A DNA stretch of 64,000 nucleotides from Nitrospinaceae bacterium (GCA_046754465.1 JBHHVU010000011.1:1-64000), one strand, 5' to 3'; counted from the stretch's first letter, positions 1-64,000 are shown. Notes: generated from the letters alone by a model not told the origin. Numbers and translations: made by a program.

Positions 1-576
1 ATCGAAATCCACGGGTTTGGTGAAATAAATGTCCGCCCCGGACTCGAGGATCACCTTTTCGGAATGCCGCAAATCCCCGGAAATGGCAACAATGTTAATA
101 TACTTGGTTTTAGGATTCGATTTCAGGTTTTTACAGACCTCCATCCCGTTGATTCCCGGAAGGGCGATATCGAGGATGATGATCGAAGGCAAAAAATGCG
201 CCGCCTTCAACCCGGCGTCCCAGCCGTCATAGGCTACTTCGGTCACAAACCCGTTTTTCTCAAAAAATTTCTTGAGCAGATTCGAAAACTTTTTTTCATC
301 ATCCACGATAAGAATTTTGCGAACGGATTTTTCCTCCTCTTCCTTACTAAGGATATCCTTGATCATGCTTATGTTGTAGCCCTTCTTCTGCAGGGCGAAT
401 ATTTTCCTGCAACGGTTCTCCACCCAGGCCGGATAATACCCCACAATTCCTTTCCCTCCCGGATGGGCCTCTTTCACGGGGTCCGGGAAAAACCGGTATT
501 TTTTCTGCCAAAGCCAGAGAGTTTTCCTGGTAATGGGAACCACCTTTAAAATGTCTGCAGCGGTTACTCGTGACAT
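1..576 (-). CDS. MerR-type HTH + receiver-domain response regulator (3' end runs off window)
   Basis: Absent from the ORF track; translated by hand from ATG at 576: MSRVTAADILKVVPITRKTLWLWQKKYRFFPDP...GYNISMIKDIL (MerR-like wHTH), then RKILIVDDE...IIILDIALPGINGMEVC...IVAISG...GADIYFTKPVDFD (receiver with DD, phospho-Asp, S/T and KP). Confidence 0.85.
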   Translation of the reverse strand, partial: MSRVTAADILKVVPITRKTLWLWQKKYRFFPDPVKEAHPGGKGIVGYYPAWVENRCRKIFALQKKGYNISMIKDILSKEEEEKSVRKILIVDDEKKFSNLLKKFFEKNGFVTEVAYDGWDAGLKAAHFLPSIIILDIALPGINGMEVCKNLKSNPKTKYINIVAISGDLRHSEKVILESGADIYFTKPVDFD

Positions 577-1122
577 TGTTTTTTCCTGAGAAAAGTTTAT
601 TTAGATTGATTACTGGATGGCAAGGGGATGTTCGGCCTCCCGGGAAGGAACTTTATCCCGTGAAGCACGGTTCCAACTTGCCTCCACACCAGAAATCTAC
701 ACTGTTAATGTAATTTTATCAACAAAAATTTTGCATTTTTTGAAAAAAAATTCCCATGGGGCCGGAAATTAATTGAAAAATAGGCCTTTATCATAATTAA
801 AAAATTGTATACAATATTTGCATCCAATTCAATTTGAACCGGGATGGATTCCCAAACACCCTGGCTTATTTGTCTGATAATTCGATGATTGGCAACAAGG
901 TCAATCAAGAGACTTCCAACAGGGTGGTGTCAATTTAGGCTATTTTTTTAAGGAGCCAAGAATCCCCGGACCCAACCCGTCCCTTGGCGGATCAAGCCGG
1001 GAGGTTGATAAAGGATCGGTCATTTTCCTTTAAAAAGGAAATCAAATGAAAGGAACAATCCCTTTCATGGTTCGGCGCCCCTCTGCCAGGGGTTTGGAAA
1101 CTTCGGATACGCGAAAGAGATC

Positions 1123-2772
1123 ATGTTGGAAAATAATTTTATTCAATCACAAATCTATGGAGCCCGTCCTGCCATGTCACGATTTGTCCAGATGTTAATC
1201 GGCCTGGGTATGGTGTTGCCTTTTCAAATGGGCCTCCTTCCGGCGTCCTGGGCCCAGGAGAACCCCCAAGGGGCCCCTCCGAACCAGGATGTCCTTTTAC
1301 TTTCTTTAAGGGAAGTGGTGGAGGATACCTTGCGAAACAACATCACCATCGCGGTGGAGGAGTTCAATTCCAGGATTAAGAAACAGGATATTGCCGATCG
1401 GAAATCGGAATTCGACCCCACGGTCTCTGCCGAAATTTCGCTTCAGGAAAAAACCAGCCAGGTTTCCAGTGCGTTCGCCGCTCCAAACAAGAGCCGAAAC
1501 CTGGATCATACCTGGGACTTCTCGCTCAGCCAAAAAGTGGTGACGGGCGGCGATTATAACCTCAGTTTCAACAATGCCCGCAATAAGACCAACTCCTCTT
1601 TCGCCGGACTGAATCCCCAGTATTCCTCGGACCTGGAATTTTCATTTACGCAACCGATGCTCAAGAATTTTGGCATCGATAATAACAAGCGCAATATTTA
1701 TATCGCCAGCAACGATGTGAAAATTTCGGATTTTGATTTTGAAAATAAGGTGATCGAAACCGTGACCGGCGTGGAAAACGTTTATTGGGACCTGGTGTTC
1801 AGTATCGAGGACCTGAAGGTGAAGGAAAAATCCCTCCAACGCGCCAGGGACCTGGAGAAAAAGGTACGGGCCCAGGTCCGTGTGGGAACCCTGGCCCCGC
1901 TTGAAATTTTGCAGGCCAAGTCCGAGGTGGCCTCCCGGGAACAGCTTCTCCTGCAGGCCAGGAACTTGATCGACGATAACGAGGACAATTTAAAAAATAT
2001 CATCAACATCCGTTTTTCTTCTCCTGAGGGCCGAAAAAGAATCCAACCCGCGGACAAGCCGGGGTTTTCCGCGAAAGAGGAAATCAGTTTAGAGAACGCT
2101 CTTAAAAAAGCATTGAAGAAACGGCCCGATTACCTGTCCAGGAAAAAGACCCTGGAAAACCAGAATATCCTGGTTAAATATAATGAAAACCAGGTGTACC
2201 CATCAGTCGATCTGGTTGGCAGCCTGGGACTCAACGGGATCAGCGGGAACGCCGTCCGCATCGCTGGGTTTGGCGGCGCCGGCGGGCAAAGCCCCTTCGG
2301 CGGCGGATATGACGAAACCCTAGCCAACCTGTTTTCGACGCAATTCTTTAAATGGCAGGTGGGAGTGAAATTCAGTTATCCCCTGGGCAACCGGTCGGCC
2401 AAGAGCCGGCTGACCGCTTCCCGGCTGCAAGTGGCCCAGACCCTGCTGGACCTCAAGGACCTGGAAAAGAAAATCGTCGTGGAAGTCCGGGAAGCCGTCC
2501 GGCAAATCAAAACCGATATCAAAAGGGTGCAGGCGGCGCGGGTGGCGCGAAAACTGGCGGAAGAAAAACTGAGCGCGGAAGAAAAGAAATTTGAGGTGGG
2601 TATGTCCACAAGCTTCAACATCCTTGAATTCCAGGAGGATCTGGCGGAGGAACAAAGCAACGAGATCAAGGCGATCATCGACTACAACAAATCCATAATC
2701 CAGTTGCGAAAAGTCATGGCCACCACGCTGGACGCTCACAACATCAAAATGTCTTCCCAAAAAGACTCATGA
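1123..2772 (+). CDS. TolC-family outer membrane efflux protein
   Basis: Signal peptide, two TolC-type repeats (FSFTQPMLKNFG; VKFSYPLGNRSAKS; EEKKFEVGMST); overlaps the downstream adaptor gene. True start may be ATG 1174. Confidence 0.9.
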   Translation: MLENNFIQSQIYGARPAMSRFVQMLIGLGMVLPFQMGLLPASWAQENPQGAPPNQDVLLLSLREVVEDTLRNNITIAVEEFNSRIKKQDIADRKSEFDPTVSAEISLQEKTSQVSSAFAAPNKSRNLDHTWDFSLSQKVVTGGDYNLSFNNARNKTNSSFAGLNPQYSSDLEFSFTQPMLKNFGIDNNKRNIYIASNDVKISDFDFENKVIETVTGVENVYWDLVFSIEDLKVKEKSLQRARDLEKKVRAQVRVGTLAPLEILQAKSEVASREQLLLQARNLIDDNEDNLKNIINIRFSSPEGRKRIQPADKPGFSAKEEISLENALKKALKKRPDYLSRKKTLENQNILVKYNENQVYPSVDLVGSLGLNGISGNAVRIAGFGGAGGQSPFGGGYDETLANLFSTQFFKWQVGVKFSYPLGNRSAKSRLTASRLQVAQTLLDLKDLEKKIVVEVREAVRQIKTDIKRVQAARVARKLAEEKLSAEEKKFEVGMSTSFNILEFQEDLAEEQSNEIKAIIDYNKSIIQLRKVMATTLDAHNIKMSSQKDS

Positions 2773-4100
2773 AAAGAAACCGCGTCATTCTTGGACTGGT
2801 CCTTTTGGGAATCGTTCTTTACCTATTTCTCAGCCGGTCCAACGGTAAGGAAAACCCGCCTTCCGTGGAATATAAAACCGCCGAGGTTCAGAGGGGGGAT
2901 TTGACCATAAAAATATCCGCGACCGGCGTGGTGGTTCCCAACTTCAAGGTAGAGGTCAAATCCAAGGCCAGCGGTGAAGTGTTGAAATTCCCCTACGAGG
3001 AGGGAGACCGCGTCGGCAAGGGCGAACTCCTGATCCAACTCGATAAATCCGACGAAAAACGAAACGTCGCCAAGGCCGGGGCCGACCTGTCCAGCAGCCT
3101 GGCCAAATTAAAAAAAGCCGAAACCGCCCTGATCCTGCAAAAAACGAAATACGAAACCGATTTGCAGCAAACTCGTTCGGCGGTGGAGGCCGCCGAGGCC
3201 AATCTCCAGGAGTCCGCGGACAAACTTAAGCGGCAATCCGACCTCTTCAACCAGAAAATCGTTTCCGAGGAGCTCCTCGACGCCGCCAAAACCGCTGAAA
3301 AGGTGAACCGGGAAAACCTGGTTCAGGCCCGCGTCCAACTCCAGGTCGCCAAAAACGCCGTCCATGATATCACCATGAAGGAAAATGAACTGGAGCTGGT
3401 CAAGGCGGAGGTGACCCGCGCCCGGATCGCCCTGGAAGAGGCGCAGGAACGGTTGGACGAGACGGAAATTTTCGCCCCGATCACCGGGGTCATAATCAAG
3501 AAAATGGTCGAGGAAGGACAAATCATCGCTTCCGGCATATCCAATGTCAGCGGGGGAACCCCCCTGGTGGACGTGGCGGATATGTCCCGGCTGTTTATTA
3601 TCGCCGATGTGGATGAAACGGATATCGGGTCCATTAAAACCAATCAACCCGTCACTATCACCGCGGACGCCTTCCACGGTAAAACCTTCGAGGGAAAGGT
3701 CACCCGGATCGCCCCCCAGGGCGAAGTGGAGAACAGCATCACCATTTTCAAGGTGAAAATCGAAATTGTGGGTCCCGGTAAAAACATCCTGAAACCCATG
3801 ATGACGGCTAATATCGAAATTGTAACCGCCCGCGCCAGGGACGCCCTCTATATCCCTCGGGGCGCGGTGACCAAGGAAGACGGCCAGGTATTCGTGGCCG
3901 TCCTGGAAGACGGCCGACCCAAAAAAGTTCAAATAATACTTGGACTGCAAAATCCGATTTATTCCCAGGTGGTTTCCGGATTGAAATTGGGCCAGAAGGT
4001 TCTTCTCGGGGATTGGAAAAAGCTTCTCGCCGCCGCAGAGAAGCCGAAGGATAAAGGATCGGCCTTGAGAAAAATTCTTTGGATGATCCGGTCGAAATGA
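2769..4100 (+). CDS. MacA-like periplasmic adaptor (membrane fusion protein)
   Basis: N-terminal TM anchor, lipoyl halves (VEVKSKASGEV; IFAPITGVII), long coiled coil, VDETDIGSI and LKPMMTANIEI motifs. Confidence 0.9.
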   Translation: MKRNRVILGLVLLGIVLYLFLSRSNGKENPPSVEYKTAEVQRGDLTIKISATGVVVPNFKVEVKSKASGEVLKFPYEEGDRVGKGELLIQLDKSDEKRNVAKAGADLSSSLAKLKKAETALILQKTKYETDLQQTRSAVEAAEANLQESADKLKRQSDLFNQKIVSEELLDAAKTAEKVNRENLVQARVQLQVAKNAVHDITMKENELELVKAEVTRARIALEEAQERLDETEIFAPITGVIIKKMVEEGQIIASGISNVSGGTPLVDVADMSRLFIIADVDETDIGSIKTNQPVTITADAFHGKTFEGKVTRIAPQGEVENSITIFKVKIEIVGPGKNILKPMMTANIEIVTARARDALYIPRGAVTKEDGQVFVAVLEDGRPKKVQIILGLQNPIYSQVVSGLKLGQKVLLGDWKKLLAAAEKPKDKGSALRKILWMIRSK

Positions 4101-4291
4101 GGGGTTGCCCGGACCGGGGGGTATCCATTTCTTTCTTGCCTTGACGGCGATGCCGTTGCGATAATTAAACCAGAACCTTCCCGGTCCGCCGGATTATTCT
4201 TGAAGCGGGATCCTCTCCTCGATAAAACCGGCTTATCCTGGAGAAATTTCCGGTGGCCAACGATTTAAAGTAAAGTTAAGGAAAACCGACC

Positions 4292-4981
4292 TTGATCGAT
4301 GTTATCAATCTGAGCAAAACCTATCAACTGGGAAAGGTGGAGGTCCCCGCCCTGGTCAATGCTACTTTCAGTTTCAACACCGGGGAATTCGTGGCGATCA
4401 TGGGTCCCTCCGGGAGCGGCAAATCCACCCTGATGAATCTTCTCGGGTGCCTGGACCTCCCCACGTCGGGCATTTACCGGCTGGAAGATTATGACATCCA
4501 ATCCCTGGACTCCAACGATCTCGCCCGGATACGCAACCAGCGGATCGGTTTCGTGTTTCAGAATTTCAATTTACTGCCGCGGGCCAGCGCCCTGGAAAAC
4601 ATCGAACTGCCTCTTCTATACGGGAGGGTCCCCAACTCTGCGCGAATTGCCAGGGACGCGCTGGCCCGGGTCGGGCTGGCGGACCGAACCCACCACAAAC
4701 CCAATGAACTCTCCGGGGGCGAATGCCAGAGGGTGGCCATTGCACGGGCTATCGTAAACAATCCCTCCATCATCCTTGCCGATGAGCCGACGGGCAACCT
4801 CGATTCCAAAAACGGCGAAGAAATCATGAATATTTTTCAACGCTTGAACTCGGACGGCGTCATGGTCATCCTGGTCACCCATGAGCGGGAACTCGCCCAG
4901 AACGCCCGCCGCATCCTTCAGATGAAGGACGGCCGCATCATCAACGATTCAGCCCCGGTGGAAACGGTGCAGCCATGCTGA
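4292..4981 (+). CDS. ABC transporter ATP-binding protein (MacB/LolD family)
   Basis: Walker [23 protein letters not shown] signature, Walker [16 protein letters not shown]. Confidence 0.95.
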
Positions 4982-6183
4982 TCCTGGATTTATTGAAAAT
5001 GGCCCTGCGGAGCCTCGTTGCCAATAAATTGCGCACATTTTTGACGACCCTGGGAATCATCATCGGCGTGGCCTCGGTCATTTCCATGATTTCTATCGGC
5101 GAAGGGGCGAAAAAGCAAACCCTGAGCACCATCTCCAAGTTTGGCACCAACATCATCACCGTCAAACCCGGCCAGAAAAAAACACGCCACGTGCTGACCG
5201 ACCGGGTGAAAACGCTGACCCTGAAAGACGCCGAGGCGATCGAAACCAGCATTCCCCTGATTACCGGGGTGGCGGCGCAGGTTTACCGGTCGGCGCAATT
5301 GAAATATTCCAACAAAAACACCAATACCACCGTCCGCGGGACCGGAAAGGATTACGCCCGCCTGGCGAACTTCGTCATGGATCGGGGGCGATATTTCGGC
5401 GACGCGGAAATCCACGCCGCGAGGCGCATCGCCGTTCTGGGCGCCACGGTCGTCAAAAATTTATTTGGCGGGGAAAACCCTGTCGGGAAAACCATCAAGG
5501 TGGATGGAAACAATTATCTTGTTATCGGCATGACCGAGGCCAAGGGAGCCCTGAGCTGGTACGATCCAGACGACCAGATTTTTATTCCCGTGACGACCGC
5601 CCAGAAACGGCTTTTTGGAATGAATTACGTTCAGTCGATCGATGTCCAGGCGGCGCGCATTGAGGATCTCGAGATCATTAAGAAGGACATTGAGAGGCTG
5701 CTCAGATTGCGGCACAATACCCGTGAAGGCGCGGAAATCGATTTTCACGTGCAAAATTCCGCCCAGTGGCTCAACAGTTGGGGTGACGCGGCAAAGACCT
5801 TCACCTATCTCCTGGGTGGGATCGCCGCTATTTCGCTCATGGTGGGGGGTATCGGAATCATGAACATCATGCTGGTTTCCGTCACCGAGCGCACCCGGGA
5901 AATCGGGATTCGCAAGGCAATCGGCGCCAAAAAAAAGGAAATCATGGAACAGTTTCTCATTGAATCGGTTCTTATCAGCTTCTTGGGCGGCGGCATCGGG
6001 ATTCTCCTCGGCCTGGTTATTTCCAAAACGGTCTCCAGCATGGGGGGCTGGGACACCATTGTGTCGGTGCAATCCATTCTCCTGGCTTTCGGCTTTTCGG
6101 TGGGGATCGGTGTCTTTTTCGGATTTTACCCCGCCAACAAGGCGGCCAATCTTAATCCCATTGACGCATTGCGTTACGAGTGA
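4975..6183 (+). CDS. MacB-family ABC permease (FtsX domain)
   Basis: KLRTFLTTLGIIIGVASV; IAAISLMVGGIGIMNIMLVSVTERTREIGIRKAIGA; C-terminal PANKAANLNPIDALRYE. Confidence 0.95.
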   Translation: MLILDLLKMALRSLVANKLRTFLTTLGIIIGVASVISMISIGEGAKKQTLSTISKFGTNIITVKPGQKKTRHVLTDRVKTLTLKDAEAIETSIPLITGVAAQVYRSAQLKYSNKNTNTTVRGTGKDYARLANFVMDRGRYFGDAEIHAARRIAVLGATVVKNLFGGENPVGKTIKVDGNNYLVIGMTEAKGALSWYDPDDQIFIPVTTAQKRLFGMNYVQSIDVQAARIEDLEIIKKDIERLLRLRHNTREGAEIDFHVQNSAQWLNSWGDAAKTFTYLLGGIAAISLMVGGIGIMNIMLVSVTERTREIGIRKAIGAKKKEIMEQFLIESVLISFLGGGIGILLGLVISKTVSSMGGWDTIVSVQSILLAFGFSVGIGVFFGFYPANKAANLNPIDALRYE

Positions 6184-6208
6184 CTGGTTGTCCTGTCCCT
6201 CCCTGGCC

Positions 6209-7714
6209 ATGCGAATCCTACCCGGCAAAACACTCTATTCCGCGCTTTGCGAAAAATCCAGACGCGTCCCCATCTGTGGAGAGAAAACCGTTCCCGGCCT
6301 CGATCCGGCCTCCCTCTATGAAGGACTTTACCGGGAATGCCCCGACTCTTTTCTATTCGAAAGCGGAAAAGGACCGCAAGCCACCGCCCGCTATTCCCTG
6401 ATGGGGGCATCCAATTCCCGATTGATTCAGATCAGGGACCGGACCACCCGGCTTTACCTGCATGGTAATCCGCAAAAAGTGCTGGACCATCCCGATGCCG
6501 GATTGGCATGGCTGGATTTTGAAGAGGGCGTCCAACCGGTCGATTACCTGGACCATTTCTGGGGCGGCTGGACCGGTTATATCGGCTACGAGGCGGCGGG
6601 CCTGTTTGAACACCTGCCTCCGGAAAAACCCGGCGGTCCTGGCAACCCGGACTTGTATTTCATGCAGGTGGACCGCCTCATCGTCTACGATCACCTTACG
6701 GAAGCCTTGAAGGTCATCCTGTCTCCTCTACGGGGGGAACTTACCTATGAGGAGGCCCTCAAGGAAATTCGCGGAATTTGGGATTCCATCCATGCCGTGA
6801 TGGACCGATGCCACCGGTCCGGCCTCAATGAATCGGGCTTTACCGGGACCCACGGGGACAAAAAGGAACCCAACCTCAATGGGCTCCTTTCCAACATGTC
6901 GCGGGAAGATTATATGGACCGCGTTCAAAGGGTAAAACGATATATCGGTGAAGGGGATATTTATCAGGCCAATTTGGCGCAGCGGTTCGAAACCGGATTC
7001 GAAGGAAATCCTTTCGATCTCTACAAAAAGCTGAAAGCGGTCAACCCCTCCCCTTTTTCCGGATTTTTAAAATTCAAGGGACTGGCGATCGCCAGTTCTT
7101 CTCCGGAACGGCTGGTCAAGGTGGACGGTCCGCGCATAGAAACCCGGCCGATAGCCGGAACCCGGCCGAGAAGTCGCGATCCGGTGAAAGACCGTTCCCT
7201 TTCCACCGAACTGCTGCTCAACGAAAAGGAACGTGCGGAACACCTCATGCTCGTCGATCTGGAGAGAAACGATCTCGGCCGCATCAGCCGGGTAGGAAGC
7301 GTTTGCGTGACGGACCTGATGTTTCTCGAGCAATACTCCCATGTGAGCCATATCGTATCCAACATCGTGGGAAACCTGCGGCCGGGAGTTTCCGTAAAGG
7401 AAATTCTTCGCGCGGTCTTCCCCGGAGGAACGATCACCGGCTGTCCCAAGGTCCGCTGCATGGAAATCATCCACGAACTGGAACCCACCCGCCGAGGCCC
7501 CTATTCCGGTTCCTTCGGATACATCGGCTTCTCCCCCCATATGGATCTCAACATCATCATCCGGACGATCCTCCTGCAAGAGGGCAAAGCCTGGTTCCAT
7601 GTCGGCGCCGGAATCGTGGCCGATTCATCTCCGGAACAGGAATACCAGGAAACCCTGGACAAGGCCGCGGCCATGATTGAAGTGCTTTCCCCGTCCACGA
7701 AGGGAATGGAATAG
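6209..7714 (+). CDS. pabB: Aminodeoxychorismate synthase component I / anthranilate synthase component I family
   Basis: FLFESG, GDIYQANLAQRF, SSSPERL, RPIAGTRPR, KERAEHLMLVDLERNDLGR, FPGGTITGCPK. Start moved to ATG 6209, just after the permease stop. The adjacent class IV enzyme favours PabB over TrpE. Confidence 0.8.
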   Translation: MRILPGKTLYSALCEKSRRVPICGEKTVPGLDPASLYEGLYRECPDSFLFESGKGPQATARYSLMGASNSRLIQIRDRTTRLYLHGNPQKVLDHPDAGLAWLDFEEGVQPVDYLDHFWGGWTGYIGYEAAGLFEHLPPEKPGGPGNPDLYFMQVDRLIVYDHLTEALKVILSPLRGELTYEEALKEIRGIWDSIHAVMDRCHRSGLNESGFTGTHGDKKEPNLNGLLSNMSREDYMDRVQRVKRYIGEGDIYQANLAQRFETGFEGNPFDLYKKLKAVNPSPFSGFLKFKGLAIASSSPERLVKVDGPRIETRPIAGTRPRSRDPVKDRSLSTELLLNEKERAEHLMLVDLERNDLGRISRVGSVCVTDLMFLEQYSHVSHIVSNIVGNLRPGVSVKEILRAVFPGGTITGCPKVRCMEIIHELEPTRRGPYSGSFGYIGFSPHMDLNIIIRTILLQEGKAWFHVGAGIVADSSPEQEYQETLDKAAAMIEVLSPSTKGME

Positions 7715-7716
7715 TG

Positions 7717-8580
7717 ATGGAGCGCATCGTTTTTCTCAACGGACTGTTCATGGAATCCCGGCACGCCCGGATTTCCATCCACGACCGCGGATTTTGCTAC
7801 GGGGACGGCCTGTTTGAGACGATGCGGTCCTACCGGGGAAAAATTTTTCACCTCGACGCGCACCTGGACCGGCTTTACCGCTCGATGGACCTGGTTTACC
7901 TGAAACTGCCCATGACCCGGGGGGAATTGGTGTCGGCGTTTTATGAAACCCTCGCTAGAAACGCTTTTGTCGTTGCCGATGCCTTGATCCGATTGACCCT
8001 CACACGGGGGGAACAGGAATTTGGCCTGCCGATCGATCCCGAAATTCCTCCCACCGTGGCTATCGCCGCGAAGCTCATCCAGCCCTTGCCGGAGGCATGG
8101 TACCGGGAGGGAGTGAAAATATTTCTCTTTCCCCAAAGCGCGCACCGGATCAGCGGCGTGGCCGGTCAGGTGAAATCGCTGAACTTCCTTTCAAATATCA
8201 TCATCCGGGAACTCGCGGCGAAAAATCAGTCCATGGAGGGGATCCTGGTCGACCACAACAACCGGGTCACCGAAGGCGCCGCCAGTAATATTTTCCTCGT
8301 CAAGAACGGCATCCTCCAAACCCCCCGGCTCAATGAATTCATCCTGCCGGGGATCACGCGCCAGGCGGTCCTGGATCTCGCCAAAGGACACGGGATCCCC
8401 TGTTCTGAAAAAGATATTGCCCCGGAGGAGGTGTTCGGCGCCGCCGAGGTTTTCCTGACCAATTCCAGGATCGAGATTTTACCGGTCCGGCAGGCCAATG
8501 AACACCGGATAGGGACAGGCCGGGCCGGGGAAATGACCCGGTTCCTGCATCGGGAATTTCGAAAAGTCGTTGAAGGATAA
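7717..8580 (+). CDS. PLP-dependent class IV aminotransferase / 4-amino-4-deoxychorismate lyase-like
   Basis: DRGFCYGDGLFETMR, VKSLNF (PLP Lys), TEGAASNIF, ILPGITR; coupled to pabB. Confidence 0.85.
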   Translation: MERIVFLNGLFMESRHARISIHDRGFCYGDGLFETMRSYRGKIFHLDAHLDRLYRSMDLVYLKLPMTRGELVSAFYETLARNAFVVADALIRLTLTRGEQEFGLPIDPEIPPTVAIAAKLIQPLPEAWYREGVKIFLFPQSAHRISGVAGQVKSLNFLSNIIIRELAAKNQSMEGILVDHNNRVTEGAASNIFLVKNGILQTPRLNEFILPGITRQAVLDLAKGHGIPCSEKDIAPEEVFGAAEVFLTNSRIEILPVRQANEHRIGTGRAGEMTRFLHREFRKVVEG

Positions 8581-8637
8581 TTTTAAAAATGATAGTCTTC
8601 CCAATCAATTTACCTGGATGGAATTTGAATTGGGTTT

Positions 8638-9093
8638 TTGATGAGCGATAATGACAGGTTTCATGATAATCCGAATGGCGTCATCTCGGATGAAGAAAAC
8701 GGTAAGGAATGGCTGCCGAAGGACTCCTATCAGGACCTGGGTGTATGGCGCAACTGGCATGAAGCTCAAGATTATATCCGCTTGATGAGGCAGATTTATG
8801 CGGGAGGTCATTCCGACTGGCGATTTCCCACCCGAGAGGAAGCTCTCAGCCTGTATGATCCGAATCTGAAGAACAAGGATTTGAATGGGAAGGACATTCA
8901 CATCCACCCGGTTTTCGTTTCCAAGTGTTCCTGCTACATCTGGACCAGCGAGGTGAACGAAAAGGACCAAGCGTTACGGGTTAACCTGAGAGACGGCACG
9001 ACCGAATTCATCGATAAGACGATCCAGGAACACCAGGCGACCCGGCTCGTCCGTGACGGGTCCCCGAAACCTCAAATTTCACAGGACGCGTAA
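8638..9093 (+). CDS. DUF1566 (Lcl C-terminal-like) domain protein
   Basis: RFHDNPNGVISD...W, YAGGHSDWRFPTREE, YIWTSE and terminal TRLVRD match the DUF1566 pattern. Confidence 0.75.
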   Translation: MMSDNDRFHDNPNGVISDEENGKEWLPKDSYQDLGVWRNWHEAQDYIRLMRQIYAGGHSDWRFPTREEALSLYDPNLKNKDLNGKDIHIHPVFVSKCSCYIWTSEVNEKDQALRVNLRDGTTEFIDKTIQEHQATRLVRDGSPKPQISQDA

Positions 9094-9480
9094 CCGGGGT
9101 TCGGCCTCTTCCCAGAACTGGGCGGAGGTCATCGACCCGATCGAATCGCGGCGGTAAATTTTCCCCTCCACCGAATACTCCTCCACCCCAGCATCCCCGT
9201 GCGTCACGACGGGGACATCTCCGTGCCGGGTCTTTTCGAATCCGTTAAACAAGGCCGCCGCCGTGGCGGGAGAAAGATCCAGCGAAAAACGGCGGGCGGC
9301 CCGCTTTTCCCGGCCGGGATCGTGCAAGTCCACACAAAGATGATTTCCTGCCACCCAACACGCTATGGTGTCCTCCTCCGATTTTCCGGGCACAAACACT
9401 TTCTGGTCCACACGGACCGCGTATTCCGGACTGAAGGAGCCCGGAATCCACACTTTTCCCGTATCTTCGATTTTGGGCAT
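9079..9480 (-). CDS. Hypothetical protein
   Basis: 133-aa ATG ORF filling the gap between the convergent DUF1566 gene and the divergent bioF; no motif recognised. Confidence 0.65.
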   Translation of the reverse strand: MPKIEDTGKVWIPGSFSPEYAVRVDQKVFVPGKSEEDTIACWVAGNHLCVDLHDPGREKRAARRFSLDLSPATAAALFNGFEKTRHGDVPVVTHGDAGVEEYSVEGKIYRRDSIGSMTSAQFWEEAEPRLRVL

Positions 9481-9508
9481 GATTCCGGTTAAAAACGTGA
9501 GCCGATTT

Positions 9509-9537
9509 TTGACTTGAAAAGGCTTTTATAACATAAT
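9509..9537 (+). promoter_or_regulatory. Putative sigma70 promoter of the bioF operon
   Basis: TTGACT (9509-9514), 17-nt spacer, CATAAT (9532-9537), about 45 nt before the bioF start. Confidence 0.55.
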
Positions 9538-9581
9538 TTAGGAAACGATATGGATCCTGTCCCAGAGGACCACACAAATTC

Positions 9582-10721
9582 TTGACCGAACCTTTTAACG
9601 ATCGCCTGCAGAATGAACTGACCCGCCGCCGCCGGGAAAAGCTCCTCCGTGAAATCTCGGTTTTTAGTGATTGCCGGTTGAACCTGTCGAGCAACGACTA
9701 TTTTCAACTGAGATTTCATCCGCAAGTGGTTGCCGCCGCCAACAGGGCCGCCGAAGCGTATGGCGCGGGAAGCGGCGCGTCGCCGTTGCTTTCGGGATTC
9801 CTTCCCTGCCACGACCAGCTCCTCCGACAGTTGATGGAATGGAAACAAAAACCCGCCGGAATGCTTTTCAATACGGGGTTCCTGGCCAACCAAGCGGTGA
9901 TGAAACATTTACCGGGCAAAAAAGACCTCGTTCTCGCCGACCGGCTTGCCCATCATTCCATCCTGCAAGGACTGACCGCCGGAACGGCCCGCTTCAAACG
10001 TTATAACCATCTCGACCTGGATCACCTGGAAGAACTTCTGGCCAAAAACCAGGGCCGTTACGAATCCGTGTTTGTAGTGACCGAGACGGTGTTCAGCATG
10101 GACGGCGACTACCCGGACCTCAAAAAACTGGTGGCGTTGAAGGAAAAATTTCTCTTTATCCTCATTCTGGATGAAGCGCATGGGACCGGCGTTTTCGGGC
10201 CGACGGGTGGGGGATTGGCGGAGGAAATGGGAGTTCTGGAAAGGGTGGATATCCTGGTAGGAACCTTGGGGAAGGCCCTCGCTAGTATGGGCGCGTATGT
10301 TTTGACACGCTCCCCGTTGATCGTGGAATACCTGATCAACACCGCGGGAGAATTCATCTATTCCACGTTTTTGTCACCCAGCCAAGCGGGGGCGGCATCC
10401 GCCGCGTTAAAAATTCTGCGGCAGGCTCACGATAAACGCCGTTTCCTCCACGCCCTTTCCAAGACTTTGCGTCAGGGGTTGCGGGAATCTGGCTGGTCCA
10501 CCAACACGTTCGACACCCCCATCGTTCCCGTCATCGTGGGAGACGCTGATAAGGCCCTCGAACTGCGCGGCCGGCTGCTGGAGCGGGGCATCCTGACCGG
10601 GGCCGTCCGCCCACCGACGGTGCCGCCGGGAAGTTCCAGGCTGCGTATTTCCTTACACTTGGATTTGACAGAGGAATCCCTGCAAGATCTTCTTGGAGTC
10701 CTGGGGACGTGCAAAAGGTGA
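9582..10721 (+). CDS. bioF: 8-amino-7-oxononanoate synthase
   Basis: NLSSNDYF, GAGSGASPLLSG, ADRLAHHSI, VFSMDGD, DEAHGTG, GTLGKALAS, AVRPPTVPPGSSRLRIS. Confidence 0.95.
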   Translation: MTEPFNDRLQNELTRRRREKLLREISVFSDCRLNLSSNDYFQLRFHPQVVAAANRAAEAYGAGSGASPLLSGFLPCHDQLLRQLMEWKQKPAGMLFNTGFLANQAVMKHLPGKKDLVLADRLAHHSILQGLTAGTARFKRYNHLDLDHLEELLAKNQGRYESVFVVTETVFSMDGDYPDLKKLVALKEKFLFILILDEAHGTGVFGPTGGGLAEEMGVLERVDILVGTLGKALASMGAYVLTRSPLIVEYLINTAGEFIYSTFLSPSQAGAASAALKILRQAHDKRRFLHALSKTLRQGLRESGWSTNTFDTPIVPVIVGDADKALELRGRLLERGILTGAVRPPTVPPGSSRLRISLHLDLTEESLQDLLGVLGTCKR

Positions 10722-11407
10722 TGAGAATTACTGCGGTGTGCGGCTGGGCCATTCCCCCAGAATGGTTTAGTGGCCTGGTGGAACAGTATTTCCCGCAAGC
10801 GAATGTGAAAACGCTCTACCCTGCCCTGCCCCACAGCCGCCGCCAGGCGGAAAGTCTATTGAATGACTCCGAATCGGAACTTTATATCGGTTATTCCCTG
10901 GGAAGCTTGTGGCTGCTGACTCATCAGGCCTATTTGCCCCGAAACTCCATCCTGGCACTCATCGCCCCGGTTCTGGCCTTTTCCCGCGAACGGAACCTGG
11001 GGGGCAAAACTCCTGAAACCAAATTAAAATACCTGATAAGAAGCTTGAAAAGAAATCCGGTGGACCGGACACCCCTCTTGAACTTTTACGCGGACAGTGG
11101 GTTGTCTCTTTCCGAATCGGATTTACGAGGCCTGCCCGACCTCCGAGCCCTGATTCAGGGGCTGGAATTTTTGAAATCCGCCCCAGCCCCGGAAAAAATC
11201 AGCGAAAAAATTACCGCCCTTGTCGGAGGTCAAGATATCTTTTTGGATGGAAATCAATTGAAACACCATATTCCGCAGCTGGAAATCATTCCCGGCGCGG
11301 GCCATGCCCCGGCCCCGCTCCTGGCACACCTGGCCGGAAAATTCCATTCCCCGGGACCCGGAAAAGCCTCTGCCGATCCGGATTCCTGTCCAAAGATCAT
11401 TGCATAA
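10721..11407 (+). CDS. Alpha/beta hydrolase, probable pimeloyl-ACP methyl ester esterase (BioH-like role)
   Basis: CGW oxyanion region, GYSLG nucleophile elbow, Asp (GQDIFL) and His (GAGHAP); lies between bioF and bioC with a TGATG overlap. Confidence 0.8.
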   Translation: MRITAVCGWAIPPEWFSGLVEQYFPQANVKTLYPALPHSRRQAESLLNDSESELYIGYSLGSLWLLTHQAYLPRNSILALIAPVLAFSRERNLGGKTPETKLKYLIRSLKRNPVDRTPLLNFYADSGLSLSESDLRGLPDLRALIQGLEFLKSAPAPEKISEKITALVGGQDIFLDGNQLKHHIPQLEIIPGAGHAPAPLLAHLAGKFHSPGPGKASADPDSCPKIIA

Positions 11408-11472
11408 CCCATTCTCTTTGCCTATACAATGATGAATGAAACTCAAGGAGCGTCCTGGAAGCCCTGCCTGGA

Positions 11473-12243
11473 ATGATCCCAATGACCAAGGCCCAGTCCA
11501 TTTATACCGAATCCAGAATCATTGACAGCTTTTCCAGACATGCGAAAAGCTATGACCGGCATGCGCATCTGCAAAAGACCATGGCCGAGAGGCTGGCATC
11601 ATTACTGCCGGACGTTTTGCCTGACCGCGTTCTAGAAATCGGCTGCGGGACCGGAGTCTTTACCCGGCACCTTCTGGCGCATCCCATCCGGTGGCTCGTG
11701 CTCAACGATATCGCACCAGCCATGACCGATCTTTTGCGGGAAAGGGTGACCCTTCCCCCATCCGCCAGAATCGTCCATGGCAACGCCGGACGCATGGATT
11801 TTGAGTCCGCCGGCCTCATCGCGGCCAATGCCGTTTTTCAATGGTTCCCCCACCCCGGCGACACGCTGTGTCATTTGGCGCGATTTCTGGCTCCCGGCGG
11901 CCGTCTGATCTTCAGCACGTTCGGACCCGGAACGCTCCAGGAATTCCGCGAAACCGCTCAACTCCAGAGTCCCGCCACCCTGCTCTCTAGAAAACAATGG
12001 AGCCGGTTGATCCGTGGGGCGGGATTGACCCCAAGGGAATCCATTGCCGAAACACGTAAAACCTTTTCACCCAGCACCCTGGCCTTGATCAAGAATCTTC
12101 AGCAGATCGGTGCCGCACCGTTTCAAATGATCAAGCCTGGAGGATTGAGGAAACTGATCCGTGAATACGACGCCAATTTTTCCACCCGCCAGGGGATTTA
12201 CGCGACGTGGGAGTTATTGTATTTTTCCGCCAGCCATGAATAA
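11473..12243 (+). CDS. bioC: Malonyl-ACP O-methyltransferase
   Basis: SFSRHAKSYDRHAHLQK, VLEIGCGTG SAM motif, ANAVFQW, FSTFGPGTLQE; in the bio cluster. Confidence 0.9.
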   Translation: MIPMTKAQSIYTESRIIDSFSRHAKSYDRHAHLQKTMAERLASLLPDVLPDRVLEIGCGTGVFTRHLLAHPIRWLVLNDIAPAMTDLLRERVTLPPSARIVHGNAGRMDFESAGLIAANAVFQWFPHPGDTLCHLARFLAPGGRLIFSTFGPGTLQEFRETAQLQSPATLLSRKQWSRLIRGAGLTPRESIAETRKTFSPSTLALIKNLQQIGAAPFQMIKPGGLRKLIREYDANFSTRQGIYATWELLYFSASHE

Positions 12244-12318
12244 GTTCCAGGCTTTACCTTTTCCATGTCCTTTCCGATGAGTTTAAAGACGTGAAACCTT
12301 GAACCCCTTTACGGATGC

Positions 12319-14205
12319 ATGATCCAGGATACCCTCCAAAAAAACCTTTCCCTGCTTGAAACGAAGGATCCGCATCTGGTCGCCCGGCTGAAATCTTTCC
12401 GTCCCAGCGGCCGCTATCATGCCGGACCCTCCCGCGGCGGTCCACCCTCGTTGTCCCGCGAACTTCCCGATGGGACGCGGAAAATCCTCCACAGCACTTA
12501 CGACCCCGTCCGTGAGGCGGGCCGTTTTATCGATTCCTGCCAACCGCGAAATGCATCCAACTTCATCGTCCTGGGCCTGGGATTGGGATATCACGTTCTG
12601 GAACTGATCAAGCGCGCGGCTCCCTCCGCCCGGATCGCGATCCTGGAACGTGATTTGGAACCGGTCCATCTGGCGATGTCCCATAACGACTTTTCAACCG
12701 TTCTCAACCATCCCGGCGTCAGTTTTCACATAGGAGTCCGCGGCAGCGAATTGGAACGGGCGCTCGAACGCGGCCAGATTGAGTTCGCCCTCAACGGTTA
12801 TGTTCCCATTGGATTCAAACCCCTCATGGATTTGGATCCCGGTTACTATGGAGAGTTGCTTCAAAAACTGAAGAACCTGTTCCTGGAAAACCGGATCGAT
12901 GGGAACACCCAGGCGGCGTTTTCAAAATCCTTTTACAGGAATATTCTCGACAACTGGCCCCACATCCTTTCAAGTCCGGGAATCCGGTCCCTGGAAAACA
13001 AGGGAGCGGGCATTCCGGCGATCCTGGTGTCGGCAGGACCCTCCCTGGACAAGAACGTGGGACTCCTGCGAGGCGCCGTTGACAAGGCGGTGATCATCAC
13101 CGTTGCCACCGCCTTGAAACCGGTCCTGGAATGCGGGATTCAACCGGATTTCGTGGTGGCTCTCGATCCGGATGATTCCACCGTCCGGGCCTTCGGAGTG
13201 GACCCTCTCCCGGAAAATCTCTGGCTGGTTTTTGATCCGGGAATTCCCCGGGTGATTCCCGATCATTTTCGCAACAATAAACTGGTGATGGAATCGGGGG
13301 TTTACCTATCACAATGGATCGCCGAGCACCATGAAGAAAAGGGAAACCTGGCCAAGACCTTTTCCGTGGCCCATGCGGCGTTTCTTTTCGCCATGTCCCT
13401 GGGTTGCGGCCCGGTGATTTTGGTTGGGCAGGACCTCGCGTTCACCCGCCACCGTTTGCATTGTTCCGGTTCCTTCCATAACCAGATGCACCAGGATTTG
13501 ATCAGCACCGAGCAGACGATCCCCACCCTGGATCGGAAAAAATATCAGAGGTACTCCCCTTCCCTGACCTCGGGGCTCGATGTTTTCGGAAGAGTTACGA
13601 TGACGACCCTGGCCCTGGAAATGTATAAAAACCGGTTCGCCGGTGAAATCCGGCAAGGGTGCCACGTTTACAACGCCACCGAAGGTGGAGTTCCCATTCC
13701 CGGTATAGAGAACCTTTCCCTGCGCGATGTGCTCCATTCCTGTTGCCGCCGAAATATCCGCTCCCGAAAAACCCGCCTGTTTCGTGGAATTCGGCCGCCC
13801 CCGGGAAGCGATAAAATCCTGCCCGCCCTGGAGACCCAGATTTCTCTCCTCCGGCAAATCCTGAAGCGCATGCGGAAACTGAAATCCGTCCACCTTTCGG
13901 CAAGAGGGAAGTGGGTTCCGGACCATACCGGTTTTATCCGGGAAATGGATTCGCTTTACCAATTCCTCCTTTCGAAACCGGAAACCGCCCGATTGCTTCA
14001 AGGATATGCTTATGCGGGTTTCATTGAATGGAAGCGGGCAAGCAATGAAATCGAGCGCGGGAGGGACAATGGATCGGACACGGGGATTCTTGGGAAGAAA
14101 TTCGACCGTGACCGGAAATTTTTAACCGTCCTCGAGGAAGCCGCCCATTTCCTGGTACGGGAGTTCGAACGCATCGTGAAGGAATCCTGCCGCCAAAGGG
14201 GATGA
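12319..14205 (+). CDS. Motility-associated factor (Maf/DUF115) flagellin glycosyltransferase-like protein
   Basis: LHSTYDP..EA, LGLGLGYH, AILVSAGPSLDKN, GIQPDFVVALDP, ILVGQDLAF, YNATEGG. Confidence 0.85.
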   Translation: MIQDTLQKNLSLLETKDPHLVARLKSFRPSGRYHAGPSRGGPPSLSRELPDGTRKILHSTYDPVREAGRFIDSCQPRNASNFIVLGLGLGYHVLELIKRAAPSARIAILERDLEPVHLAMSHNDFSTVLNHPGVSFHIGVRGSELERALERGQIEFALNGYVPIGFKPLMDLDPGYYGELLQKLKNLFLENRIDGNTQAAFSKSFYRNILDNWPHILSSPGIRSLENKGAGIPAILVSAGPSLDKNVGLLRGAVDKAVIITVATALKPVLECGIQPDFVVALDPDDSTVRAFGVDPLPENLWLVFDPGIPRVIPDHFRNNKLVMESGVYLSQWIAEHHEEKGNLAKTFSVAHAAFLFAMSLGCGPVILVGQDLAFTRHRLHCSGSFHNQMHQDLISTEQTIPTLDRKKYQRYSPSLTSGLDVFGRVTMTTLALEMYKNRFAGEIRQGCHVYNATEGGVPIPGIENLSLRDVLHSCCRRNIRSRKTRLFRGIRPPPGSDKILPALETQISLLRQILKRMRKLKSVHLSARGKWVPDHTGFIREMDSLYQFLLSKPETARLLQGYAYAGFIEWKRASNEIERGRDNGSDTGILGKKFDRDRKFLTVLEEAAHFLVREFERIVKESCRQRG

Positions 14206-14235
14206 GGGAATCCAATTAATATCCTCTATTCCTTT

Positions 14236-15231
14236 TTACCGTTTGACAGCCTCGAGCAGGCTCGACCCCTCCTCCAGTGGAAATCGCCGGAACGAGCTGA
14301 ATCCGGCTGCGCGGAGCAGGGATTCGGTTTCCTTGAACGTGTAGGTTCTGCCCGTTGCGGTGTAAAGGAGCATGGTCATGGCAAACATGGCCGCCTCATA
14401 AGGTTCCTTCCGGTTTTCCTTGAGAAACAGGTCCACCAGGATGCATCGGCCGCCAGGGACCAGGCAACGGTGAATTTTGCGGAACAGCTTCTTGTTCTCT
14501 GCTGGATTATAGATGTGCAGGATGTTGGAATAGAAGACGGTGTCAAAATCCCTTCCGAAATCGGTCTCGAACAGGTCGCCTTGCTTGAAGGACAGCCGCT
14601 GGGCCACGAAATGGTTTTGGTGGATTTCCCGCGCCACCTTCAGGGCGGCTGGCCGGTCGAGCAGGGTGGCGGTGGCTTTCTTGTCCTTGCGAAGAATAAC
14701 GGCGCTGTAGGATCCCGGACCGCTTCCCAGGTCCAGCAGCCGGCCCACGGGCCGGCGGGTAACGATGCCTGCCACTTTCTCCGAATAAAATTCGCTGCGT
14801 TCGTGCATGGCATACGTGAACAGGCGCCTGAATTCCGGGTCGTCCCCCCCTTCGTATTCGGAAAGATCGCGTCCGTTCTTGATGGATTCCACCAACCGGG
14901 ACCATTCCTTGCGGTCCTCTCCCCTTAACATAACCATGCCTTTTTTGTAATGTGGACTGGATGCGCAGAAATGCTTGAACGTTTCGGGAGTGTTCCGGTA
15001 GCGGCCGCCGCGCTTGAAAAGGGCTCCCATGGCGACCAGGACGTCAAGAAACATTTCCGTTTCCAGGGGCTGGGTTCCAGCCCGGCGGGCGATCACGCGC
15101 GCGGACAGGGCGTCTTTTTTGAGGATGGAAAATATTCCCAGTTCCAAAGCCGCCGACAGGGTTTTTGCCTCTTCCAACTGATCGATCTTGTCAAGGATTT
15201 GCCGGTAGGTCAGCACGATTTCCCCTCCCAC
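14236..15231 (-). CDS. SAM-dependent O-methyltransferase with dimerisation domain
   Basis: N-terminal wHTH (AALELGIF), LLDLGSGPG, QGDLF, SNILH, LVPGGRCILVD. Confidence 0.9.
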   Translation of the reverse strand: MGGEIVLTYRQILDKIDQLEEAKTLSAALELGIFSILKKDALSARVIARRAGTQPLETEMFLDVLVAMGALFKRGGRYRNTPETFKHFCASSPHYKKGMVMLRGEDRKEWSRLVESIKNGRDLSEYEGGDDPEFRRLFTYAMHERSEFYSEKVAGIVTRRPVGRLLDLGSGPGSYSAVILRKDKKATATLLDRPAALKVAREIHQNHFVAQRLSFKQGDLFETDFGRDFDTVFYSNILHIYNPAENKKLFRKIHRCLVPGGRCILVDLFLKENRKEPYEAAMFAMTMLLYTATGRTYTFKETESLLRAAGFSSFRRFPLEEGSSLLEAVKR

Positions 15232-15312
15232 GAAGAGTTTGCCAGCATGGCCGGGAAGAATTATAACTCAATCGGGGAAAATCCCAAATACGGAACTCAT
15301 GGGGGAGGAAGA

Positions 15313-15684
15313 TCAACAACCATGTCTATGAAAATGATGGTACCCGAAATTATACCAGGGCCGGTAGGGACCTCCATTCCAATACCCCGCCGATCGCTGG
15401 TATTGTTTCTTGCAGGCAGAAAATCCGGCATCCCAGCCGTGTTTGTAGAGATCATCCTGTTGGTACAGTTTGGGATTTTTCTGGAATAAATAGTGGCGGC
15501 TGCCTCCGGAAACCAGGCCACTGTCACAACCATCCCGGTAGCCCTGCCGGTACTCCAGGGGTTGTTGCGGCCCCACGGCCTTTTCCACCTCCGCCATGGA
15601 AGTGGACCGCACCGTGGCGGTTCCGGATGTTGCGCATCCCGCCAACACCGCGCAAATAATGAGAAGTGGCCATTTCATTTTCAT
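15313..15684 (-). CDS. Hypothetical lipoprotein
   Basis: LAGC lipobox; paired YRQGYRDGCDSG / YKHGWDAGFSAC motifs; His-rich tail. Confidence 0.75.
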   Translation of the reverse strand: MKMKWPLLIICAVLAGCATSGTATVRSTSMAEVEKAVGPQQPLEYRQGYRDGCDSGLVSGGSRHYLFQKNPKLYQQDDLYKHGWDAGFSACKKQYQRSAGYWNGGPYRPWYNFGYHHFHRHGC

Positions 15685-15881
15685 CGGCTCCTTGGGGAAG
15701 ATTCAATGATAATTTAATGCCGCACCCATCCTTTGACAACCCCCAGGCACAAATTTCCCAGGAGTTTGATTTTCATCGGAATTCTAGGCGGCATCGTTTT
15801 GGGACTGCCGCCGTCAAAACAGTGGAATTTGCCTATCGGAGGGATTCACGAAATACGGGGTGACGGGCGGGAGGGTGCGAT

Positions 15882-16538
15882 TCATTCGTCCAGGAGAGGA
15901 TAAATAATTTTTTCCAAATCCTGGCCGGAACCGAACAATTTGTGCCGCAGGATGCCCTTTTTATCAATGATGATGGATGAGGGGGTCCCGCAAAGCGCAT
16001 AGGTTTCGAAAGTCAGCGCGTCGTATTTCTTTTGCTTTAGATAGGCCCGGATCTGTTGGGCGATCATCTCACGGGTTTTTGGGGGAAGGGACCCGTAATC
16101 CGGCATGTCTCTATCGATGATTTTCCGTACCGCCTCGCTGCTGGGTTCTCCCTCGTTCTTGACCAGTTTGTCCCAGGCCACGGGAAAAGGGATGGGGTAT
16201 TGAAGCCGGTTGTTTTGGAGAAAATTAGCCTGGCTAAGGGCGGCCAGGGTTTCACCGGTCACCTCACCCGTATGCAAAAGTTTTTTCAGGTTGGCGAGGT
16301 TGTTTTTATCGAAATTCTCAAACGCCGTGGCAAGAATCCATACCGCCAGGGGCCGGTCCCTGAACTTTTCGTAAACGCCGATCGTCTCGGGAATCCCCGC
16401 CATAAAACAACCCGGGCAATTGACCTGGATGACCTCGATCAGGAGGACCCTGCCCCTTTCCTGCCCGATGTTGGAAGGTTTCCCCTGCACCCATTGGTCC
16501 ACGATCAGATCCGGGGCCTTCTCGTTAACCCGTGCCAT
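15882..16538 (-). CDS. Thioredoxin-fold (TlpA/AhpC-like) redox protein
   Basis: KAPDL...WVQG, QVNCPGC (CxxC), GTPSSIIIDKKGILR. Confidence 0.85.
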   Translation of the reverse strand: MARVNEKAPDLIVDQWVQGKPSNIGQERGRVLLIEVIQVNCPGCFMAGIPETIGVYEKFRDRPLAVWILATAFENFDKNNLANLKKLLHTGEVTGETLAALSQANFLQNNRLQYPIPFPVAWDKLVKNEGEPSSEAVRKIIDRDMPDYGSLPPKTREMIAQQIRAYLKQKKYDALTFETYALCGTPSSIIIDKKGILRHKLFGSGQDLEKIIYPLLDE

Positions 16539-17358
16539 GCGAGCCTTCCCCCTGGATTTTATGGATGAGAGGACGAATCAGTTTGATGATGGATTCGGGC
16601 GGGTTTTTCTTCAACGCCCCCTCCAGGATAAACAGCGCGCGGCTCTTTTCTCCCTTGAGATTATAGATAAAACCGAGCATCACTTGCGACAGGTACCATT
16701 TGTCGCTGCGGGGGTATTTTTTGACGATGGTATCGAGTTGCCGGATGGCCTGCGAATATTTCCGGATTTTGTAATACGCCGTTCCCATGCCGAAGCGGAT
16801 GTTGTCCCGGATGGACCGGGGAGGGTTTTTCCCGAGGATGTTTTTAAACTTACCGATACTTTTCTTGTATTTGCCGTCGTGGAACAACCGGATGGCCGCT
16901 TTGTATTCTCGATGTGAATACCGGTTGGCGGCCCGCCGGAAAGCCAGGTCTCTCACTTGCAGGCCGATCAGTTTACTCCTCGTTTTCATTGCCGCGAGGT
17001 CTTTCTGGATGCGCTCCCGGCGCTTTTCAGCCAAGGAAATTTTATTCTCGACGGTGTTTTTAAGATCCACGGTTTTGGAATCCATTTCCTGCAAAGAATC
17101 CTGCAACGCCTCCATCTGCCGGACGAGCCCTTCCTGCTTCAGGTACAGTTTTTCCAGACTCCCGGTTATGTCATCCAGTTCTCTCTGGCGGGTCCTCCGC
17201 AGCTCCAATTTTTCCTTGGCCGGGGGAATCCAGGCATACATTTCCGCGACGGGACCGGGACCTTTCACCACGGGCGCGGAGGGCCCCGGTGCGGAAGCGC
17301 AGGACGAAAGAAAAATCAATCCGATTCCCAAGAGGGAAGCATGGAAATATTTTATCAT
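16525..17358 (-). CDS. Coiled-coil/TPR lipoprotein (CpoB/YbgF-like)
   Basis: LSSC lipobox, long coiled coil, C-terminal TPRs (KYPRSDK). Confidence 0.75.
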   Translation of the reverse strand: MIKYFHASLLGIGLIFLSSCASAPGPSAPVVKGPGPVAEMYAWIPPAKEKLELRRTRQRELDDITGSLEKLYLKQEGLVRQMEALQDSLQEMDSKTVDLKNTVENKISLAEKRRERIQKDLAAMKTRSKLIGLQVRDLAFRRAANRYSHREYKAAIRLFHDGKYKKSIGKFKNILGKNPPRSIRDNIRFGMGTAYYKIRKYSQAIRQLDTIVKKYPRSDKWYLSQVMLGFIYNLKGEKSRALFILEGALKKNPPESIIKLIRPLIHKIQGEGSHGTG

Positions 17359-17434
17359 TTGCGGTACATTATATTTTATAGGGACTTATTTTAGTCTAAC
17401 TTATTATGCCTTTATTTTCAAGTAGTTAAAGAAA

Positions 17435-18385
17435 ATGCCGGACTATTATTCCATTCTGGGGGTCGATCGCAAGGCCACGGAAAATGATATCAAGAAGGCC
17501 TATCGAAAACTCGCGATGAAATACCATCCCGACCGCAACAAAGACAATCCGCGGGCTGAGGAGAAATTCAAGCAGATCAGCGAGGCCTACGCGGTTCTCG
17601 CCGACAAGGATAAACGGAAAAATTATGACCGGTTCGGGGACGAGGGATTCCACCAGAGGTTTTCCCAGGAAGATATTTTCAAGGATTTCGATTTCGCCGA
17701 AGCGTTCAAGGGGTTCGGATTCGACCCCCGTGCCAGTGGAGCCTTCCGGGGGGATAATTCCTTCGCCGGGATTGAGGATTTTTTACGGGGACATGGCGGA
17801 TTCGAAGGCACGTTTACAAATATGTTCGGGGAAGAAGGATTTTCCCGCAAGCCACCGGCTCCCACACGCGGAGAGGACCTGGAATCGACCCTCACCATCA
17901 GTTTTGAGGAGGCGGCCCTGGGAACTCAAAAAAATATCACGTTTCAAAAAAGCGGAAAAAGGGAGGAGACCAGCATCAAAATTCCACCTGGAATCAGCAG
18001 CGGTAAAAAGCTGCGTCTCAAGGGAAAGGGAAATCCCGGCCCCGCCGGGGCAAAAGCGGGTGATCTGTATTTAAAAATCCAGGTGCGGCCCCATCCCCTG
18101 TTCCGCCGGGAAGGCCATGACGTGGAAGTGGACCTGGAAATTTCCCTCACCGAGGCTCTGCTGGGCACCAGCAAGGAGGTGCCTACCTTGACCGGACCCA
18201 AAAACCTCAAAATTCCACCCGGAACGCAAAGTCATTCCCGGTTGCGGCTGAAAGGAATGGGCATCCCCAACGCCTCGGGTACCGTTCGGGGCGACCAGTT
18301 GGTCCGCGTGATTATCAAAATTCCTAAACAGTTGACCCCGAAACAAATGGATTGGATCCGGAAATTGAAGGAAACTGGACTCTAA
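17435..18385 (+). CDS. Class B J-domain protein (CbpA/DnaJ-like, no zinc finger)
   Basis: DYYSILGV...KYHPDRN J domain, G/F-rich linker, DnaJ C-terminal domain (GDLYLKI; LRLKGMG); no CxxCxGxG repeats. Confidence 0.92.
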
Positions 18386-18404
18386 ATGGATATATTCTTA
18401 TCAC

Positions 18405-18431
18405 CGGTGAAAACCCGTTTCACCGCCTTTT
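18405..18431 (+). terminator. Putative intrinsic terminator after the J-domain gene
   Basis: CGGTGAAA (18405-18412) pairs with TTTCACCG (18418-18425), followed by CCTTTT. Confidence 0.5.
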
Positions 18432-18500
18432 ATGAATCCAGACCGTTCAAAACGCATCTTCACCTAGAAACGTTTTTTTGGATTTCCGGAGCTGAACGCC

Positions 18501-18797
18501 ATGGCGAGGATCATCTTCAAGCCCGATAACATCACCCATGAAGTGGAGGATGGAACCTCCCTGATTGACTGTTGCGAGGAGGTGGATGTTTCCCTGTCCT
18601 TCGGCTGCACCGAGGGCACTTGCGGGGTGTGCGAACTCACCATCCTGAAAGGGATGAAAAATCTATCCCGGGTGACGGAGGAGGAAAGGGATTATCTTCT
18701 GGAAGAGGACCTTGAAAACGGAATGCGTCTGGGGTGTCAGTTGAAGATCAGAAAGGGCGAGGTCGAGATCTCCTGGAAAGGCAACCGCGCGAAATAG
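18501..18797 (+). CDS. 2Fe-2S ferredoxin
   Basis: FGCTEGTCGVC...RLGCQ cysteine pattern. Confidence 0.92.
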   Translation: MARIIFKPDNITHEVEDGTSLIDCCEEVDVSLSFGCTEGTCGVCELTILKGMKNLSRVTEEERDYLLEEDLENGMRLGCQLKIRKGEVEISWKGNRAK

Positions 18798-18838
18798 CCC
18801 CGTCTTTCCGATAAATTTTTCCCCCGGTTCCTGCCCGC

Positions 18839-19456
18839 CTATTTTTTCCAGCGCCAGTCCTCTGGATCGCCCATCCCCGGTTCCCAGAGAAACTCTGTTT
18901 CATCCAGAGAGACGGCGGCCCATCGTCCGAAAACAAACAATGCGTCGGACAACCGGTTGATGTAGGTAAGAATCCACGGGTCCACCTTCTCCTTGCGGCT
19001 GAGCCGCAGGATATCTCTTTCCGCGCGGCGGCACACGCAGCGCCCCTGGTGCAGGAAGGCGGTGACCAGGCCTCCGCCGGGAAGAACGAAACTTTTCAAG
19101 GGTTCCAGTTCCTCGTTCATGGCGTCGATCACCTGTTCCAGCCATACCACATTGCCTTCCGTGAGGGCCTTTTCCGACGATGCGGTTTGTTGAGATTCCG
19201 GGGCGGTTGCCAGCAGGCTGCCGATATCGAACAGGCGGTGCTGGATGGTGCGCAGGATAATTTCCAGCTTATCCCGGGGTTCCGAATCCGGTTTCCGCTG
19301 GTTAAAGCCTCTAACGATGCCCAGCAGGCTGTTGAGTTCATCCACGGTCCCGTAGGCTTCGACGCGGGGGTGATCCTTGCCGACCCGCAACCCGCCGGCC
19401 AGCGAGGTCTCTCCCCGGTCGCCGGTTTTCGTATATACCTTGTTGATCCGAATCAT
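18839..19456 (-). CDS. ATP:cob(I)alamin adenosyltransferase, PduO type
   Basis: KVYTKTGDRGETSL, RVEAYGTVDELNS, FVLPGG, RCVCRRAER, YINRLSDALF. Start set at ATG 19456. Confidence 0.93.
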   Translation of the reverse strand: MIRINKVYTKTGDRGETSLAGGLRVGKDHPRVEAYGTVDELNSLLGIVRGFNQRKPDSEPRDKLEIILRTIQHRLFDIGSLLATAPESQQTASSEKALTEGNVVWLEQVIDAMNEELEPLKSFVLPGGGLVTAFLHQGRCVCRRAERDILRLSRKEKVDPWILTYINRLSDALFVFGRWAAVSLDETEFLWEPGMGDPEDWRWKK

Positions 19457-19603
19457 CCCGGTTCCTATCCAGAAAAATTTCCCAGAAACCCAGCCAATTA
19501 TCCCCAACCGGCCGCACACCGCCATCTTAGAATGATTGTAGCCTTTCCTCCCGTTGCAAAAAACAAAATTTTATGGGGTGGCGGGCAATGCGGCATTTAT
19601 CCC

Positions 19604-19632
19604 TTGACTTAAACGGCTCCTTTATATATATT
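19604..19632 (+). promoter_or_regulatory. sigma70 promoter of the pyr operon
   Basis: TTGACT (19604-19609), 17-nt spacer, TATATT (19627-19632), immediately 5' of the PyrR loop. Confidence 0.7.
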
Positions 19633-19648
19633 TTTTAGAGTCAAATAA

Positions 19649-19679
19649 CCTTTAAGGCAGTCCCGTGAGGCTGCCAAGG
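19649..19679 (+). promoter_or_regulatory. PyrR-binding RNA loop (anti-antiterminator)
   Basis: CCTTTAA-GGC-AGTCCCGTGAGGCT-GCC-AAGG contains CUUUAA and the ARUCCNGNGAGGYU consensus, in the pyrR leader. Confidence 0.9.
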
Positions 19680-19713
19680 GAAAGTCTGGATGGAAAATCC
19701 TTATCTCCGTCTC

Positions 19714-20324
<611 letters not shown>

Positions 20325-20335
20325 GAAACATTTCC

Positions 20336-21271
20336 ATGGCGCTCAAGGTAAAGCATATTCTGGGAACGCGGGACCTGTGCCGGGAGGACATCGAAACCAT
20401 ACTGGATACCGCGGAATCCTTTAAGGAAATCTCCACCCGCGAGATCAAGAAAGTGCCGGCCCTCCGGGGCCGGACGGTCATCAACCTGTTTTTCGAGCCC
20501 AGCACGCGGACCCGGACCTCGTTTGAAATCGCCGGGAAACGGCTGAGCGCGGATGTCATCAACATCACGGGTTCTACCAGCAGCACGGTCAAGGGTGAAA
20601 ACCTGATCGACACCGCCCGCAACCTGGAGGCAATGAATCCGGACATCCTGGTGATCCGCCATTCCAGCTCGGGGACCCCTTCCCTGCTGGTCCCGTTCGT
20701 GAAATGTCCGATCATCAACGCCGGGGACGGTGCGCACGAGCACCCGACCCAGGCCCTGCTCGACCTGTTGACCATTCGCGAACACAAGGGTTCCCTGGAC
20801 GGATTGAAGGTGGCCATTGTCGGTGATATCCTGCATAGCCGCGTAGCACGGTCCAACATCTTCGCCATGCATACCATGGGGATGGATGTCACCGTCGCCG
20901 GCCCGCCCACGCTGATCCCGCTGGAAATCCAGACTCTGGGCGTCGCGGTGAGTCACGACCTGGCCGCGGCCATCCGGGACGTGGACGTGGTCATGATGCT
21001 GCGGGTGCAAATGGAAAGACAAACCCGGTTCCACTTTCCCAGCCTGCGGGAGTATTCGAATTATTTCTGCCTGACTTCCGAAAAACTGAAGAACGCGAGT
21101 GATGAGGCCTTGATCATCCATCCCGGCCCGGTCAACCGGGGGATCGAAATCTCGCCAGAGGTGATGGACGGTCCCCGTTCCCTGATCCTGAACCAGGTGA
21201 CCAACGGCGTGGCGCTGCGCATGGCGCTTCTTTATCTCCTTTTGGGGGGAACTAATGAAGATCTTGATTAA
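20336..21271 (+). CDS. pyrB: Aspartate carbamoyltransferase catalytic subunit
   Basis: [49 protein letters not shown]. Confidence 0.97.
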
Positions 21272-22547
21272 AAACGGCCGCTTGATTGACCCCGCCAACG
21301 GGCGGGACGGCCGCTTCGATTTGCTGATCGACAAGGGGAAGGTCCGGGCCGTGGAGAAGCGGGGCGGCCTGCAAGCCACCGTTATCGAAGGAGCCCAAGT
21401 CATCGAGGCCGGGAACCGGATCGTTTCTCCGGGATTCATCGACATGCACGTCCATTTCCGCGAGCCGGGATTTGAGTACAAGGAAACCATCGAAACCGGT
21501 TGCCGCTCCGCCGCGGCGGGGGGGTTCACCTCGGTGGCGGTGATGCCCAACACCGACCCGGTCAACGATAACCGTTCCGTCACGGAACTCATCCTGTCCC
21601 AGGCCCGGGAGAAGGGCATCGTCCATGTTCACCCCATAGGAGCCATCACACAGGGCCTGAGAGGGGAAATCCTGTCCGACATGGGTGACCTTAGGGATGC
21701 GGGGGTTGTGGCCTATTCCGACGACGGCCGGCCGGTGACCAACAGCGAATTGATGCGCCGGGCCTTCGAATACAGCCGGATGTTCGGGTTGCCCTGCATC
21801 CAGCACAGCGAGGTATTGGACCTGACCGAGGGCGGGTGCATGCACGAGGGCCGGGTCTCCATGGAATTGGGACTGAAAGGCATGCCCACCGAAGCGGAGG
21901 ATATCATGGTTTACCGGGATATCGCGCTCCTGGAAAAGACGGGAGGCCGGCTGCACGTGGCCCATATCAGCAGCGGCAACGCGGTGGACCTGGTCCGTAC
22001 CGCGAAATCCCGGGGACTCCCGGTGACCTGCGAGGCCGCGCCTCACCATTTTACCTTGACCGATGAAGCAGTGCGCGGTTACGACACCAATACCAAAATG
22101 AGTCCGCCGTTGCGGACCGGGAAAGACATCGAAGCGATCAAGGCCGGCCTGAAAGATGGTACCATCGATATCATCGCCACCGATCACGCGCCCCACGACA
22201 TTACCGACAAACAGGTGGAGTTTACGGCGGCGAGTTTCGGCGTCGTGGGATTGGAAACCGCCCTGCCTCTGACCCTCTCGCTGGTTGAGGAAAAGGTCCT
22301 CACCCTGCCCCAGGCGGTGGAAAAGCTCACCTCCCGGCCCGCCGAAATCTTCCACCTTAACAAGGGATCTCTCGGTGTCGGCCAGGGTGCGGATGTTGTT
22401 ATATTTGATCCCGAAGCCGAATTTGTTCTGGACGTCAACCAGTTAAAATCCAGAAGCAGGAATTCTCCCTTCCACGGCTGGAAGATGCGGGGAAAAGTGA
22501 TGCAAACCCTGGTTTCGGGAAAGATCGTTTATACCCACTCAGATTGA
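21255..22547 (+). CDS. pyrC: Dihydroorotase
   Basis: [32 protein letters not shown]. Confidence 0.96.
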
Positions 22548-22578
22548 AAAAAATGGCGCGTCCGATCGAAACAATTCC

Positions 22579-23700
22579 ATGAAAGCCATTCTCGCTTTAG
22601 CCGATGGTAAAATATATAAAGGCCAGGCTTTCGGTGCTTCCGGTGAAGTGGAAGGAGAGATCGTCTTCAATACCAGCATGTCGGGCTACCAGGAAGTGAT
22701 CACAGATCCCTCCTATTGCGGTCAGATGGTAGTCATGACCTACCCTTTGATCGGCAATTACGGTGTCAATCCCGCCGATTTCGAGTCATCCCGCCCGTAT
22801 TTGCGAGGATTCATCATCAAGGAATTGAGCGGCATTCCCAGCAACTGGCGTTCCCGGGAGACCCTCCACCATTTTCTCCAGCGATACGGGGTCGTCGGGA
22901 TTCAAGGTATCGACACCCGGGCGCTCACCCGTCACATACGGGAGCAGGGAGCCCAGCAGGCGGTGATTTCCACCATCCGGTCCGATCCCCAAGCCCTCGT
23001 GGAAAAAGCCCGCCAGTCGGTGGGTCTGGTGGGAAGGGACCTCGTGAAAGAGGTCACCTGCAAAACACCCTTTGAATGGACCGAGGGGGAATGGCGATTG
23101 AATGGGGAAACCTCCAAGGACGTTCCGGAAAAACGCTATAACGTGGTGGCGTACGATTTCGGGATCAAACGGAATATTCTAAGGAAATTGATCCAGGCCG
23201 GATGCCGGGTCCGGGTCGTCCCCGCCTCCACCCGGGTGGAGGAGGTTTTGGGGATGAAACCGCACGGCATTTTCCTGTCCAACGGGCCGGGAGACCCCGC
23301 GGGGGTTCCCTACGCCGTCGAAGCCATCAAACGCCTGATCCCCAAGTTTCCCGTGTTCGGAATCTGCCTGGGACACCAGATCCTTTCCCTGGCCCTAGGC
23401 GCCCGAACCTACAAATTACGATTCGGCCATCACGGCGGGAACCACCCCGTGATGGATCTTAAAACCCGAAAAGTGGAAATCACCGCTCAAAACCACGGGT
23501 TCGCCGTGGATGGCGATTCCGTTAAAAAAGATATCGAAGTGACCTCCATCAATCTGAATGACAAAACCATCGAAGGAATCCGGCACAAATCGCTGCCGAT
23601 TCTTTCGGTGCAATATCATCCAGAAGCCTCGCCCGGTCCTCATGATTCTGGTCATCTGTTTCGTGAATTTTTAGGACTTATGAAAGGAAGCCAACTTTGA
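22579..23700 (+). CDS. carA: Carbamoyl-phosphate synthase small subunit
   Basis: [44 protein letters not shown]. Confidence 0.97.
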
Positions 23701-24569
23701 AAGAAAAGTTAGAACAATTGATCGAATACGTCACCGGTAACACGCCATCCAACGAAATTTATGAGGCCAGGAAGGAATACCAGAAAACCGCCGGAGAGAT
23801 CTACGAAGATGACAAGGCTTATGAAACGCGTATGGGATTGTTTCTGGAATGGTACATCTGTGACCGCCTGGTGCCGGAGAAACAACAGTCCCTTCTCGAA
23901 CTGATGATTTCGGAAAATGGGGGAAGATGGTCGCGGGAGCAACTGGAGTTGTTCAGCGGACTGGCCAACAGCATCAACGGATTGTTCATGCCCAAAAAAA
24001 TCCGCGACGACCAGGTGGTGGTCCTGAACCTGTTCGATGAATCCAAATACCGGGTGAAGGAAACCCACGGGAAAATCATGTTTGGCAAGGGCGACATTTT
24101 CCAGGCCCGGATCGTTCCCGCCAATGGGGAATATTTCTTCACCGGGAATTTCTGTTTTCATCCCAAGGAAGCAAACAAATTCATCAAGGAGGAAATCCAT
24201 AAAGTCACCGGCCTGCATCAAAAAAATATAAAGGAATTAAAATCCCTCGATTCCAAATTAAAGGATTTGAATACCCAATTGAAAAAGAACCAAAGGGAAA
24301 TCGAAAAAATTACGCTCAAAATAGAAAGTTCCGGGTCCCCTCAAAAAAAACAATCCCTCGGTGAAAAACTCGATCAGTTGAAGGAGGTTCATTCCAGTTT
24401 GAATCAGCAAATAACGGCTTTGAAAACGGAAAAATCGGATCTGGAAATCCAGAAAATTAAAATCGAGGAACGGGAATCCCGAAACCAGTTGATTCAAAGG
24501 CTCACTTACATGAATTTAAAATGGGAACGGTTCCGTCAGATCGATCTCAAGGATATCTACAGGAATTGA
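23697..24569 (+). CDS. Hypothetical protein with C-terminal coiled coil
   Basis: 290-aa ORF overlapping the carA stop (TTGA) and ending 7 nt before carB; Lys/Glu-rich heptads in the last third. Confidence 0.8.
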
Positions 24570-24576
24570 TACCGCA

Positions 24577-27500
24577 ATGCCCAAACGCGAGGATCTGAAG
24601 AAAATATTGTTGATTGGGGCCGGACCGATCATCATCGGTCAGGCGTGCGAGTTCGACTATTCGGGAACCCAGGCCTGCAAGGCGCTGAAGGAGGAGGGCT
24701 ACGAAGTCATTCTGCTCAACAGCAATCCTGCCACCATCATGACCGATCCGGAATTCGCGGACCGGACGTATATCGAACCGGTCACCCCGCAGGTGGTGAA
24801 TATGATTCTCCGGCGGGACCGGCCCGATGCCATTTTGCCCACCATGGGAGGCCAGACCGGATTGAACACCGCCCTTGCCGTCGCGGAGACCGGCATCCTC
24901 GAAGAATTGGGGGTGGAACTCATTGGGGCCAACGTGGAAACCATCAAGAAAGCCGAGGACCGCCATCTTTTCAAGGAAGCCATGGAGCGGATCGGCCTGC
25001 GGGTGGCGCCCAGCGGGCACGCCACCAACATGAAACAAGCCTGGGAAATTGTGAAGGGGACCGGATTTCCCGCGATCATCCGCCCCTCGTTCACCCTGGG
25101 AGGAAGCGGGGGAAGCATCGCTTATACCGAAAAGGAATTTGAAAAGCTCATTCGCTGGGCACTCGATACCAGCCCCGTCCGAAAGGTCCTCATCGAAAAA
25201 TCCCTCCTGGGCTGGAAGGAGTTTGAACTGGAGGTCATGCGGGACCTCCACGACAACGTCGTGATCGTCTGTTCCATCGAAAACTTTGATCCCATGGGCA
25301 TCCATACGGGGGACAGCATCACCGTGGCCCCGGCGCAAACCCTCACCGACAAGGAATACCAATCCATGCGCGACGCGGCCATTGCCATCATCCGGGAAAT
25401 CGGCGTGGAAACCGGGGGTTCCAACATTCAATTCGCGGTCGATCCCCAAACTGGCGAAATGGTGGTCATCGAAATGAACCCAAGGGTTTCGAGGAGTTCC
25501 GCGCTGGCCTCCAAGGCCACGGGGTTTCCCATCGCCAAAATAGCGGCCAAGCTCGCAGTCGGTTACACCCTTGATGAGATCCGGAACGATATCACGCGAG
25601 TCACGCCGGTATCGTTTGAACCCACGCTCGATTATTGCGTGGTCAAGATTCCCCGGTTCACCTTCGAAAAATTTTTTGAGGCGGAACCCATTCTGACCAC
25701 CCAGATGAAATCCGTTGGCGAAGCCATGGCCATCGGCCGCACGTTCAAGGAAGCTCTGCATAAATCCCTGCGATCCCTGGAAATCAACATTTGCGGCTTG
25801 GAAGAGAAGTTTCATTTCGATCTCGATTCCGGCGAGCCGGCCGGTCAACCACCGGGAGAAAAACTGAAAAAAATCCTCAAACTTCCTTTTTGGGATCGGC
25901 TCTGGCACATCGCCGCCGCCCTGCGGAGGGGGGTTTCCATTGGCAAAATCCATGAAATCACCGCGGTGGATCCCTGGTTCCTTCACAATCTTCAGGAGAT
26001 CATCGAATTTGAAAAACAGTTTCAAGACCAGAGGGATCTCGATCATGTTCCCGATGCTCTATTGAAAAAAGCCAAGCAAATGGGGTTTTCCGATAAATAT
26101 CTCGCCGGTCTTCTGGGCTGCTCCGAATCCAGGGTGACCGGGCGGCGAACCCGTTCCGGAATATTCCCCGTTTATAAACGCGTGGACACCTGCGGCGCCG
26201 AGTTCGAAGCTTACACTCCCTATCTTTATTCAACCTATGAAGAGGAATGCGAGGCGAATCCCACTTCCCGGAAGAAAATCATTATCCTGGGAGGGGGACC
26301 CAACCGGATCGGCCAGGGGATTGAATTTGATTATTGTTGCGTCCACGCCTCCTTCGCGCTGAAAGAGGATGGCTACGAAACCATTATGGTCAATTGCAAT
26401 CCGGAAACAGTAAGCACCGATTACGATACATCCGACCGGCTTTATTTCGAACCCCTGACCCTGGAGGACGTCCTCCACATCGTCCGGGTCGAAAAGCCTG
26501 CCGGGGTCATCGTCCAGTTTGGGGGCCAGACCCCCCTGCGGCTGGCGTTAAGCCTTCTCAATGCGGGGGTTCCCGTGATCGGGACCAGTCCGGAAGACAT
26601 CGACCGGGCGGAAGACCGAAAACGGTTTAAGGAAGTTCTGGAAAAACTGGATTTGAAACAACCCGAGAACGGGACCGCCACCTCCCTGGAGGAAGCGGAA
26701 CGGATCGCTTCCAGAATCGGATACCCCGTGGTGGTGCGGCCCTCTTACGTTTTGGGTGGAAGGGCGATGGAGATCGTCCACAACCAGAAGCGGTTGGAAC
26801 ACTATATGCGGTACGCAGTTCAGGCCTCACCCGAACATCCCGTCCTCATCGATGATTTCCTTGAAAATGCGGTCGAGATCGATGTCGACGCCATCGCGGA
26901 TGGGCGGGACGTGGTCATCGGCGGGCTCATGCAGCATATAGAGGAAGCCGGGATTCATTCCGGAGACAGCGCCTGTTCCCTGCCGGCCTATTCCCTTCCC
27001 GAACCGGTCATCGGGAAAATCAAGGATCAAACCCGGGCCCTGGCCCGGGAACTCAACGTGGTGGGGTTGATCAATATTCAGTTCGCGGTCAAGGACGGCG
27101 AAATTTACATCCTGGAAGTCAATCCCCGGGCTTCCCGGACCATTCCCTTTGTCAGTAAAGCCATTGGCATTCCCCTGGCAAAATACGCGGCCCGCATAAT
27201 GATGGGAAAGACCTTGGCGGAACTGGGATTGCGCGGAGAAAAAATCCTCAAACACATCGCCGTCAAGGAGTCGGTTTTCCCCTTCAACAAGTTTACGGGG
27301 GTGGACGTACTGTTGGGACCGGAAATGAAATCGACTGGAGAGGTCATGGGTATCGATTCCACCTTTGGGCGGGCCTTTGCCAAATCCCAGATCGCCACGG
27401 GAATACACCTGCCTCTCGAGGGAGTCGTCTTCATCAGCGTCAGGGATGCCGACAAACCCGCCGCCGCAAAAATAGCACGCCGTTTCGCCGAAATGGGTTA

Positions 27501-27822
27501 CGATCTTCTGGCGACGCAGGGGACCACGGAATTCCTTCGCAAGCAGGGACTTAAGGTTCAGGCGATCAATAAGGTCAAGGAAGGCTCCCCCCATATTGTG
27601 GAGGCGATTGAGGGCAATGAGGTGGATTTTATCGTCAATACCGTTTTCGGGGAGCAGTCCACCAAGGATTCCTTTTCTCTCCGCCGTGCGTCACTGAACC
27701 AGAACCTGCCTTATTGCACCACCATGGCCGGCGCCTCCGCCCTGCTGGAGGCGATACGCTCCATCAAGCAAAAGGAGCTGACCGTAACCTCCCTCCAGGA
27801 ATACGGGATCCAAGCCTCCTGA
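24577..27822 (+). CDS. carB: Carbamoyl-phosphate synthase large subunit
   Basis: [17 protein letters not shown], duplicated ATP-grasp domains ([21 protein letters not shown]), C-terminal MGS domain. Confidence 0.98.
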
Positions 27823-27857
27823 CAACCCAAGGGAGGAGTTATCCCTAGGGAAAGCCG

Positions 27858-28901
27858 TTATTGGGAATCCGATTCCAGGATCAGGTGGTGTATTTCCCCG
27901 GCTTGCTGTTCCAAAATGGGCGGATTGGTTTTTCTGGACTGAACCAGTTCCCCATTTTCAAATCCATCTCCCGCAACAATGTCGGCGACTGAAAAACCTT
28001 CCTGAATATTCTTGATCCGGATTACCCCGCGGCGGGTGAATTTATCTCCCAGATCCATCTGGCTGAAAGGATCCGTATATTTCAGGAAAACGGAATAAAC
28101 GTTGAAGAAATCTCCAAAACCGATGCCATTGACCCGTCCCACGTTGATCACCACTTCTTTCTTGTCCTTGTCCACGAAAATGATCTCCCCTTCCAGCGGC
28201 AGGATGTACAAATTGGAAGTGATGAACGAGACCATTTGCCGGGTTAAACTGGCCAGGGCTTTGCCAATGGAACTTTTTTGAAATTCCCCTGCATCGGGAT
28301 CCACAGGAAGATTATCGAAAGTGTAGGGGACCACCCCGGAACTGGTGACAACTTTAAACCTTCTGGAGACCAGGGTTCGCCCGGTATGGTGAGTGGCGAG
28401 GTCCAATTCCACCTCCACTTCGGCCTTTTGTTTTAAAACATCGCCAGTATTCAACAGGATTTCGGCCCGGGTGGGTGGTTTTCCGGGAACAAATTCAAGC
28501 ACCCGCCCCTGGACCACGAACTGGGCGGGATGAAAAATATTTCCCGCCGTAACTCCGGAAGCAGGCTTCGTCCCGGTTTGGCCATCTTTCTTTCCAGAAG
28601 AGGAGGCGGTTCCAAAGCCCTTTCCCTTTTCCGGCTTGAAATCATTTTTAGACACTTCCAGCGGTTCCGACGCGGACGGATACTCCGCCACATGGAATTT
28701 TCCATCCCGGGAAAGCGATTTCATGAGCATGGCGGTGATCAATTTTCCAGGATGGTAGGGACCGGTCCAGCCGAGAGGATTTTCCAAGGCCTGGATGGAA
28801 AGCCTGTTAATATATCCTGGGAAAGCGGATTCCTGGAATAAAATCAGGAAAACCGGTACCCCGATCAATGGTAATATTGAAATTTTGATTTTACGGGTCA
28901 T
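27858..28901 (-). CDS. Exported CsgG/FlgT-like protein
   Basis: Signal peptide; AQFVVQGRVLEF (CsgG-like), then VVINVGRVNGIGFGDFFNVY...DP...GVIRIKNIQEGFSVA (FlgT C-terminal-like). Confidence 0.6.
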   Translation of the reverse strand: MTRKIKISILPLIGVPVFLILFQESAFPGYINRLSIQALENPLGWTGPYHPGKLITAMLMKSLSRDGKFHVAEYPSASEPLEVSKNDFKPEKGKGFGTASSSGKKDGQTGTKPASGVTAGNIFHPAQFVVQGRVLEFVPGKPPTRAEILLNTGDVLKQKAEVEVELDLATHHTGRTLVSRRFKVVTSSGVVPYTFDNLPVDPDAGEFQKSSIGKALASLTRQMVSFITSNLYILPLEGEIIFVDKDKKEVVINVGRVNGIGFGDFFNVYSVFLKYTDPFSQMDLGDKFTRRGVIRIKNIQEGFSVADIVAGDGFENGELVQSRKTNPPILEQQAGEIHHLILESDSQ

Positions 28902-29104
28902 GGCGTTGACTCAGCAGGATTTTCATTACTTCACGTATCGACTGAATCGGGGCAAATCTTCATGACAAATTTACTGGATTATCCGAGGAACTTGCCAGGA
29001 AAACGCCCCATCCTGGGAAAAATTAGTAAAATCACCCAACAAATGATTTCTCCGTCATTAAGCAAGCTTGACCATTTCCAATTTGACAAGTAAAATTAAT
29101 CCCT

Positions 29105-29860
29105 ATGAAACAATTGATCTTTCTTCTTGGCATCATACTTTCCCTCATCGGTTCCCCGTCATTTGCCTCTGAAAACCCGCCTGATGGCATGGTGCGCGTT
29201 GCAGGCGGGTGTTTCATGATGGGTACGAACAAGGTCTTTTATTATGAATTGGGCCGTGAAAATATCCGGGAACGGCCCGCCCACCGGGTTTGTCTGGACA
29301 GCTTTTATCTCGACAAATACGAGATCACCCAGAAACAATGGGAAGCGGTGATGGGATACAACAATTCTGCTTTCAAGGGGCTTGACCTTCCCGTCACTCA
29401 TATCCGTTGGAAGGAAGCGGTGGAATATTGCTCGCGGCTGGGTGGGCGTCTGCCCACGGAAGCCGAATGGGAATACGCGGCCCGGGCCGGCAGTCAGGCG
29501 GACAATCCCTGGGGAAATGGAATCAACCGGGAATTCCTCTGGTACGCTAAAAATTCAGCACGCCACGTTTCCAGCGTCGGCAAGAAAAAACCGAACGCCT
29601 GGGGACTGTATGATATGATGGGAAATGTTTGGGAGTGGGTGTCAGACTGGTTCGCGGAGGATTATTATAAAAAGAGTCCCATGAAAAATCCCAAAGGCCC
29701 CCGGACCCGGCAAAGTTGGCATGTGATTCGGGGTGGGTCCTGGGTGGATGAAGATAACCTGATTCGCGTCACCGTTCGGTACCGGGGGATGGCCGACCCC
29801 ACGGATACTTTCTGGGTGGGAGCGAGGTGCGCCCTTTCCCCGCCGGAAAAAAAGAAATGA
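29105..29860 (+). CDS. Formylglycine-generating enzyme (SUMF1/FGE-sulfatase) domain protein, exported
   Basis: GGCFMMG, FYLDKYEIT, RLPTEAEWEYAARAG, PNAWGLYDMMGNVWEW, VIRGGSW. Confidence 0.9.
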   Translation: MKQLIFLLGIILSLIGSPSFASENPPDGMVRVAGGCFMMGTNKVFYYELGRENIRERPAHRVCLDSFYLDKYEITQKQWEAVMGYNNSAFKGLDLPVTHIRWKEAVEYCSRLGGRLPTEAEWEYAARAGSQADNPWGNGINREFLWYAKNSARHVSSVGKKKPNAWGLYDMMGNVWEWVSDWFAEDYYKKSPMKNPKGPRTRQSWHVIRGGSWVDEDNLIRVTVRYRGMADPTDTFWVGARCALSPPEKKK

Positions 29861-29928
29861 CATCCCCGGGTCCGTCGATAGTTTCCAACGGCCGTTTTCC
29901 CCCTGTCATTCTAAATTGATATCCTGCC

Positions 29929-30561
29929 TTGAACGCCAGAGCAATCAACCGGCTGTACCGGAAATTGAGCCTGAGTTTCCCCCAGGCGCGATCGGAACTG
30001 GTTTATAAAAACACCTTTGAATTGCTGATATCGGTGATCCTCAGCGCCCAGGCCACGGACAGGTCCGTCAATGCGGTGACCGCCGACTTGTTTTCCAGGT
30101 ATCCCACCCCCCAGGCGATCTGCCGATTGGGGGAGTCCCGCCTGCGGAAAATTATTCAGTCCATCGGGCTCGCGCCAACGAAGGCCAAAAATATCGTCCG
30201 TACCTGCAAAATCCTTTTGGAGGAATACCGGGGAAACGTGCCGGGAACCCGGGAGGATCTGGAAAATCTGCCGGGAGTCGGAAGAAAAACCGCCAATGTC
30301 GTGTTGAATGAGGGATTCGGTCAACCGACCATCGCCGTGGACACCCATGTTTTCCGTGTATCCCAACGCACCGGCCTGGCCCCGGGAAAATCCGTCCTCG
30401 AAACCGAGCAGAAACTCCTGGAAATAACCCCCGGACAATGGAAAAAACAGGCTCACAGATTTCTAATTCTACATGGACGTTACGTCTGCAAGGCAAAGAA
30501 CTTCGATTGCGGTCCTTGCGTGATAAACAAGGAATGCCAATACCCGGACAAAACGGGTTGA
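29929..30561 (+). CDS. nth: Endonuclease III
   Basis: LLISVILSAQATD, HhH LPGVGRKTANV, AVDTHVFRV, C-terminal Cx6Cx2Cx5C 4Fe-4S motif. Confidence 0.96.
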   Translation: MNARAINRLYRKLSLSFPQARSELVYKNTFELLISVILSAQATDRSVNAVTADLFSRYPTPQAICRLGESRLRKIIQSIGLAPTKAKNIVRTCKILLEEYRGNVPGTREDLENLPGVGRKTANVVLNEGFGQPTIAVDTHVFRVSQRTGLAPGKSVLETEQKLLEITPGQWKKQAHRFLILHGRYVCKAKNFDCGPCVINKECQYPDKTG

Positions 30562-30672
30562 GAATCCCTCCTTTCCGGCCCGATTCCCGGCGTGGTTTTA
30601 AATCCTGATTGGACCTTTCCACATCCAAAGATAGATTCACGGGAAAAACCCCAGGGAATTACCGCAAACACC

Positions 30673-31437
30673 ATGAGGACTAAAAACGCCAGGAATTATG
30701 AATCGGTTGTGACCCGGCTGGAGCGATCGCTGGACGGCCAGGGAACCTTGATATCCCTGGGAGAAGTGTCGACCCCCGGCCGCGTCCATTCTTTAAAGAA
30801 AATCGTGTTGGGAAAGGGCCATCCACGCAAAGTTCTTATATCGGCGGGAATTCATGGGGATGAGCCGGCGGGAGTTGAGACCCTTTGCGCCTGGATAGAA
30901 AGAGAAGAATACAAACCCTACCTTAAGAATTGGGAATTCACCCTGATTCCCTGCATCAATCCCTTTGGCTATGAACACGGCGTTCGGCACAATCATGAAA
31001 ATAAGGATTTGAACAGGCATTTTAAGTCCTCCCCTCCTCCCGCCGAAGTCTGGATCGTTCAAACAGTTTTTCAATCGCCTTTCGATCTCACACTGGAACT
31101 GCACGAAGACGTGGACAGTCCGGGTTTTTACCTGTATCAAACCGCCCAACCGTCCCTGAATCAAGCTTTGGGAATCAAAATCGTGGAGGAGGTTCAAAAA
31201 ACCATGCCTGTCAATCCGAATTCACGGATCGAGGGGATGCCGGCCAGGAAGGGGATCATAGATCGTTTGTCCGATCCGGAAAGTATGCCATGGTGGCCAA
31301 TGGCCCTCTATGCCCTATCATCCGGAGCCCGGTATTGTCTCACCCTGGAAACGGCCAGCCGGTTTCCCCTGGAGACAAGGGTCCAGGCCCACCTGGGAGC
31401 GATTCGCGCCGCCCTGGACCATTTTTCCGACTGTTAA
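30673..31437 (+). CDS. M14-like metallo-hydrolase (succinylglutamate desuccinylase/aspartoacylase family)
   Basis: SAGIHGDEPAG, CINPFG, DLNR, LELHED, LTLET. Confidence 0.85.
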   Translation: MRTKNARNYESVVTRLERSLDGQGTLISLGEVSTPGRVHSLKKIVLGKGHPRKVLISAGIHGDEPAGVETLCAWIEREEYKPYLKNWEFTLIPCINPFGYEHGVRHNHENKDLNRHFKSSPPPAEVWIVQTVFQSPFDLTLELHEDVDSPGFYLYQTAQPSLNQALGIKIVEEVQKTMPVNPNSRIEGMPARKGIIDRLSDPESMPWWPMALYALSSGARYCLTLETASRFPLETRVQAHLGAIRAALDHFSDC

Positions 31438-31445
31438 AAAGTTTA

Positions 31446-33719
31446 TCAGGTATCCTTGGATTTCATGGGGGTGATGATGGGAATGACGAGGGGTTCCCCC
31501 ACAGCGAGGGAATTGATGTCTTTTTCAGGATTGTAACTGTTCAATAACCAGAAGGGTATGAAATACTGGTCATTGCAGATTTCCCACAGAGTTTCCCCTT
31601 TCTTGACGCCGCGGACCAGAAGTTTGCTGACTCTATAATTGTTGAAGAAGTCCTCCTGAATGGCCTTGTGATATTCCTGCCTCCTCTCCTCAAACTTATC
31701 GGGATCGATGTTGGTAAAGGGAACCTGGATTTTCCTGTGGACCGGTATGGAGGCGCCCCGTCTGAGATGGTTGACGCGGCGTAATTTTCTGACGGGCAAT
31801 TGAGCCCATTCCGCATAATGGCTCAGGGTTTCGTCGAAGTCCACCGTGATGACCCCCATCCTGGCTTTCTTGCGGGCATTGGAAGTAAAAGCCACGGGTA
31901 AAAATGCGGGCCGGTTTTTATTCAGCCGATACGAGGGTGGGGGGTTACTCGCCAGTTGAACGGGAACGCTGGGTTTCACTTCATTGTGGGGTCCCGTGGG
32001 AAGAACCCGGTCTCCCTTTTCCACCTTGTCCGCCAAGAAAGCGGGGGCGGCGGATTTCACCTCCAACTTAGCCTCCTGCATGGAGTTTTCAGAGGCCTTG
32101 GGAAAAATCTTGTCCGCGGAACCGGCATCAGTCTGGGTATTTTGTGCGATTAAAACGGTTTCCCGGACTTTCAGGGTTTGACCGGGATAAAGCGAATTGG
32201 GGTTCTTGATCTTGTTCAGCCGGATCAATTCCCCGGAATTGGTTTGAAAACGCCGAGCGATTTTGGTCAGATTGTCATGTTTCCTGACGGTATATATCCC
32301 TCCCTGCGAGGTGTCATAATTTTTGAGAGGTTTTTGGGCCTTCACGACTCTTAAGCTCGGCTTTCTCCAATTATTTCTTTCCGGAAGCCGGAGCACTTTT
32401 CCCATATAGATCCGGTTTCTACGGCCAATATGGTTCAAGCGTTTCAACTGCCTGACCGTCGTCCCAAATCGCAGGGCCACTCCCGACAGGGTATCTCCCC
32501 GGCGGACGGTGTACCATTTGGATCGGATCTGCCGATGGTGTTTTTCCGATCCAGGGATCCGCTGGTAAACCGGAACGAGATCATCGAATCTTTGGGCGGC
32601 GGCCTTGAAAACAAACCCCTTTGGAATCCGCTTTTGTCCCCTGATCACGGAACCCCGCAGGGAAGGATTGGCCCGGGCAATATCTTCCCGGCTCATCTGG
32701 AAATATTTCATGACCGAGTCGATGTGGACATAATCGTCAAATCGCATCGACACCCATTCCAGGGGCTTGGCTTTGGTGAGGTTCGGGAAATACTTCTCTT
32801 CGTGGCGAACGACATGGAGAGCGGCGAGGAATTCGGCATAGAAATTTTGAGAAGCGAAACCGAACGTCCGGCTTCGATAATTTTTTATGATGGTAACGAT
32901 ATTATCTCCATACCGGCGTTTGGCCCGCTTCATCCCCTGGGTGCCGTGGTTATAGGCGGTGATGGCAAGAGGCCAGCTTTGAAGCTCTTCAAAATTCAAC
33001 TTGAGCAATTTCGCGGCAGCCTGAGTGGAGAAAATGGGGTCCCGCCTCTCATCCACGTCATACCTCACGCGCATGAACAGTCTGCCGGTTCCCCGCGTGA
33101 ACTGCCAAATTCCCGCCGCGCCGGCGCTGGAATAAGCACCCGTCTGAAAAGAAGATTCCACATGCGGAAGCGCGCTCAATTCCTCCGGCAATCCCTTATC
33201 ACTCAAAATTTGCCGGATCTCCCGCATATATCGCCCGGACCGTTTTAATCCCCCCTCGAATCTATCCCTTTGCCCGATCTGTGAACGGATGTTTCTGGCG
33301 GCCCGGTAAAACCCGTTGCGAACCATGTCGAAAATTCTTTTTTCTTCCCCCTTGAGAAAAGCTTTATTTTTTTTCTTGGCGAGCTTGCGCAGGATTTTCC
33401 TATATTTGGCCTTGACCCGGTTCAGCTTTCTCTCTTTATTGCGACGGGAAAACTTATCCCCCCCCAGGTAGACCACTTCATAAATAATTTTCAGGTCCCT
33501 GGAATCGTGAATGACCGCATAATCAGTGGTGTATTTGGTGTAAATTTTCTTCCAGAAATCGACTTGATCCTCCAGACCGGGAGGAACCGAAAAGTTATAT
33601 TCGCTCAGCGTATGAATATTATCTGGAAGATTGGCGAAAGCCGGGGAAAGGAGGGAAGTCGATACAAAAAGAGTAAATAGGAAAGAATAGAGCCCTAGGT
33701 TTCTGATCCTCTTCGCCAA
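31446..33719 (-). CDS. MltD-like lytic transglycosylase with LysM domains
   Basis: LPHVESSF, SSAGAAGIWQF, LAITAYNHG; LysM repeats YTVRRGDTLS, YTVRKHDNLT, VKKGETLW. Confidence 0.92.
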   Translation of the reverse strand: MAKRIRNLGLYSFLFTLFVSTSLLSPAFANLPDNIHTLSEYNFSVPPGLEDQVDFWKKIYTKYTTDYAVIHDSRDLKIIYEVVYLGGDKFSRRNKERKLNRVKAKYRKILRKLAKKKNKAFLKGEEKRIFDMVRNGFYRAARNIRSQIGQRDRFEGGLKRSGRYMREIRQILSDKGLPEELSALPHVESSFQTGAYSSAGAAGIWQFTRGTGRLFMRVRYDVDERRDPIFSTQAAAKLLKLNFEELQSWPLAITAYNHGTQGMKRAKRRYGDNIVTIIKNYRSRTFGFASQNFYAEFLAALHVVRHEEKYFPNLTKAKPLEWVSMRFDDYVHIDSVMKYFQMSREDIARANPSLRGSVIRGQKRIPKGFVFKAAAQRFDDLVPVYQRIPGSEKHHRQIRSKWYTVRRGDTLSGVALRFGTTVRQLKRLNHIGRRNRIYMGKVLRLPERNNWRKPSLRVVKAQKPLKNYDTSQGGIYTVRKHDNLTKIARRFQTNSGELIRLNKIKNPNSLYPGQTLKVRETVLIAQNTQTDAGSADKIFPKASENSMQEAKLEVKSAAPAFLADKVEKGDRVLPTGPHNEVKPSVPVQLASNPPPSYRLNKNRPAFLPVAFTSNARKKARMGVITVDFDETLSHYAEWAQLPVRKLRRVNHLRRGASIPVHRKIQVPFTNIDPDKFEERRQEYHKAIQEDFFNNYRVSKLLVRGVKKGETLWEICNDQYFIPFWLLNSYNPEKDINSLAVGEPLVIPIITPMKSKDT

Positions 33720-33952
33720 ATGAACCGTCCTTTTTTTTTAAAAAATTTAAGGAGCTTCGGCACCCAAGATTCAAGGGCGGTAAAGGCAAAGAGACCACCT
33801 CATACAGGATTTATAAAAATCCTGCGCCCCTCCAAGTACCCATAAACGGATAAACCCTTTATTTTGAAAAGGATAACAGAGCAGACCCGATTCCGTCAAG
33901 TTAAAACTCGCGGGATGCGGGTTTTTCCCCGGATTTTTGGAGCCTATTGAAA

Positions 33953-34258
33953 TTATTGAGCTATGGCAGAAGGGGGTTGGTTTGGGAAATCCTTGTTAAC
34001 CTGATAAATAAAAGCCAGTAATTCCGCCACCACCTGATACAGGGTTTCAGGAATTTCCTGGTCGACCTCCACCTGGGAAAGGACCTGGACCAGATCAGGG
34101 TCTTCTTTAATTGGAATGTTATTTTTTTTAGCCAGGGCTATGATGTTTTCCGCTACCTGCCCCTTTCCCTTGGCGGTGACTCTGGGGGCTTTATCCTCTG
34201 CGGGAACATACTTGAGAGAAACGGCGGATTTTTTGCGGCTTGATTTTTGGTTTTTCAT
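33953..34258 (-). CDS. FlhB C-terminal-like (EscU/YscU/HrcU family) small export-switch protein
   Basis: AVSLKY...APRVTAKGKG..AENII..A...IPI.EDP.L...L...EIPE.LY..VAELLAF. Confidence 0.9.
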   Translation of the reverse strand: MKNQKSSRKKSAVSLKYVPAEDKAPRVTAKGKGQVAENIIALAKKNNIPIKEDPDLVQVLSQVEVDQEIPETLYQVVAELLAFIYQVNKDFPNQPPSAIAQ

Positions 34259-35748
34259 GTTCTTATATCAACCAGCTTTGAATTTCCATCGATGAAAAGT
34301 GGGAGGCCTTCCTGGTCCGCGTCCCTCTCAACCTTGTCCCGCACGCAACAGGTCACATGGGTATTAAATCCATATCCCGCCATTTGCGTTTGAAATTCCG
34401 GGCTCCTGGATTCTATAAAATCGGCCACGGGTTTTTGTTCCGCCTGCAAGGTCACCGAAAGATCCTGACCGTGGACCTGGCTATCCACTCGCAGATTGCC
34501 CAGCCTGGAAAGGTTCAAAAGAAAAGTGAGGCGGTAGACCCGCTTTCCCTTTTTCTTTTCCCCGGAATCTTCCTCGGCGGGAAGGCGAACGAAAAGCCTT
34601 ATGGATTTATCCCCCGGAGCGAACGGGTTGGGGATTTGTAAATAGATGGGTTGATTCTCCTGGCGCGCGAACTGGTTGGCCAACTGGTGCAATTCGATGT
34701 TGTCGAGCCCCTGCCGCAGGGTTATCAGGGAATCCTTGATATGAGAAATCGGGCCCGCTCCGGCATCCTTTCCCGGCCAATGCCGCTCAAGGTTATGAAT
34801 CAGTTCCAGCAGTTGACCTTTAAGATTGCGTCCGAGCCCCATTTTTTTTGCCGGGGAGGCGTCATCCTCAAAATATTCTTTCACCCTCGCTTCATAATCC
34901 AATCCCGAATGATCGACCTGTTCTTTAATCTGCGCGGCATTGGGAACTTTTCCTGATTTTGGCGCCAGCAAGGCAAGGGTTTGCCGCAATCGATCGAGCA
35001 GGGCGGGATCGGTTACCCTTTCTCCGAGGGACGCCAATTCGGCAACGGCTTTTTCGAGCCGGGCGGTCATCCCTGCAAAATCCTGAAATGTGGGCAAATA
35101 GGGTTTGATCATTTCCGCATCCACCCTTGGGGTTGGCGGGCCGCCGGCCTGAATCAACTGGGTCAACTGGTGGGAAATCCTTTCCACCGATACGGATAAC
35201 AGGTTCCCAGGCCGAACGGATTGGGGAGCGGTTAACCGTACCAGGAAATCCCTGCCCTGGGACTGGGCAAGCGCGGTTTCGGGATTCATGAGACGGAGAA
35301 TTTTCACTTGCAATTCCTGGCCCGACCGCAATTTCAAATAATCCAGATCCCTTTGCGTAAGATGGCCTAAGGGAGGAAACCTCCTGGAGGTCAAACGGGT
35401 GGTGAACCCAGCCTCGGGGGTTTTCGAATTCGTTTTGGGGTTTTCCGGTGGAATTTCCGGGGAGCGGGCCGAGGGTAGCCGCGGCAACACCTTGAGAACC
35501 GGGGTGGGATTCACCCGTTCCACGCGGGCCGTAAAAGTCTGCCCCGGCGGGGGTGGATTTTCGATATCGACTACCGCTTCCTGGCCCTGGAAATTGACGG
35601 CTATTTTCCCTGCGGATAATAATTCCAGGACCCGCCCTTCCAAAAGCATACCCAGACGGAGTTCCTGAACAAAATTCCGGGTCAGGGCGGAAGACCCTTC
35701 CACCGAAAGGATCCGTAGAATGTTGGAAGGCAAAAATTCAGGCAACAA
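34255..35748 (-). CDS. fliK: Flagellar hook-length control protein FliK-like
   Basis: Pro-rich N-terminus; C-terminal LTFLLNLSRLGNLRVD...LSVTL fold; 4-nt overlap with the FlhB-like gene. Confidence 0.65.
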   Translation of the reverse strand: MLPEFLPSNILRILSVEGSSALTRNFVQELRLGMLLEGRVLELLSAGKIAVNFQGQEAVVDIENPPPPGQTFTARVERVNPTPVLKVLPRLPSARSPEIPPENPKTNSKTPEAGFTTRLTSRRFPPLGHLTQRDLDYLKLRSGQELQVKILRLMNPETALAQSQGRDFLVRLTAPQSVRPGNLLSVSVERISHQLTQLIQAGGPPTPRVDAEMIKPYLPTFQDFAGMTARLEKAVAELASLGERVTDPALLDRLRQTLALLAPKSGKVPNAAQIKEQVDHSGLDYEARVKEYFEDDASPAKKMGLGRNLKGQLLELIHNLERHWPGKDAGAGPISHIKDSLITLRQGLDNIELHQLANQFARQENQPIYLQIPNPFAPGDKSIRLFVRLPAEEDSGEKKKGKRVYRLTFLLNLSRLGNLRVDSQVHGQDLSVTLQAEQKPVADFIESRSPEFQTQMAGYGFNTHVTCCVRDKVERDADQEGLPLFIDGNSKLVDIRT

Positions 35749-35782
35749 GGAAACCTCCCCGAAACCGGTGTCCGAGACTGTG

Positions 35783-36244
35783 TTATTTTCTTAAATTCAA
35801 GGCCAACTCGATTTCTCCAACAGGAATATGTGTTTTCCTGGAAATTTCTTGAGGATTCATTCCGGAGTCGGCGAGTTTGAGCGCTTCGGAATATTTATCT
35901 TTCCACTCCGCCAAAGAGGAAACGGGTCTGGAAAGGGGAGAACCGGCCCCCTTGGATTTGACTTCCTCCAGAAGGCGGTACAGTTCGCTTTTCTCCCGTT
36001 CGAGCAGATTGGAAATTTCCGCCGCCAACGTCTGTTTCCGGTCGATATCGGCACTGATCCGGTTGGAGACTTCCAAAGCTTCCCGGATCATTTCATCGAG
36101 GGAACCCTTGAGATCGGTCAATTCATCGATTCTTTTTTCCTGGCTTCCCAGGAACCGCTCATCGGATTTAATTCGAAAAAGGCCGTAGCCCACAGCTGCA
36201 ACGAGGAGGATGTCCAGGAATATTTGTATGACCGTCCAGTTCAT
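35783..36244 (-). CDS. Membrane-anchored coiled-coil protein with C-terminal HTH (DUF6115/DUF2802-like)
   Basis: N-terminal TM, coiled coil, KYSEALKLADSGMNPQEISRKTHIPVGEIELALNL; flagellar context. Confidence 0.75.
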   Translation of the reverse strand: MNWTVIQIFLDILLVAAVGYGLFRIKSDERFLGSQEKRIDELTDLKGSLDEMIREALEVSNRISADIDRKQTLAAEISNLLEREKSELYRLLEEVKSKGAGSPLSRPVSSLAEWKDKYSEALKLADSGMNPQEISRKTHIPVGEIELALNLRK

Positions 36245-36257
36245 CGGGAGTGATCAG

Positions 36258-36587
36258 TCAGATTACCAGATCAATCTTTGTTCCCTGGGTTTCTTCCCCA
36301 GGGACCATTTTTCCCTGGGAGGATTTGCTTTCATCCTCTGTCCGGGTCTTTTTTTGCCGGACAAGCACCTGTCGGCGCCGGGTCCCATCGGGATTGGTCG
36401 AATTGGTGGGATGATTATTTTCCGCATCTGGTATTTCCGACCGCTTTTTCTCATCAGCTATTTTTCTTTCATCATCCAATTGGTGAGCGCTGATTTGGGG
36501 AATTTGCTGGAGGGTTTGTTGCAATTTTTCGGCATGTGTTCCCGCTTGCAGAACTTGCTGAATACTTACTGCGGGTAGGATCGGCAC
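36258..36587 (-). CDS. Hypothetical protein (flagellar cluster)
   Basis: 109-aa ORF co-oriented with fliL/fliK, ending GTKIDLVI. Confidence 0.65.
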   Translation of the reverse strand: MPILPAVSIQQVLQAGTHAEKLQQTLQQIPQISAHQLDDERKIADEKKRSEIPDAENNHPTNSTNPDGTRRRQVLVRQKKTRTEDESKSSQGKMVPGEETQGTKIDLVI

Positions 36588-36718
36588 GGTTGGTGAACCT
36601 TATTGAAAATTTATTTTGATCGACTTCACCATTATTTTGCCTGGGTTTGCCTTTTTTGGGAAATAAAACCCGAAGCATCAACTCGCCACTCTTTGATCTT
36701 TACGGGACCCAAGCCAGG

Positions 36719-37369
36719 TTACTTGACCACAAACCGCGTAAAAAATACATCCTTTATCGTTCCGGTTCCGGGAAGAAGAAGGGGGTTTACCGAAACCAGG
36801 ATCTCCTTTTTAATCTTTTCCTCGATTTTCTGCTTGTGCGTCAAGTAATCCCGAGGATGCTTTCTTATCAATATATTATAAATGTTTTTGCGCACCGTCG
36901 GAAGGACTTTCCGAATTTCTTTATCGAGAGCCTGGTTGCTTAAAAGGAGATTGGGAGTCACGGTGACGAATCGTCCGGTCTCCCGCCCCTCGCTCCTCAA
37001 GGGGAGAAAAAAAGGTTCAAGGGCGTAAACGATGTCTTTCGCAACGGGAACTTCCTTTTTCCCAGGTTGTTTCGTTTCTTCGGAAACAGGTTCCTCAACC
37101 TCGGCGGGCTGACCGGCAGGATTCATATAAAGAAAATAATACGCGCCACCGGCCAGCAGGAGGAGAACCAGGAACCCCCCCCCGGCAAGAATCAGCATCT
37201 TTTTACTGGTCAGGAGTTTCCCGGTTATTTTTTTTAAGAAACCTTCTCCGCCACCCCCCTCGGCGGCATTGGGAGCCGGAGGTCCTTCCGCCTGATCGAG
37301 AAGGCGCTCCAGCTCTTCCGTTTCGTTGACTTCCTGTTCCTCATTGAGTTTGTCAGCGTTTTCGGCCAT
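36719..37369 (-). CDS. fliL: Flagellar basal body-associated protein FliL
   Basis: KKMLI...TM...GGAYYF, YALEPFFLPL, C-terminal IKDVFFTRFVVK. Confidence 0.85.
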   Translation of the reverse strand: MAENADKLNEEQEVNETEELERLLDQAEGPPAPNAAEGGGGEGFLKKITGKLLTSKKMLILAGGGFLVLLLLAGGAYYFLYMNPAGQPAEVEEPVSEETKQPGKKEVPVAKDIVYALEPFFLPLRSEGRETGRFVTVTPNLLLSNQALDKEIRKVLPTVRKNIYNILIRKHPRDYLTHKQKIEEKIKKEILVSVNPLLLPGTGTIKDVFFTRFVVK

Positions 37370-37416
37370 GGTCGAAAAATTCCGTGCCAGGAAACCAGTT
37401 TCTCATCCCGACCGGT

Positions 37417-38022
37417 TCAGGCGAAAGATTTCAGTTCGCGAAATAAGGATTCCACTTTCGTTCGCAAACTCTGGATAGTGGAATTGTTCTCAAGAACGTA
37501 ATCGGCCTTTTTAATTTTTTCCTCAAGGCTCATTTGGCTTTCCAACCGGGCGAGGACCTGTTCCCGGCTGAGGGAATTTCGCCGCATCACCCGCCGGACC
37601 TGGTTTTCCCTATCGCTGGTCACCACGAGGACCTTGTCCATTTGCCGGTAGTTGCCCGATTCGATCAGGAGCGCCGCATCTACCACGATCAGGGCGTGGG
37701 GTTCTTTAGCGCATATGGATTGAAAAAGTTTTTCTTCCACCTCAAATACCCTGGGGTGCAATATCTTCTCCAGAAGGGCTCTTTTCTTTTCATCGTGGAA
37801 CACGACTTCGGCCAGTTTGGTTCGGTGGAGGGATTGGTCCGGATTGAGGATATCCCGGCCGAAATGATGGACGATTTCCTCCCAAGCCGGCTGGTGGGGC
37901 CGCACCAAGTCCCGGCAAATGGCATCGGCATCAATGACATGGGCTCCCCTTTCCTTAAAAAAGGACGCGGCAAGAGTTTTCCCGGACCCCATGCCGCCGG
38001 TGAGGCCCACCCGTAATGCCAC
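37417..38022 (-). CDS. coaE: Dephospho-CoA kinase
   Basis: VGLTGGMGSGKT, VIDADAI, LEKILHP, DAALLIE, ADYVLENN. GTG start at 38022 has a GGAGG RBS; the longer ORF call overlaps the upstream gene. Confidence 0.93.
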   Translation of the reverse strand: MALRVGLTGGMGSGKTLAASFFKERGAHVIDADAICRDLVRPHQPAWEEIVHHFGRDILNPDQSLHRTKLAEVVFHDEKKRALLEKILHPRVFEVEEKLFQSICAKEPHALIVVDAALLIESGNYRQMDKVLVVTSDRENQVRRVMRRNSLSREQVLARLESQMSLEEKIKKADYVLENNSTIQSLRTKVESLFRELKSFA

Positions 38023-38059
38023 CCTGATATCCTCCATCCACGAAAGGTTGGCGTTTCCT

Positions 38060-38917
38060 TCAATCCATCTCTTCAAGGACGGATTCATAAAGGCGCATGA
38101 TTTTTTGGGTAATCCGTCCAGGTTTTCCGTTTCCGATCGTTCTTCCGTCCAATTGAGTGACCGGCATGACTTTTTTAAGGGTTCCCGTGATAAATATTTC
38201 GTCGGCTTTTTCAAGAGCTTCCGCGGGCCATTCCCCCTCCTCCACCAAAATCCCGTTCTCCCGGGCGAGCGGGATCAGGATTTCCCGCGTGATTCCGGGA
38301 AGGATACCGCAATCCACGGAGGGAGTCATGACCCGGTCTCCCTGGACAAAAAAGATGTTGCTGGTGGTGCATTCGGTCAGGTAACCCCACGGACTCAACA
38401 TCAGCGCATCCTTGGCCCCCAGTTTGTTGGCTTCCATCTTGGCGAGGACGTTATTCAGGTAGTTGCCCGTCTTGATTCCAGGATTCAGGGCTTCCCTGGG
38501 GTTTCTTTTGATGGAAACGAGGGCGATATGGATTCCGTTTTCGTAATATTCCCGGGGATAGTCCCGCATCTCGGTCACGTAGATCAATACATTGGGATTT
38601 TTGCAGGTGGAGGGGTCGATGTCGATGTCCCCTACCCCGCGCGTGACCACGATGCGGATATAGGATTCCCCGTTGCCGCTGGCCTGGAGAGTTTTCGCAA
38701 GCTCTTCCCGAAACCGGTCCGCGCCAAAGGGAATATTCAGGCTGAGCGCCTCCGCGGAATGGTTCAATCGCTTCAGGTGTTTGTCCAGAAAACAGGGTTT
38801 GTTTTTGCGAGTGCTCACCACCTCGTAAACGCTGTCCCCAAATAAAAACCCATGGTCAAAGACGGAAATGCGGGGGTCCTCCTCGATGATTCCGTTGATG
38901 TTGATTTTCGTGGTCAT
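38060..38917 (-). CDS. PLP-dependent class IV aminotransferase (IlvE/Dat/PabC family), second paralog
   Basis: FDHGFLFGDSVYEV, IKTGNYLNN, TECTTSNIF, ILPGITR. Confidence 0.9.
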   Translation of the reverse strand: MTTKININGIIEEDPRISVFDHGFLFGDSVYEVVSTRKNKPCFLDKHLKRLNHSAEALSLNIPFGADRFREELAKTLQASGNGESYIRIVVTRGVGDIDIDPSTCKNPNVLIYVTEMRDYPREYYENGIHIALVSIKRNPREALNPGIKTGNYLNNVLAKMEANKLGAKDALMLSPWGYLTECTTSNIFFVQGDRVMTPSVDCGILPGITREILIPLARENGILVEEGEWPAEALEKADEIFITGTLKKVMPVTQLDGRTIGNGKPGRITQKIMRLYESVLEEMD

Positions 38918-39007
38918 GCGCTCGCGCTATTCAAACGTTTGATTGATTTTTTGGGCAAACAAATCACCCGTGGGACCGAAAGGTGAGAGTCGATGGATCT
39001 GGAAAAT

Positions 39008-39700
39008 TTAATTCTTATCCAGGGACAACAGGATGTCGTTCAATTTATCTTTATCCTCTTGGGTGTAATCTTCCTGGGGTTTTCCAGTGGCCACCGGAGA
39101 ATCTTTGTGCCCCGATGAAGAACCTCCGCGCCCGGATTTCAATTCTTGAGCCAGCTTGTCCATACCCGTTAAATTTTTCAATTTTTCCTTCATCTCGTCC
39201 AAATCGAGGTCAGGCAATTTATCCATCCACTGATTAGCATCGACACTGTCGGCCAAGACCTGGGACAAACGCTGCAAATGGGGCGCGAAAAAGGAATCTC
39301 TGGAAAATTCATGCTTGAGGTCCGGAAAAAAATTGAGAGGAAACATGAGGATGACCAGAATAATCAACCCCTTTACAAGTCCGATGGCCCCTCCCAAAAG
39401 GCGGTCCATTGCCGAAAGACCGGGAGCGGAATGAACCAATCCGCGAAATCCTTTTCCGACAAAGGAAATGCCCACCACCGTGACCAAAAATATTCCGGCA
39501 GAGCTGATCAGGGCGGAAGCAGTTGGGTTGGGAATGAATGCACTCAAGATTTCCGCCAGGCGGTCTTGATATTTTACGGCTGCCAGGTATCCCCCAACAT
39601 ATGCCAGCAGAGAAAAAATCTCCTTCACCATTCCCCGCGCCACCGAATACACAAGGCTGAGCCCCAAAATTAGGGCGGCCGCAGAATCGAACCAGGTCAT
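39008..39700 (-). CDS. cvpA: CvpA family membrane protein
   Basis: MTWFD...RGMVKEIFSL, four hydrophobic segments, LSAMDRLLGGAIGLVKG. Confidence 0.88.
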   Translation of the reverse strand: MTWFDSAAALILGLSLVYSVARGMVKEIFSLLAYVGGYLAAVKYQDRLAEILSAFIPNPTASALISSAGIFLVTVVGISFVGKGFRGLVHSAPGLSAMDRLLGGAIGLVKGLIILVILMFPLNFFPDLKHEFSRDSFFAPHLQRLSQVLADSVDANQWMDKLPDLDLDEMKEKLKNLTGMDKLAQELKSGRGGSSSGHKDSPVATGKPQEDYTQEDKDKLNDILLSLDKN

Positions 39701-39741
39701 ATAACGATTATCCTTTGAAAATCAATGGATTAAATTATTTG

Positions 39742-42174
39742 TCACTTGCGGGAAATAGTCAACAGTTCTTTTATCCGCTTCCCCTCGGGGTCCCCGTAAA
39801 GAGCCAGATAGATGGCATAATTGCGAAGGACTTTCTTGACGTAATGCCGGGTTTCAGTGTAGGGGATACTCTCGATAAATTCGAGGGGATAAAGATTGGA
39901 TCGGTAGGAAATCCATTGGCGAACCTTGTTGGGTCCCGCATTATAGGCCGCCAGGGCATGGACCCGATTGCCACCGAAGGATTTCAAGAGTTCATTCAGG
40001 TAATCGATCCCCAACTGGATATTGACTTCCGGAGCTTTCAACTGTTCGGGAGTGGGGACCTCTTGTTCCAGGGAACGGGCCACGCCGGCGGCGGTCCGGG
40101 GAAGGAGCTGCATCAGCCCAATGGCGTTGGCGGATGAGGTGATTTTGGGATTGAAGGCGCTTTCCTGCCGCATCAGGGAAAGAATAAACCAGGGATCCAG
40201 GTCGTAATTTTCGGTCACGGAAAGGACTTCCTTCAGGAACGCTTTTGGGAATAACCTTTCGGCCAGGACGCGGGAAATTCCCTCCCGATTCCCGTGGTTG
40301 GCAAGGGTCCAGGATAACCGTATCGAATCCTGAAAATTGCCCCCCCGATTGAATAACTGTGCGAGATAAAATGAAAATGCGGGATCATCTTCTTTGGTGA
40401 CGAGCGGGGCCAGTTCGTTGGCCCCGTATTCCAGGAATCCCACGGCGATCAACTTTTCCGCGCGGCTCAGCCGCTTGCGCTGGATGTCCCCAAGACCAAA
40501 ATACCGGAACGTGATTTTTTGGGAGGTTTTCCGGATTAGAAAATCCCTGAGCCCGGCACCCAGTTCCCCCTGGCTAAAAATGGTGTAAAAATCGAAGGGG
40601 TATTTCTCGGACAACTCCTGGGTCAGGGACAATTTTTTTCGGCTGTTTCCAAGTCCCTCCTCGGTTTGTGCCAACCAATAGAGGGCCGCTGTTTTATAGG
40701 ACGAGCCATTGGGGAAGATTTTACTCAGGCGCCGGTACGCCCGGGAAGAATAAAACTCCAGAAGCCGTTGGAAATGGGTTCTCGCCTCCTTGTATTTGCC
40801 CTGCAATCGTAAAACCCAAGGAATTTTAAAAAGGGCCGCGGTGGTGTAGGGACCAAAATCATATTTCTCGATCAGATGGGAATAGTAATCAATTGCCCGG
40901 GAATACTGCCCCTTGTCTTCCAGAATTCGGCCGAGAAAAAATGTCGCCTTGTGACAGGTCCGGGTTTCCAGGGGAAATTTTTTCAGGATTTTCTGATAAA
41001 CAACGGCCGCCGGGTCGAGCAGATTCTCCGTCCACAGCAAATATCCTAGTTCATTGAGGGTTTCATCGGGATATATACCGGTGATCTTTTCGATGGTTTG
41101 GTTGATGGGATGCTCATGGAGGTAAGCGGCAATGAGCCGGTTGACCTTGCCGGTAATCCCCCGGGCCTCCTGGATTCCGGGATAATGGGTCAGGACCGAA
41201 AGCCCCAGTTCCAGGCTGCCCTCCAGGTCCTGCCTCTTTAAAGAGCCGTAAAAATCACGGACCATTTCATTTTCATACGTGACTGCGGCGGGGGAAGGCT
41301 TTTGCGCGGTTTCCTTCTTTTCCATCGGATTGGTTTCGGTGGAAGGATCCGCGGGAGGGCGCAAGGAGGAGATGTCGACCTTGGCTTTCAGCAGTTTTTT
41401 TTCATATTTTTTCAAAAATGTTCCCACCGCTTCCAAAACTTCGGGGGAATCGGAAATTTTGAGCAGCGAGGCATAAATGTCCGCCGCATATATCCATTCG
41501 CCGGCGGATTCATAGGTTTTGGCCAGGGAAAGATTGACCCCCAACCGGTGCTCTTCGTTCCCGGGAAATTCACGCATTAAGGACCGGCGGTACACCTGCC
41601 ACGCGGCCTTGTAATTGAATGACAGAAAATAAGCGTCGCCCAACAATTTTTCTGCCTCCGACAAATCCCTTTGAACATTTTCGTGGAAGGGGCTATCGGG
41701 GTAGGATTTGAACAAGGTCAACCTGAGTTTTATGGATCGCCGGAGAAGTTCAATGGCCGGCCGATACTGTTTCTTTTCGATTTCCACTAACGCGATTTCG
41801 TTCAACGCCAGGGCCAGGTGGTGCAGGCGGAAATCCTCCAGAATAAAATTCCCTATTATTTTGGTTTCCAAATATCGGACGGCATTCTGAAAATCACTTT
41901 TTTGAAAATACAAATACCCGATCGCCAAAACCAGCAGGTTCTTCTTTTCCCGTGACCGGATTTTCCTCTCGGCTTTTTTGTAATCCAGGAGGATGGATGG
42001 AATTTCCTCCTTATCAAGATGACCCAGGTCAACGATGATCCGCTGCCGGGGAAACAGGTCCGTGGGAAAGGGTTCCCCGGTATTGAAAATATCCAGCCGC
42101 GTGGCAAAAACCGTGGACCCCTGCAGGAAAAAAAACAGGATAAAGAAGGCCAATAAGCGAAAAGGGAAAGTCAT
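39742..42174 (-). CDS. Slt-family lytic transglycosylase with TPR repeats
   Basis: Signal peptide, TPRs, C-terminal LMRQESAFNP, ANAIGLMQLLP, ALAAYNAGP, IPYTETRHYVKKV. Confidence 0.92.
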   Translation of the reverse strand: MTFPFRLLAFFILFFFLQGSTVFATRLDIFNTGEPFPTDLFPRQRIIVDLGHLDKEEIPSILLDYKKAERKIRSREKKNLLVLAIGYLYFQKSDFQNAVRYLETKIIGNFILEDFRLHHLALALNEIALVEIEKKQYRPAIELLRRSIKLRLTLFKSYPDSPFHENVQRDLSEAEKLLGDAYFLSFNYKAAWQVYRRSLMREFPGNEEHRLGVNLSLAKTYESAGEWIYAADIYASLLKISDSPEVLEAVGTFLKKYEKKLLKAKVDISSLRPPADPSTETNPMEKKETAQKPSPAAVTYENEMVRDFYGSLKRQDLEGSLELGLSVLTHYPGIQEARGITGKVNRLIAAYLHEHPINQTIEKITGIYPDETLNELGYLLWTENLLDPAAVVYQKILKKFPLETRTCHKATFFLGRILEDKGQYSRAIDYYSHLIEKYDFGPYTTAALFKIPWVLRLQGKYKEARTHFQRLLEFYSSRAYRRLSKIFPNGSSYKTAALYWLAQTEEGLGNSRKKLSLTQELSEKYPFDFYTIFSQGELGAGLRDFLIRKTSQKITFRYFGLGDIQRKRLSRAEKLIAVGFLEYGANELAPLVTKEDDPAFSFYLAQLFNRGGNFQDSIRLSWTLANHGNREGISRVLAERLFPKAFLKEVLSVTENYDLDPWFILSLMRQESAFNPKITSSANAIGLMQLLPRTAAGVARSLEQEVPTPEQLKAPEVNIQLGIDYLNELLKSFGGNRVHALAAYNAGPNKVRQWISYRSNLYPLEFIESIPYTETRHYVKKVLRNYAIYLALYGDPEGKRIKELLTISRK

Positions 42175-42311
42175 GGCAATCGTGGAAAGGGATTTCTTGA
42201 ATCAAGAGGGTTTTCCGGCACAATGAAGCTTTCCCATTATACCTTTTCCTGAACCGTTTGCCGGAAAGGACTTGGAATTTGATACAGGATCAACTTAAAT
42301 AAAAGGACCAG

Positions 42312-42824
42312 CTAGGACTTTTTGTCGTAGGAGCGGGAAAGATGAACCACATAATCTTCACCGTCATCCACAAGCGATGAGTGCGATGAGTCAGGCGGAT
42401 ACTCGGACCGCTGAACCGAGGAAGGCGGGGATTCCAACCCCAAATCCTGCTGACCGGAAACCGTGTCCACAAAAACTTCTTCCCCCACATTCCATTTCTT
42501 TTTATCCGAGGGATCTTTTTCCAGCGCGATCACAATAATCTCATGGGTTTGGGAATTCCATTTGGGATGGGGCTCCCGATTATTGATTTGACGACGGTCT
42601 CTCACCACTTGCTGTTTAACGGGTTTCTTGGGGCCGTGCCGGCGTTCCTGGTTCCGCTTATCCCCGTTTCGTAAAATAATGCCCTTCCGTTTTTGCAGGT
42701 GCTTACGAAAATCGGCTTGCTTCTCGCTCCGGGATATCGGAAACGAACCGGAAACCGAAACCACTTTTTCCACGTATTTTTCAGAATCTGAAGCCTTATT
42801 TCTGTCGATACCGGCAACTAACAT
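42312..42824 (-). CDS. Hypothetical protein
   Basis: ATG 42824 with GAGGAG RBS; basic, low-complexity sequence with ERR/DRR motifs; preceded by a sigma28-like promoter. Confidence 0.6.
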   Translation of the reverse strand: MLVAGIDRNKASDSEKYVEKVVSVSGSFPISRSEKQADFRKHLQKRKGIILRNGDKRNQERRHGPKKPVKQQVVRDRRQINNREPHPKWNSQTHEIIVIALEKDPSDKKKWNVGEEVFVDTVSGQQDLGLESPPSSVQRSEYPPDSSHSSLVDDGEDYVVHLSRSYDKKS

Positions 42825-42879
42825 GACGGACTCCTCAGCCAACAAAAATTTTTTCGATCTAATTTTACAGGATATCTTT

Positions 42880-42907
42880 TTATCGGCAAGGCAAAAGAAA
42901 ACCTTGA
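42880..42907 (-). promoter_or_regulatory. Putative sigma28 (FliA) promoter
   Basis: Minus strand reads TCAAG-N15-GCCGATAA (perfect sigma28 -10 box), about 55 nt before ATG 42824. Confidence 0.65.
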
Positions 42908-42935
42908 GTCCTTTTTTCCATCAAACCCCAAAAAA

Positions 42936-43442
42936 TCAATTGTTTTCCTTTAAATAATTGAAAAATATAAGCTTAAAGGATGAAGTAAATTGGCCGGGGT
43001 CCCGGGACAGTAAGCCTTGAATCTCCCCCAGCGTCCAATACCGCCCTTCACTGATCTCCAAGGGATTAATAGTAATGGTTTTGGAGGTGGTGCAGGAAAA
43101 AACAGCAACATGCTCCCAGCAGGTTTCCCGACATGCGCGGAAGGTTATCAGAGGATGCAAATCGCCGGCGATGCCAAGCTCCTCCTTGAGTTCACGGTGG
43201 GCGGCGGCGGCATAATCCTCTCCCGAATCCACATGGCCGGCGGATGAGGTATCCCATAAACCTGGGTTTTCATCCTTGGCCGGGGCTCTTTTCTGGAGAA
43301 AAAGGTCCCCTCGGGGATTGAAAACCATGATGTGCACGGAACGATGCAAAAGGCCCTTTGCGTGAATTTCCGCCCGGCTGGCCCGGCCCACCACTTTGTC
43401 ATCGGCATCCACGATGTCATACACTTCGTCGCTTTCGTTCAT
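42936..43442 (-). CDS. NUDIX hydrolase (IPP isomerase type 1/YfcD-like)
   Basis: LLHRSVHIMVFN, LQKR...K...PGLWD, AGHVDSGEDYAAAAHRELKEELGI Nudix box. Confidence 0.9.
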   Translation of the reverse strand: MNESDEVYDIVDADDKVVGRASRAEIHAKGLLHRSVHIMVFNPRGDLFLQKRAPAKDENPGLWDTSSAGHVDSGEDYAAAAHRELKEELGIAGDLHPLITFRACRETCWEHVAVFSCTTSKTITINPLEISEGRYWTLGEIQGLLSRDPGQFTSSFKLIFFNYLKENN

Positions 43443-43531
43443 GGTCCGGCAGGAAATTAATCCGTATCAGGTTAAGGCGGGAGGCATGGGCAAGGAAATG
43501 GCTGCGTAGAGAAACCCCATCCCCGCGACCC

Positions 43532-44854
43532 TCAAGCCGTATTTCTCAAAACCCGCAAGTAGCCGAGTTTTTTGGGAAGATCCTTTTCCTCGCAGTAATT
43601 GTATCTAGCCAGGATTTTGACGTCGTTCAAGACCCTCTTACTGCCTTCAAAAATCACTTTTTGACAACCCTTGTCCGAGATGGCTCCACCGGCTTGTAAC
43701 AGGCTCATGACCGATTTGGCGTTGTATTTTTCTCCATCGACTATCAGAAAAAGATCTTCACCATGTTCCCTGGCAATCAGGGAAATATAAGTACATGGCC
43801 GGGCATGGAACCCAAGGGGTTGGGGAATGGGCACTTCGATTCGCGTGGTTTTTACGAATTGACCCAGCAGGCTGTCGGCGAGCTTGCTTCCTTCCCGGAT
43901 AAAATGGAAACTGTAAAAAAAACCGAAATTGATGATTTGGCGCAGCAATTCGCCCTTATCCACCAACTCTGAAATTTTGGATTTACATTCTCCTCGGCGG
44001 ATTTCATCCTCGTGCCGTTCGTAAAAATGGCACAACCAGAGCTCCGTTTCCAGAAGGTGAAGCGAAATGGAGACGTGTCCGCGCAGATTCTTGAAGTCCG
44101 GATGCTCCTGCTCCAGGTGGGTATTATGGATGTAGGTGTCATAATCTGACTGCACACTGTGGACCAGTTCCTTGAACATCCGCGATCTCTTTTCGTCGAT
44201 CTTTCTGGGAATCAGTTTTTTCAGCGCTTCCAGATCCTCAGTCGGTTTGATCTTGATTTTGTCCATCATTCCCGAAACTTTTTGTACTTTTTCACACAGG
44301 TCGATGATCCTTTCTTCAATATCCTTGACCTGATCCTCGGAGATATTCCGCGGCAGACGCTTGTTGGATTTAATATCCGAAAATTCATGGGGGGGAAGCA
44401 GTTCCGTTGGAATGGCCAGGCCATTGGCCCTCCCGGCGCAAAGGACTTCCTGATAAATACTAAACAGGGACCGGTTTAAAAAACTCAGGGCCTTCTGGGC
44501 ATCGGCGCAAAATTGCTCCCCGATATCCTTGACCTCGCGAATATTATAATAAGGAAATCGCTCTAACAGGTGCTTGATAAAAAATGCGGAAAGTCCCAAG
44601 TTACGAATACACGCCACATATTCGGTGAAAAAATTCCATCTACGGTTTTCTCGGGCGCCATATTCATCCAAAAAACATTCAAAAATTTCCGCTTCCTGGA
44701 TCAGGTTGGAATAAAATTTCCTGGAAATTTTCCCGTTATTTTCAAACCGCGCGGCGAAGGAATTATAAATCTTGAAAAAAAACGTGGAGGACTCCTGAAC
44801 CAGCGGAAGAAATTCTTCTTCTGAAATGATTTTAACGAGAGGTACGGGTTCCAT
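43532..44854 (-). CDS. HPr-domain protein with large N-terminal helical domain
   Basis: The C-terminal ~100 aa carry LGFHARP (His15 motif) and YNAKSVMSLL (Ser46 motif); the N-terminal ~335 aa were not recognised. Confidence 0.85.
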   Translation of the reverse strand: MEPVPLVKIISEEEFLPLVQESSTFFFKIYNSFAARFENNGKISRKFYSNLIQEAEIFECFLDEYGARENRRWNFFTEYVACIRNLGLSAFFIKHLLERFPYYNIREVKDIGEQFCADAQKALSFLNRSLFSIYQEVLCAGRANGLAIPTELLPPHEFSDIKSNKRLPRNISEDQVKDIEERIIDLCEKVQKVSGMMDKIKIKPTEDLEALKKLIPRKIDEKRSRMFKELVHSVQSDYDTYIHNTHLEQEHPDFKNLRGHVSISLHLLETELWLCHFYERHEDEIRRGECKSKISELVDKGELLRQIINFGFFYSFHFIREGSKLADSLLGQFVKTTRIEVPIPQPLGFHARPCTYISLIAREHGEDLFLIVDGEKYNAKSVMSLLQAGGAISDKGCQKVIFEGSKRVLNDVKILARYNYCEEKDLPKKLGYLRVLRNTA

Positions 44855-44983
44855 AAAACTCTCCAGTCATCGGGCTCCGGGGGATCCTGGGCCGAAAAAC
44901 ACAATTCTTTCTTATCAAGGATTGTACCACCAAATAGAGGGGATTTGAATGGCAAGGCCCCGGGGGCGCTTTTCCCCTTGCGG

Positions 44984-45541
44984 TCAATTGACCAGCATGC
45001 CGGAAAAAGCCCGGGACGGAAGATACTTCTGCCAAATTTCCAAGTAGGATTTAGGACCCGAGGGAACACTGAATTGCAGGAACATGAATTCGGGTTTGGA
45101 AGGGGTATTGATCAATCGCATCCCGGTCTCCTTGAGGGTTTGATTGCCCTTTTTCAAATTACAAGGTTTGCAGGCCACTACCACATTGGTCCAGTTGGTT
45201 TGCCCCCCGCGGGATTTGGGGCGCACATGATCAACGGTGAGGATATGATTGGAAACTCCGCAATACTGGCAGGTATATTTATCTCGCCGCAAAATATTTT
45301 TTTTGCTGAAAGCGACCCCTTTTTTACGATTCCGCCTCACCATTTTCAATACCCGGATGACGGCAGGGAGCTGAAAAGTCAGGGAGGGGGAACGCACCAT
45401 GAATCCGTCGCTTTCCAGGTTTTCCGCGCGGCCGTTCAATACCATGATAATGGCGCGTTTGGCGGTGCAGAATTGCAGGGGTTCATAGGAATAATTGAGA
45501 ACCAGAATTTTTATGGAATCCAACATAAGGCGGCCACTCAT
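44984..45541 (-). CDS. HNH endonuclease (McrA-like family)
   Basis: ILVLNYSYEPL, LPAVIRV, NILRRDKYTCQYCG, LTVDHVRPKSRGG, NVVVACKPCNLKKG. Start uncertain (45526-45583). Confidence 0.9.
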   Translation of the reverse strand: MSGRLMLDSIKILVLNYSYEPLQFCTAKRAIIMVLNGRAENLESDGFMVRSPSLTFQLPAVIRVLKMVRRNRKKGVAFSKKNILRRDKYTCQYCGVSNHILTVDHVRPKSRGGQTNWTNVVVACKPCNLKKGNQTLKETGMRLINTPSKPEFMFLQFSVPSGPKSYLEIWQKYLPSRAFSGMLVN

Positions 45542-45800
45542 CCCGGTGGTTCTGTTCGGAAAACTGTTCCGTTTCCGGATCACTCCCCCGATAAAAGGCT
45601 GGAAACGGGAAATTCACCATTCTCGAAAAGTACTTCGCCTAATTATTTAAACCAAAATATCAGAATGGTTTGAACGAGTTTACAATCTACCTGTTCCCGC
45701 TGTCAATAGAATCCATGGGACGCGGCCCGGCGGCACGGGCGCCCGCGCCAGACCCGCTGAAAGAATTTTCCGGAATCACCCGGCCCCACCCCGTTCGGGA

Positions 45801-47231
45801 TCAAAAAATATTTCCCCTTCCCAAACGCCCGGCGGGATCCAAAGTGGCTTTGATCTTTTTTAAATCCTCCAGTGCCGGGCCGCCCACCATCTTGGCGAAA
45901 AAGGGCTTTTTCAATTTTCCAACCCCGTGTTCGGCGGATATGGTTCCGTTCCAACGCAAAATACCTTCGACGAGCACCTCGTAGGTGGCTTGGGCGCGGT
46001 CCATTTCGCTTTTATCCGGCAGAAGGTTGATGTGCAAATGATTGTCCCCAAGATGGCCGAACATGACATAATCCAATCCGCTTTTGGCGAGTTCGCGCCG
46101 GTAAAAATGCATCATCTCCATAAAATATTGATCCGGCGCCGCCATGTCGGTGCCAATTTTAACCCGGCCCAGGCGGCTGTTTTCCTCGTTCACCATCACG
46201 GGAATATCGTGGCGGAAATCGTGGAACTTCTGAACATCCCGGGCAGTCCGGGCGAACCAGGAGTCATCCAGTAAAACCTCTTCCTTGCTGAGAAACTCGT
46301 ACCAGGCCTCCAGGACCGGGTCGTAATCGCCCTGGCGAGCAACGTCCTGTTCAAAAAACAGGGCGGCCCGGGCGCGGCCGGGAATGTTGCCGTGTTTGAC
46401 CTTCAGCCTTTGCAGGGAATAACGGTCAAAATATTCCAGGGAACAGGGAGCCAGGGGTGAAGTCCTCAAAGCCCGGAGCTTTTCCACCAAACGCCAGCAA
46501 TCCTCTTCCTCACTGAAAAAAAGAATGCCGCTGATGAAGTCCGCGGGACAGGGAAGCAGTTTCAAGCGGATTCGCGTGAACACTCCCAGGGTGCCGTCGG
46601 AACCGATGAAAAGGTCCAGCCAGTCCATTCCCGGCCGCACAAAATAGCCGGCAGCATTTTTACATTTGGGGCTGGTATACCGTATCTTGGGGAACGGAAT
46701 TCGGGTGCCATCGTCCAGCGCCAGCGGGACGTTGATGGTATTACCCCTGGACAGGGTCACTTGTTTCCCATCCGCCAAAACGATATCGGCCTCCAACACA
46801 TAATCCCGGGTGGCCCCCAGTTTATAGCTTCGGGATCCGGAGGCGTTGGTGGCCACCGTCCCGCCGATGGATGCGAGGGTTTCCGTAGGATTGGGAGGAT
46901 AAAAATAAGGGGTGCCCAACAGGTGGCTCTGCAAATCCGCCAGAGAGACGGCCGGGCCGACGTCGATCCAGGCGTCGGTGATTGGACCGAGGGATTGGAA
47001 CCGTTCCAGGGAAATCACCACCCCTGAATTGGGAATCCGGGAGGCGGTCAACCCTGTTCCTGCGCCCGCGATGGTGACGGGCCGGTCATTCGTTTTCAGG
47101 AAAGCAGCCAGTTCCCCGGCATTTTCGGGAATGAGGACCTCATCGGCATGGCCACCGGAATAATTGGAGGCGTCTTTCAGGTAAGGAGCAACGGTCTGGG
47201 GATCGCTTTTTCGTATCATCATCCTGCGCAT
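45801..47231 (-). CDS. FAD-linked oxidoreductase (GlcD / D-2-hydroxyacid dehydrogenase family)
   Basis: AGAGTGLT, SIGGTVATNASG, FIGSDGTLGV, FGHLGDNHLHIN, GTISAEHGVGKLK, DPAGRL. Confidence 0.9.
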   Translation of the reverse strand: MRRMMIRKSDPQTVAPYLKDASNYSGGHADEVLIPENAGELAAFLKTNDRPVTIAGAGTGLTASRIPNSGVVISLERFQSLGPITDAWIDVGPAVSLADLQSHLLGTPYFYPPNPTETLASIGGTVATNASGSRSYKLGATRDYVLEADIVLADGKQVTLSRGNTINVPLALDDGTRIPFPKIRYTSPKCKNAAGYFVRPGMDWLDLFIGSDGTLGVFTRIRLKLLPCPADFISGILFFSEEEDCWRLVEKLRALRTSPLAPCSLEYFDRYSLQRLKVKHGNIPGRARAALFFEQDVARQGDYDPVLEAWYEFLSKEEVLLDDSWFARTARDVQKFHDFRHDIPVMVNEENSRLGRVKIGTDMAAPDQYFMEMMHFYRRELAKSGLDYVMFGHLGDNHLHINLLPDKSEMDRAQATYEVLVEGILRWNGTISAEHGVGKLKKPFFAKMVGGPALEDLKKIKATLDPAGRLGRGNIF

Positions 47232-47300
47232 GTTTCCTTGCGGGGTGAAGCGTATTCCACTTGGGGGAGTGGGAATCCCCGCTTGCGTTCACTCGGAAAG

Positions 47301-47897
47301 TCATTGCCGGGTCGATTCCATCAGGCCATCGGCCTGGGGCGGCAAAAACCCGCTATACCCATTATGCCGCTCGATGAGTTCAAGAACCGTATATACTTTT
47401 CCTTTCCTCATTTCCGGTTTGGTAAAGATCTGCCGTAAGTCGGTGCCGGGAGCCCCGACCACGGAACCGGCAAACTCGATTCCCCTGCCCCGCCAAACTG
47501 CAATTGCGGATTCAATGTTATCGACCCGAACGGCAACATGGTGAAAACACCGGTCCCCATGGGTTTCCACCCATTGGGGAATCAGGCTGCCTTTTCCCCG
47601 TTCTCCCGCATAGGCCTGGTCGATGAAAAGGGCGGGAAACCCGGGTTTGCGGTAAACTTTCGCCCACCAGGTATCGAACTCCAGGATGCCGATCCCCTCG
47701 TCCCACCGGAACCCCAATTCGATCACTTCCCCGGCTCTAGTCTCCACATCCAGGGTGCGCAGGGTGCAATGGTCCACCAAGGGCATGAGCCCGACCCCGC
47801 ATTCTGCCAGCGATTCCGCCAGCAGGCGGGCGGGCAAGTTGCCTTCCAGGTATTTTCCCAGATAACTGGAAAAAAATTGATCCACGGACTGGTTCAA
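47301..47897 (-). CDS. VOC-family protein resembling the HPPD C-terminal catalytic domain
   Basis: VDHCTLR, FHHVAVRVDNIE, LRQIFTKP, LELIER..GYSGF...LMES. TTG start at 47897 with AGGAG RBS. Confidence 0.75.
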   Translation of the reverse strand: MNQSVDQFFSSYLGKYLEGNLPARLLAESLAECGVGLMPLVDHCTLRTLDVETRAGEVIELGFRWDEGIGILEFDTWWAKVYRKPGFPALFIDQAYAGERGKGSLIPQWVETHGDRCFHHVAVRVDNIESAIAVWRGRGIEFAGSVVGAPGTDLRQIFTKPEMRKGKVYTVLELIERHNGYSGFLPPQADGLMESTRQ

Positions 47898-47904
47898 GGC
47901 CCGC

Positions 47905-48081
47905 TCACTCCTTGGTTGAGTTTTCGCCGGATTTTTCAGCCGCTTTTTCTTCCAATTCTTTTCTCCGGATTTCCTCCAGACGCGCTTTCGGCTGTTCATT
48001 AATAAATTTTGCGTATTTCGGCAACATGAAAAGCATAACCCCTGCAAAAACGATCCCCAGAATAAAAAAAACGGTTTCCAC
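47905..48081 (-). CDS. Small single-pass membrane protein (58 aa)
   Basis: Not in the ORF track. GTG start after AGGAGG: METVFFILGIVFAGVMLFMLPKYAKFINEQPKARLEEIRRKELEEKAAEKSGENSTKE*; the stop lies 7 nt before the VOC start. Confidence 0.65.
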   Translation of the reverse strand: METVFFILGIVFAGVMLFMLPKYAKFINEQPKARLEEIRRKELEEKAAEKSGENSTKE

Positions 48082-48161
48082 ACAACCTCCTTCAGGATGA
48101 AATCCAATCCTTCAAAGAATTAAAACTTCCCCGTGGGCCAGTCCCTTGCGGGCGGTGGAGG

Positions 48162-48485
48162 TTAGGGATCCATCCGGTCCATGGGGGACGAGAAATCCTT
48201 CAAGTTTTTATGGGGACTGGATGGGTTTTCCGCGCCTTCCTCCCAGCCCCTGGCTTTCATGCAATTCTCTATATACTGGTTGTAAGTGTCAAAATATTCC
48301 TGTCCCGTGAATAGCCCGGCTTCGTTCAAGGCCCCCGCCTGACAATAGCGGATATCCTCTTGCGCCCTTGATTGCTCCTCCGCCGGGATGGACCGTGGTT
48401 GTTTCCCGGCGCAGCCCGCCCCCATCAGCAGAAAAAACTGAATAGGGAGCAGGGTTTTCAAGGCGAATTTAATCCGGCAATCCAT
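48162..48485 (-). CDS. Hypothetical lipoprotein
   Basis: GAGC lipobox; Cys pair DIRYCQ...ENCMKARGW. Confidence 0.65.
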   Translation of the reverse strand: MDCRIKFALKTLLPIQFFLLMGAGCAGKQPRSIPAEEQSRAQEDIRYCQAGALNEAGLFTGQEYFDTYNQYIENCMKARGWEEGAENPSSPHKNLKDFSSPMDRMDP

Positions 48486-49134
48486 GTTTGTCCAGTAACC
48501 TCATCGCCAGCACCTCCGCCTCCTCCAACTCGCCGCGGGAAAGAAGAGCGCGGATGTTTTCATTATAATAAATATTTTCAAGAAATCGTTTCCGGTCTTT
48601 GGCCGATTGAAGAACATCCCTTGCCTTTTTTCTCACACGGTCTTGAAGATGGATTTGTAAAATATCCTCCTTGGAGATCAAGTCCTTAAAAATAGATTCG
48701 GCCTTTTGGCGAATCATTTTTGCCATCAAGGGACTCTTCCCGCCGGTTGAAACAGCGATCTGGACCGTATCCTCGAGGTTGATGACCGCGGGATGACTGA
48801 AGTCGCTGACGCCCGGGTCGTCCGCGGAGTAGGCGTAGCAGCGAAGTTGTTTCGCGGATTCCACGATTTTCCGGTTGAGTTGAAAATCGTCGGTAACTGC
48901 CATGACCAGGATCAACCGGTCGTATTCCATCAGAAACCGGCCATCCTGCACCCGGTTTTTTTTCAAGGTGATTTTTCCTTCCCGGGCGCGCCGGGAGATG
49001 TCCTCGCAAACCGTTTCGGCGACCACCACCAGTTCGCAATCCTGGGTCAACAAGGCTTCGACCTTGCGGTGGGCTTCCCTGCCACCGCCCACCACCAGGG
49101 CCTGCTTTCCCTTGAGGTTCAAATCGATTATCAT
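48469..49134 (-). CDS. Precorrin-2 dehydrogenase / sirohydrochlorin ferrochelatase (SirC/Met8/CysG N-terminal)
   Basis: LVVGGGREAHRK, AVTDD..LN, ADDP..SDFSHPA, IAVSTGGKSP. Confidence 0.9.
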   Translation of the reverse strand: MIIDLNLKGKQALVVGGGREAHRKVEALLTQDCELVVVAETVCEDISRRAREGKITLKKNRVQDGRFLMEYDRLILVMAVTDDFQLNRKIVESAKQLRCYAYSADDPGVSDFSHPAVINLEDTVQIAVSTGGKSPLMAKMIRQKAESIFKDLISKEDILQIHLQDRVRKKARDVLQSAKDRKRFLENIYYNENIRALLSRGELEEAEVLAMRLLDKHGLPD

Positions 49135-49140
49135 GGGCCA

Positions 49141-50718
49141 TTACTCCGGAAGCGTTGCGACGGCGAATTCCCTGGACGCCGTCACCTGAAAACAACTATC
49201 GATCAGTTTTTTTTCCGCATTGGCCCGGCCGACGGAATCCAGCATTTCCCGCCCCTCCCTGCACCTGTAAAACGGGAAGTCCAAAAGAAGCCGGCCCACG
49301 GTGGCGCGTGCGTGAACATATTCCTTGCGATCGAACCCCAAATGCCGCACGTATTCCTCCGCTCGGTGCATCCGCCGCCATTGCCAATGGTCCCGCGGTT
49401 CGATATAGCCGTACCTGGAAAGAGAATGAACGATCGCGTCGGCCATGATGAGGTGACCATTGATGTTGGGATGGACGTGCTCGAGAAAAAAATTGTTTCC
49501 CACCAGCCCATGCGCCGAAGCTTGCTCGAACTCTTTTCCCATATCGATGACCAGGTCGTGGTTTCTCTCCCCCACCCGGCGGATAATCCGGTTGAATGTC
49601 AAACAGCCTCGAAGATGAACCCGATCCCATTCCCGCGCCTTCAAATACTCATCCCGGGCGCGCGAATAATCGCCCTGCATCTCAAGACCCCGGCCCAGTT
49701 CATAATGGGAAAAGGCATACTTCGGGTCCAGGGCCAGGCTTTTTTTCACCATGCGAACCCCCTCCTTAAAGTTCTTATTGTGCAGAGCCTTCAGGCCGTT
49801 TTGCAAATGAATAATTAACGCCCGCCGATCCCCGGGACTCAGTCGCGGATCGAGCTCGGACCGAAGGGGGGAAAAATCTTTCCAATTGGAAACCAGGGTA
49901 GAGAATACAATATCCACCCCTTTCCTCCTTCCAAGATCGGCGATGGCTTGGAGGTTTCGTTCAAAATTCTTTTCAGAGGCTTCATGTTCCCGGGCTGTCC
50001 AGTGGAACTTATCTTTTCTCAACATGACCTTGAACAGGTTGATCCCGCTATTTCGGGAAGGATCGGGTTTCCCGAAGGATTTGAGTTTCAGCAGGGCCAG
50101 TTCGTTCAGCAGAAAAAGCCGGGATGTGTGCAACCGCTGGATCGTGGTGATGAGAAACCGGTTTTGTCCCAGGTTGACGGTGGAATTGACCCCGAAATGG
50201 CCAATGAATTCATTGTGCCCGGAATAGACAATGATCAGATCGGGGGACTGGTCGATGATTTGACGGACCACATCGAGCACACCAAAACTGCTCAGGGCGT
50301 CGTAACCGGCGTTAATGACCTCGATCTTGTGGTCCGGCAAAACATCGTGAAGGATTTCCTCCATGAATCCGCCGTAACTCATTTTCCGCCGGGAAAAAGG
50401 AAATCCTCGCGTGGTGGACGCGCCCACCAGAAAAATCCGGTAAACCCCCGGGCTCTTTGGATGGGAAAATTCCGTGTCCTCGAACCAGGGATCATCGGAA
50501 AATATGGAACTGAGTTTGACGGGTAAATGGTGAAAATAATGTAGGGCGATATATTGGCTATTAAGAGAAGACTTCTCCGCCTTGTCCGGCAATTTTCCCT
50601 CAATCACAAAATCAAAGTTTTTGCCAAAACCCACGGTTTGCAGGATCGCTTCAAGAAGAAGCATGAATACCAGGCTTAAAAAAACCACGGTTAAAGCGGA
50701 AAACCATTTTTTGTTCAT
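49141..50718 (-). CDS. Membrane-anchored SGNH/GDSL-like hydrolase with TPR
   Basis: N-terminal TM, IFLVGASTTRGFP (block I), EVINAG, IVYSGHNEF, EHVHPN (block V), TPR (ALDPKYAFSHYELG). Confidence 0.75.
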   Translation of the reverse strand: MNKKWFSALTVVFLSLVFMLLLEAILQTVGFGKNFDFVIEGKLPDKAEKSSLNSQYIALHYFHHLPVKLSSIFSDDPWFEDTEFSHPKSPGVYRIFLVGASTTRGFPFSRRKMSYGGFMEEILHDVLPDHKIEVINAGYDALSSFGVLDVVRQIIDQSPDLIIVYSGHNEFIGHFGVNSTVNLGQNRFLITTIQRLHTSRLFLLNELALLKLKSFGKPDPSRNSGINLFKVMLRKDKFHWTAREHEASEKNFERNLQAIADLGRRKGVDIVFSTLVSNWKDFSPLRSELDPRLSPGDRRALIIHLQNGLKALHNKNFKEGVRMVKKSLALDPKYAFSHYELGRGLEMQGDYSRARDEYLKAREWDRVHLRGCLTFNRIIRRVGERNHDLVIDMGKEFEQASAHGLVGNNFFLEHVHPNINGHLIMADAIVHSLSRYGYIEPRDHWQWRRMHRAEEYVRHLGFDRKEYVHARATVGRLLLDFPFYRCREGREMLDSVGRANAEKKLIDSCFQVTASREFAVATLPE

Positions 50719-50967
50719 TCTCCCTATCCTGTTACAAGAACCTTTCCCGGGGGGAAGGAAACTTTTCCAATTTTTATTTCCTTGATTTGTTCCCGGATCG
50801 TATCACAAGTCATGATTTTTTTTTGGTTTTGGTGGCATTGCCGGGGCAATTGAAATATAATTGACGCGTTGCGAAAATGGTCCAGGGGAAAGCGGAATTT
50901 CATTTCGGAGCCAGTCCAAACCGGTTTGGCCTGGGGCCTACCCCACCATGTTGCCGGAGGTCCTTTC

Positions 50968-51336
50968 ATGAAAATAAATTTTCGTTCAGTTATATTCCCT
51001 TTGTTTTCTATTCTGCTTACCGCCCTCTTTTTCCACCTCCCCTTGAATGCCGCTGAAGAAATAACCGGTGGAGACATCTGGTTCAAGGACACCAAAAAAT
51101 TCAAACACGTATTGTTCAGTCACGAAAAGCACCTTAAAGCCGGAAACAAGTGCGAAAACTGCCATGAAAAGATTTTTCATAAAAAGAAAGGCTCTAACGA
51201 TAAAGAGAACGCCATCACCATGAAGGTGATTAAGAAGGGGAAATTTTGCGGAACCTGCCATAACGGCGAAACGGCCTTCAACGTCACCGGGCCCTACTGC
51301 AAGAAATGCCATGTGGGAACCCCAAAACAAAAATGA
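50968..51336 (+). CDS. Periplasmic c7-type triheme cytochrome c
   Basis: Signal peptide; VLFSHEKH, CENCH, ITM...GKFCGTCHNG..AF, CKKCH. ATG 50968 follows GGAGG. Confidence 0.88.
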   Translation: MKINFRSVIFPLFSILLTALFFHLPLNAAEEITGGDIWFKDTKKFKHVLFSHEKHLKAGNKCENCHEKIFHKKKGSNDKENAITMKVIKKGKFCGTCHNGETAFNVTGPYCKKCHVGTPKQK

Positions 51337-51340
51337 ATGC

Positions 51341-52117
51341 GTGAAAGAAAATCACCTTCAATTTTCCTTGGCATTCCTATTATTTTCCCTGATCCCATTT
51401 TTTCCCGGTCCTGCTTTGGCCGTAACTGTTTCCGGCCCGCATTTTTCCTATTCCGTGGAAATTCTTCCTTTTGACGCCAAGGAAAAGGGGAAATATCATT
51501 TAAATATCATTCAACCCTATTCCTTCGCCCTTGCAACCATCCAGAGATGCATGACATCCCTGGCTTACCAGAAAAAGATGGTCGCCTGGTCCAAAAAAAA
51601 ACGGGTATTCAGTAATGCCGTGATCCTGCGGATGGCTCCGTTAATCGCCAAGTCGTTCACCCGGGCCGGACCCAATCAACGCGTGGTGTTCAAAATCATC
51701 AAATCCACCGGGAGAACCCTGCTCATGGGAGATACCTTTTTGTCTTCGGAGGGCATGCATTGGCGCATCACCAATGTCAAACACAGCCAGAGACGGGTCG
51801 ATGATTTTAGTATCATGGGCGACTCGTGGAGGCTTGTTCCCCGGAAGGGACAAAAATATAAAACCAAACAGCCTTATAAACATGTGGTCCAGAACGTCAC
51901 CAACTGGATCATTTTCCCCCGTATCCGTCCCGTCGCCTCCAAGGTTCTCGAACCGCCGCCCCCCGTGGCCGCCGCCAAGGAAGAAAAAAAGATTCCCGTC
52001 ACCAGCGAATCCGGCATCAAAGAAAGGCTAAAAATTCTGGAAGACCTGAAACAGGAGGGGTTGATCAACGAGGAGGAATACCAGACCAAGCGGCGGAAAA
52101 TTTTGCGGGATTTATGA
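51341..52117 (+). CDS. Exported protein with C-terminal SHOCT domain
   Basis: Signal peptide ending PALA; C-terminal IKERLKILEDLKQEGLINEEEYQTKRRKILRDL. Confidence 0.8.
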   Translation: MKENHLQFSLAFLLFSLIPFFPGPALAVTVSGPHFSYSVEILPFDAKEKGKYHLNIIQPYSFALATIQRCMTSLAYQKKMVAWSKKKRVFSNAVILRMAPLIAKSFTRAGPNQRVVFKIIKSTGRTLLMGDTFLSSEGMHWRITNVKHSQRRVDDFSIMGDSWRLVPRKGQKYKTKQPYKHVVQNVTNWIIFPRIRPVASKVLEPPPPVAAAKEEKKIPVTSESGIKERLKILEDLKQEGLINEEEYQTKRRKILRDL

Positions 52118-52121
52118 AATC

Positions 52122-52146
52122 CATCCCCCCCGGAACGGGGGGGATG
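52122..52146. terminator. Perfect hairpin between convergent genes (likely bidirectional terminator)
   Basis: CATCCCCCCCG-GAA-CGGGGGGGATG, an 11-bp perfect stem between stops at 52117 and 52161. Confidence 0.7.
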
Positions 52147-52160
52147 TCTGGAGGGTTTGC

Positions 52161-53423
52161 TTAAAACATGGTTCGGATGACGACCGTATATTCGTTCTTT
52201 ACCGGATCATTTCCCCGAACGTCGAACCGCATGGCAAATCCCATCTTGAAATTGTCCCTCAGATAGTACCAGATGGAAGGGGAGACTTTTGTCAAATCGA
52301 GGCTGGCAACATCATCGGAATTGATTTCGTCGTATTGAAGCACGTAATACCAATCGTCCCGTTTATAGGCGCCGGCCAGCGTATAACCATGGAATTCCGC
52401 CTTGGTGGGCCCGGGAAGGGTGGCGATCTTAAAATTATCGTCCCGCCCGAACTGATACACCCCCATCAGCTCTAGATTTGTTTTGAATCGAATATTGGCG
52501 GCAATGGTGTGGCGGAAGAAATCATTTTGTTGTTGCAACGCGGGGGTCCCGGCGGTTCCCAACCCGCCACTCGTATCCTGCCCTTGATAATACATATAGG
52601 AAATGCTGCTTCCTACGAACGGGCTTTTCACCGTATTCGGAACTTCCAGCCGTAGCCCGCCCCATAGATTCTTGTCATTATCCGTATCGGTGGCGTCCTT
52701 TCCGTTATCCACGCCCCCAAACCAGACAAAGGGCCCCTTATAGCCATAGTATAAAATTCCCGGCCTGGAAGAACGGACGTTGGTCGAGTTTTCACCCCCT
52801 CCACCGGAAGATTTGACATTGAGGATATCCGATTTCTGCCAGATCCGTTTTCCATCGGAATAAGAAGAAAATTCCGACGGATTGATCAACCCCACCTGAA
52901 AATTCACAAACGTGTCATAAAGGTTGGTAAAGATCACATGCGCAAACTCGGTTTCAAACTCATCGGTTTTGAACTCCGCTTCCACGAATATGGAAACATT
53001 TTTAAATAGCGATCCCGCCAGAAACAGGGCAAAAAAGTCCGCGTTACCAACATCAAAAGTATCTTCCAAAATCGAGTTTCTGGTTCGAGCGTTCGTTTTG
53101 TATTCCAGCGGAGTCAAACCGACCCTGGCTCCAAACCAATTCCCAACCTGGTCGATCACCAGGTTTTCCGAAATTTCCTCCTTACCGACCGTGTCCCCAT
53201 CCGGTGGTTCTCCCGGCCATTGGAATCCATTCCGAAAGAATAGTTCCCCAAAATAATTCAGCCTGGGAAACGCAGTGTGACAGGTGGTGCAGTCCACTTT
53301 GTATTTTCTGGCAAACTGAGAAAGACCTTCCGCCTTCTGGACAGGCAGCCCCCAGGCAATCACAAGGAGTAAAAGAAACCCCGTGGGAAAACTCGCCAAA
53401 ACACCTTTTCGCCAAATTCTCAT
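52161..53423 (-). CDS. Cyc2/Cyt572-like monoheme cytochrome c-porin fusion
   Basis: Signal peptide (..AEG), then LSQFARKYKVDCTTCHTAFPRLNYFGELFFRNGF, followed by amphipathic beta strands and a C-terminal Phe (EYTVVIRTMF). ATG 53423 with GGAGGG RBS. Confidence 0.8.
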   Translation of the reverse strand: MRIWRKGVLASFPTGFLLLLVIAWGLPVQKAEGLSQFARKYKVDCTTCHTAFPRLNYFGELFFRNGFQWPGEPPDGDTVGKEEISENLVIDQVGNWFGARVGLTPLEYKTNARTRNSILEDTFDVGNADFFALFLAGSLFKNVSIFVEAEFKTDEFETEFAHVIFTNLYDTFVNFQVGLINPSEFSSYSDGKRIWQKSDILNVKSSGGGGENSTNVRSSRPGILYYGYKGPFVWFGGVDNGKDATDTDNDKNLWGGLRLEVPNTVKSPFVGSSISYMYYQGQDTSGGLGTAGTPALQQQNDFFRHTIAANIRFKTNLELMGVYQFGRDDNFKIATLPGPTKAEFHGYTLAGAYKRDDWYYVLQYDEINSDDVASLDLTKVSPSIWYYLRDNFKMGFAMRFDVRGNDPVKNEYTVVIRTMF

Positions 53424-53639
53424 TGTTCTCCCTCCCAAACAATTGTCCGGCATTAGAAAACTGTAAATTGTATGATCGCCTTTAGGGTTGAATATTCCCG
53501 TAAGTAACAAAATAAATTAATTAAATCAACTGGAATCGTCCCAGCCAGGCGAAAAGATCCAATTCATATTCCGGAATATATGGATGAGAATTCATATCAT
53601 GAATATAGAGGGAAACAACAACCAAACGGGAGAATAAGA

Positions 53640-53945
53640 ATGGCCACATTTATAATCATGGGGAAATTCACCCCACAGGGAATCCGGAACGTGAAAGAAA
53701 CCACCACCCGCTCTCATCGATTTCGTGAAATCGCGGAGGGTTACGGGGTTAAGGTGCATGAAATCTTCTGGCTGATGGGAGATTTTGATGTCATCAATAT
53801 CGTAGAGGCGGAGGATGAAAAGTCGGTTTCGGCCCTGCTTCTCGAGCTGGGCGCGTGGGGAAACGTTTCTACCACAACCTACAGGGCATATACGAAAGAG
53901 GAAATGGATGCTATAATCGCCAAAATGGATGGTGTGAAAAAATAA
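53640..53945 (+). CDS. GYD domain protein
   Basis: MATFIIMGKFTPQGIRNVK...FWLMGDFDVINIVEA...GNVSTTTYRA matches the GYD family pattern. Confidence 0.85.
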   Translation: MATFIIMGKFTPQGIRNVKETTTRSHRFREIAEGYGVKVHEIFWLMGDFDVINIVEAEDEKSVSALLLELGAWGNVSTTTYRAYTKEEMDAIIAKMDGVKK

Positions 53946-53987
53946 ATCGATGGTGCGGCTGAACCATCCTATCCGAGTCGCTGACCA

Positions 53988-55181
53988 GTGAATACCCACA
54001 AATACCTCCTTCGATTATTTTTGATCATCCTTTCTGGGGGCGTTTTATTTCTTTCCCACCATGCGGCCTCGGGGGAAGAAAATCCGCCAACGAAAAAAAT
54101 TCCCGATGTTCAATTGAATCCTCTGGGGATGTCCCCCAGCGCGGAATGCGGGAAATGTCATAAGGATATTTATAAAAGTTGGGAAAACTCACTCCACGCC
54201 CGCGCGACGAATAATCCGGTATTCTGGGCCGCCTTCCTGCAGGCCCACTTCAAAAATGTGGAAGTGGCCAATAATTCCTGTCTCCGCTGCCACGCTCCGG
54301 CCGCAAAATTTCTTTACGATTTCAAATTGGAAAAACCCCTCACCCGGGAAGGCATCAATTGCGATTTTTGCCATTCCATTTCCAGCCTGGAACCGGCGGG
54401 TTCGCCCTCGCCGTACCGGCATGAATTCGACCTGGTCAAACAGGGCCCCCTGAAAAACGTCGAATCCCCCGTACACCGCACCCGGTACAACCCCTTGTTC
54501 AAACAATCCCGCTTTTGCGCCGGATGCCATGAACTCACCACCCCTGGTGGAACCCCCTTGATTGAAACCTTCTCCGAATGGCAGCAGGGTCCTTACCCGG
54601 CCAAGGGCATCCATTGCCAGAATTGTCACATGAGAAAAATACCCGGAAAAATTGTCGGAGAGGGAATCAAACAAACACCGGAGACTGAAATCAGCTCTCA
54701 CGATATCGCCGGCGGCCACTCCCTTTCGATGAGGGGGGCATCATTAAAGCTGGAAATCAAGGATATCCGGATCAACAAACAGAAAATGGAGGTCGTCCTC
54801 GATTTGACCAACGTGGGCGCGGGACACAAAATTCCCACGGGACTGCCTTCCAAAAAACTGATGCTCCGCGTGGGGGTGCAAACCACCGATGGGGAAACCA
54901 TCCGTGTTAAAGAAAAGATTTATCATAAGCACATTGTGGACTCCAGGGGCAACCTCATCGACAACGATGCCGACCTCATGCTGGGAAGGGATTTAAAAAT
55001 GATTTTCGACAATCGGATCGGGCCCATGGAAAGACGGCGAGAACATTTCACGTTTTTCGTTCCCCATCCCCAGGACAAACGTGTGTTCGCCAGGGTTTTC
55101 TACATCCACAACCCGCAAATCATTCAGCCCATGCCCATCCAGATCAAGATGCAGGAAGTCACGGCATCGCCAGGACAGTGA
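53988..55181 (+). CDS. Periplasmic pentaheme cytochrome c (cytochrome c554-like N-terminal domain)
   Basis: Signal peptide; CGKCH, CLRCH, CDFCH, CAGCH, CQNCH; C-terminal beta domain with NVGAGHKIPTG. Confidence 0.88.
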   Translation: MNTHKYLLRLFLIILSGGVLFLSHHAASGEENPPTKKIPDVQLNPLGMSPSAECGKCHKDIYKSWENSLHARATNNPVFWAAFLQAHFKNVEVANNSCLRCHAPAAKFLYDFKLEKPLTREGINCDFCHSISSLEPAGSPSPYRHEFDLVKQGPLKNVESPVHRTRYNPLFKQSRFCAGCHELTTPGGTPLIETFSEWQQGPYPAKGIHCQNCHMRKIPGKIVGEGIKQTPETEISSHDIAGGHSLSMRGASLKLEIKDIRINKQKMEVVLDLTNVGAGHKIPTGLPSKKLMLRVGVQTTDGETIRVKEKIYHKHIVDSRGNLIDNDADLMLGRDLKMIFDNRIGPMERRREHFTFFVPHPQDKRVFARVFYIHNPQIIQPMPIQIKMQEVTASPGQ

Positions 55182-55182
55182 T

Positions 55183-55629
55183 ATGACGGACTCCACCCCC
55201 ACAAGCCCCGCCACGGTTTCGGCCAATCGCAGAACCTTTATCAAATGGTCGATATACGGACTGTTAGCGGCATTTTTTGCGGGAGCCGTCAATGTGGTGG
55301 TCCGTTACCTCATACCCCCCCCCCCGAAGAAGAAAACCGGGAAGCTTTCCATCCCCGTCTCACAAATCCCGCTGGGAGGAGCCCAGTTCGTGGACTACCG
55401 GGGTTCCCCGGCGGTCATCATCCACACGGAGAAGGGATACGTCGCCTTTTCCGCGGTTTGCACCCATCTGGGCTGCATCGTCAAATGGATGCGCAATGAA
55501 AAAATATTTTACTGCCCCTGCCACGGAGGAAAATTTGACAACACAGGAAAAGTCCTGGCCGGGCCGCCACCGGAACCTCTACACAAGATCAACATTGAAG
55601 TTCGCGACGATTCGATCAACTTTGTTTGA
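55183..55629 (+). CDS. Rieske 2Fe-2S subunit of a Rieske/cytochrome b complex
   Basis: Tat-like NRRTFIK plus TM, CTHLGC and CPCHGG boxes, GPPPEPL. Confidence 0.93.
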   Translation: MTDSTPTSPATVSANRRTFIKWSIYGLLAAFFAGAVNVVVRYLIPPPPKKKTGKLSIPVSQIPLGGAQFVDYRGSPAVIIHTEKGYVAFSAVCTHLGCIVKWMRNEKIFYCPCHGGKFDNTGKVLAGPPPEPLHKINIEVRDDSINFV

Positions 55630-55635
55630 GGGACC

Positions 55636-56331
55636 ATGAAAAAACTTTTCAAAAAATGGATCGCGGCGGTTTGGGACTGGGTGGATTATCGAACCGGCAT
55701 CAAGGATTTGATCCGCGAGCAACTGACGGAATACCGGGTTCCCCCCCGGTTGAACAAATGGTATTCCCTGGGAGGCCTGGCCCTTTTTGTCTTTGGAATA
55801 CAATTGGTCACGGGGGTATTGCTGCTCGTCTATTATGTGCCGTCCACCGAAGAGGCGTTTGACAGTGTCCAGCGCATCATGCTTGAAATTCCCTATGGCT
55901 GGCTCATGCGCACCTCCCATGCCGCTGGAGCCCATTTGATGGTCATGGTGGTCTTCCTGCACATGGTGAGCGTCATATTCATTGGGTCCTATAAAAAGCC
56001 GAGGGAGCTCACCTGGCTGACTGGCTGCGGCCTGGTTTTCATGACGCTGGGAATCTGCTTCACCGGTTACCTGCTGCCCTGGAGCCAGCTCTCCTACTGG
56101 GCAACGACGGTGGCGACCAATATTCCCGCGCCCATTCCCGTTATCGGACCCATGATTGTCCGGTTGATTCGCGGCGGGGATCAGATCAATCCCGACACCC
56201 TGAACCGTTTTTTTGCCCTGCACGTCGTCGTCATTCCCGCGGTCATGTTGGCCCTGGTGGGAATTCATCTGTACCTGATCCGCGTGCTGGGAATTTCGGA
56301 CCCGCATCAGGCGGATGAGGAAACTGAGTAA
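55636..56331 (+). CDS. Cytochrome b, N-terminal (b6-like) subunit
   Basis: YSLGG..QLVTG, RTSH...FLHM, PRELTWLTG, TGYLLPWSQLSYWA, RFFALH...IH heme-b ligands. Confidence 0.95.
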   Translation: MKKLFKKWIAAVWDWVDYRTGIKDLIREQLTEYRVPPRLNKWYSLGGLALFVFGIQLVTGVLLLVYYVPSTEEAFDSVQRIMLEIPYGWLMRTSHAAGAHLMVMVVFLHMVSVIFIGSYKKPRELTWLTGCGLVFMTLGICFTGYLLPWSQLSYWATTVATNIPAPIPVIGPMIVRLIRGGDQINPDTLNRFFALHVVVIPAVMLALVGIHLYLIRVLGISDPHQADEETE

Positions 56332-56333
56332 TC

Positions 56334-56741
56334 ATGTACAAAAAACCAAAATACTTGAAGGGAACCCGGTTTTTCCCAAGCTTTATCATGGAAGACGTTC
56401 TGGTCATCTTCATCTTCCTGGCGATTTTCTTCACAGGGGTCTTCTTCTTTCCGGAATGGATCATTTCCGGGGAGTCGGAAATGCCGGCGGACCCCTTCAA
56501 TACGCCGGAGCACATCAAACCCGAATGGTATTTTCTGGCGTCCTATCAGTTTTTGAAAATCATTCCATCGGAATTCGCTGCGCTTATTTTAATGACCCTG
56601 GGAATCATGGGATTTATTTTCTTACCCTTCCTGGACCGGTCGGAGGAAAAAAGAATCCAAAAGCGGCCTCTTTTTTTATTACTGGTAATCACTTTCATCA
56701 TTTTCTTCGTGGGGTTGACCCTATGGGGCGCTTTTTCCTGA
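56334..56741 (+). CDS. Cytochrome b C-terminal subunit (subunit IV-like)
   Basis: PADPFNTPEHIKPEWYF (PEWY Qo motif), LPFLDRS, three TM helices. Confidence 0.93.
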   Translation: MYKKPKYLKGTRFFPSFIMEDVLVIFIFLAIFFTGVFFFPEWIISGESEMPADPFNTPEHIKPEWYFLASYQFLKIIPSEFAALILMTLGIMGFIFLPFLDRSEEKRIQKRPLFLLLVITFIIFFVGLTLWGAFS

Positions 56742-57589
56742 GAGGGACCATCGTCGGGCAATCCACCGGCCACCGATTTTATGCCTGGCGGCGGAAAGCC
56801 TTGTGGGTTGTGGTCTTGACCTTGTTCCCGCCCGCACCGGCGCAACCGGCGTTTCATCCGGAATCTCCCAACTCCTGTATTGAATGCCATCGCTCCCTTG
56901 AAGATAAGCGTTTGTCCGAGCCGGTGATCCAATGGTCAAAAAGTATCCATAATGAAGTCGGCAACACCTGCGACGGGTGCCATGGGGGCGATCCTCAAGA
57001 CAAATCAACCGGCGCCATGTCTAAAAAAAACGGCTTTTACCCGGCACCGGAAGACGAACAAGTCGCCTCGTTTTGCGGCAAATGCCATGCGGAAATATCA
57101 AAGGATTACCTGGAAAGCACTCATGGAATGATGAGTAACCCCAACTGCGTCACTTGCCATGGGTCTCATTCCATCCGGAGAATCAGCATCAATATTATCA
57201 AGCCGGACAAATGCACCGAGTGCCATGATTATGAAAATCCGGAAAAACTGCTGAAAATCCTGCTATCCCTTCACAAGGAGTTTCACGAGGCGGAAGCTCA
57301 GTTAAAATTGATCCGTGGGGTTCCCATCCACCCCCTGAAAAAAGAACTGGAAAAAACCTGGAAAGACCTCCGCCAGGTCCGGATGGTCAGCCACACGTTC
57401 GACCTACCCACCATCGAAGTGGAAGCGAAAAAGGTTCACATGTCCATGCTGGAAACCAGGAACGAGATTGACCGGTTAACACAATTGACGCAGGCCAGAA
57501 AACGATGGGGATTCCTGGTGGTTTTCTTATTCATGGGGTTGGCCCTCTTGACCTACTGGTACAACAAAAAGCCGGATCCAGGGGAATGA
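56723..57589 (+). CDS. Membrane-anchored pentaheme cytochrome c
   Basis: Signal-like RRKALWVVVLTLF; CIECH, CDGCH, CGKCH, CVTCH, CTECH; coiled coil and C-terminal TM. Start uncertain. Confidence 0.85.
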   Translation: MGRFFLRGTIVGQSTGHRFYAWRRKALWVVVLTLFPPAPAQPAFHPESPNSCIECHRSLEDKRLSEPVIQWSKSIHNEVGNTCDGCHGGDPQDKSTGAMSKKNGFYPAPEDEQVASFCGKCHAEISKDYLESTHGMMSNPNCVTCHGSHSIRRISINIIKPDKCTECHDYENPEKLLKILLSLHKEFHEAEAQLKLIRGVPIHPLKKELEKTWKDLRQVRMVSHTFDLPTIEVEAKKVHMSMLETRNEIDRLTQLTQARKRWGFLVVFLFMGLALLTYWYNKKPDPGE

Positions 57590-57684
57590 TATTCCCGAAA
57601 CACATTGAAATATAGAAATATATCTTAACAAAAGCGTGAAAAATCATATATTTGAATCAGACTACCCCTTGTTATCGAAGAGAA

Positions 57685-57975
57685 ATGATAAAACGAATAC
57701 GCAGATGTAAACTCGCTGTGATTTTGGTATTTGCGTTGGGATTTTTCTCCTTATCCGTCTGTCATGCGGGAGCGCAAACGCAATCCATGGATCCCCAGGG
57801 TTGCACCATGCTGAATCTTTGTGGCGCCTGTCCAATCGCCGATGTGAGCGATTCCCCGGAATTGAAGTATTTCTCCCATCCGTCGCCTACGTTTGCGGAT
57901 ACCCCCCTCCCGTGGCCCGGTCTTGTCAAGGACCGGCTGTACCATCCTCCTCGAAAACACGTATTTTCGTCCTAG
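57685..57975 (+). CDS. Small exported CxxC protein with C-terminal HPP motif (DUF2946/CruR-like leader ORF)
   Basis: MIKRIRRCKLAVILVFALGFFSLSVCHA...LCGACP...DRLYHPPRKHVFSS, directly upstream of cusC. Confidence 0.65.
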   Translation: MIKRIRRCKLAVILVFALGFFSLSVCHAGAQTQSMDPQGCTMLNLCGACPIADVSDSPELKYFSHPSPTFADTPLPWPGLVKDRLYHPPRKHVFSS

Positions 57976-58100
57976 ATAAGCCAAATCATCAGACTAGCCT
58001 ATTTAGGCTAATTTAACAAAAACGCCATGAGTCCGGCGAAAGGTTTAAAGCTTCTGCCGCGGTCCGTGGACTCATCACCGCTTTTTGCGGGGAGAATCTC

Positions 58101-59375
58101 ATGCATAAAATCATATCCCTTATAATAATTGCAGTATTTCTCGGTGGGGCCTCTCCCGTCCAGGAAACGGGGGACAGTCCGTTCCGGAAGAAGATGAACG
58201 AATTCATTTCCATAGCCCTGGAAAATAATCCCCAACTCAAGGAGTCTCAAAACCGGATCAAGCAATTTAAGGAAGTTCCCTCCCAGGCCGGTTCCCTGGA
58301 CGATCCCATTTTGCGGTTTGAATTGAAAAACCTCCCGTCCGACTCCTTTGCATTCGACCAGGACCCCGGCACGCAAAAAAAAATATCCGTGTCACAAAAA
58401 TTCCCTTATCCCGGAAAACTGATGTTGCGCTCCGAAATAGCGGGAAAAAATGTGGCCATCGCCGAGCACAGTTTGGAGGACTTGAAACTGAAAATCATTA
58501 AGGATGTCAAAACATCCTATTTTGAACTGAGTTTCATTCTGGCCTCCATTCAAATCACCCGGAAAAATAAGGACCTGCTGGAACAGTTTGTCACCATCGC
58601 CGAGACCAAATACTCCGTGGGCAAGGGCATTCAACAGGATGTATTGAAAGCCCAGGTGGAGCTGTCCAAAATAATCGATGAATTGATTCGGCTCAACGAA
58701 CTCAAGGAATTGGAACAGGCCCGACTGAACACCCTCATGGATCGGTTACCCCAGGAACCTCTGAGCATTCCGGACGGAATCACCCATACCCCCTTCACCT
58801 ACAATCTGGTGGAATTACAAAAACTATCGGAAGAATTCCGTCCTACCCTGAAGGAAATTCGTTCCCTGAAAGAGCGGTTTCAAGTATCCAAGCGGCTGGC
58901 GGAAAAGGAATACTATCCCGATTTCAACGTAGGTTTCAAATACGGGCAGCGTGAGAACGGACTTGTCCAGGACCGGCCCGACTTCGTTTCCGCCTACGTG
59001 GCCATCAACATCCCCATCTGGTACAAAACCAAGCAAAGACGCAAGGTGGCCGAAGAGTCTTTCAAAATCATGAAGATTCAGGAAGCTTACAATGATGCCC
59101 GAAATCAAATTTTCCTGGGTATCAAGGAATTATTCGAGGAGGAAATCCGGGAGGAACAAACAATCGAACTCATAGGAAAAGCCATTATTCCACAAGCACG
59201 GCAATCCCTGGAATCTGCCGTGGCGGGTTATGGCGTGGACAAGGTGGATTTCCTGACCCTGCTGGACAATCAGATAACCCTGTTCAATTGGGAAATCAAG
59301 TACCAACGGGAGCTGGCATCTTATGAAAAAACACTGGCGAATCTGGAAAGCGTCGTCGGCAAAAGCTTGTTTTAA
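58101..59375 (+). CDS. cusC: TolC-family outer membrane factor of a heavy-metal efflux system
   Basis: ALENNPQL, SQKFPYPGK, ETKYSVGKGIQQDVLKAQVE, YYPDFNVG, GYGVDKVDFLTLLD; first gene before cusB/cusA. Confidence 0.85.
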   Translation: MHKIISLIIIAVFLGGASPVQETGDSPFRKKMNEFISIALENNPQLKESQNRIKQFKEVPSQAGSLDDPILRFELKNLPSDSFAFDQDPGTQKKISVSQKFPYPGKLMLRSEIAGKNVAIAEHSLEDLKLKIIKDVKTSYFELSFILASIQITRKNKDLLEQFVTIAETKYSVGKGIQQDVLKAQVELSKIIDELIRLNELKELEQARLNTLMDRLPQEPLSIPDGITHTPFTYNLVELQKLSEEFRPTLKEIRSLKERFQVSKRLAEKEYYPDFNVGFKYGQRENGLVQDRPDFVSAYVAINIPIWYKTKQRRKVAEESFKIMKIQEAYNDARNQIFLGIKELFEEEIREEQTIELIGKAIIPQARQSLESAVAGYGVDKVDFLTLLDNQITLFNWEIKYQRELASYEKTLANLESVVGKSLF

Positions 59376-59452
59376 GTTTTTACAGGCACTCAAACACCCA
59401 ACCTTTTTTCGGGGGGAAGCGTTCCCGAAAGCCCGAAAAGCATAGGTGCACC

Positions 59453-61423
59453 ATGACCGATATCGACGATTTACTTAAGGAAAAAATAACCGAAAACTCC
59501 TCTTCCCGGGAAGAAGAGCAAGCAGAGGTGTTATATCCTTCCGAACCAGAACTGGAATCCAGCAATTTCGAGGAAGAGGTCCATCAATCCCGGTTCCGGC
59601 TTTTTTTGACAAGAACCGGAAATTCCATGGCCAGGCTCTGGAAGGGAATAAAGTCCCGCTTCAAGAATGAGATTCCGGAGGAGGATTATCTCTCTGATTC
59701 CTCCGACGCCGATATTCTTTTCCCCAAGGAAGAAGATGAGAAGGAGGCTGCCTCCAAAAAGAAGAAAAGGGGTCACGGTTTTTTAAAAATAATTGGCTGG
59801 CCCGTTTTGCTCATTATAGTGTTCCTGCTGGGATTTTTCACCCGCCCGGACATGATGGATAACACCCTGAAAAACGTGGAAAAGTGGAGCGCATTGGTTT
59901 TCAAGGAAATGGGTCCCATCCAGGAAAAAGTCTCCGAAAAGGTCACGGAAATCATCGATAAGAACGTGCCCGTTAAAGGGCAGGCCCCCGCGGGTTCCGG
60001 AGACGGGGAAAAACCCCAAAGAAAAATCAAATATTGGAAAGCGCCCATGACGCCGGGATTCATCTCTGACAAACCCGGCAAATCCCCCATGGGCATGGAC
60101 CTGGTTCCTGTCTACGAAGAAGAGGAAGCGGTCAAACCAAAGCGGAAAATCAAATATTGGAAAGCGCCCATGACGCCGGGATTCATCTCTGACAAACCCG
60201 GAAAGTCCCCCATGGGCATGGACCTGATTCCCGTCTATGAAGATGAAGCCAACACCGGTCCGGGGATCCGGATCAATCCCAACATGGTCCAGAACATCGG
60301 AATAAAAACGGCAAAAGTAAAAAGGACCATCCTCACACGGGAGGTGCGGACGGTGGGGCATCTCACTTATGATGAAAGGTTGGTCACCCACATCCACACC
60401 AAGTATGAGGGATGGGCGGAAAAATTGTATGTCGACTTCAGGGGACAGGAGGTAAAAAAGGACGACCTTCTGCTTGAAATTTACAGTCCGGAACTGGTCT
60501 CCACCCAGGAAGAACTGCTTCTGGCCCTGAAATACAATCAATCCCTCAAAAACAGCTCGTTCAAGGAGATTTCCGGGGGGGCCAAAAGGTTGCTGGAGTC
60601 CACCCGGCGTAGACTGGAGTTGTTTGATGTCCCGGAACATCAAATCGAAGCCTTGATCCGGGACAAAAAGATCACCAAAACCATGCACATCCATTCGCCA
60701 TTCCGGGGTTTCGTGACCGAGAAACACGTTTTGCAGGGGATGTATGTCAAACCGGGCATGAACCTTTATACCATTGCCGACCTGTCCAACATCTGGGTTT
60801 TGGCCGACGTTTATGAATATGAATTGCCCTGGGTCAAACTCGGCCAGCCCGCCCAGATGACCCTGTCCTACTTCCCCGGAAAAAAGTTCAAGGGAAAGGT
60901 GACCTATGTCGACCCCTTCCTGGACCCCAAGACCCGGACCGTCAAGGTGAGAATGGAATTCGACAACCCCGAATGGAAACTCAAACCAGACATGTATGCC
61001 AACGTCAATCTGGAATCCATCATAGCCAAGCGGGCGGTCGCGGTTCCGGAAGATGCAATCATTCGCGCGGGAGAGAAAGACCTGGTCATCATAAGAAATT
61101 CGTCGGGTGGATTTGAACCTCGTCGAATTATTCTGGGAGCGCAGGCCAAGGGATATTACCAAGTCCTCAAGGGCCTCCGCGGCGGCGAGGAAGTGGTCAC
61201 CTCCTCAAACTTCCTGATCGATTCCGAAAGCAATCTCGGGGTGGCACTCAGTAAAATGCAGTCAACCAAACCCCCATTGGGGAAAAACCCCCCGAAGAAA
61301 ACCCCGTCACTTAAAAAGAAGATGACCATGAAAAAAGAGGAAGGGGGAAAAATGGATCTGTCCAAAATGAAGGGAAAACAAAATCAACCCACCGGCATGG
61401 TAAAAATAAAGCCGGAACCATGA
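59453..61423 (+). CDS. cusB: CusB-like periplasmic adaptor with two Met-rich metal-binding repeats
   Basis: Two copies of YWKAPMTPGFISDKPGKSPMGMDL[V/I]PVY; GWAEKLYV, YSPELVSTQEE, IADLSNIWV.ADVYE, LKPDMYA, NFLIDSESNL. Confidence 0.9.
   Translation: MTDIDDLLKEKITENSSSREEEQAEVLYPSEPELESSNFEEEVHQSRFRLFLTRTGNSMARLWKGIKSRFKNEIPEEDYLSDSSDADILFPKEEDEKEAASKKKKRGHGFLKIIGWPVLLIIVFLLGFFTRPDMMDNTLKNVEKWSALVFKEMGPIQEKVSEKVTEIIDKNVPVKGQAPAGSGDGEKPQRKIKYWKAPMTPGFISDKPGKSPMGMDLVPVYEEEEAVKPKRKIKYWKAPMTPGFISDKPGKSPMGMDLIPVYEDEANTGPGIRINPNMVQNIGIKTAKVKRTILTREVRTVGHLTYDERLVTHIHTKYEGWAEKLYVDFRGQEVKKDDLLLEIYSPELVSTQEELLLALKYNQSLKNSSFKEISGGAKRLLESTRRRLELFDVPEHQIEALIRDKKITKTMHIHSPFRGFVTEKHVLQGMYVKPGMNLYTIADLSNIWVLADVYEYELPWVKLGQPAQMTLSYFPGKKFKGKVTYVDPFLDPKTRTVKVRMEFDNPEWKLKPDMYANVNLESIIAKRAVAVPEDAIIRAGEKDLVIIRNSSGGFEPRRIILGAQAKGYYQVLKGLRGGEEVVTSSNFLIDSESNLGVALSKMQSTKPPLGKNPPKKTPSLKKKMTMKKEEGGKMDLSKMKGKQNQPTGMVKIKPEP
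60023..60243 (+). repeat. Intragenic tandem duplication (two ~98-nt copies, 123-nt period)
   Basis: 60023-60120 and 60146-60243 are near-identical (about five mismatches by eye, mostly synonymous); each encodes one CusB Met motif. Confidence 0.92.
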
Positions 61424-61447
61424 ACCGTCCTCACCGGGGTTGATCAA

Positions 61448-62416
61448 GTGAACTCTTTTATTTTCCAAAGGCCGCATATTTTATGGAAGATTTTTGGGAT
61501 AGCGGGCCTCACCCTTTTCGTCCTGATCCTTTCTTTTTTTAAGGGTGGCTTCCTGGAAAAATTCCACACCGATGCCATGATCGCTTCCTTTTTCCTGGTG
61601 GTGGTTTTGTGCGGCCTCCTTTTTTGGGATTTTTTGAAAATCATGCAGGTTCAACAGGAAAAAATTAATGCGCTGATGGGGATAAGGTTATCCCTGACTT
61701 CCCTCATCGACCTCAAGGATTCCTATACGGAAGGTCATTCCAAGCATGTCAGGAATTTGGCCAGGAAATTCGCAGAATTTTTAAAACTGTCTCCCACCGA
61801 AATTGAGGACATAAGTACGGCCGCGGAGTTGCACGATATCGGTAAAATTGGCGTCCCGGACTCTATTTTGAAAAAAAATGGAACATTGAATGAAGAGGAA
61901 TTTTTGGAAATTAAAAAACATCCTCAACGTGGGTCGGATGCCCTTAAACCCTTAAAAGGATTCGAAAACGTAACTCAAATCATCCGGAACCATCATGAGA
62001 GATACGACGGCACGGGCTATCCGAGGGGCCTTTCGGGAGAGCGGATTCCCTTTGGGGCCCGGGTGCTGGGCATATTGGACACCTATGACGCCATGGTCTA
62101 CAACCGACCCTACCGGAAAGCGAAGACCATTAGGGAGTTTCTCGACACCCTGGAAAAAGGCATGGGCTCCCAATTTGACCCGAGCCTGGCGGCCGCTTTC
62201 CATCAGTTTTTGCTGCAAAATTCGGAGAAGAATCATAAGGCCTATGACCCTGTTTGCGGGATGGAAGTCCACCCCAAAACCACCGCTTTCAAATCTCTTT
62301 ATCAAAACCAAACTTATATATTTTGTTCTGAAATTTGCTTGGAGGAATTCAACCGGAATCCCGGCAAATACGTTTTCAAAACCATGCCGACCGATACGCC
62401 CCCGCGCTCCCGGTAA
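61448..62416 (+). CDS. Membrane-anchored HD-GYP phosphodiesterase with C-terminal YHS domain
   Basis: Two TM helices; [36 protein letters not shown]-terminal DPVCGMEV...[17 protein letters not shown] (YHS). Confidence 0.9.
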
Positions 62417-62421
62417 ACCGC

Positions 62422-64000
62422 ATGCTTAATAAAGTTATCGCCGCCTCATTGCAGAATAGATTCATGGTTATCCTGGGCACCCTGTTTGTCGTTGTCTTTG
62501 GACTCTATTCCATGCAACGAACCCCCCTGGATGCGATTCCGGATTTAAGCGATGTGCAGGTCATCATCTTCACCGAATACCCCGGACAGGCCCCGCAAAT
62601 CGTGGAGGACCAGATCACTTACCCACTAACCACCACCATGCTGGCCGTCCCCTTTGCCACAACCGTCCGTGGATATTCTTTTTTTGGATTTTCTTTCGTC
62701 TACATCATATTCGAGGACGGGACGGATTTGTACTGGGCCCGCAGCCGGGTCTTGGAACAATTGAATTTTGTCGCCGGCCGGTTGCCGCCGGGGGTCAATC
62801 CTTCCTTGGGACCGGACGCCACGGGAGTCGGCTGGGTGTATGAATATGCCCTGGTGGATCGAACCGGGAAAAACGACCTGTCGCAATTGCGATCCATCCA
62901 GGACTGGTACCTGCGTTATGAACTTCAGACCGTTCCCGGCCTCTCCGAAGTGGCCAGTATCGGCGGTTACGTCAAACAATACCAGATCGAGGTGGACCCC
63001 AACAAACTGCTCGCCTACAACATCCCACTGCATAAAATCATCCGGGCCATCAAGCGCAGCAACAATGACGTCGGCGGACGACTGCTGGAAATGTCGGAAA
63101 CCGAATTCATGGTCCGTGGCCTGGGTTACATCAAAAACCTGAAGGACATCAATGAAATTCCCGTGGGGGTGGATAGCGAAGGAACCCCCATACAGGTTCG
63201 GGATGTGGCCAACGTACAACTCGGTCCGGAATTGCGGCGCGGACTGGTGGAGCTCAACGGCGAAGGGGAAGTGGCCGGCGGGATCGTCATAATGCGTTTT
63301 GGGGAAAACGCGCTGAAGGTCATCAATGGGGTCAAGAAAAAACTCGAAACCTTAAAAGCCGGCCTTCCCGAAGGTGTCGAAATCATCCCCGTTTATGACC
63401 GATCCTCCCTAATATACCGGGCGATCGACACCCTCAAGGAAAAATTAATCGAAGAGATTGTTGCGGTAGCCGTGATTTGCATGGTCTTCCTGGTCCATTT
63501 ACGCTCGGCCCTCGTGGCGGTCATTACTCTGCCGGTGGGCATTTTGATGGCCTTTATCGTCATGCAGAAACAAGGGCTCTCGGCCAATATCATGTCCCTG
63601 GGAGGAATCGCGATCGCGATTGGCGCCATGATAGCGGGGGCCATCGTCATGATCGAAAACGCGCACAAACACCTGGAACACGACCGCGGCAAGAAAGACC
63701 ATTGGCAAATCATCTACGAAGCCTCCATCGAAGTGGGACCCGCCCTATTTTTCAGCCTGTTGATCATCACGGTATCCTTCCTTCCGGTCTTCACCCTTCA
63801 GGCCCAGGAAGGCCGGCTGTTTTCCCCCCTTGCGTTCACCAAGACCTATTCCATGGCGGCTTCCGCCATTCTCGCCATCACCCTCGTCCCAGTTTTGATG
63901 GGATATTTCGTCCGTGGACGCATTCTTCCCGAAAAGAAGAATCCACTCAACTGGCTATTGGTCACCATTTACCGCCCCATCATCTGGCTGGTTTTAAGAA
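62422..64000 (+). CDS. cusA: CusA/CzcA-family heavy-metal RND permease (3' end runs off window)
   Basis: Not in the ORF track; hand translation gives [14 protein letters not shown]...[36 protein letters not shown]...[11 protein letters not shown]...[25 protein letters not shown]...[16 protein letters not shown]. Confidence 0.95.

Follow-up and report, generated by a model that had tools for sequence, protein, structure and literature searches.

Does the dense group of cytochrome genes in a member of the Nitrospinaceae encode a complete path by which electrons cross the cell envelope and, if so, toward which side would they flow? The question is raised by positions 50,968 to 57,589 of a 64,000-nucleotide stretch of DNA (GCA_046754465.1, JBHHVU010000011.1:1-64000; hereafter the window), in which a first-pass annotation had recognized a trihaem cytochrome, a monohaem cytochrome-porin and a divergent run of pentahaem, Rieske, cytochrome b and subunit IV genes. 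That gene list is borne out: all the genes it named are open frames with the boundaries it gave and with family support from Pfam or NCBIfam profiles, the porin gene being the exception since no model of either collection matches its 420-residue product, and a script count recovers the same 14 CxxCH motifs (3 + 1 + 5 + 5). Two further genes, encoding a SHOCT-domain and a GYD-domain protein, bring the block to nine. Of the genome's 13,210 open reading frames with a length of 70 aa or more, only 32 carry two or more CxxCH motifs and three of these lie inside this 6.6 kb, a multihaem density that is not a matter of chance. Records carrying this DNA are labelled hydrothermal vent metagenome; as they may be the source sample itself, the label serves here as background on habitat and not as independent evidence.

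The block begins on the plus strand with a periplasmic cytochrome of 122 aa (50968..51336), bearing a signal peptide and three CxxCH motifs (CENCH, CGTCH and CKKCH) within about 70 residues. It is of the c7 type according to both domain models that recognize it, PF14522 (58.1 bits, cut-off 24.8) and TIGR04257 (72.2 bits, cut-off 40), the latter describing a Geobacter-type domain. Placed between this gene and the porin gene, an arrangement that is constant in Nitrospinota loci, is the gene of an exported protein of 268 aa with a C-terminal SHOCT domain (51311..52117, plus strand; PF09851, 27.2 bits), for which only 13 relatives were retrieved at E<=1e-3 and whose AF2 model (pLDDT 73.4) matched no PDB fold at E<=0.001.

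The porin gene (52161..53423, minus strand) encodes a fused monohaem cytochrome-porin whose membership in Cyc2 can be judged by the way Keffer et al. (2021; PMC8406198) define that group. By their account, Cyc2 has a signal peptide, one N-terminal CXXCH, a PXL motif 4 residues downstream, a length of at least 365 aa, a 16-strand beta-barrel porin and, upstream of CXXCH, the motif [A]XPXFAR[Q/K][T/Y], of which PXFAR[Q/K][T/Y] served as the screen for the published tree. The window protein has a signal peptide and a single CxxCH near its N-terminus (CTTCH, residues 45-49, after a hydrophobic segment), followed by PRL with Pro as the fourth residue after the haem motif (CTTCH-TAF-PRL); it ends in ...RTMF. 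Its AF2 model (pLDDT 91.7) contains 16 long strands between residues 97 and 419, and Foldseek retrieves 16-strand porins with it (OmpU, E 6.5e-13, with OprP/OprO also listed). The monohaem protein is predicted to fold into a 16-strand porin whose haem domain lies at the N-terminus. Upstream of the haem motif it reads G-L-S-Q-F-A-R-K-Y, where FARKY fits while Gly stands for Ala and Ser for Pro (family consensus A-x-S-Q-W/F-A/S-R-K-Y); the spacing FARKY+3+CxxCH+3+PRL is that of full-motif proteins (e.g. ALPSFARQT-GWS-CATCH). The name Cyc2-like, used in the first-pass annotation, is therefore apt for the architecture and for most of the published motif, but the protein falls outside the strict definition because Ser replaces the motif's Pro.

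Among 99 sequences of the porin-cytochrome family, C45, C48, H49 and P53 are invariant and L55 nearly so, and the CxxCH, PxL and flanking motifs persist, invariant or nearly so, down to 35% identity. Using hhalign, the family aligns with the Nitrospinaceae Cyc2-like paralogue family over 369 columns (E 1.3e-41) and with four proteins bearing the full motif at a probability of 96.6 (E 5.5e-10), in the latter case over 121 columns only, corresponding to the cytochrome domain and the first strands. Nitrospinaceae have been reported to carry Cyc2-like genes before; the window subfamily is distinct from the commoner paralogue of that family, with which it shares 23% identity. The subfamily of the porin-cytochrome is a divergent sister of Cyc2. 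Like A. ferrooxidans Cyc2, Mariprofundus Cyc2PV-1, Leptospirillum Cyt572 and Ghiorsea Cyc2, it has a signal peptide, a single N-terminal CxxCH, more than 365 aa, a predicted 16-strand porin of OprO/OprP-like fold, and FAR[K][Y] set apart from CxxCH by three residues, with PxL behind; its partners, however, are a c7 trihaem and a SHOCT-domain protein rather than rusticyanin, Cyc1 or Cyt579. The Cyc2-type proteins with functional data covered by the cited accounts are all reported as Fe(II) oxidases (PMC8406198; PMC13692758 for Ghiorsea Cyc2). With only one haem inside a narrow pore of 16 strands, such a protein is predicted to have access to dissolved ions only, not to solid oxides (PMC8406198).

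Divergent from the porin gene in the window, and not co-transcribed with it, is a plus-strand operon separated from it by a spacer of 156 bases (53424..53579), in which scanning for consensus promoters gave no listed site (9 over the whole region scanned vs 8.3 expected). The operon is headed by the GYD-domain gene (53580..53945; PF08734, 94.3 bits), which precedes the pentahaem gene in every locus with the window gene order (the window, L007/L008, L056 and L073). There follow a pentahaem cytochrome c of 397 aa with an N-terminal hydrophobic segment (53988..55181; five CxxCH; PF13435, 44.1 bits), a Rieske 2Fe-2S subunit bearing the Tat motif RRTFIK (55183..55629; PF00355, 50.2 bits), whose ligands CTHLGC...CPCH at residues 93-114 conform to the CxH...CxxH pattern, and a cytochrome b6-type subunit of 231 aa (55636..56331; PF00033, 197 bits) with His pairs at 95/109 and 196/211. 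Subunit IV, the C-terminal half of cytochrome b, is separately encoded (56334..56741; PF00032, 84.6 bits), as in the split b6 type. The last gene (56723..57589) encodes a second pentahaem cytochrome c of 288 aa (five CxxCH; PF14522, 30 bits) with a C-terminal hydrophobic membrane helix (...WGFLVVFLFMGLALLTYWY...); its likeliest start, as read from the sequence, is the ATG at 56723 and not 56315, so that it shares 19 bases with the end of the subunit IV gene, and the gaps within the operon range from -19 to 42 bases. Two pentahaems flank the core, with neither a monohaem c1 or f nor a dihaem c subunit in the operon, and the window complex is one of a known variant class of Rieske/cytochrome b complexes, not a canonical one.

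Several described systems resemble parts of this block. The Geobacter sulfurreducens extHIJKLMNOPQS cluster, according to the account cited, comprises an outer membrane porin weakly like phosphate porins, the pentahaem ExtKL, the Rieske protein ExtO, the cytochrome b ExtP, the small membrane protein ExtQ and additional cytochromes of the c type, and has been linked to the reduction of selenite/tellurite (PMC5877670). By profile scores the inner-membrane operon resembles the extKL...OPQ genes, the window pentahaem and cytochrome b having ExtKL and ExtP as best or near-best NCBIfam names. These scores are nonetheless below the curated cut-offs for Ext equivalogs (94.3 bits against NF040886 ExtKL, cut-off 250; 224.8 bits against NF040969 ExtP, cut-off 290), and the score of cytochrome b against PRK03735 (228.6 bits) is likewise below the cut-off of that model. 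In addition, the window porin carries its own haem and matches no NCBIfam model, and the window lacks the rhodanese ExtH, ExtJ and the 10- or 12-haem ExtM/N. A split b6/subunit IV, a Rieske protein and a multihaem replacing c1 or f are also reported for complexes of Kuenenia, Methylomirabilis and Nitrospina gracilis (Lucker 2013; PMC3578206), the last belonging to the same bacterial family as the window organism. The N. gracilis-type operon has one octahaem, and its counterpart in this genome is found not in the window but on contig C15, where one of the three cytochrome b loci of the genome encodes a Rieske protein, an ExtP-like b (40% identical to that of the window), an ExtQ-like protein and an 8-haem cytochrome. 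The window operon, with two pentahaems and a GYD gene, is an additional complex unlike that type. In the uphill branch of A. ferrooxidans (Cyc2, rusticyanin, CycA1 and bc1 PetI), as described in the sources cited, the logic is the same, from outer membrane Cyc2 through a periplasmic carrier to a Rieske/b complex toward the quinone pool (PMC5566968; PMC10654088); unlike in the window, cyc2 shares the rus operon there with cox genes and pet forms an operon of its own, electrons are carried by copper proteins and dihaem c4 proteins, and the complex is a canonical bc1 in an acidic setting.

The first-pass annotation had made its proposal depend on whether the porin-cytochrome and the Rieske/b operon stay together in relatives, and they do so largely near the window and recurrently far from it, but not universally. 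The trihaem, SHOCT and porin genes are adjacent in 6/6 order-level relatives and in the metagenome locus L061. Among the relatives whose contig shows the other side of the porin gene, a Rieske/cytochrome b operon lies beside it in 4/5 (G008, G009, G059 and G017), with the order Rieske, cytochrome b, octahaem and porin on one strand throughout in G059 and G017; in G010 the trio is found beside polA/alaS-type genes, and no Rieske operon is on that side. Over the 24 informative clusters of the family, each flanked on either side by 5 kb or more, Rieske/cytochrome b genes occur within 5 kb of the porin gene in seven and are absent in 17, while a cytochrome with three or more haems lies within 2 kb in 13 and no multihaem cytochrome in 11. 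The linked clusters show five gene orders and belong to Nitrospinota, Zixibacteria (MAG L022), Elusimicrobia (MAG L033) and an unclassified bacterium (L030, with the genes directly adjacent), and the link is present also on metagenome contig L075; four of the five orders have the porin and Rieske/b genes on one strand. On the family tree linkage needs five changes, at least three of them forced by starred branches, and the porins of L011 and L073, sisters with a support of 100, have different Rieske/b modules at the same site by sirC. Three cytochrome b loci in 3.3 Mb would place a random gene within 5 kb of one in about 1% of cases by simple arithmetic, as compared to the 7/24 observed. This porin/Rieske-b linkage itself was not found in the published literature.

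Regarding the rest of the genome, the earlier remark that other genes give no sign of metal respiration holds within the window but not elsewhere, where we find decahaem, 11-haem and 27-haem open reading frames (10 CxxCH in four of them, and 11, 27 and 9 in single frames) and a second Cyc2-like gene. The genome, which is 97% complete, yielded neither an NxrA-like protein (nitrite oxidoreductase) nor a haem-copper oxidase, and it encodes two bd-like oxidases; consequently, the acceptor of an Fe(II)-oxidizing chain would be one of these two or something else. The lineage is described as otherwise autotrophic and aerobic (Lucker 2013; PMC3578206).

Taken together, the predicted fold, the conserved trio, the partial synteny and the ext-like operon indicate that the block likely encodes a functional electron conduit between the cell exterior and the respiratory chain, and since the pairing recurs in unrelated bacteria its members probably do form such a path. 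How electrons pass among these proteins, and with what substrate and direction, we infer as follows. The Cyc2-like porin would hold its single c haem at the periplasmic mouth and exchange electrons with a small soluble species entering the pore, most likely Fe2+; the c7 trihaem would carry them through the periplasm, where the lineage-specific SHOCT-domain protein may assist; and the two pentahaem subunits of the Rieske/cytochrome b6/subunit IV complex would join the path to the (mena)quinone pool, which the complex would feed or reverse-feed for reductant supply in an autotrophic lineage. That the block encodes one such trans-envelope path is a reading we hold tentatively, at somewhat under an even chance, and as to direction and substrate we lean toward uptake of electrons from Fe(II).

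The same wiring could run outward, with menaquinol oxidized at the Rieske/b complex and the electrons leaving by way of the pentahaems, the c7 trihaem and the haem-porin. Outside the cell a soluble acceptor, for instance a chelated Fe(III) or Mn species, selenite or tellurite, would receive them, in line with the proposal for Geobacter ext. In Rieske/b complexes quinol is usually the species oxidized, and cytochromes of the c7 and ExtKL types are characteristic of metal-reducing organisms; both points count for outward flow and against uptake. The ExtKL and ExtP names of the operon (94.3 and 224.8 bits), the TIGR04257 match of the trihaem, the many multihaem open reading frames and the failure to find an NxrA-like protein or a haem-copper oxidase in the genome point the same way, as does the Geobacter cluster, which likewise joins a phosphate-porin-like outer membrane protein to a pentahaem, a Rieske protein and a cytochrome b (PMC5877670). 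We regard this outward flow as unlikely, however, given ext-family scores that are all below curated cut-offs, a lineage otherwise autotrophic and aerobic (PMC3578206), a pore whose one haem is predicted not to reach solid oxides (PMC8406198), and a literature on Cyc2-type proteins that, in the accounts cited here, reports none acting as a reductase.

It is somewhat unlikely, in turn, that the two units are mere neighbours in a respiratory gene neighbourhood, the Rieske/b decahaem being a second complex III variant that serves periplasmic carriers generally and the trio a separate module handing electrons elsewhere, for instance to the bd-like oxidases. The divergent transcription in the window, the three cytochrome b loci, of which that on contig C15 matches the N. 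gracilis-type complex, the 17/24 clusters without the link, the trio of G010 and the porin gene of L021, accompanied only by a trihaem and a tetrahaem, are consistent with such independence; against it stand the excess over random expectation and a link that survives five gene orders and a module swap, on the same strand in four of the orders. Still less would we expect, and in fact consider very improbable, that the 420-aa protein is mainly an OprO/OprP-like solute porin with a haem for sensing, protection or gating and with incidental cytochrome neighbours. Its fold does match general and phosphate-selective porins, PF07396 (Porin_O_P) occurs in 20% of the members of its ESM Atlas neighbour cluster, the homologue in G108/G109 (38% identity) has ABC-transporter permeases and a second gene of porin size as its neighbours and no cytochromes there, and the neighbours at cytochrome-free loci have no common theme; however, the near-invariance of the haem and flanking motifs, the multihaem cytochromes close by in 13/24 clusters and the redox activity of the characterized relatives in the sources cited (PMC8406198; PMC13692758) argue for an electron-transfer role.

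Models of neutrophilic iron oxidation, as presented in the account cited, place Cyc2 at the surface and leave the route to the quinone pool open, ACIII or a bc complex having been proposed from co-occurrence only (PMC5566968). In this regard, a Cyc2-like porin with a defined carrier and a specific Rieske/b complex, kept over gene orders and phyla, narrows the problem to four or five proteins that can be put to the test. A bolder and rather unlikely version is that the porin, the c7 trihaem and the decahaem Rieske/b complex constitute an Fe(II):menaquinone oxidoreductase across both membranes, the core of an undescribed iron lithotrophy in vent Nitrospinaceae; if true, the recurrence of the Cyc2-like/Rieske-b pair across several phyla would reveal where Cyc2 electrons enter the inner membrane, a point long sought. 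Members of the family are known only as nitrite oxidisers of the sea, and our findings suggest that some of them have a metal-linked electron path.

All nine genes of the first-pass annotation are real open reading frames at the positions assigned to them, and its total of 14 CxxCH motifs was borne out by a script count (3 + 1 + 5 + 5). The c7 triheme gene (50968-51336, + strand), supported by Pfam and NCBIfam, adjoins a gene for an exported SHOCT-domain protein (51311-52117, + strand) and the gene for the 420-aa porin-cytochrome (52161-53423, minus strand), which has a single CxxCH and belongs to no Pfam or NCBIfam family. Beyond a divergent spacer of 156 bases, the + strand carries a GYD gene (53580-53945), a pentahaem gene (53988-55181), a Rieske gene (55183-55629) whose ligands were found by script, a cytochrome b6 gene (55636-56331) with two His pairs likewise found by script, a subunit IV gene (56334-56741) and a second pentahaem gene that ends at 57589 and probably begins at ATG 56723. 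The five products from the first pentahaem to subunit IV and the second pentahaem have Pfam/NCBIfam support, and script-measured gaps within the operon range from -19 to 42 bases. The SHOCT and GYD genes, not stressed in the annotation, are part of the block. Across the genome, 13,210 ORFs reach a length of 70 aa, and 32 of these contain two or more CxxCH motifs.

A scan of consensus promoters and terminators stayed at chance level (9 against 8.3 expected, and 13 against 11.8 expected). The SHOCT protein model (pLDDT 73.4) has no PDB fold match at E<=0.001, and a complex prediction that paired residues 31-420 of the porin with residues 38-268 of the SHOCT protein, run without control pairs, gave ipSAE values of 0.00 and 0.02, which speak neither for nor against an interaction. 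Downstream of the operon lie a TolC-like and a CusB-like gene (58101-61423), the latter encoding a 28-residue segment that occurs twice in identical form, at residues 190 and 231, and corresponds to two heavy-metal-binding HMBD domains. Between the operon and these efflux genes there is a small exported ORF of 107 aa with several Cys (57652-57975), for which no Pfam or NCBIfam family was found.

The AlphaFold2 model of the porin-cytochrome, built on the alignment of its family (pLDDT 91.7, pTM 0.87), has 16 long strands, with short helices surrounding the haem motif, and the protein ends in an outer-membrane-type C-terminus (...RTMF). Foldseek matched it to 16-strand porins, namely OmpU (E 6.5e-13), then PorB, Omp32 and OmpF, with OprP/OprO also listed, and its ESM Atlas neighbours fall in 'porin' or 'cytochrome c' clusters, one of them with Porin_O_P in 20% of members. 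A conduit of the MtrAB/PioAB type was rejected at this locus, as the barrel has 16 strands rather than 26 and no decahaem gene adjoins it in the window. A word-indexed search retrieved 146 relatives, every one annotated as 'hypothetical' and devoid of Pfam domains; the closest come from named Nitrospinaceae or Nitrospinae MAGs, and among the named sources are Nitrospinota, Aminicenantes, Thermodesulfobacteriota, Elusimicrobia, Chlamydiae and Bacteroidetes. In a full HMMER profile search, 3,421 clusters (50% identity) passed E<=1e-3, 1,101 passed E<=1e-10 and 90 passed E<=1e-30. Residues C45, C48, H49, P53 and R54 are invariant across 99 aligned sequences.

As defined in the available text of Keffer et al. 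(2021, PMC8406198), Cyc2 has one CXXCH, an upstream AXPXFAR[Q/K][T/Y], a PXL whose Pro is the fourth residue downstream, a length of at least 365 aa and a 16-strand porin. The window protein (GLSQFARKY-KVD-CTTCH-TAF-PRL) fits this definition in all but the upstream Pro, which is Ser, and the first Ala, and its motif spacing equals that of full-motif proteins (ALPSFARQT-GWS-CATCH-TSF-PQL) taken from genomes of an order containing an Acidiferrobacterales MAG. These served solely as motif carriers, not as confirmed Cyc2; where a rus-type operon was sought around them, the neighbours proved to be a dihaem cytochrome gene and Nuo/Mrp-like genes rather than cox genes. Profile-profile comparison with these four proteins gave a probability of 96.6 and an E-value of 5.5e-10, over 121 columns only, and comparison with the family of a second Cyc2-like copy in the source genome (23% identity to the window protein) gave 1.3e-41 over 369 columns. 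On these grounds we class the window porin-cytochrome in a subfamily that is sister to Cyc2 and divergent, sharing its architecture but departing from the motif as strictly published. Its distant relatives, including 10 distant profile matches, bear only 'hypothetical protein' names, with no known iron oxidiser among them, and therefore provide no sequence bridge to a named Cyc2. Cyc2-like genes in Nitrospinaceae or Nitrospinota MAGs are known from HMM surveys, as far as the accessible portions of these reports show (PMC11995701, PMC9769843, PMC6850669).

The second copy (contig C13:21044-24709; fetched locus L050:2045-5169) encodes 408 aa with ALPLFARRY...CTLCH. Its family occurs widely among Nitrospinaceae, and Nitrohelix and Nitromaritima records are among its members. 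It is flanked by four monohaem cytochrome ORFs, a layout that recalls Cyt572/Cyt579. In three of the four, which were scanned (L050:2045-2545, 3953-4570 and 4519-5169), the best NCBIfam model is Leptospirillum cytochrome 579 at 42-75 bits, the best of them (74.9 bits) being far below the cut-off of 280.

The first-pass annotation had proposed an outer-membrane-to-quinone conduit, with synteny of its porin and Rieske/b parts across related genomes as a check, and this synteny held in part. The porin-cytochrome was matched at E<=1e-5 in 47 of 120 Nitrospinota genomes, and the window subfamily occurs, besides the source genome, in only eight: order-level relatives G008, G009, G010, G059 and G017 (53-59% identity to the window porin) and G058 (a fragment), and class-level relatives G108 and G109 (41-42%). 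Triheme, SHOCT and porin genes adjoin in the fetched loci of all six order-level relatives. In G008 and G009 the Rieske/cytochrome b genes stand beside this trio in the divergent order of the window, with an 11-haem gene upstream of the porin gene, and in G059 and G017 a Rieske, a fused cytochrome b, an octahaem and the porin gene share a single strand. The linkage failed in G010, with no Rieske/cytochrome b at the trio site, and in G108 and G109, where the homologue keeps its CxxCH and has no cytochromes nearby; in G058 that side of the site lies beyond the contig end. The 11-haem cytochrome, N-terminally anchored, is encoded directly upstream on the porin strand at L007:10478-11431, L008:2609-3562 and, in a metagenome locus, L073:8821-9714; the window lacks it. 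In G108 and G109 (L012:3352-8424, L013:201-4260) the homologue, at 38% identity when its locus was compared, follows ABC-transporter genes, which include two PF00528 permeases, and a porin-sized ORF of 411 aa; by eye, this neighbourhood resembles an operon for phosphate uptake.

When species-representative genomes outside the phylum were also scanned, 22 loci emerged, of which four coincide with the Nitrospinota loci above. Rieske and cytochrome b genes lie within 10 kb in five of the 22; these comprise, among others, loci of a Zixibacteria MAG, an Elusimicrobia MAG and an unclassified bacterium in which the genes are directly adjacent on the same strand. Among 53 metagenome loci, many of them short, cytochrome b was present in eight; L056 and L073 are near-copies of the window order, and L075 shows a further arrangement. 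When all 84 loci were pooled into 58 clusters at 90% identity, cytochrome b lay within 5 kb in 11 of them, and in 7 of the 24 clusters whose flanks extend to 5 kb or more on either side (taking for each cluster the longest flank seen among its members), against a chance value near 1% calculated from three cytochrome b loci in 3.3 Mb. A cytochrome with at least three haems lay within 2 kb in 13 of these 24.

On a tree of 45 family and 4 outgroup rows, from which fragments below 380 aa and redundant cluster members were excluded, the cytochrome b link requires five changes, at least three forced by well-supported branches; label shuffles came as low as five in 7 of 500. Two sister porins (support 100; L011:10382-13381 and L073:4763-8697) differ in the Rieske/b module that separates sirC from the porin gene: one has a fused b and an octahaem on the porin strand, the other the window-type split b and two pentahaems, divergently oriented. 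This difference is an in-place module swap with adjacency kept. Between gene orders, the cytochrome b copies share 37-46% identity, and they share 35-41% with the contig C15 copy of the source genome; the Rieske/b partners are therefore not a single co-inherited lineage.

High-potential Rieske proteins owe their raised potential to a Ser and a Tyr; the window Rieske motif, CPCHGGKF, lacks both, and this suggests a low-potential, menaquinol-type centre. Three cytochrome b loci exist in the genome. Contig C15 encodes a Rieske protein together with an ExtP-like b (268.5 bits), an ExtQ-like protein and a class-I-type cytochrome with 8 haems, which the ExtS model scores at 102.7 bits (cut-off 100). 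This set fits the Rieske, split b and octahaem operon of N. gracilis, Kuenenia and Methylomirabilis described in the available part of Lucker (2013, PMC3578206), and contig C32 has a lone unsplit cytochrome b. The window operon is therefore an extra complex. Its best names point to Geobacter extHIJKLMNOPQS, at scores below cut-off. In the portion of PMC5877670 at hand, the ext cluster groups a pentahaem, a Rieske protein and cytochrome b with a phosphate-porin-like outer-membrane protein, and the window block likewise has these first three components next to an outer-membrane porin.

The source genome (G000; 3.3 Mb, 115 contigs, estimated 97% complete) includes the window as contig C11. Four DNA runs of one study, labelled hydrothermal vent metagenome and possibly including the source sample, contain the stretch, and the sequencing-run search found no RNA runs containing it. 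Elsewhere in the genome, 10 CxxCH motifs occur in each of four ORFs and 11 in one, and there is a pair with 27 and 9 haems (C53:18353-21390). The 10-haem and 11-haem ORFs at C31:13809-19540 are ExtM-like below cut-off, and a 10/11-haem cytochrome of 281-306 aa at C71:12836-13681, beside a 728-aa protein at the contig end, may form a porin-cytochrome pair with it.

No NxrA-like protein was found in G000 with TIGR03479 (at most 91.9 bits against proteins and 42.9 bits in a six-frame genome scan), and its only PF00384 proteins are two NuoG-like and one FdhF/YdeP-type; when the same model was applied to 69 further genomes of the family, NxrA-sized proteins (about 1,150-1,200 aa, scoring 185-233 bits) were found in 25. 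A haem-copper oxidase was likewise not found, with a query uncalibrated on relatives; a PF00115 match on contig C58 (30.8 bits) was a hybrid-cluster-associated protein, not an oxidase. In a MAG of 115 contigs both are 'not found' and not 'absent'. The genome carries two bd-like oxidase homologues and a NiFe hydrogenase. G000 may represent a non-nitrite-oxidising member of the Nitrospinaceae, or there may be an assembly gap. G017, which carries the porin/Rieske cluster, has one NxrA-sized protein, so that the cluster and such a protein are not mutually exclusive.

Literature searches, and the available texts of PMC8406198, PMC5566968, PMC13741234, PMC10654088, PMC10732223 and a Tenderiales preprint, yielded no description of a Cyc2-like gene in one cluster with a multihaem operon of the Rieske/cytochrome b kind, and the pairing seems to be widespread but unpublished. 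He et al. (2017, PMC5566968), in the accessible part, go no further than to suggest that, in the absence of ACIII, Cyc2 might be served by a bc1 complex. The window block contains neither a cupredoxin nor an NAD(P) flavoprotein.

The conservation of the trio, the frequency of multihaem neighbours and the recurrence of Rieske/b beside them are in keeping with a path in which electrons would pass between the pore haem and the periplasmic triheme, from there to the pentahaem subunits, and through Rieske/b to the quinone, in either direction, and we consider this wiring reasonably probable. Taken as adjacency without coupling between porin/triheme and Rieske/b, the same arrangement would imply no such path, a reading that we find rather unlikely, and a porin whose haem has a non-conduit role appears improbable. 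The same wiring could also carry electrons outward: Rieske/b complexes usually oxidise quinol, the partners are of the metal-reducer type, the window operon resembles the Geobacter ext genes and no haem-copper oxidase was found. We nonetheless hold outward flow to be unlikely.

Electron uptake through this wiring is the direction we tentatively prefer, at somewhat short of an even chance. In this regard, Cyc2-type proteins with functional data are reported, in the available parts of the sources, as Fe(II) oxidases (PMC8406198, PMC10654088, PMC13692758), on the basis of direct assays in the case of Cyc2PV-1 and Ghiorsea Cyc2, of cited work on A. ferrooxidans Cyc2 and of a listed role for Leptospirillum Cyt572 (Cyc572). 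A single haem in a 16-strand pore should contact dissolved ions only (PMC8406198, available text). Also in favour of uptake, the habitat is a hydrothermal vent, and the lineage, according to the part of PMC3578206 at hand, needs reverse electron flow.
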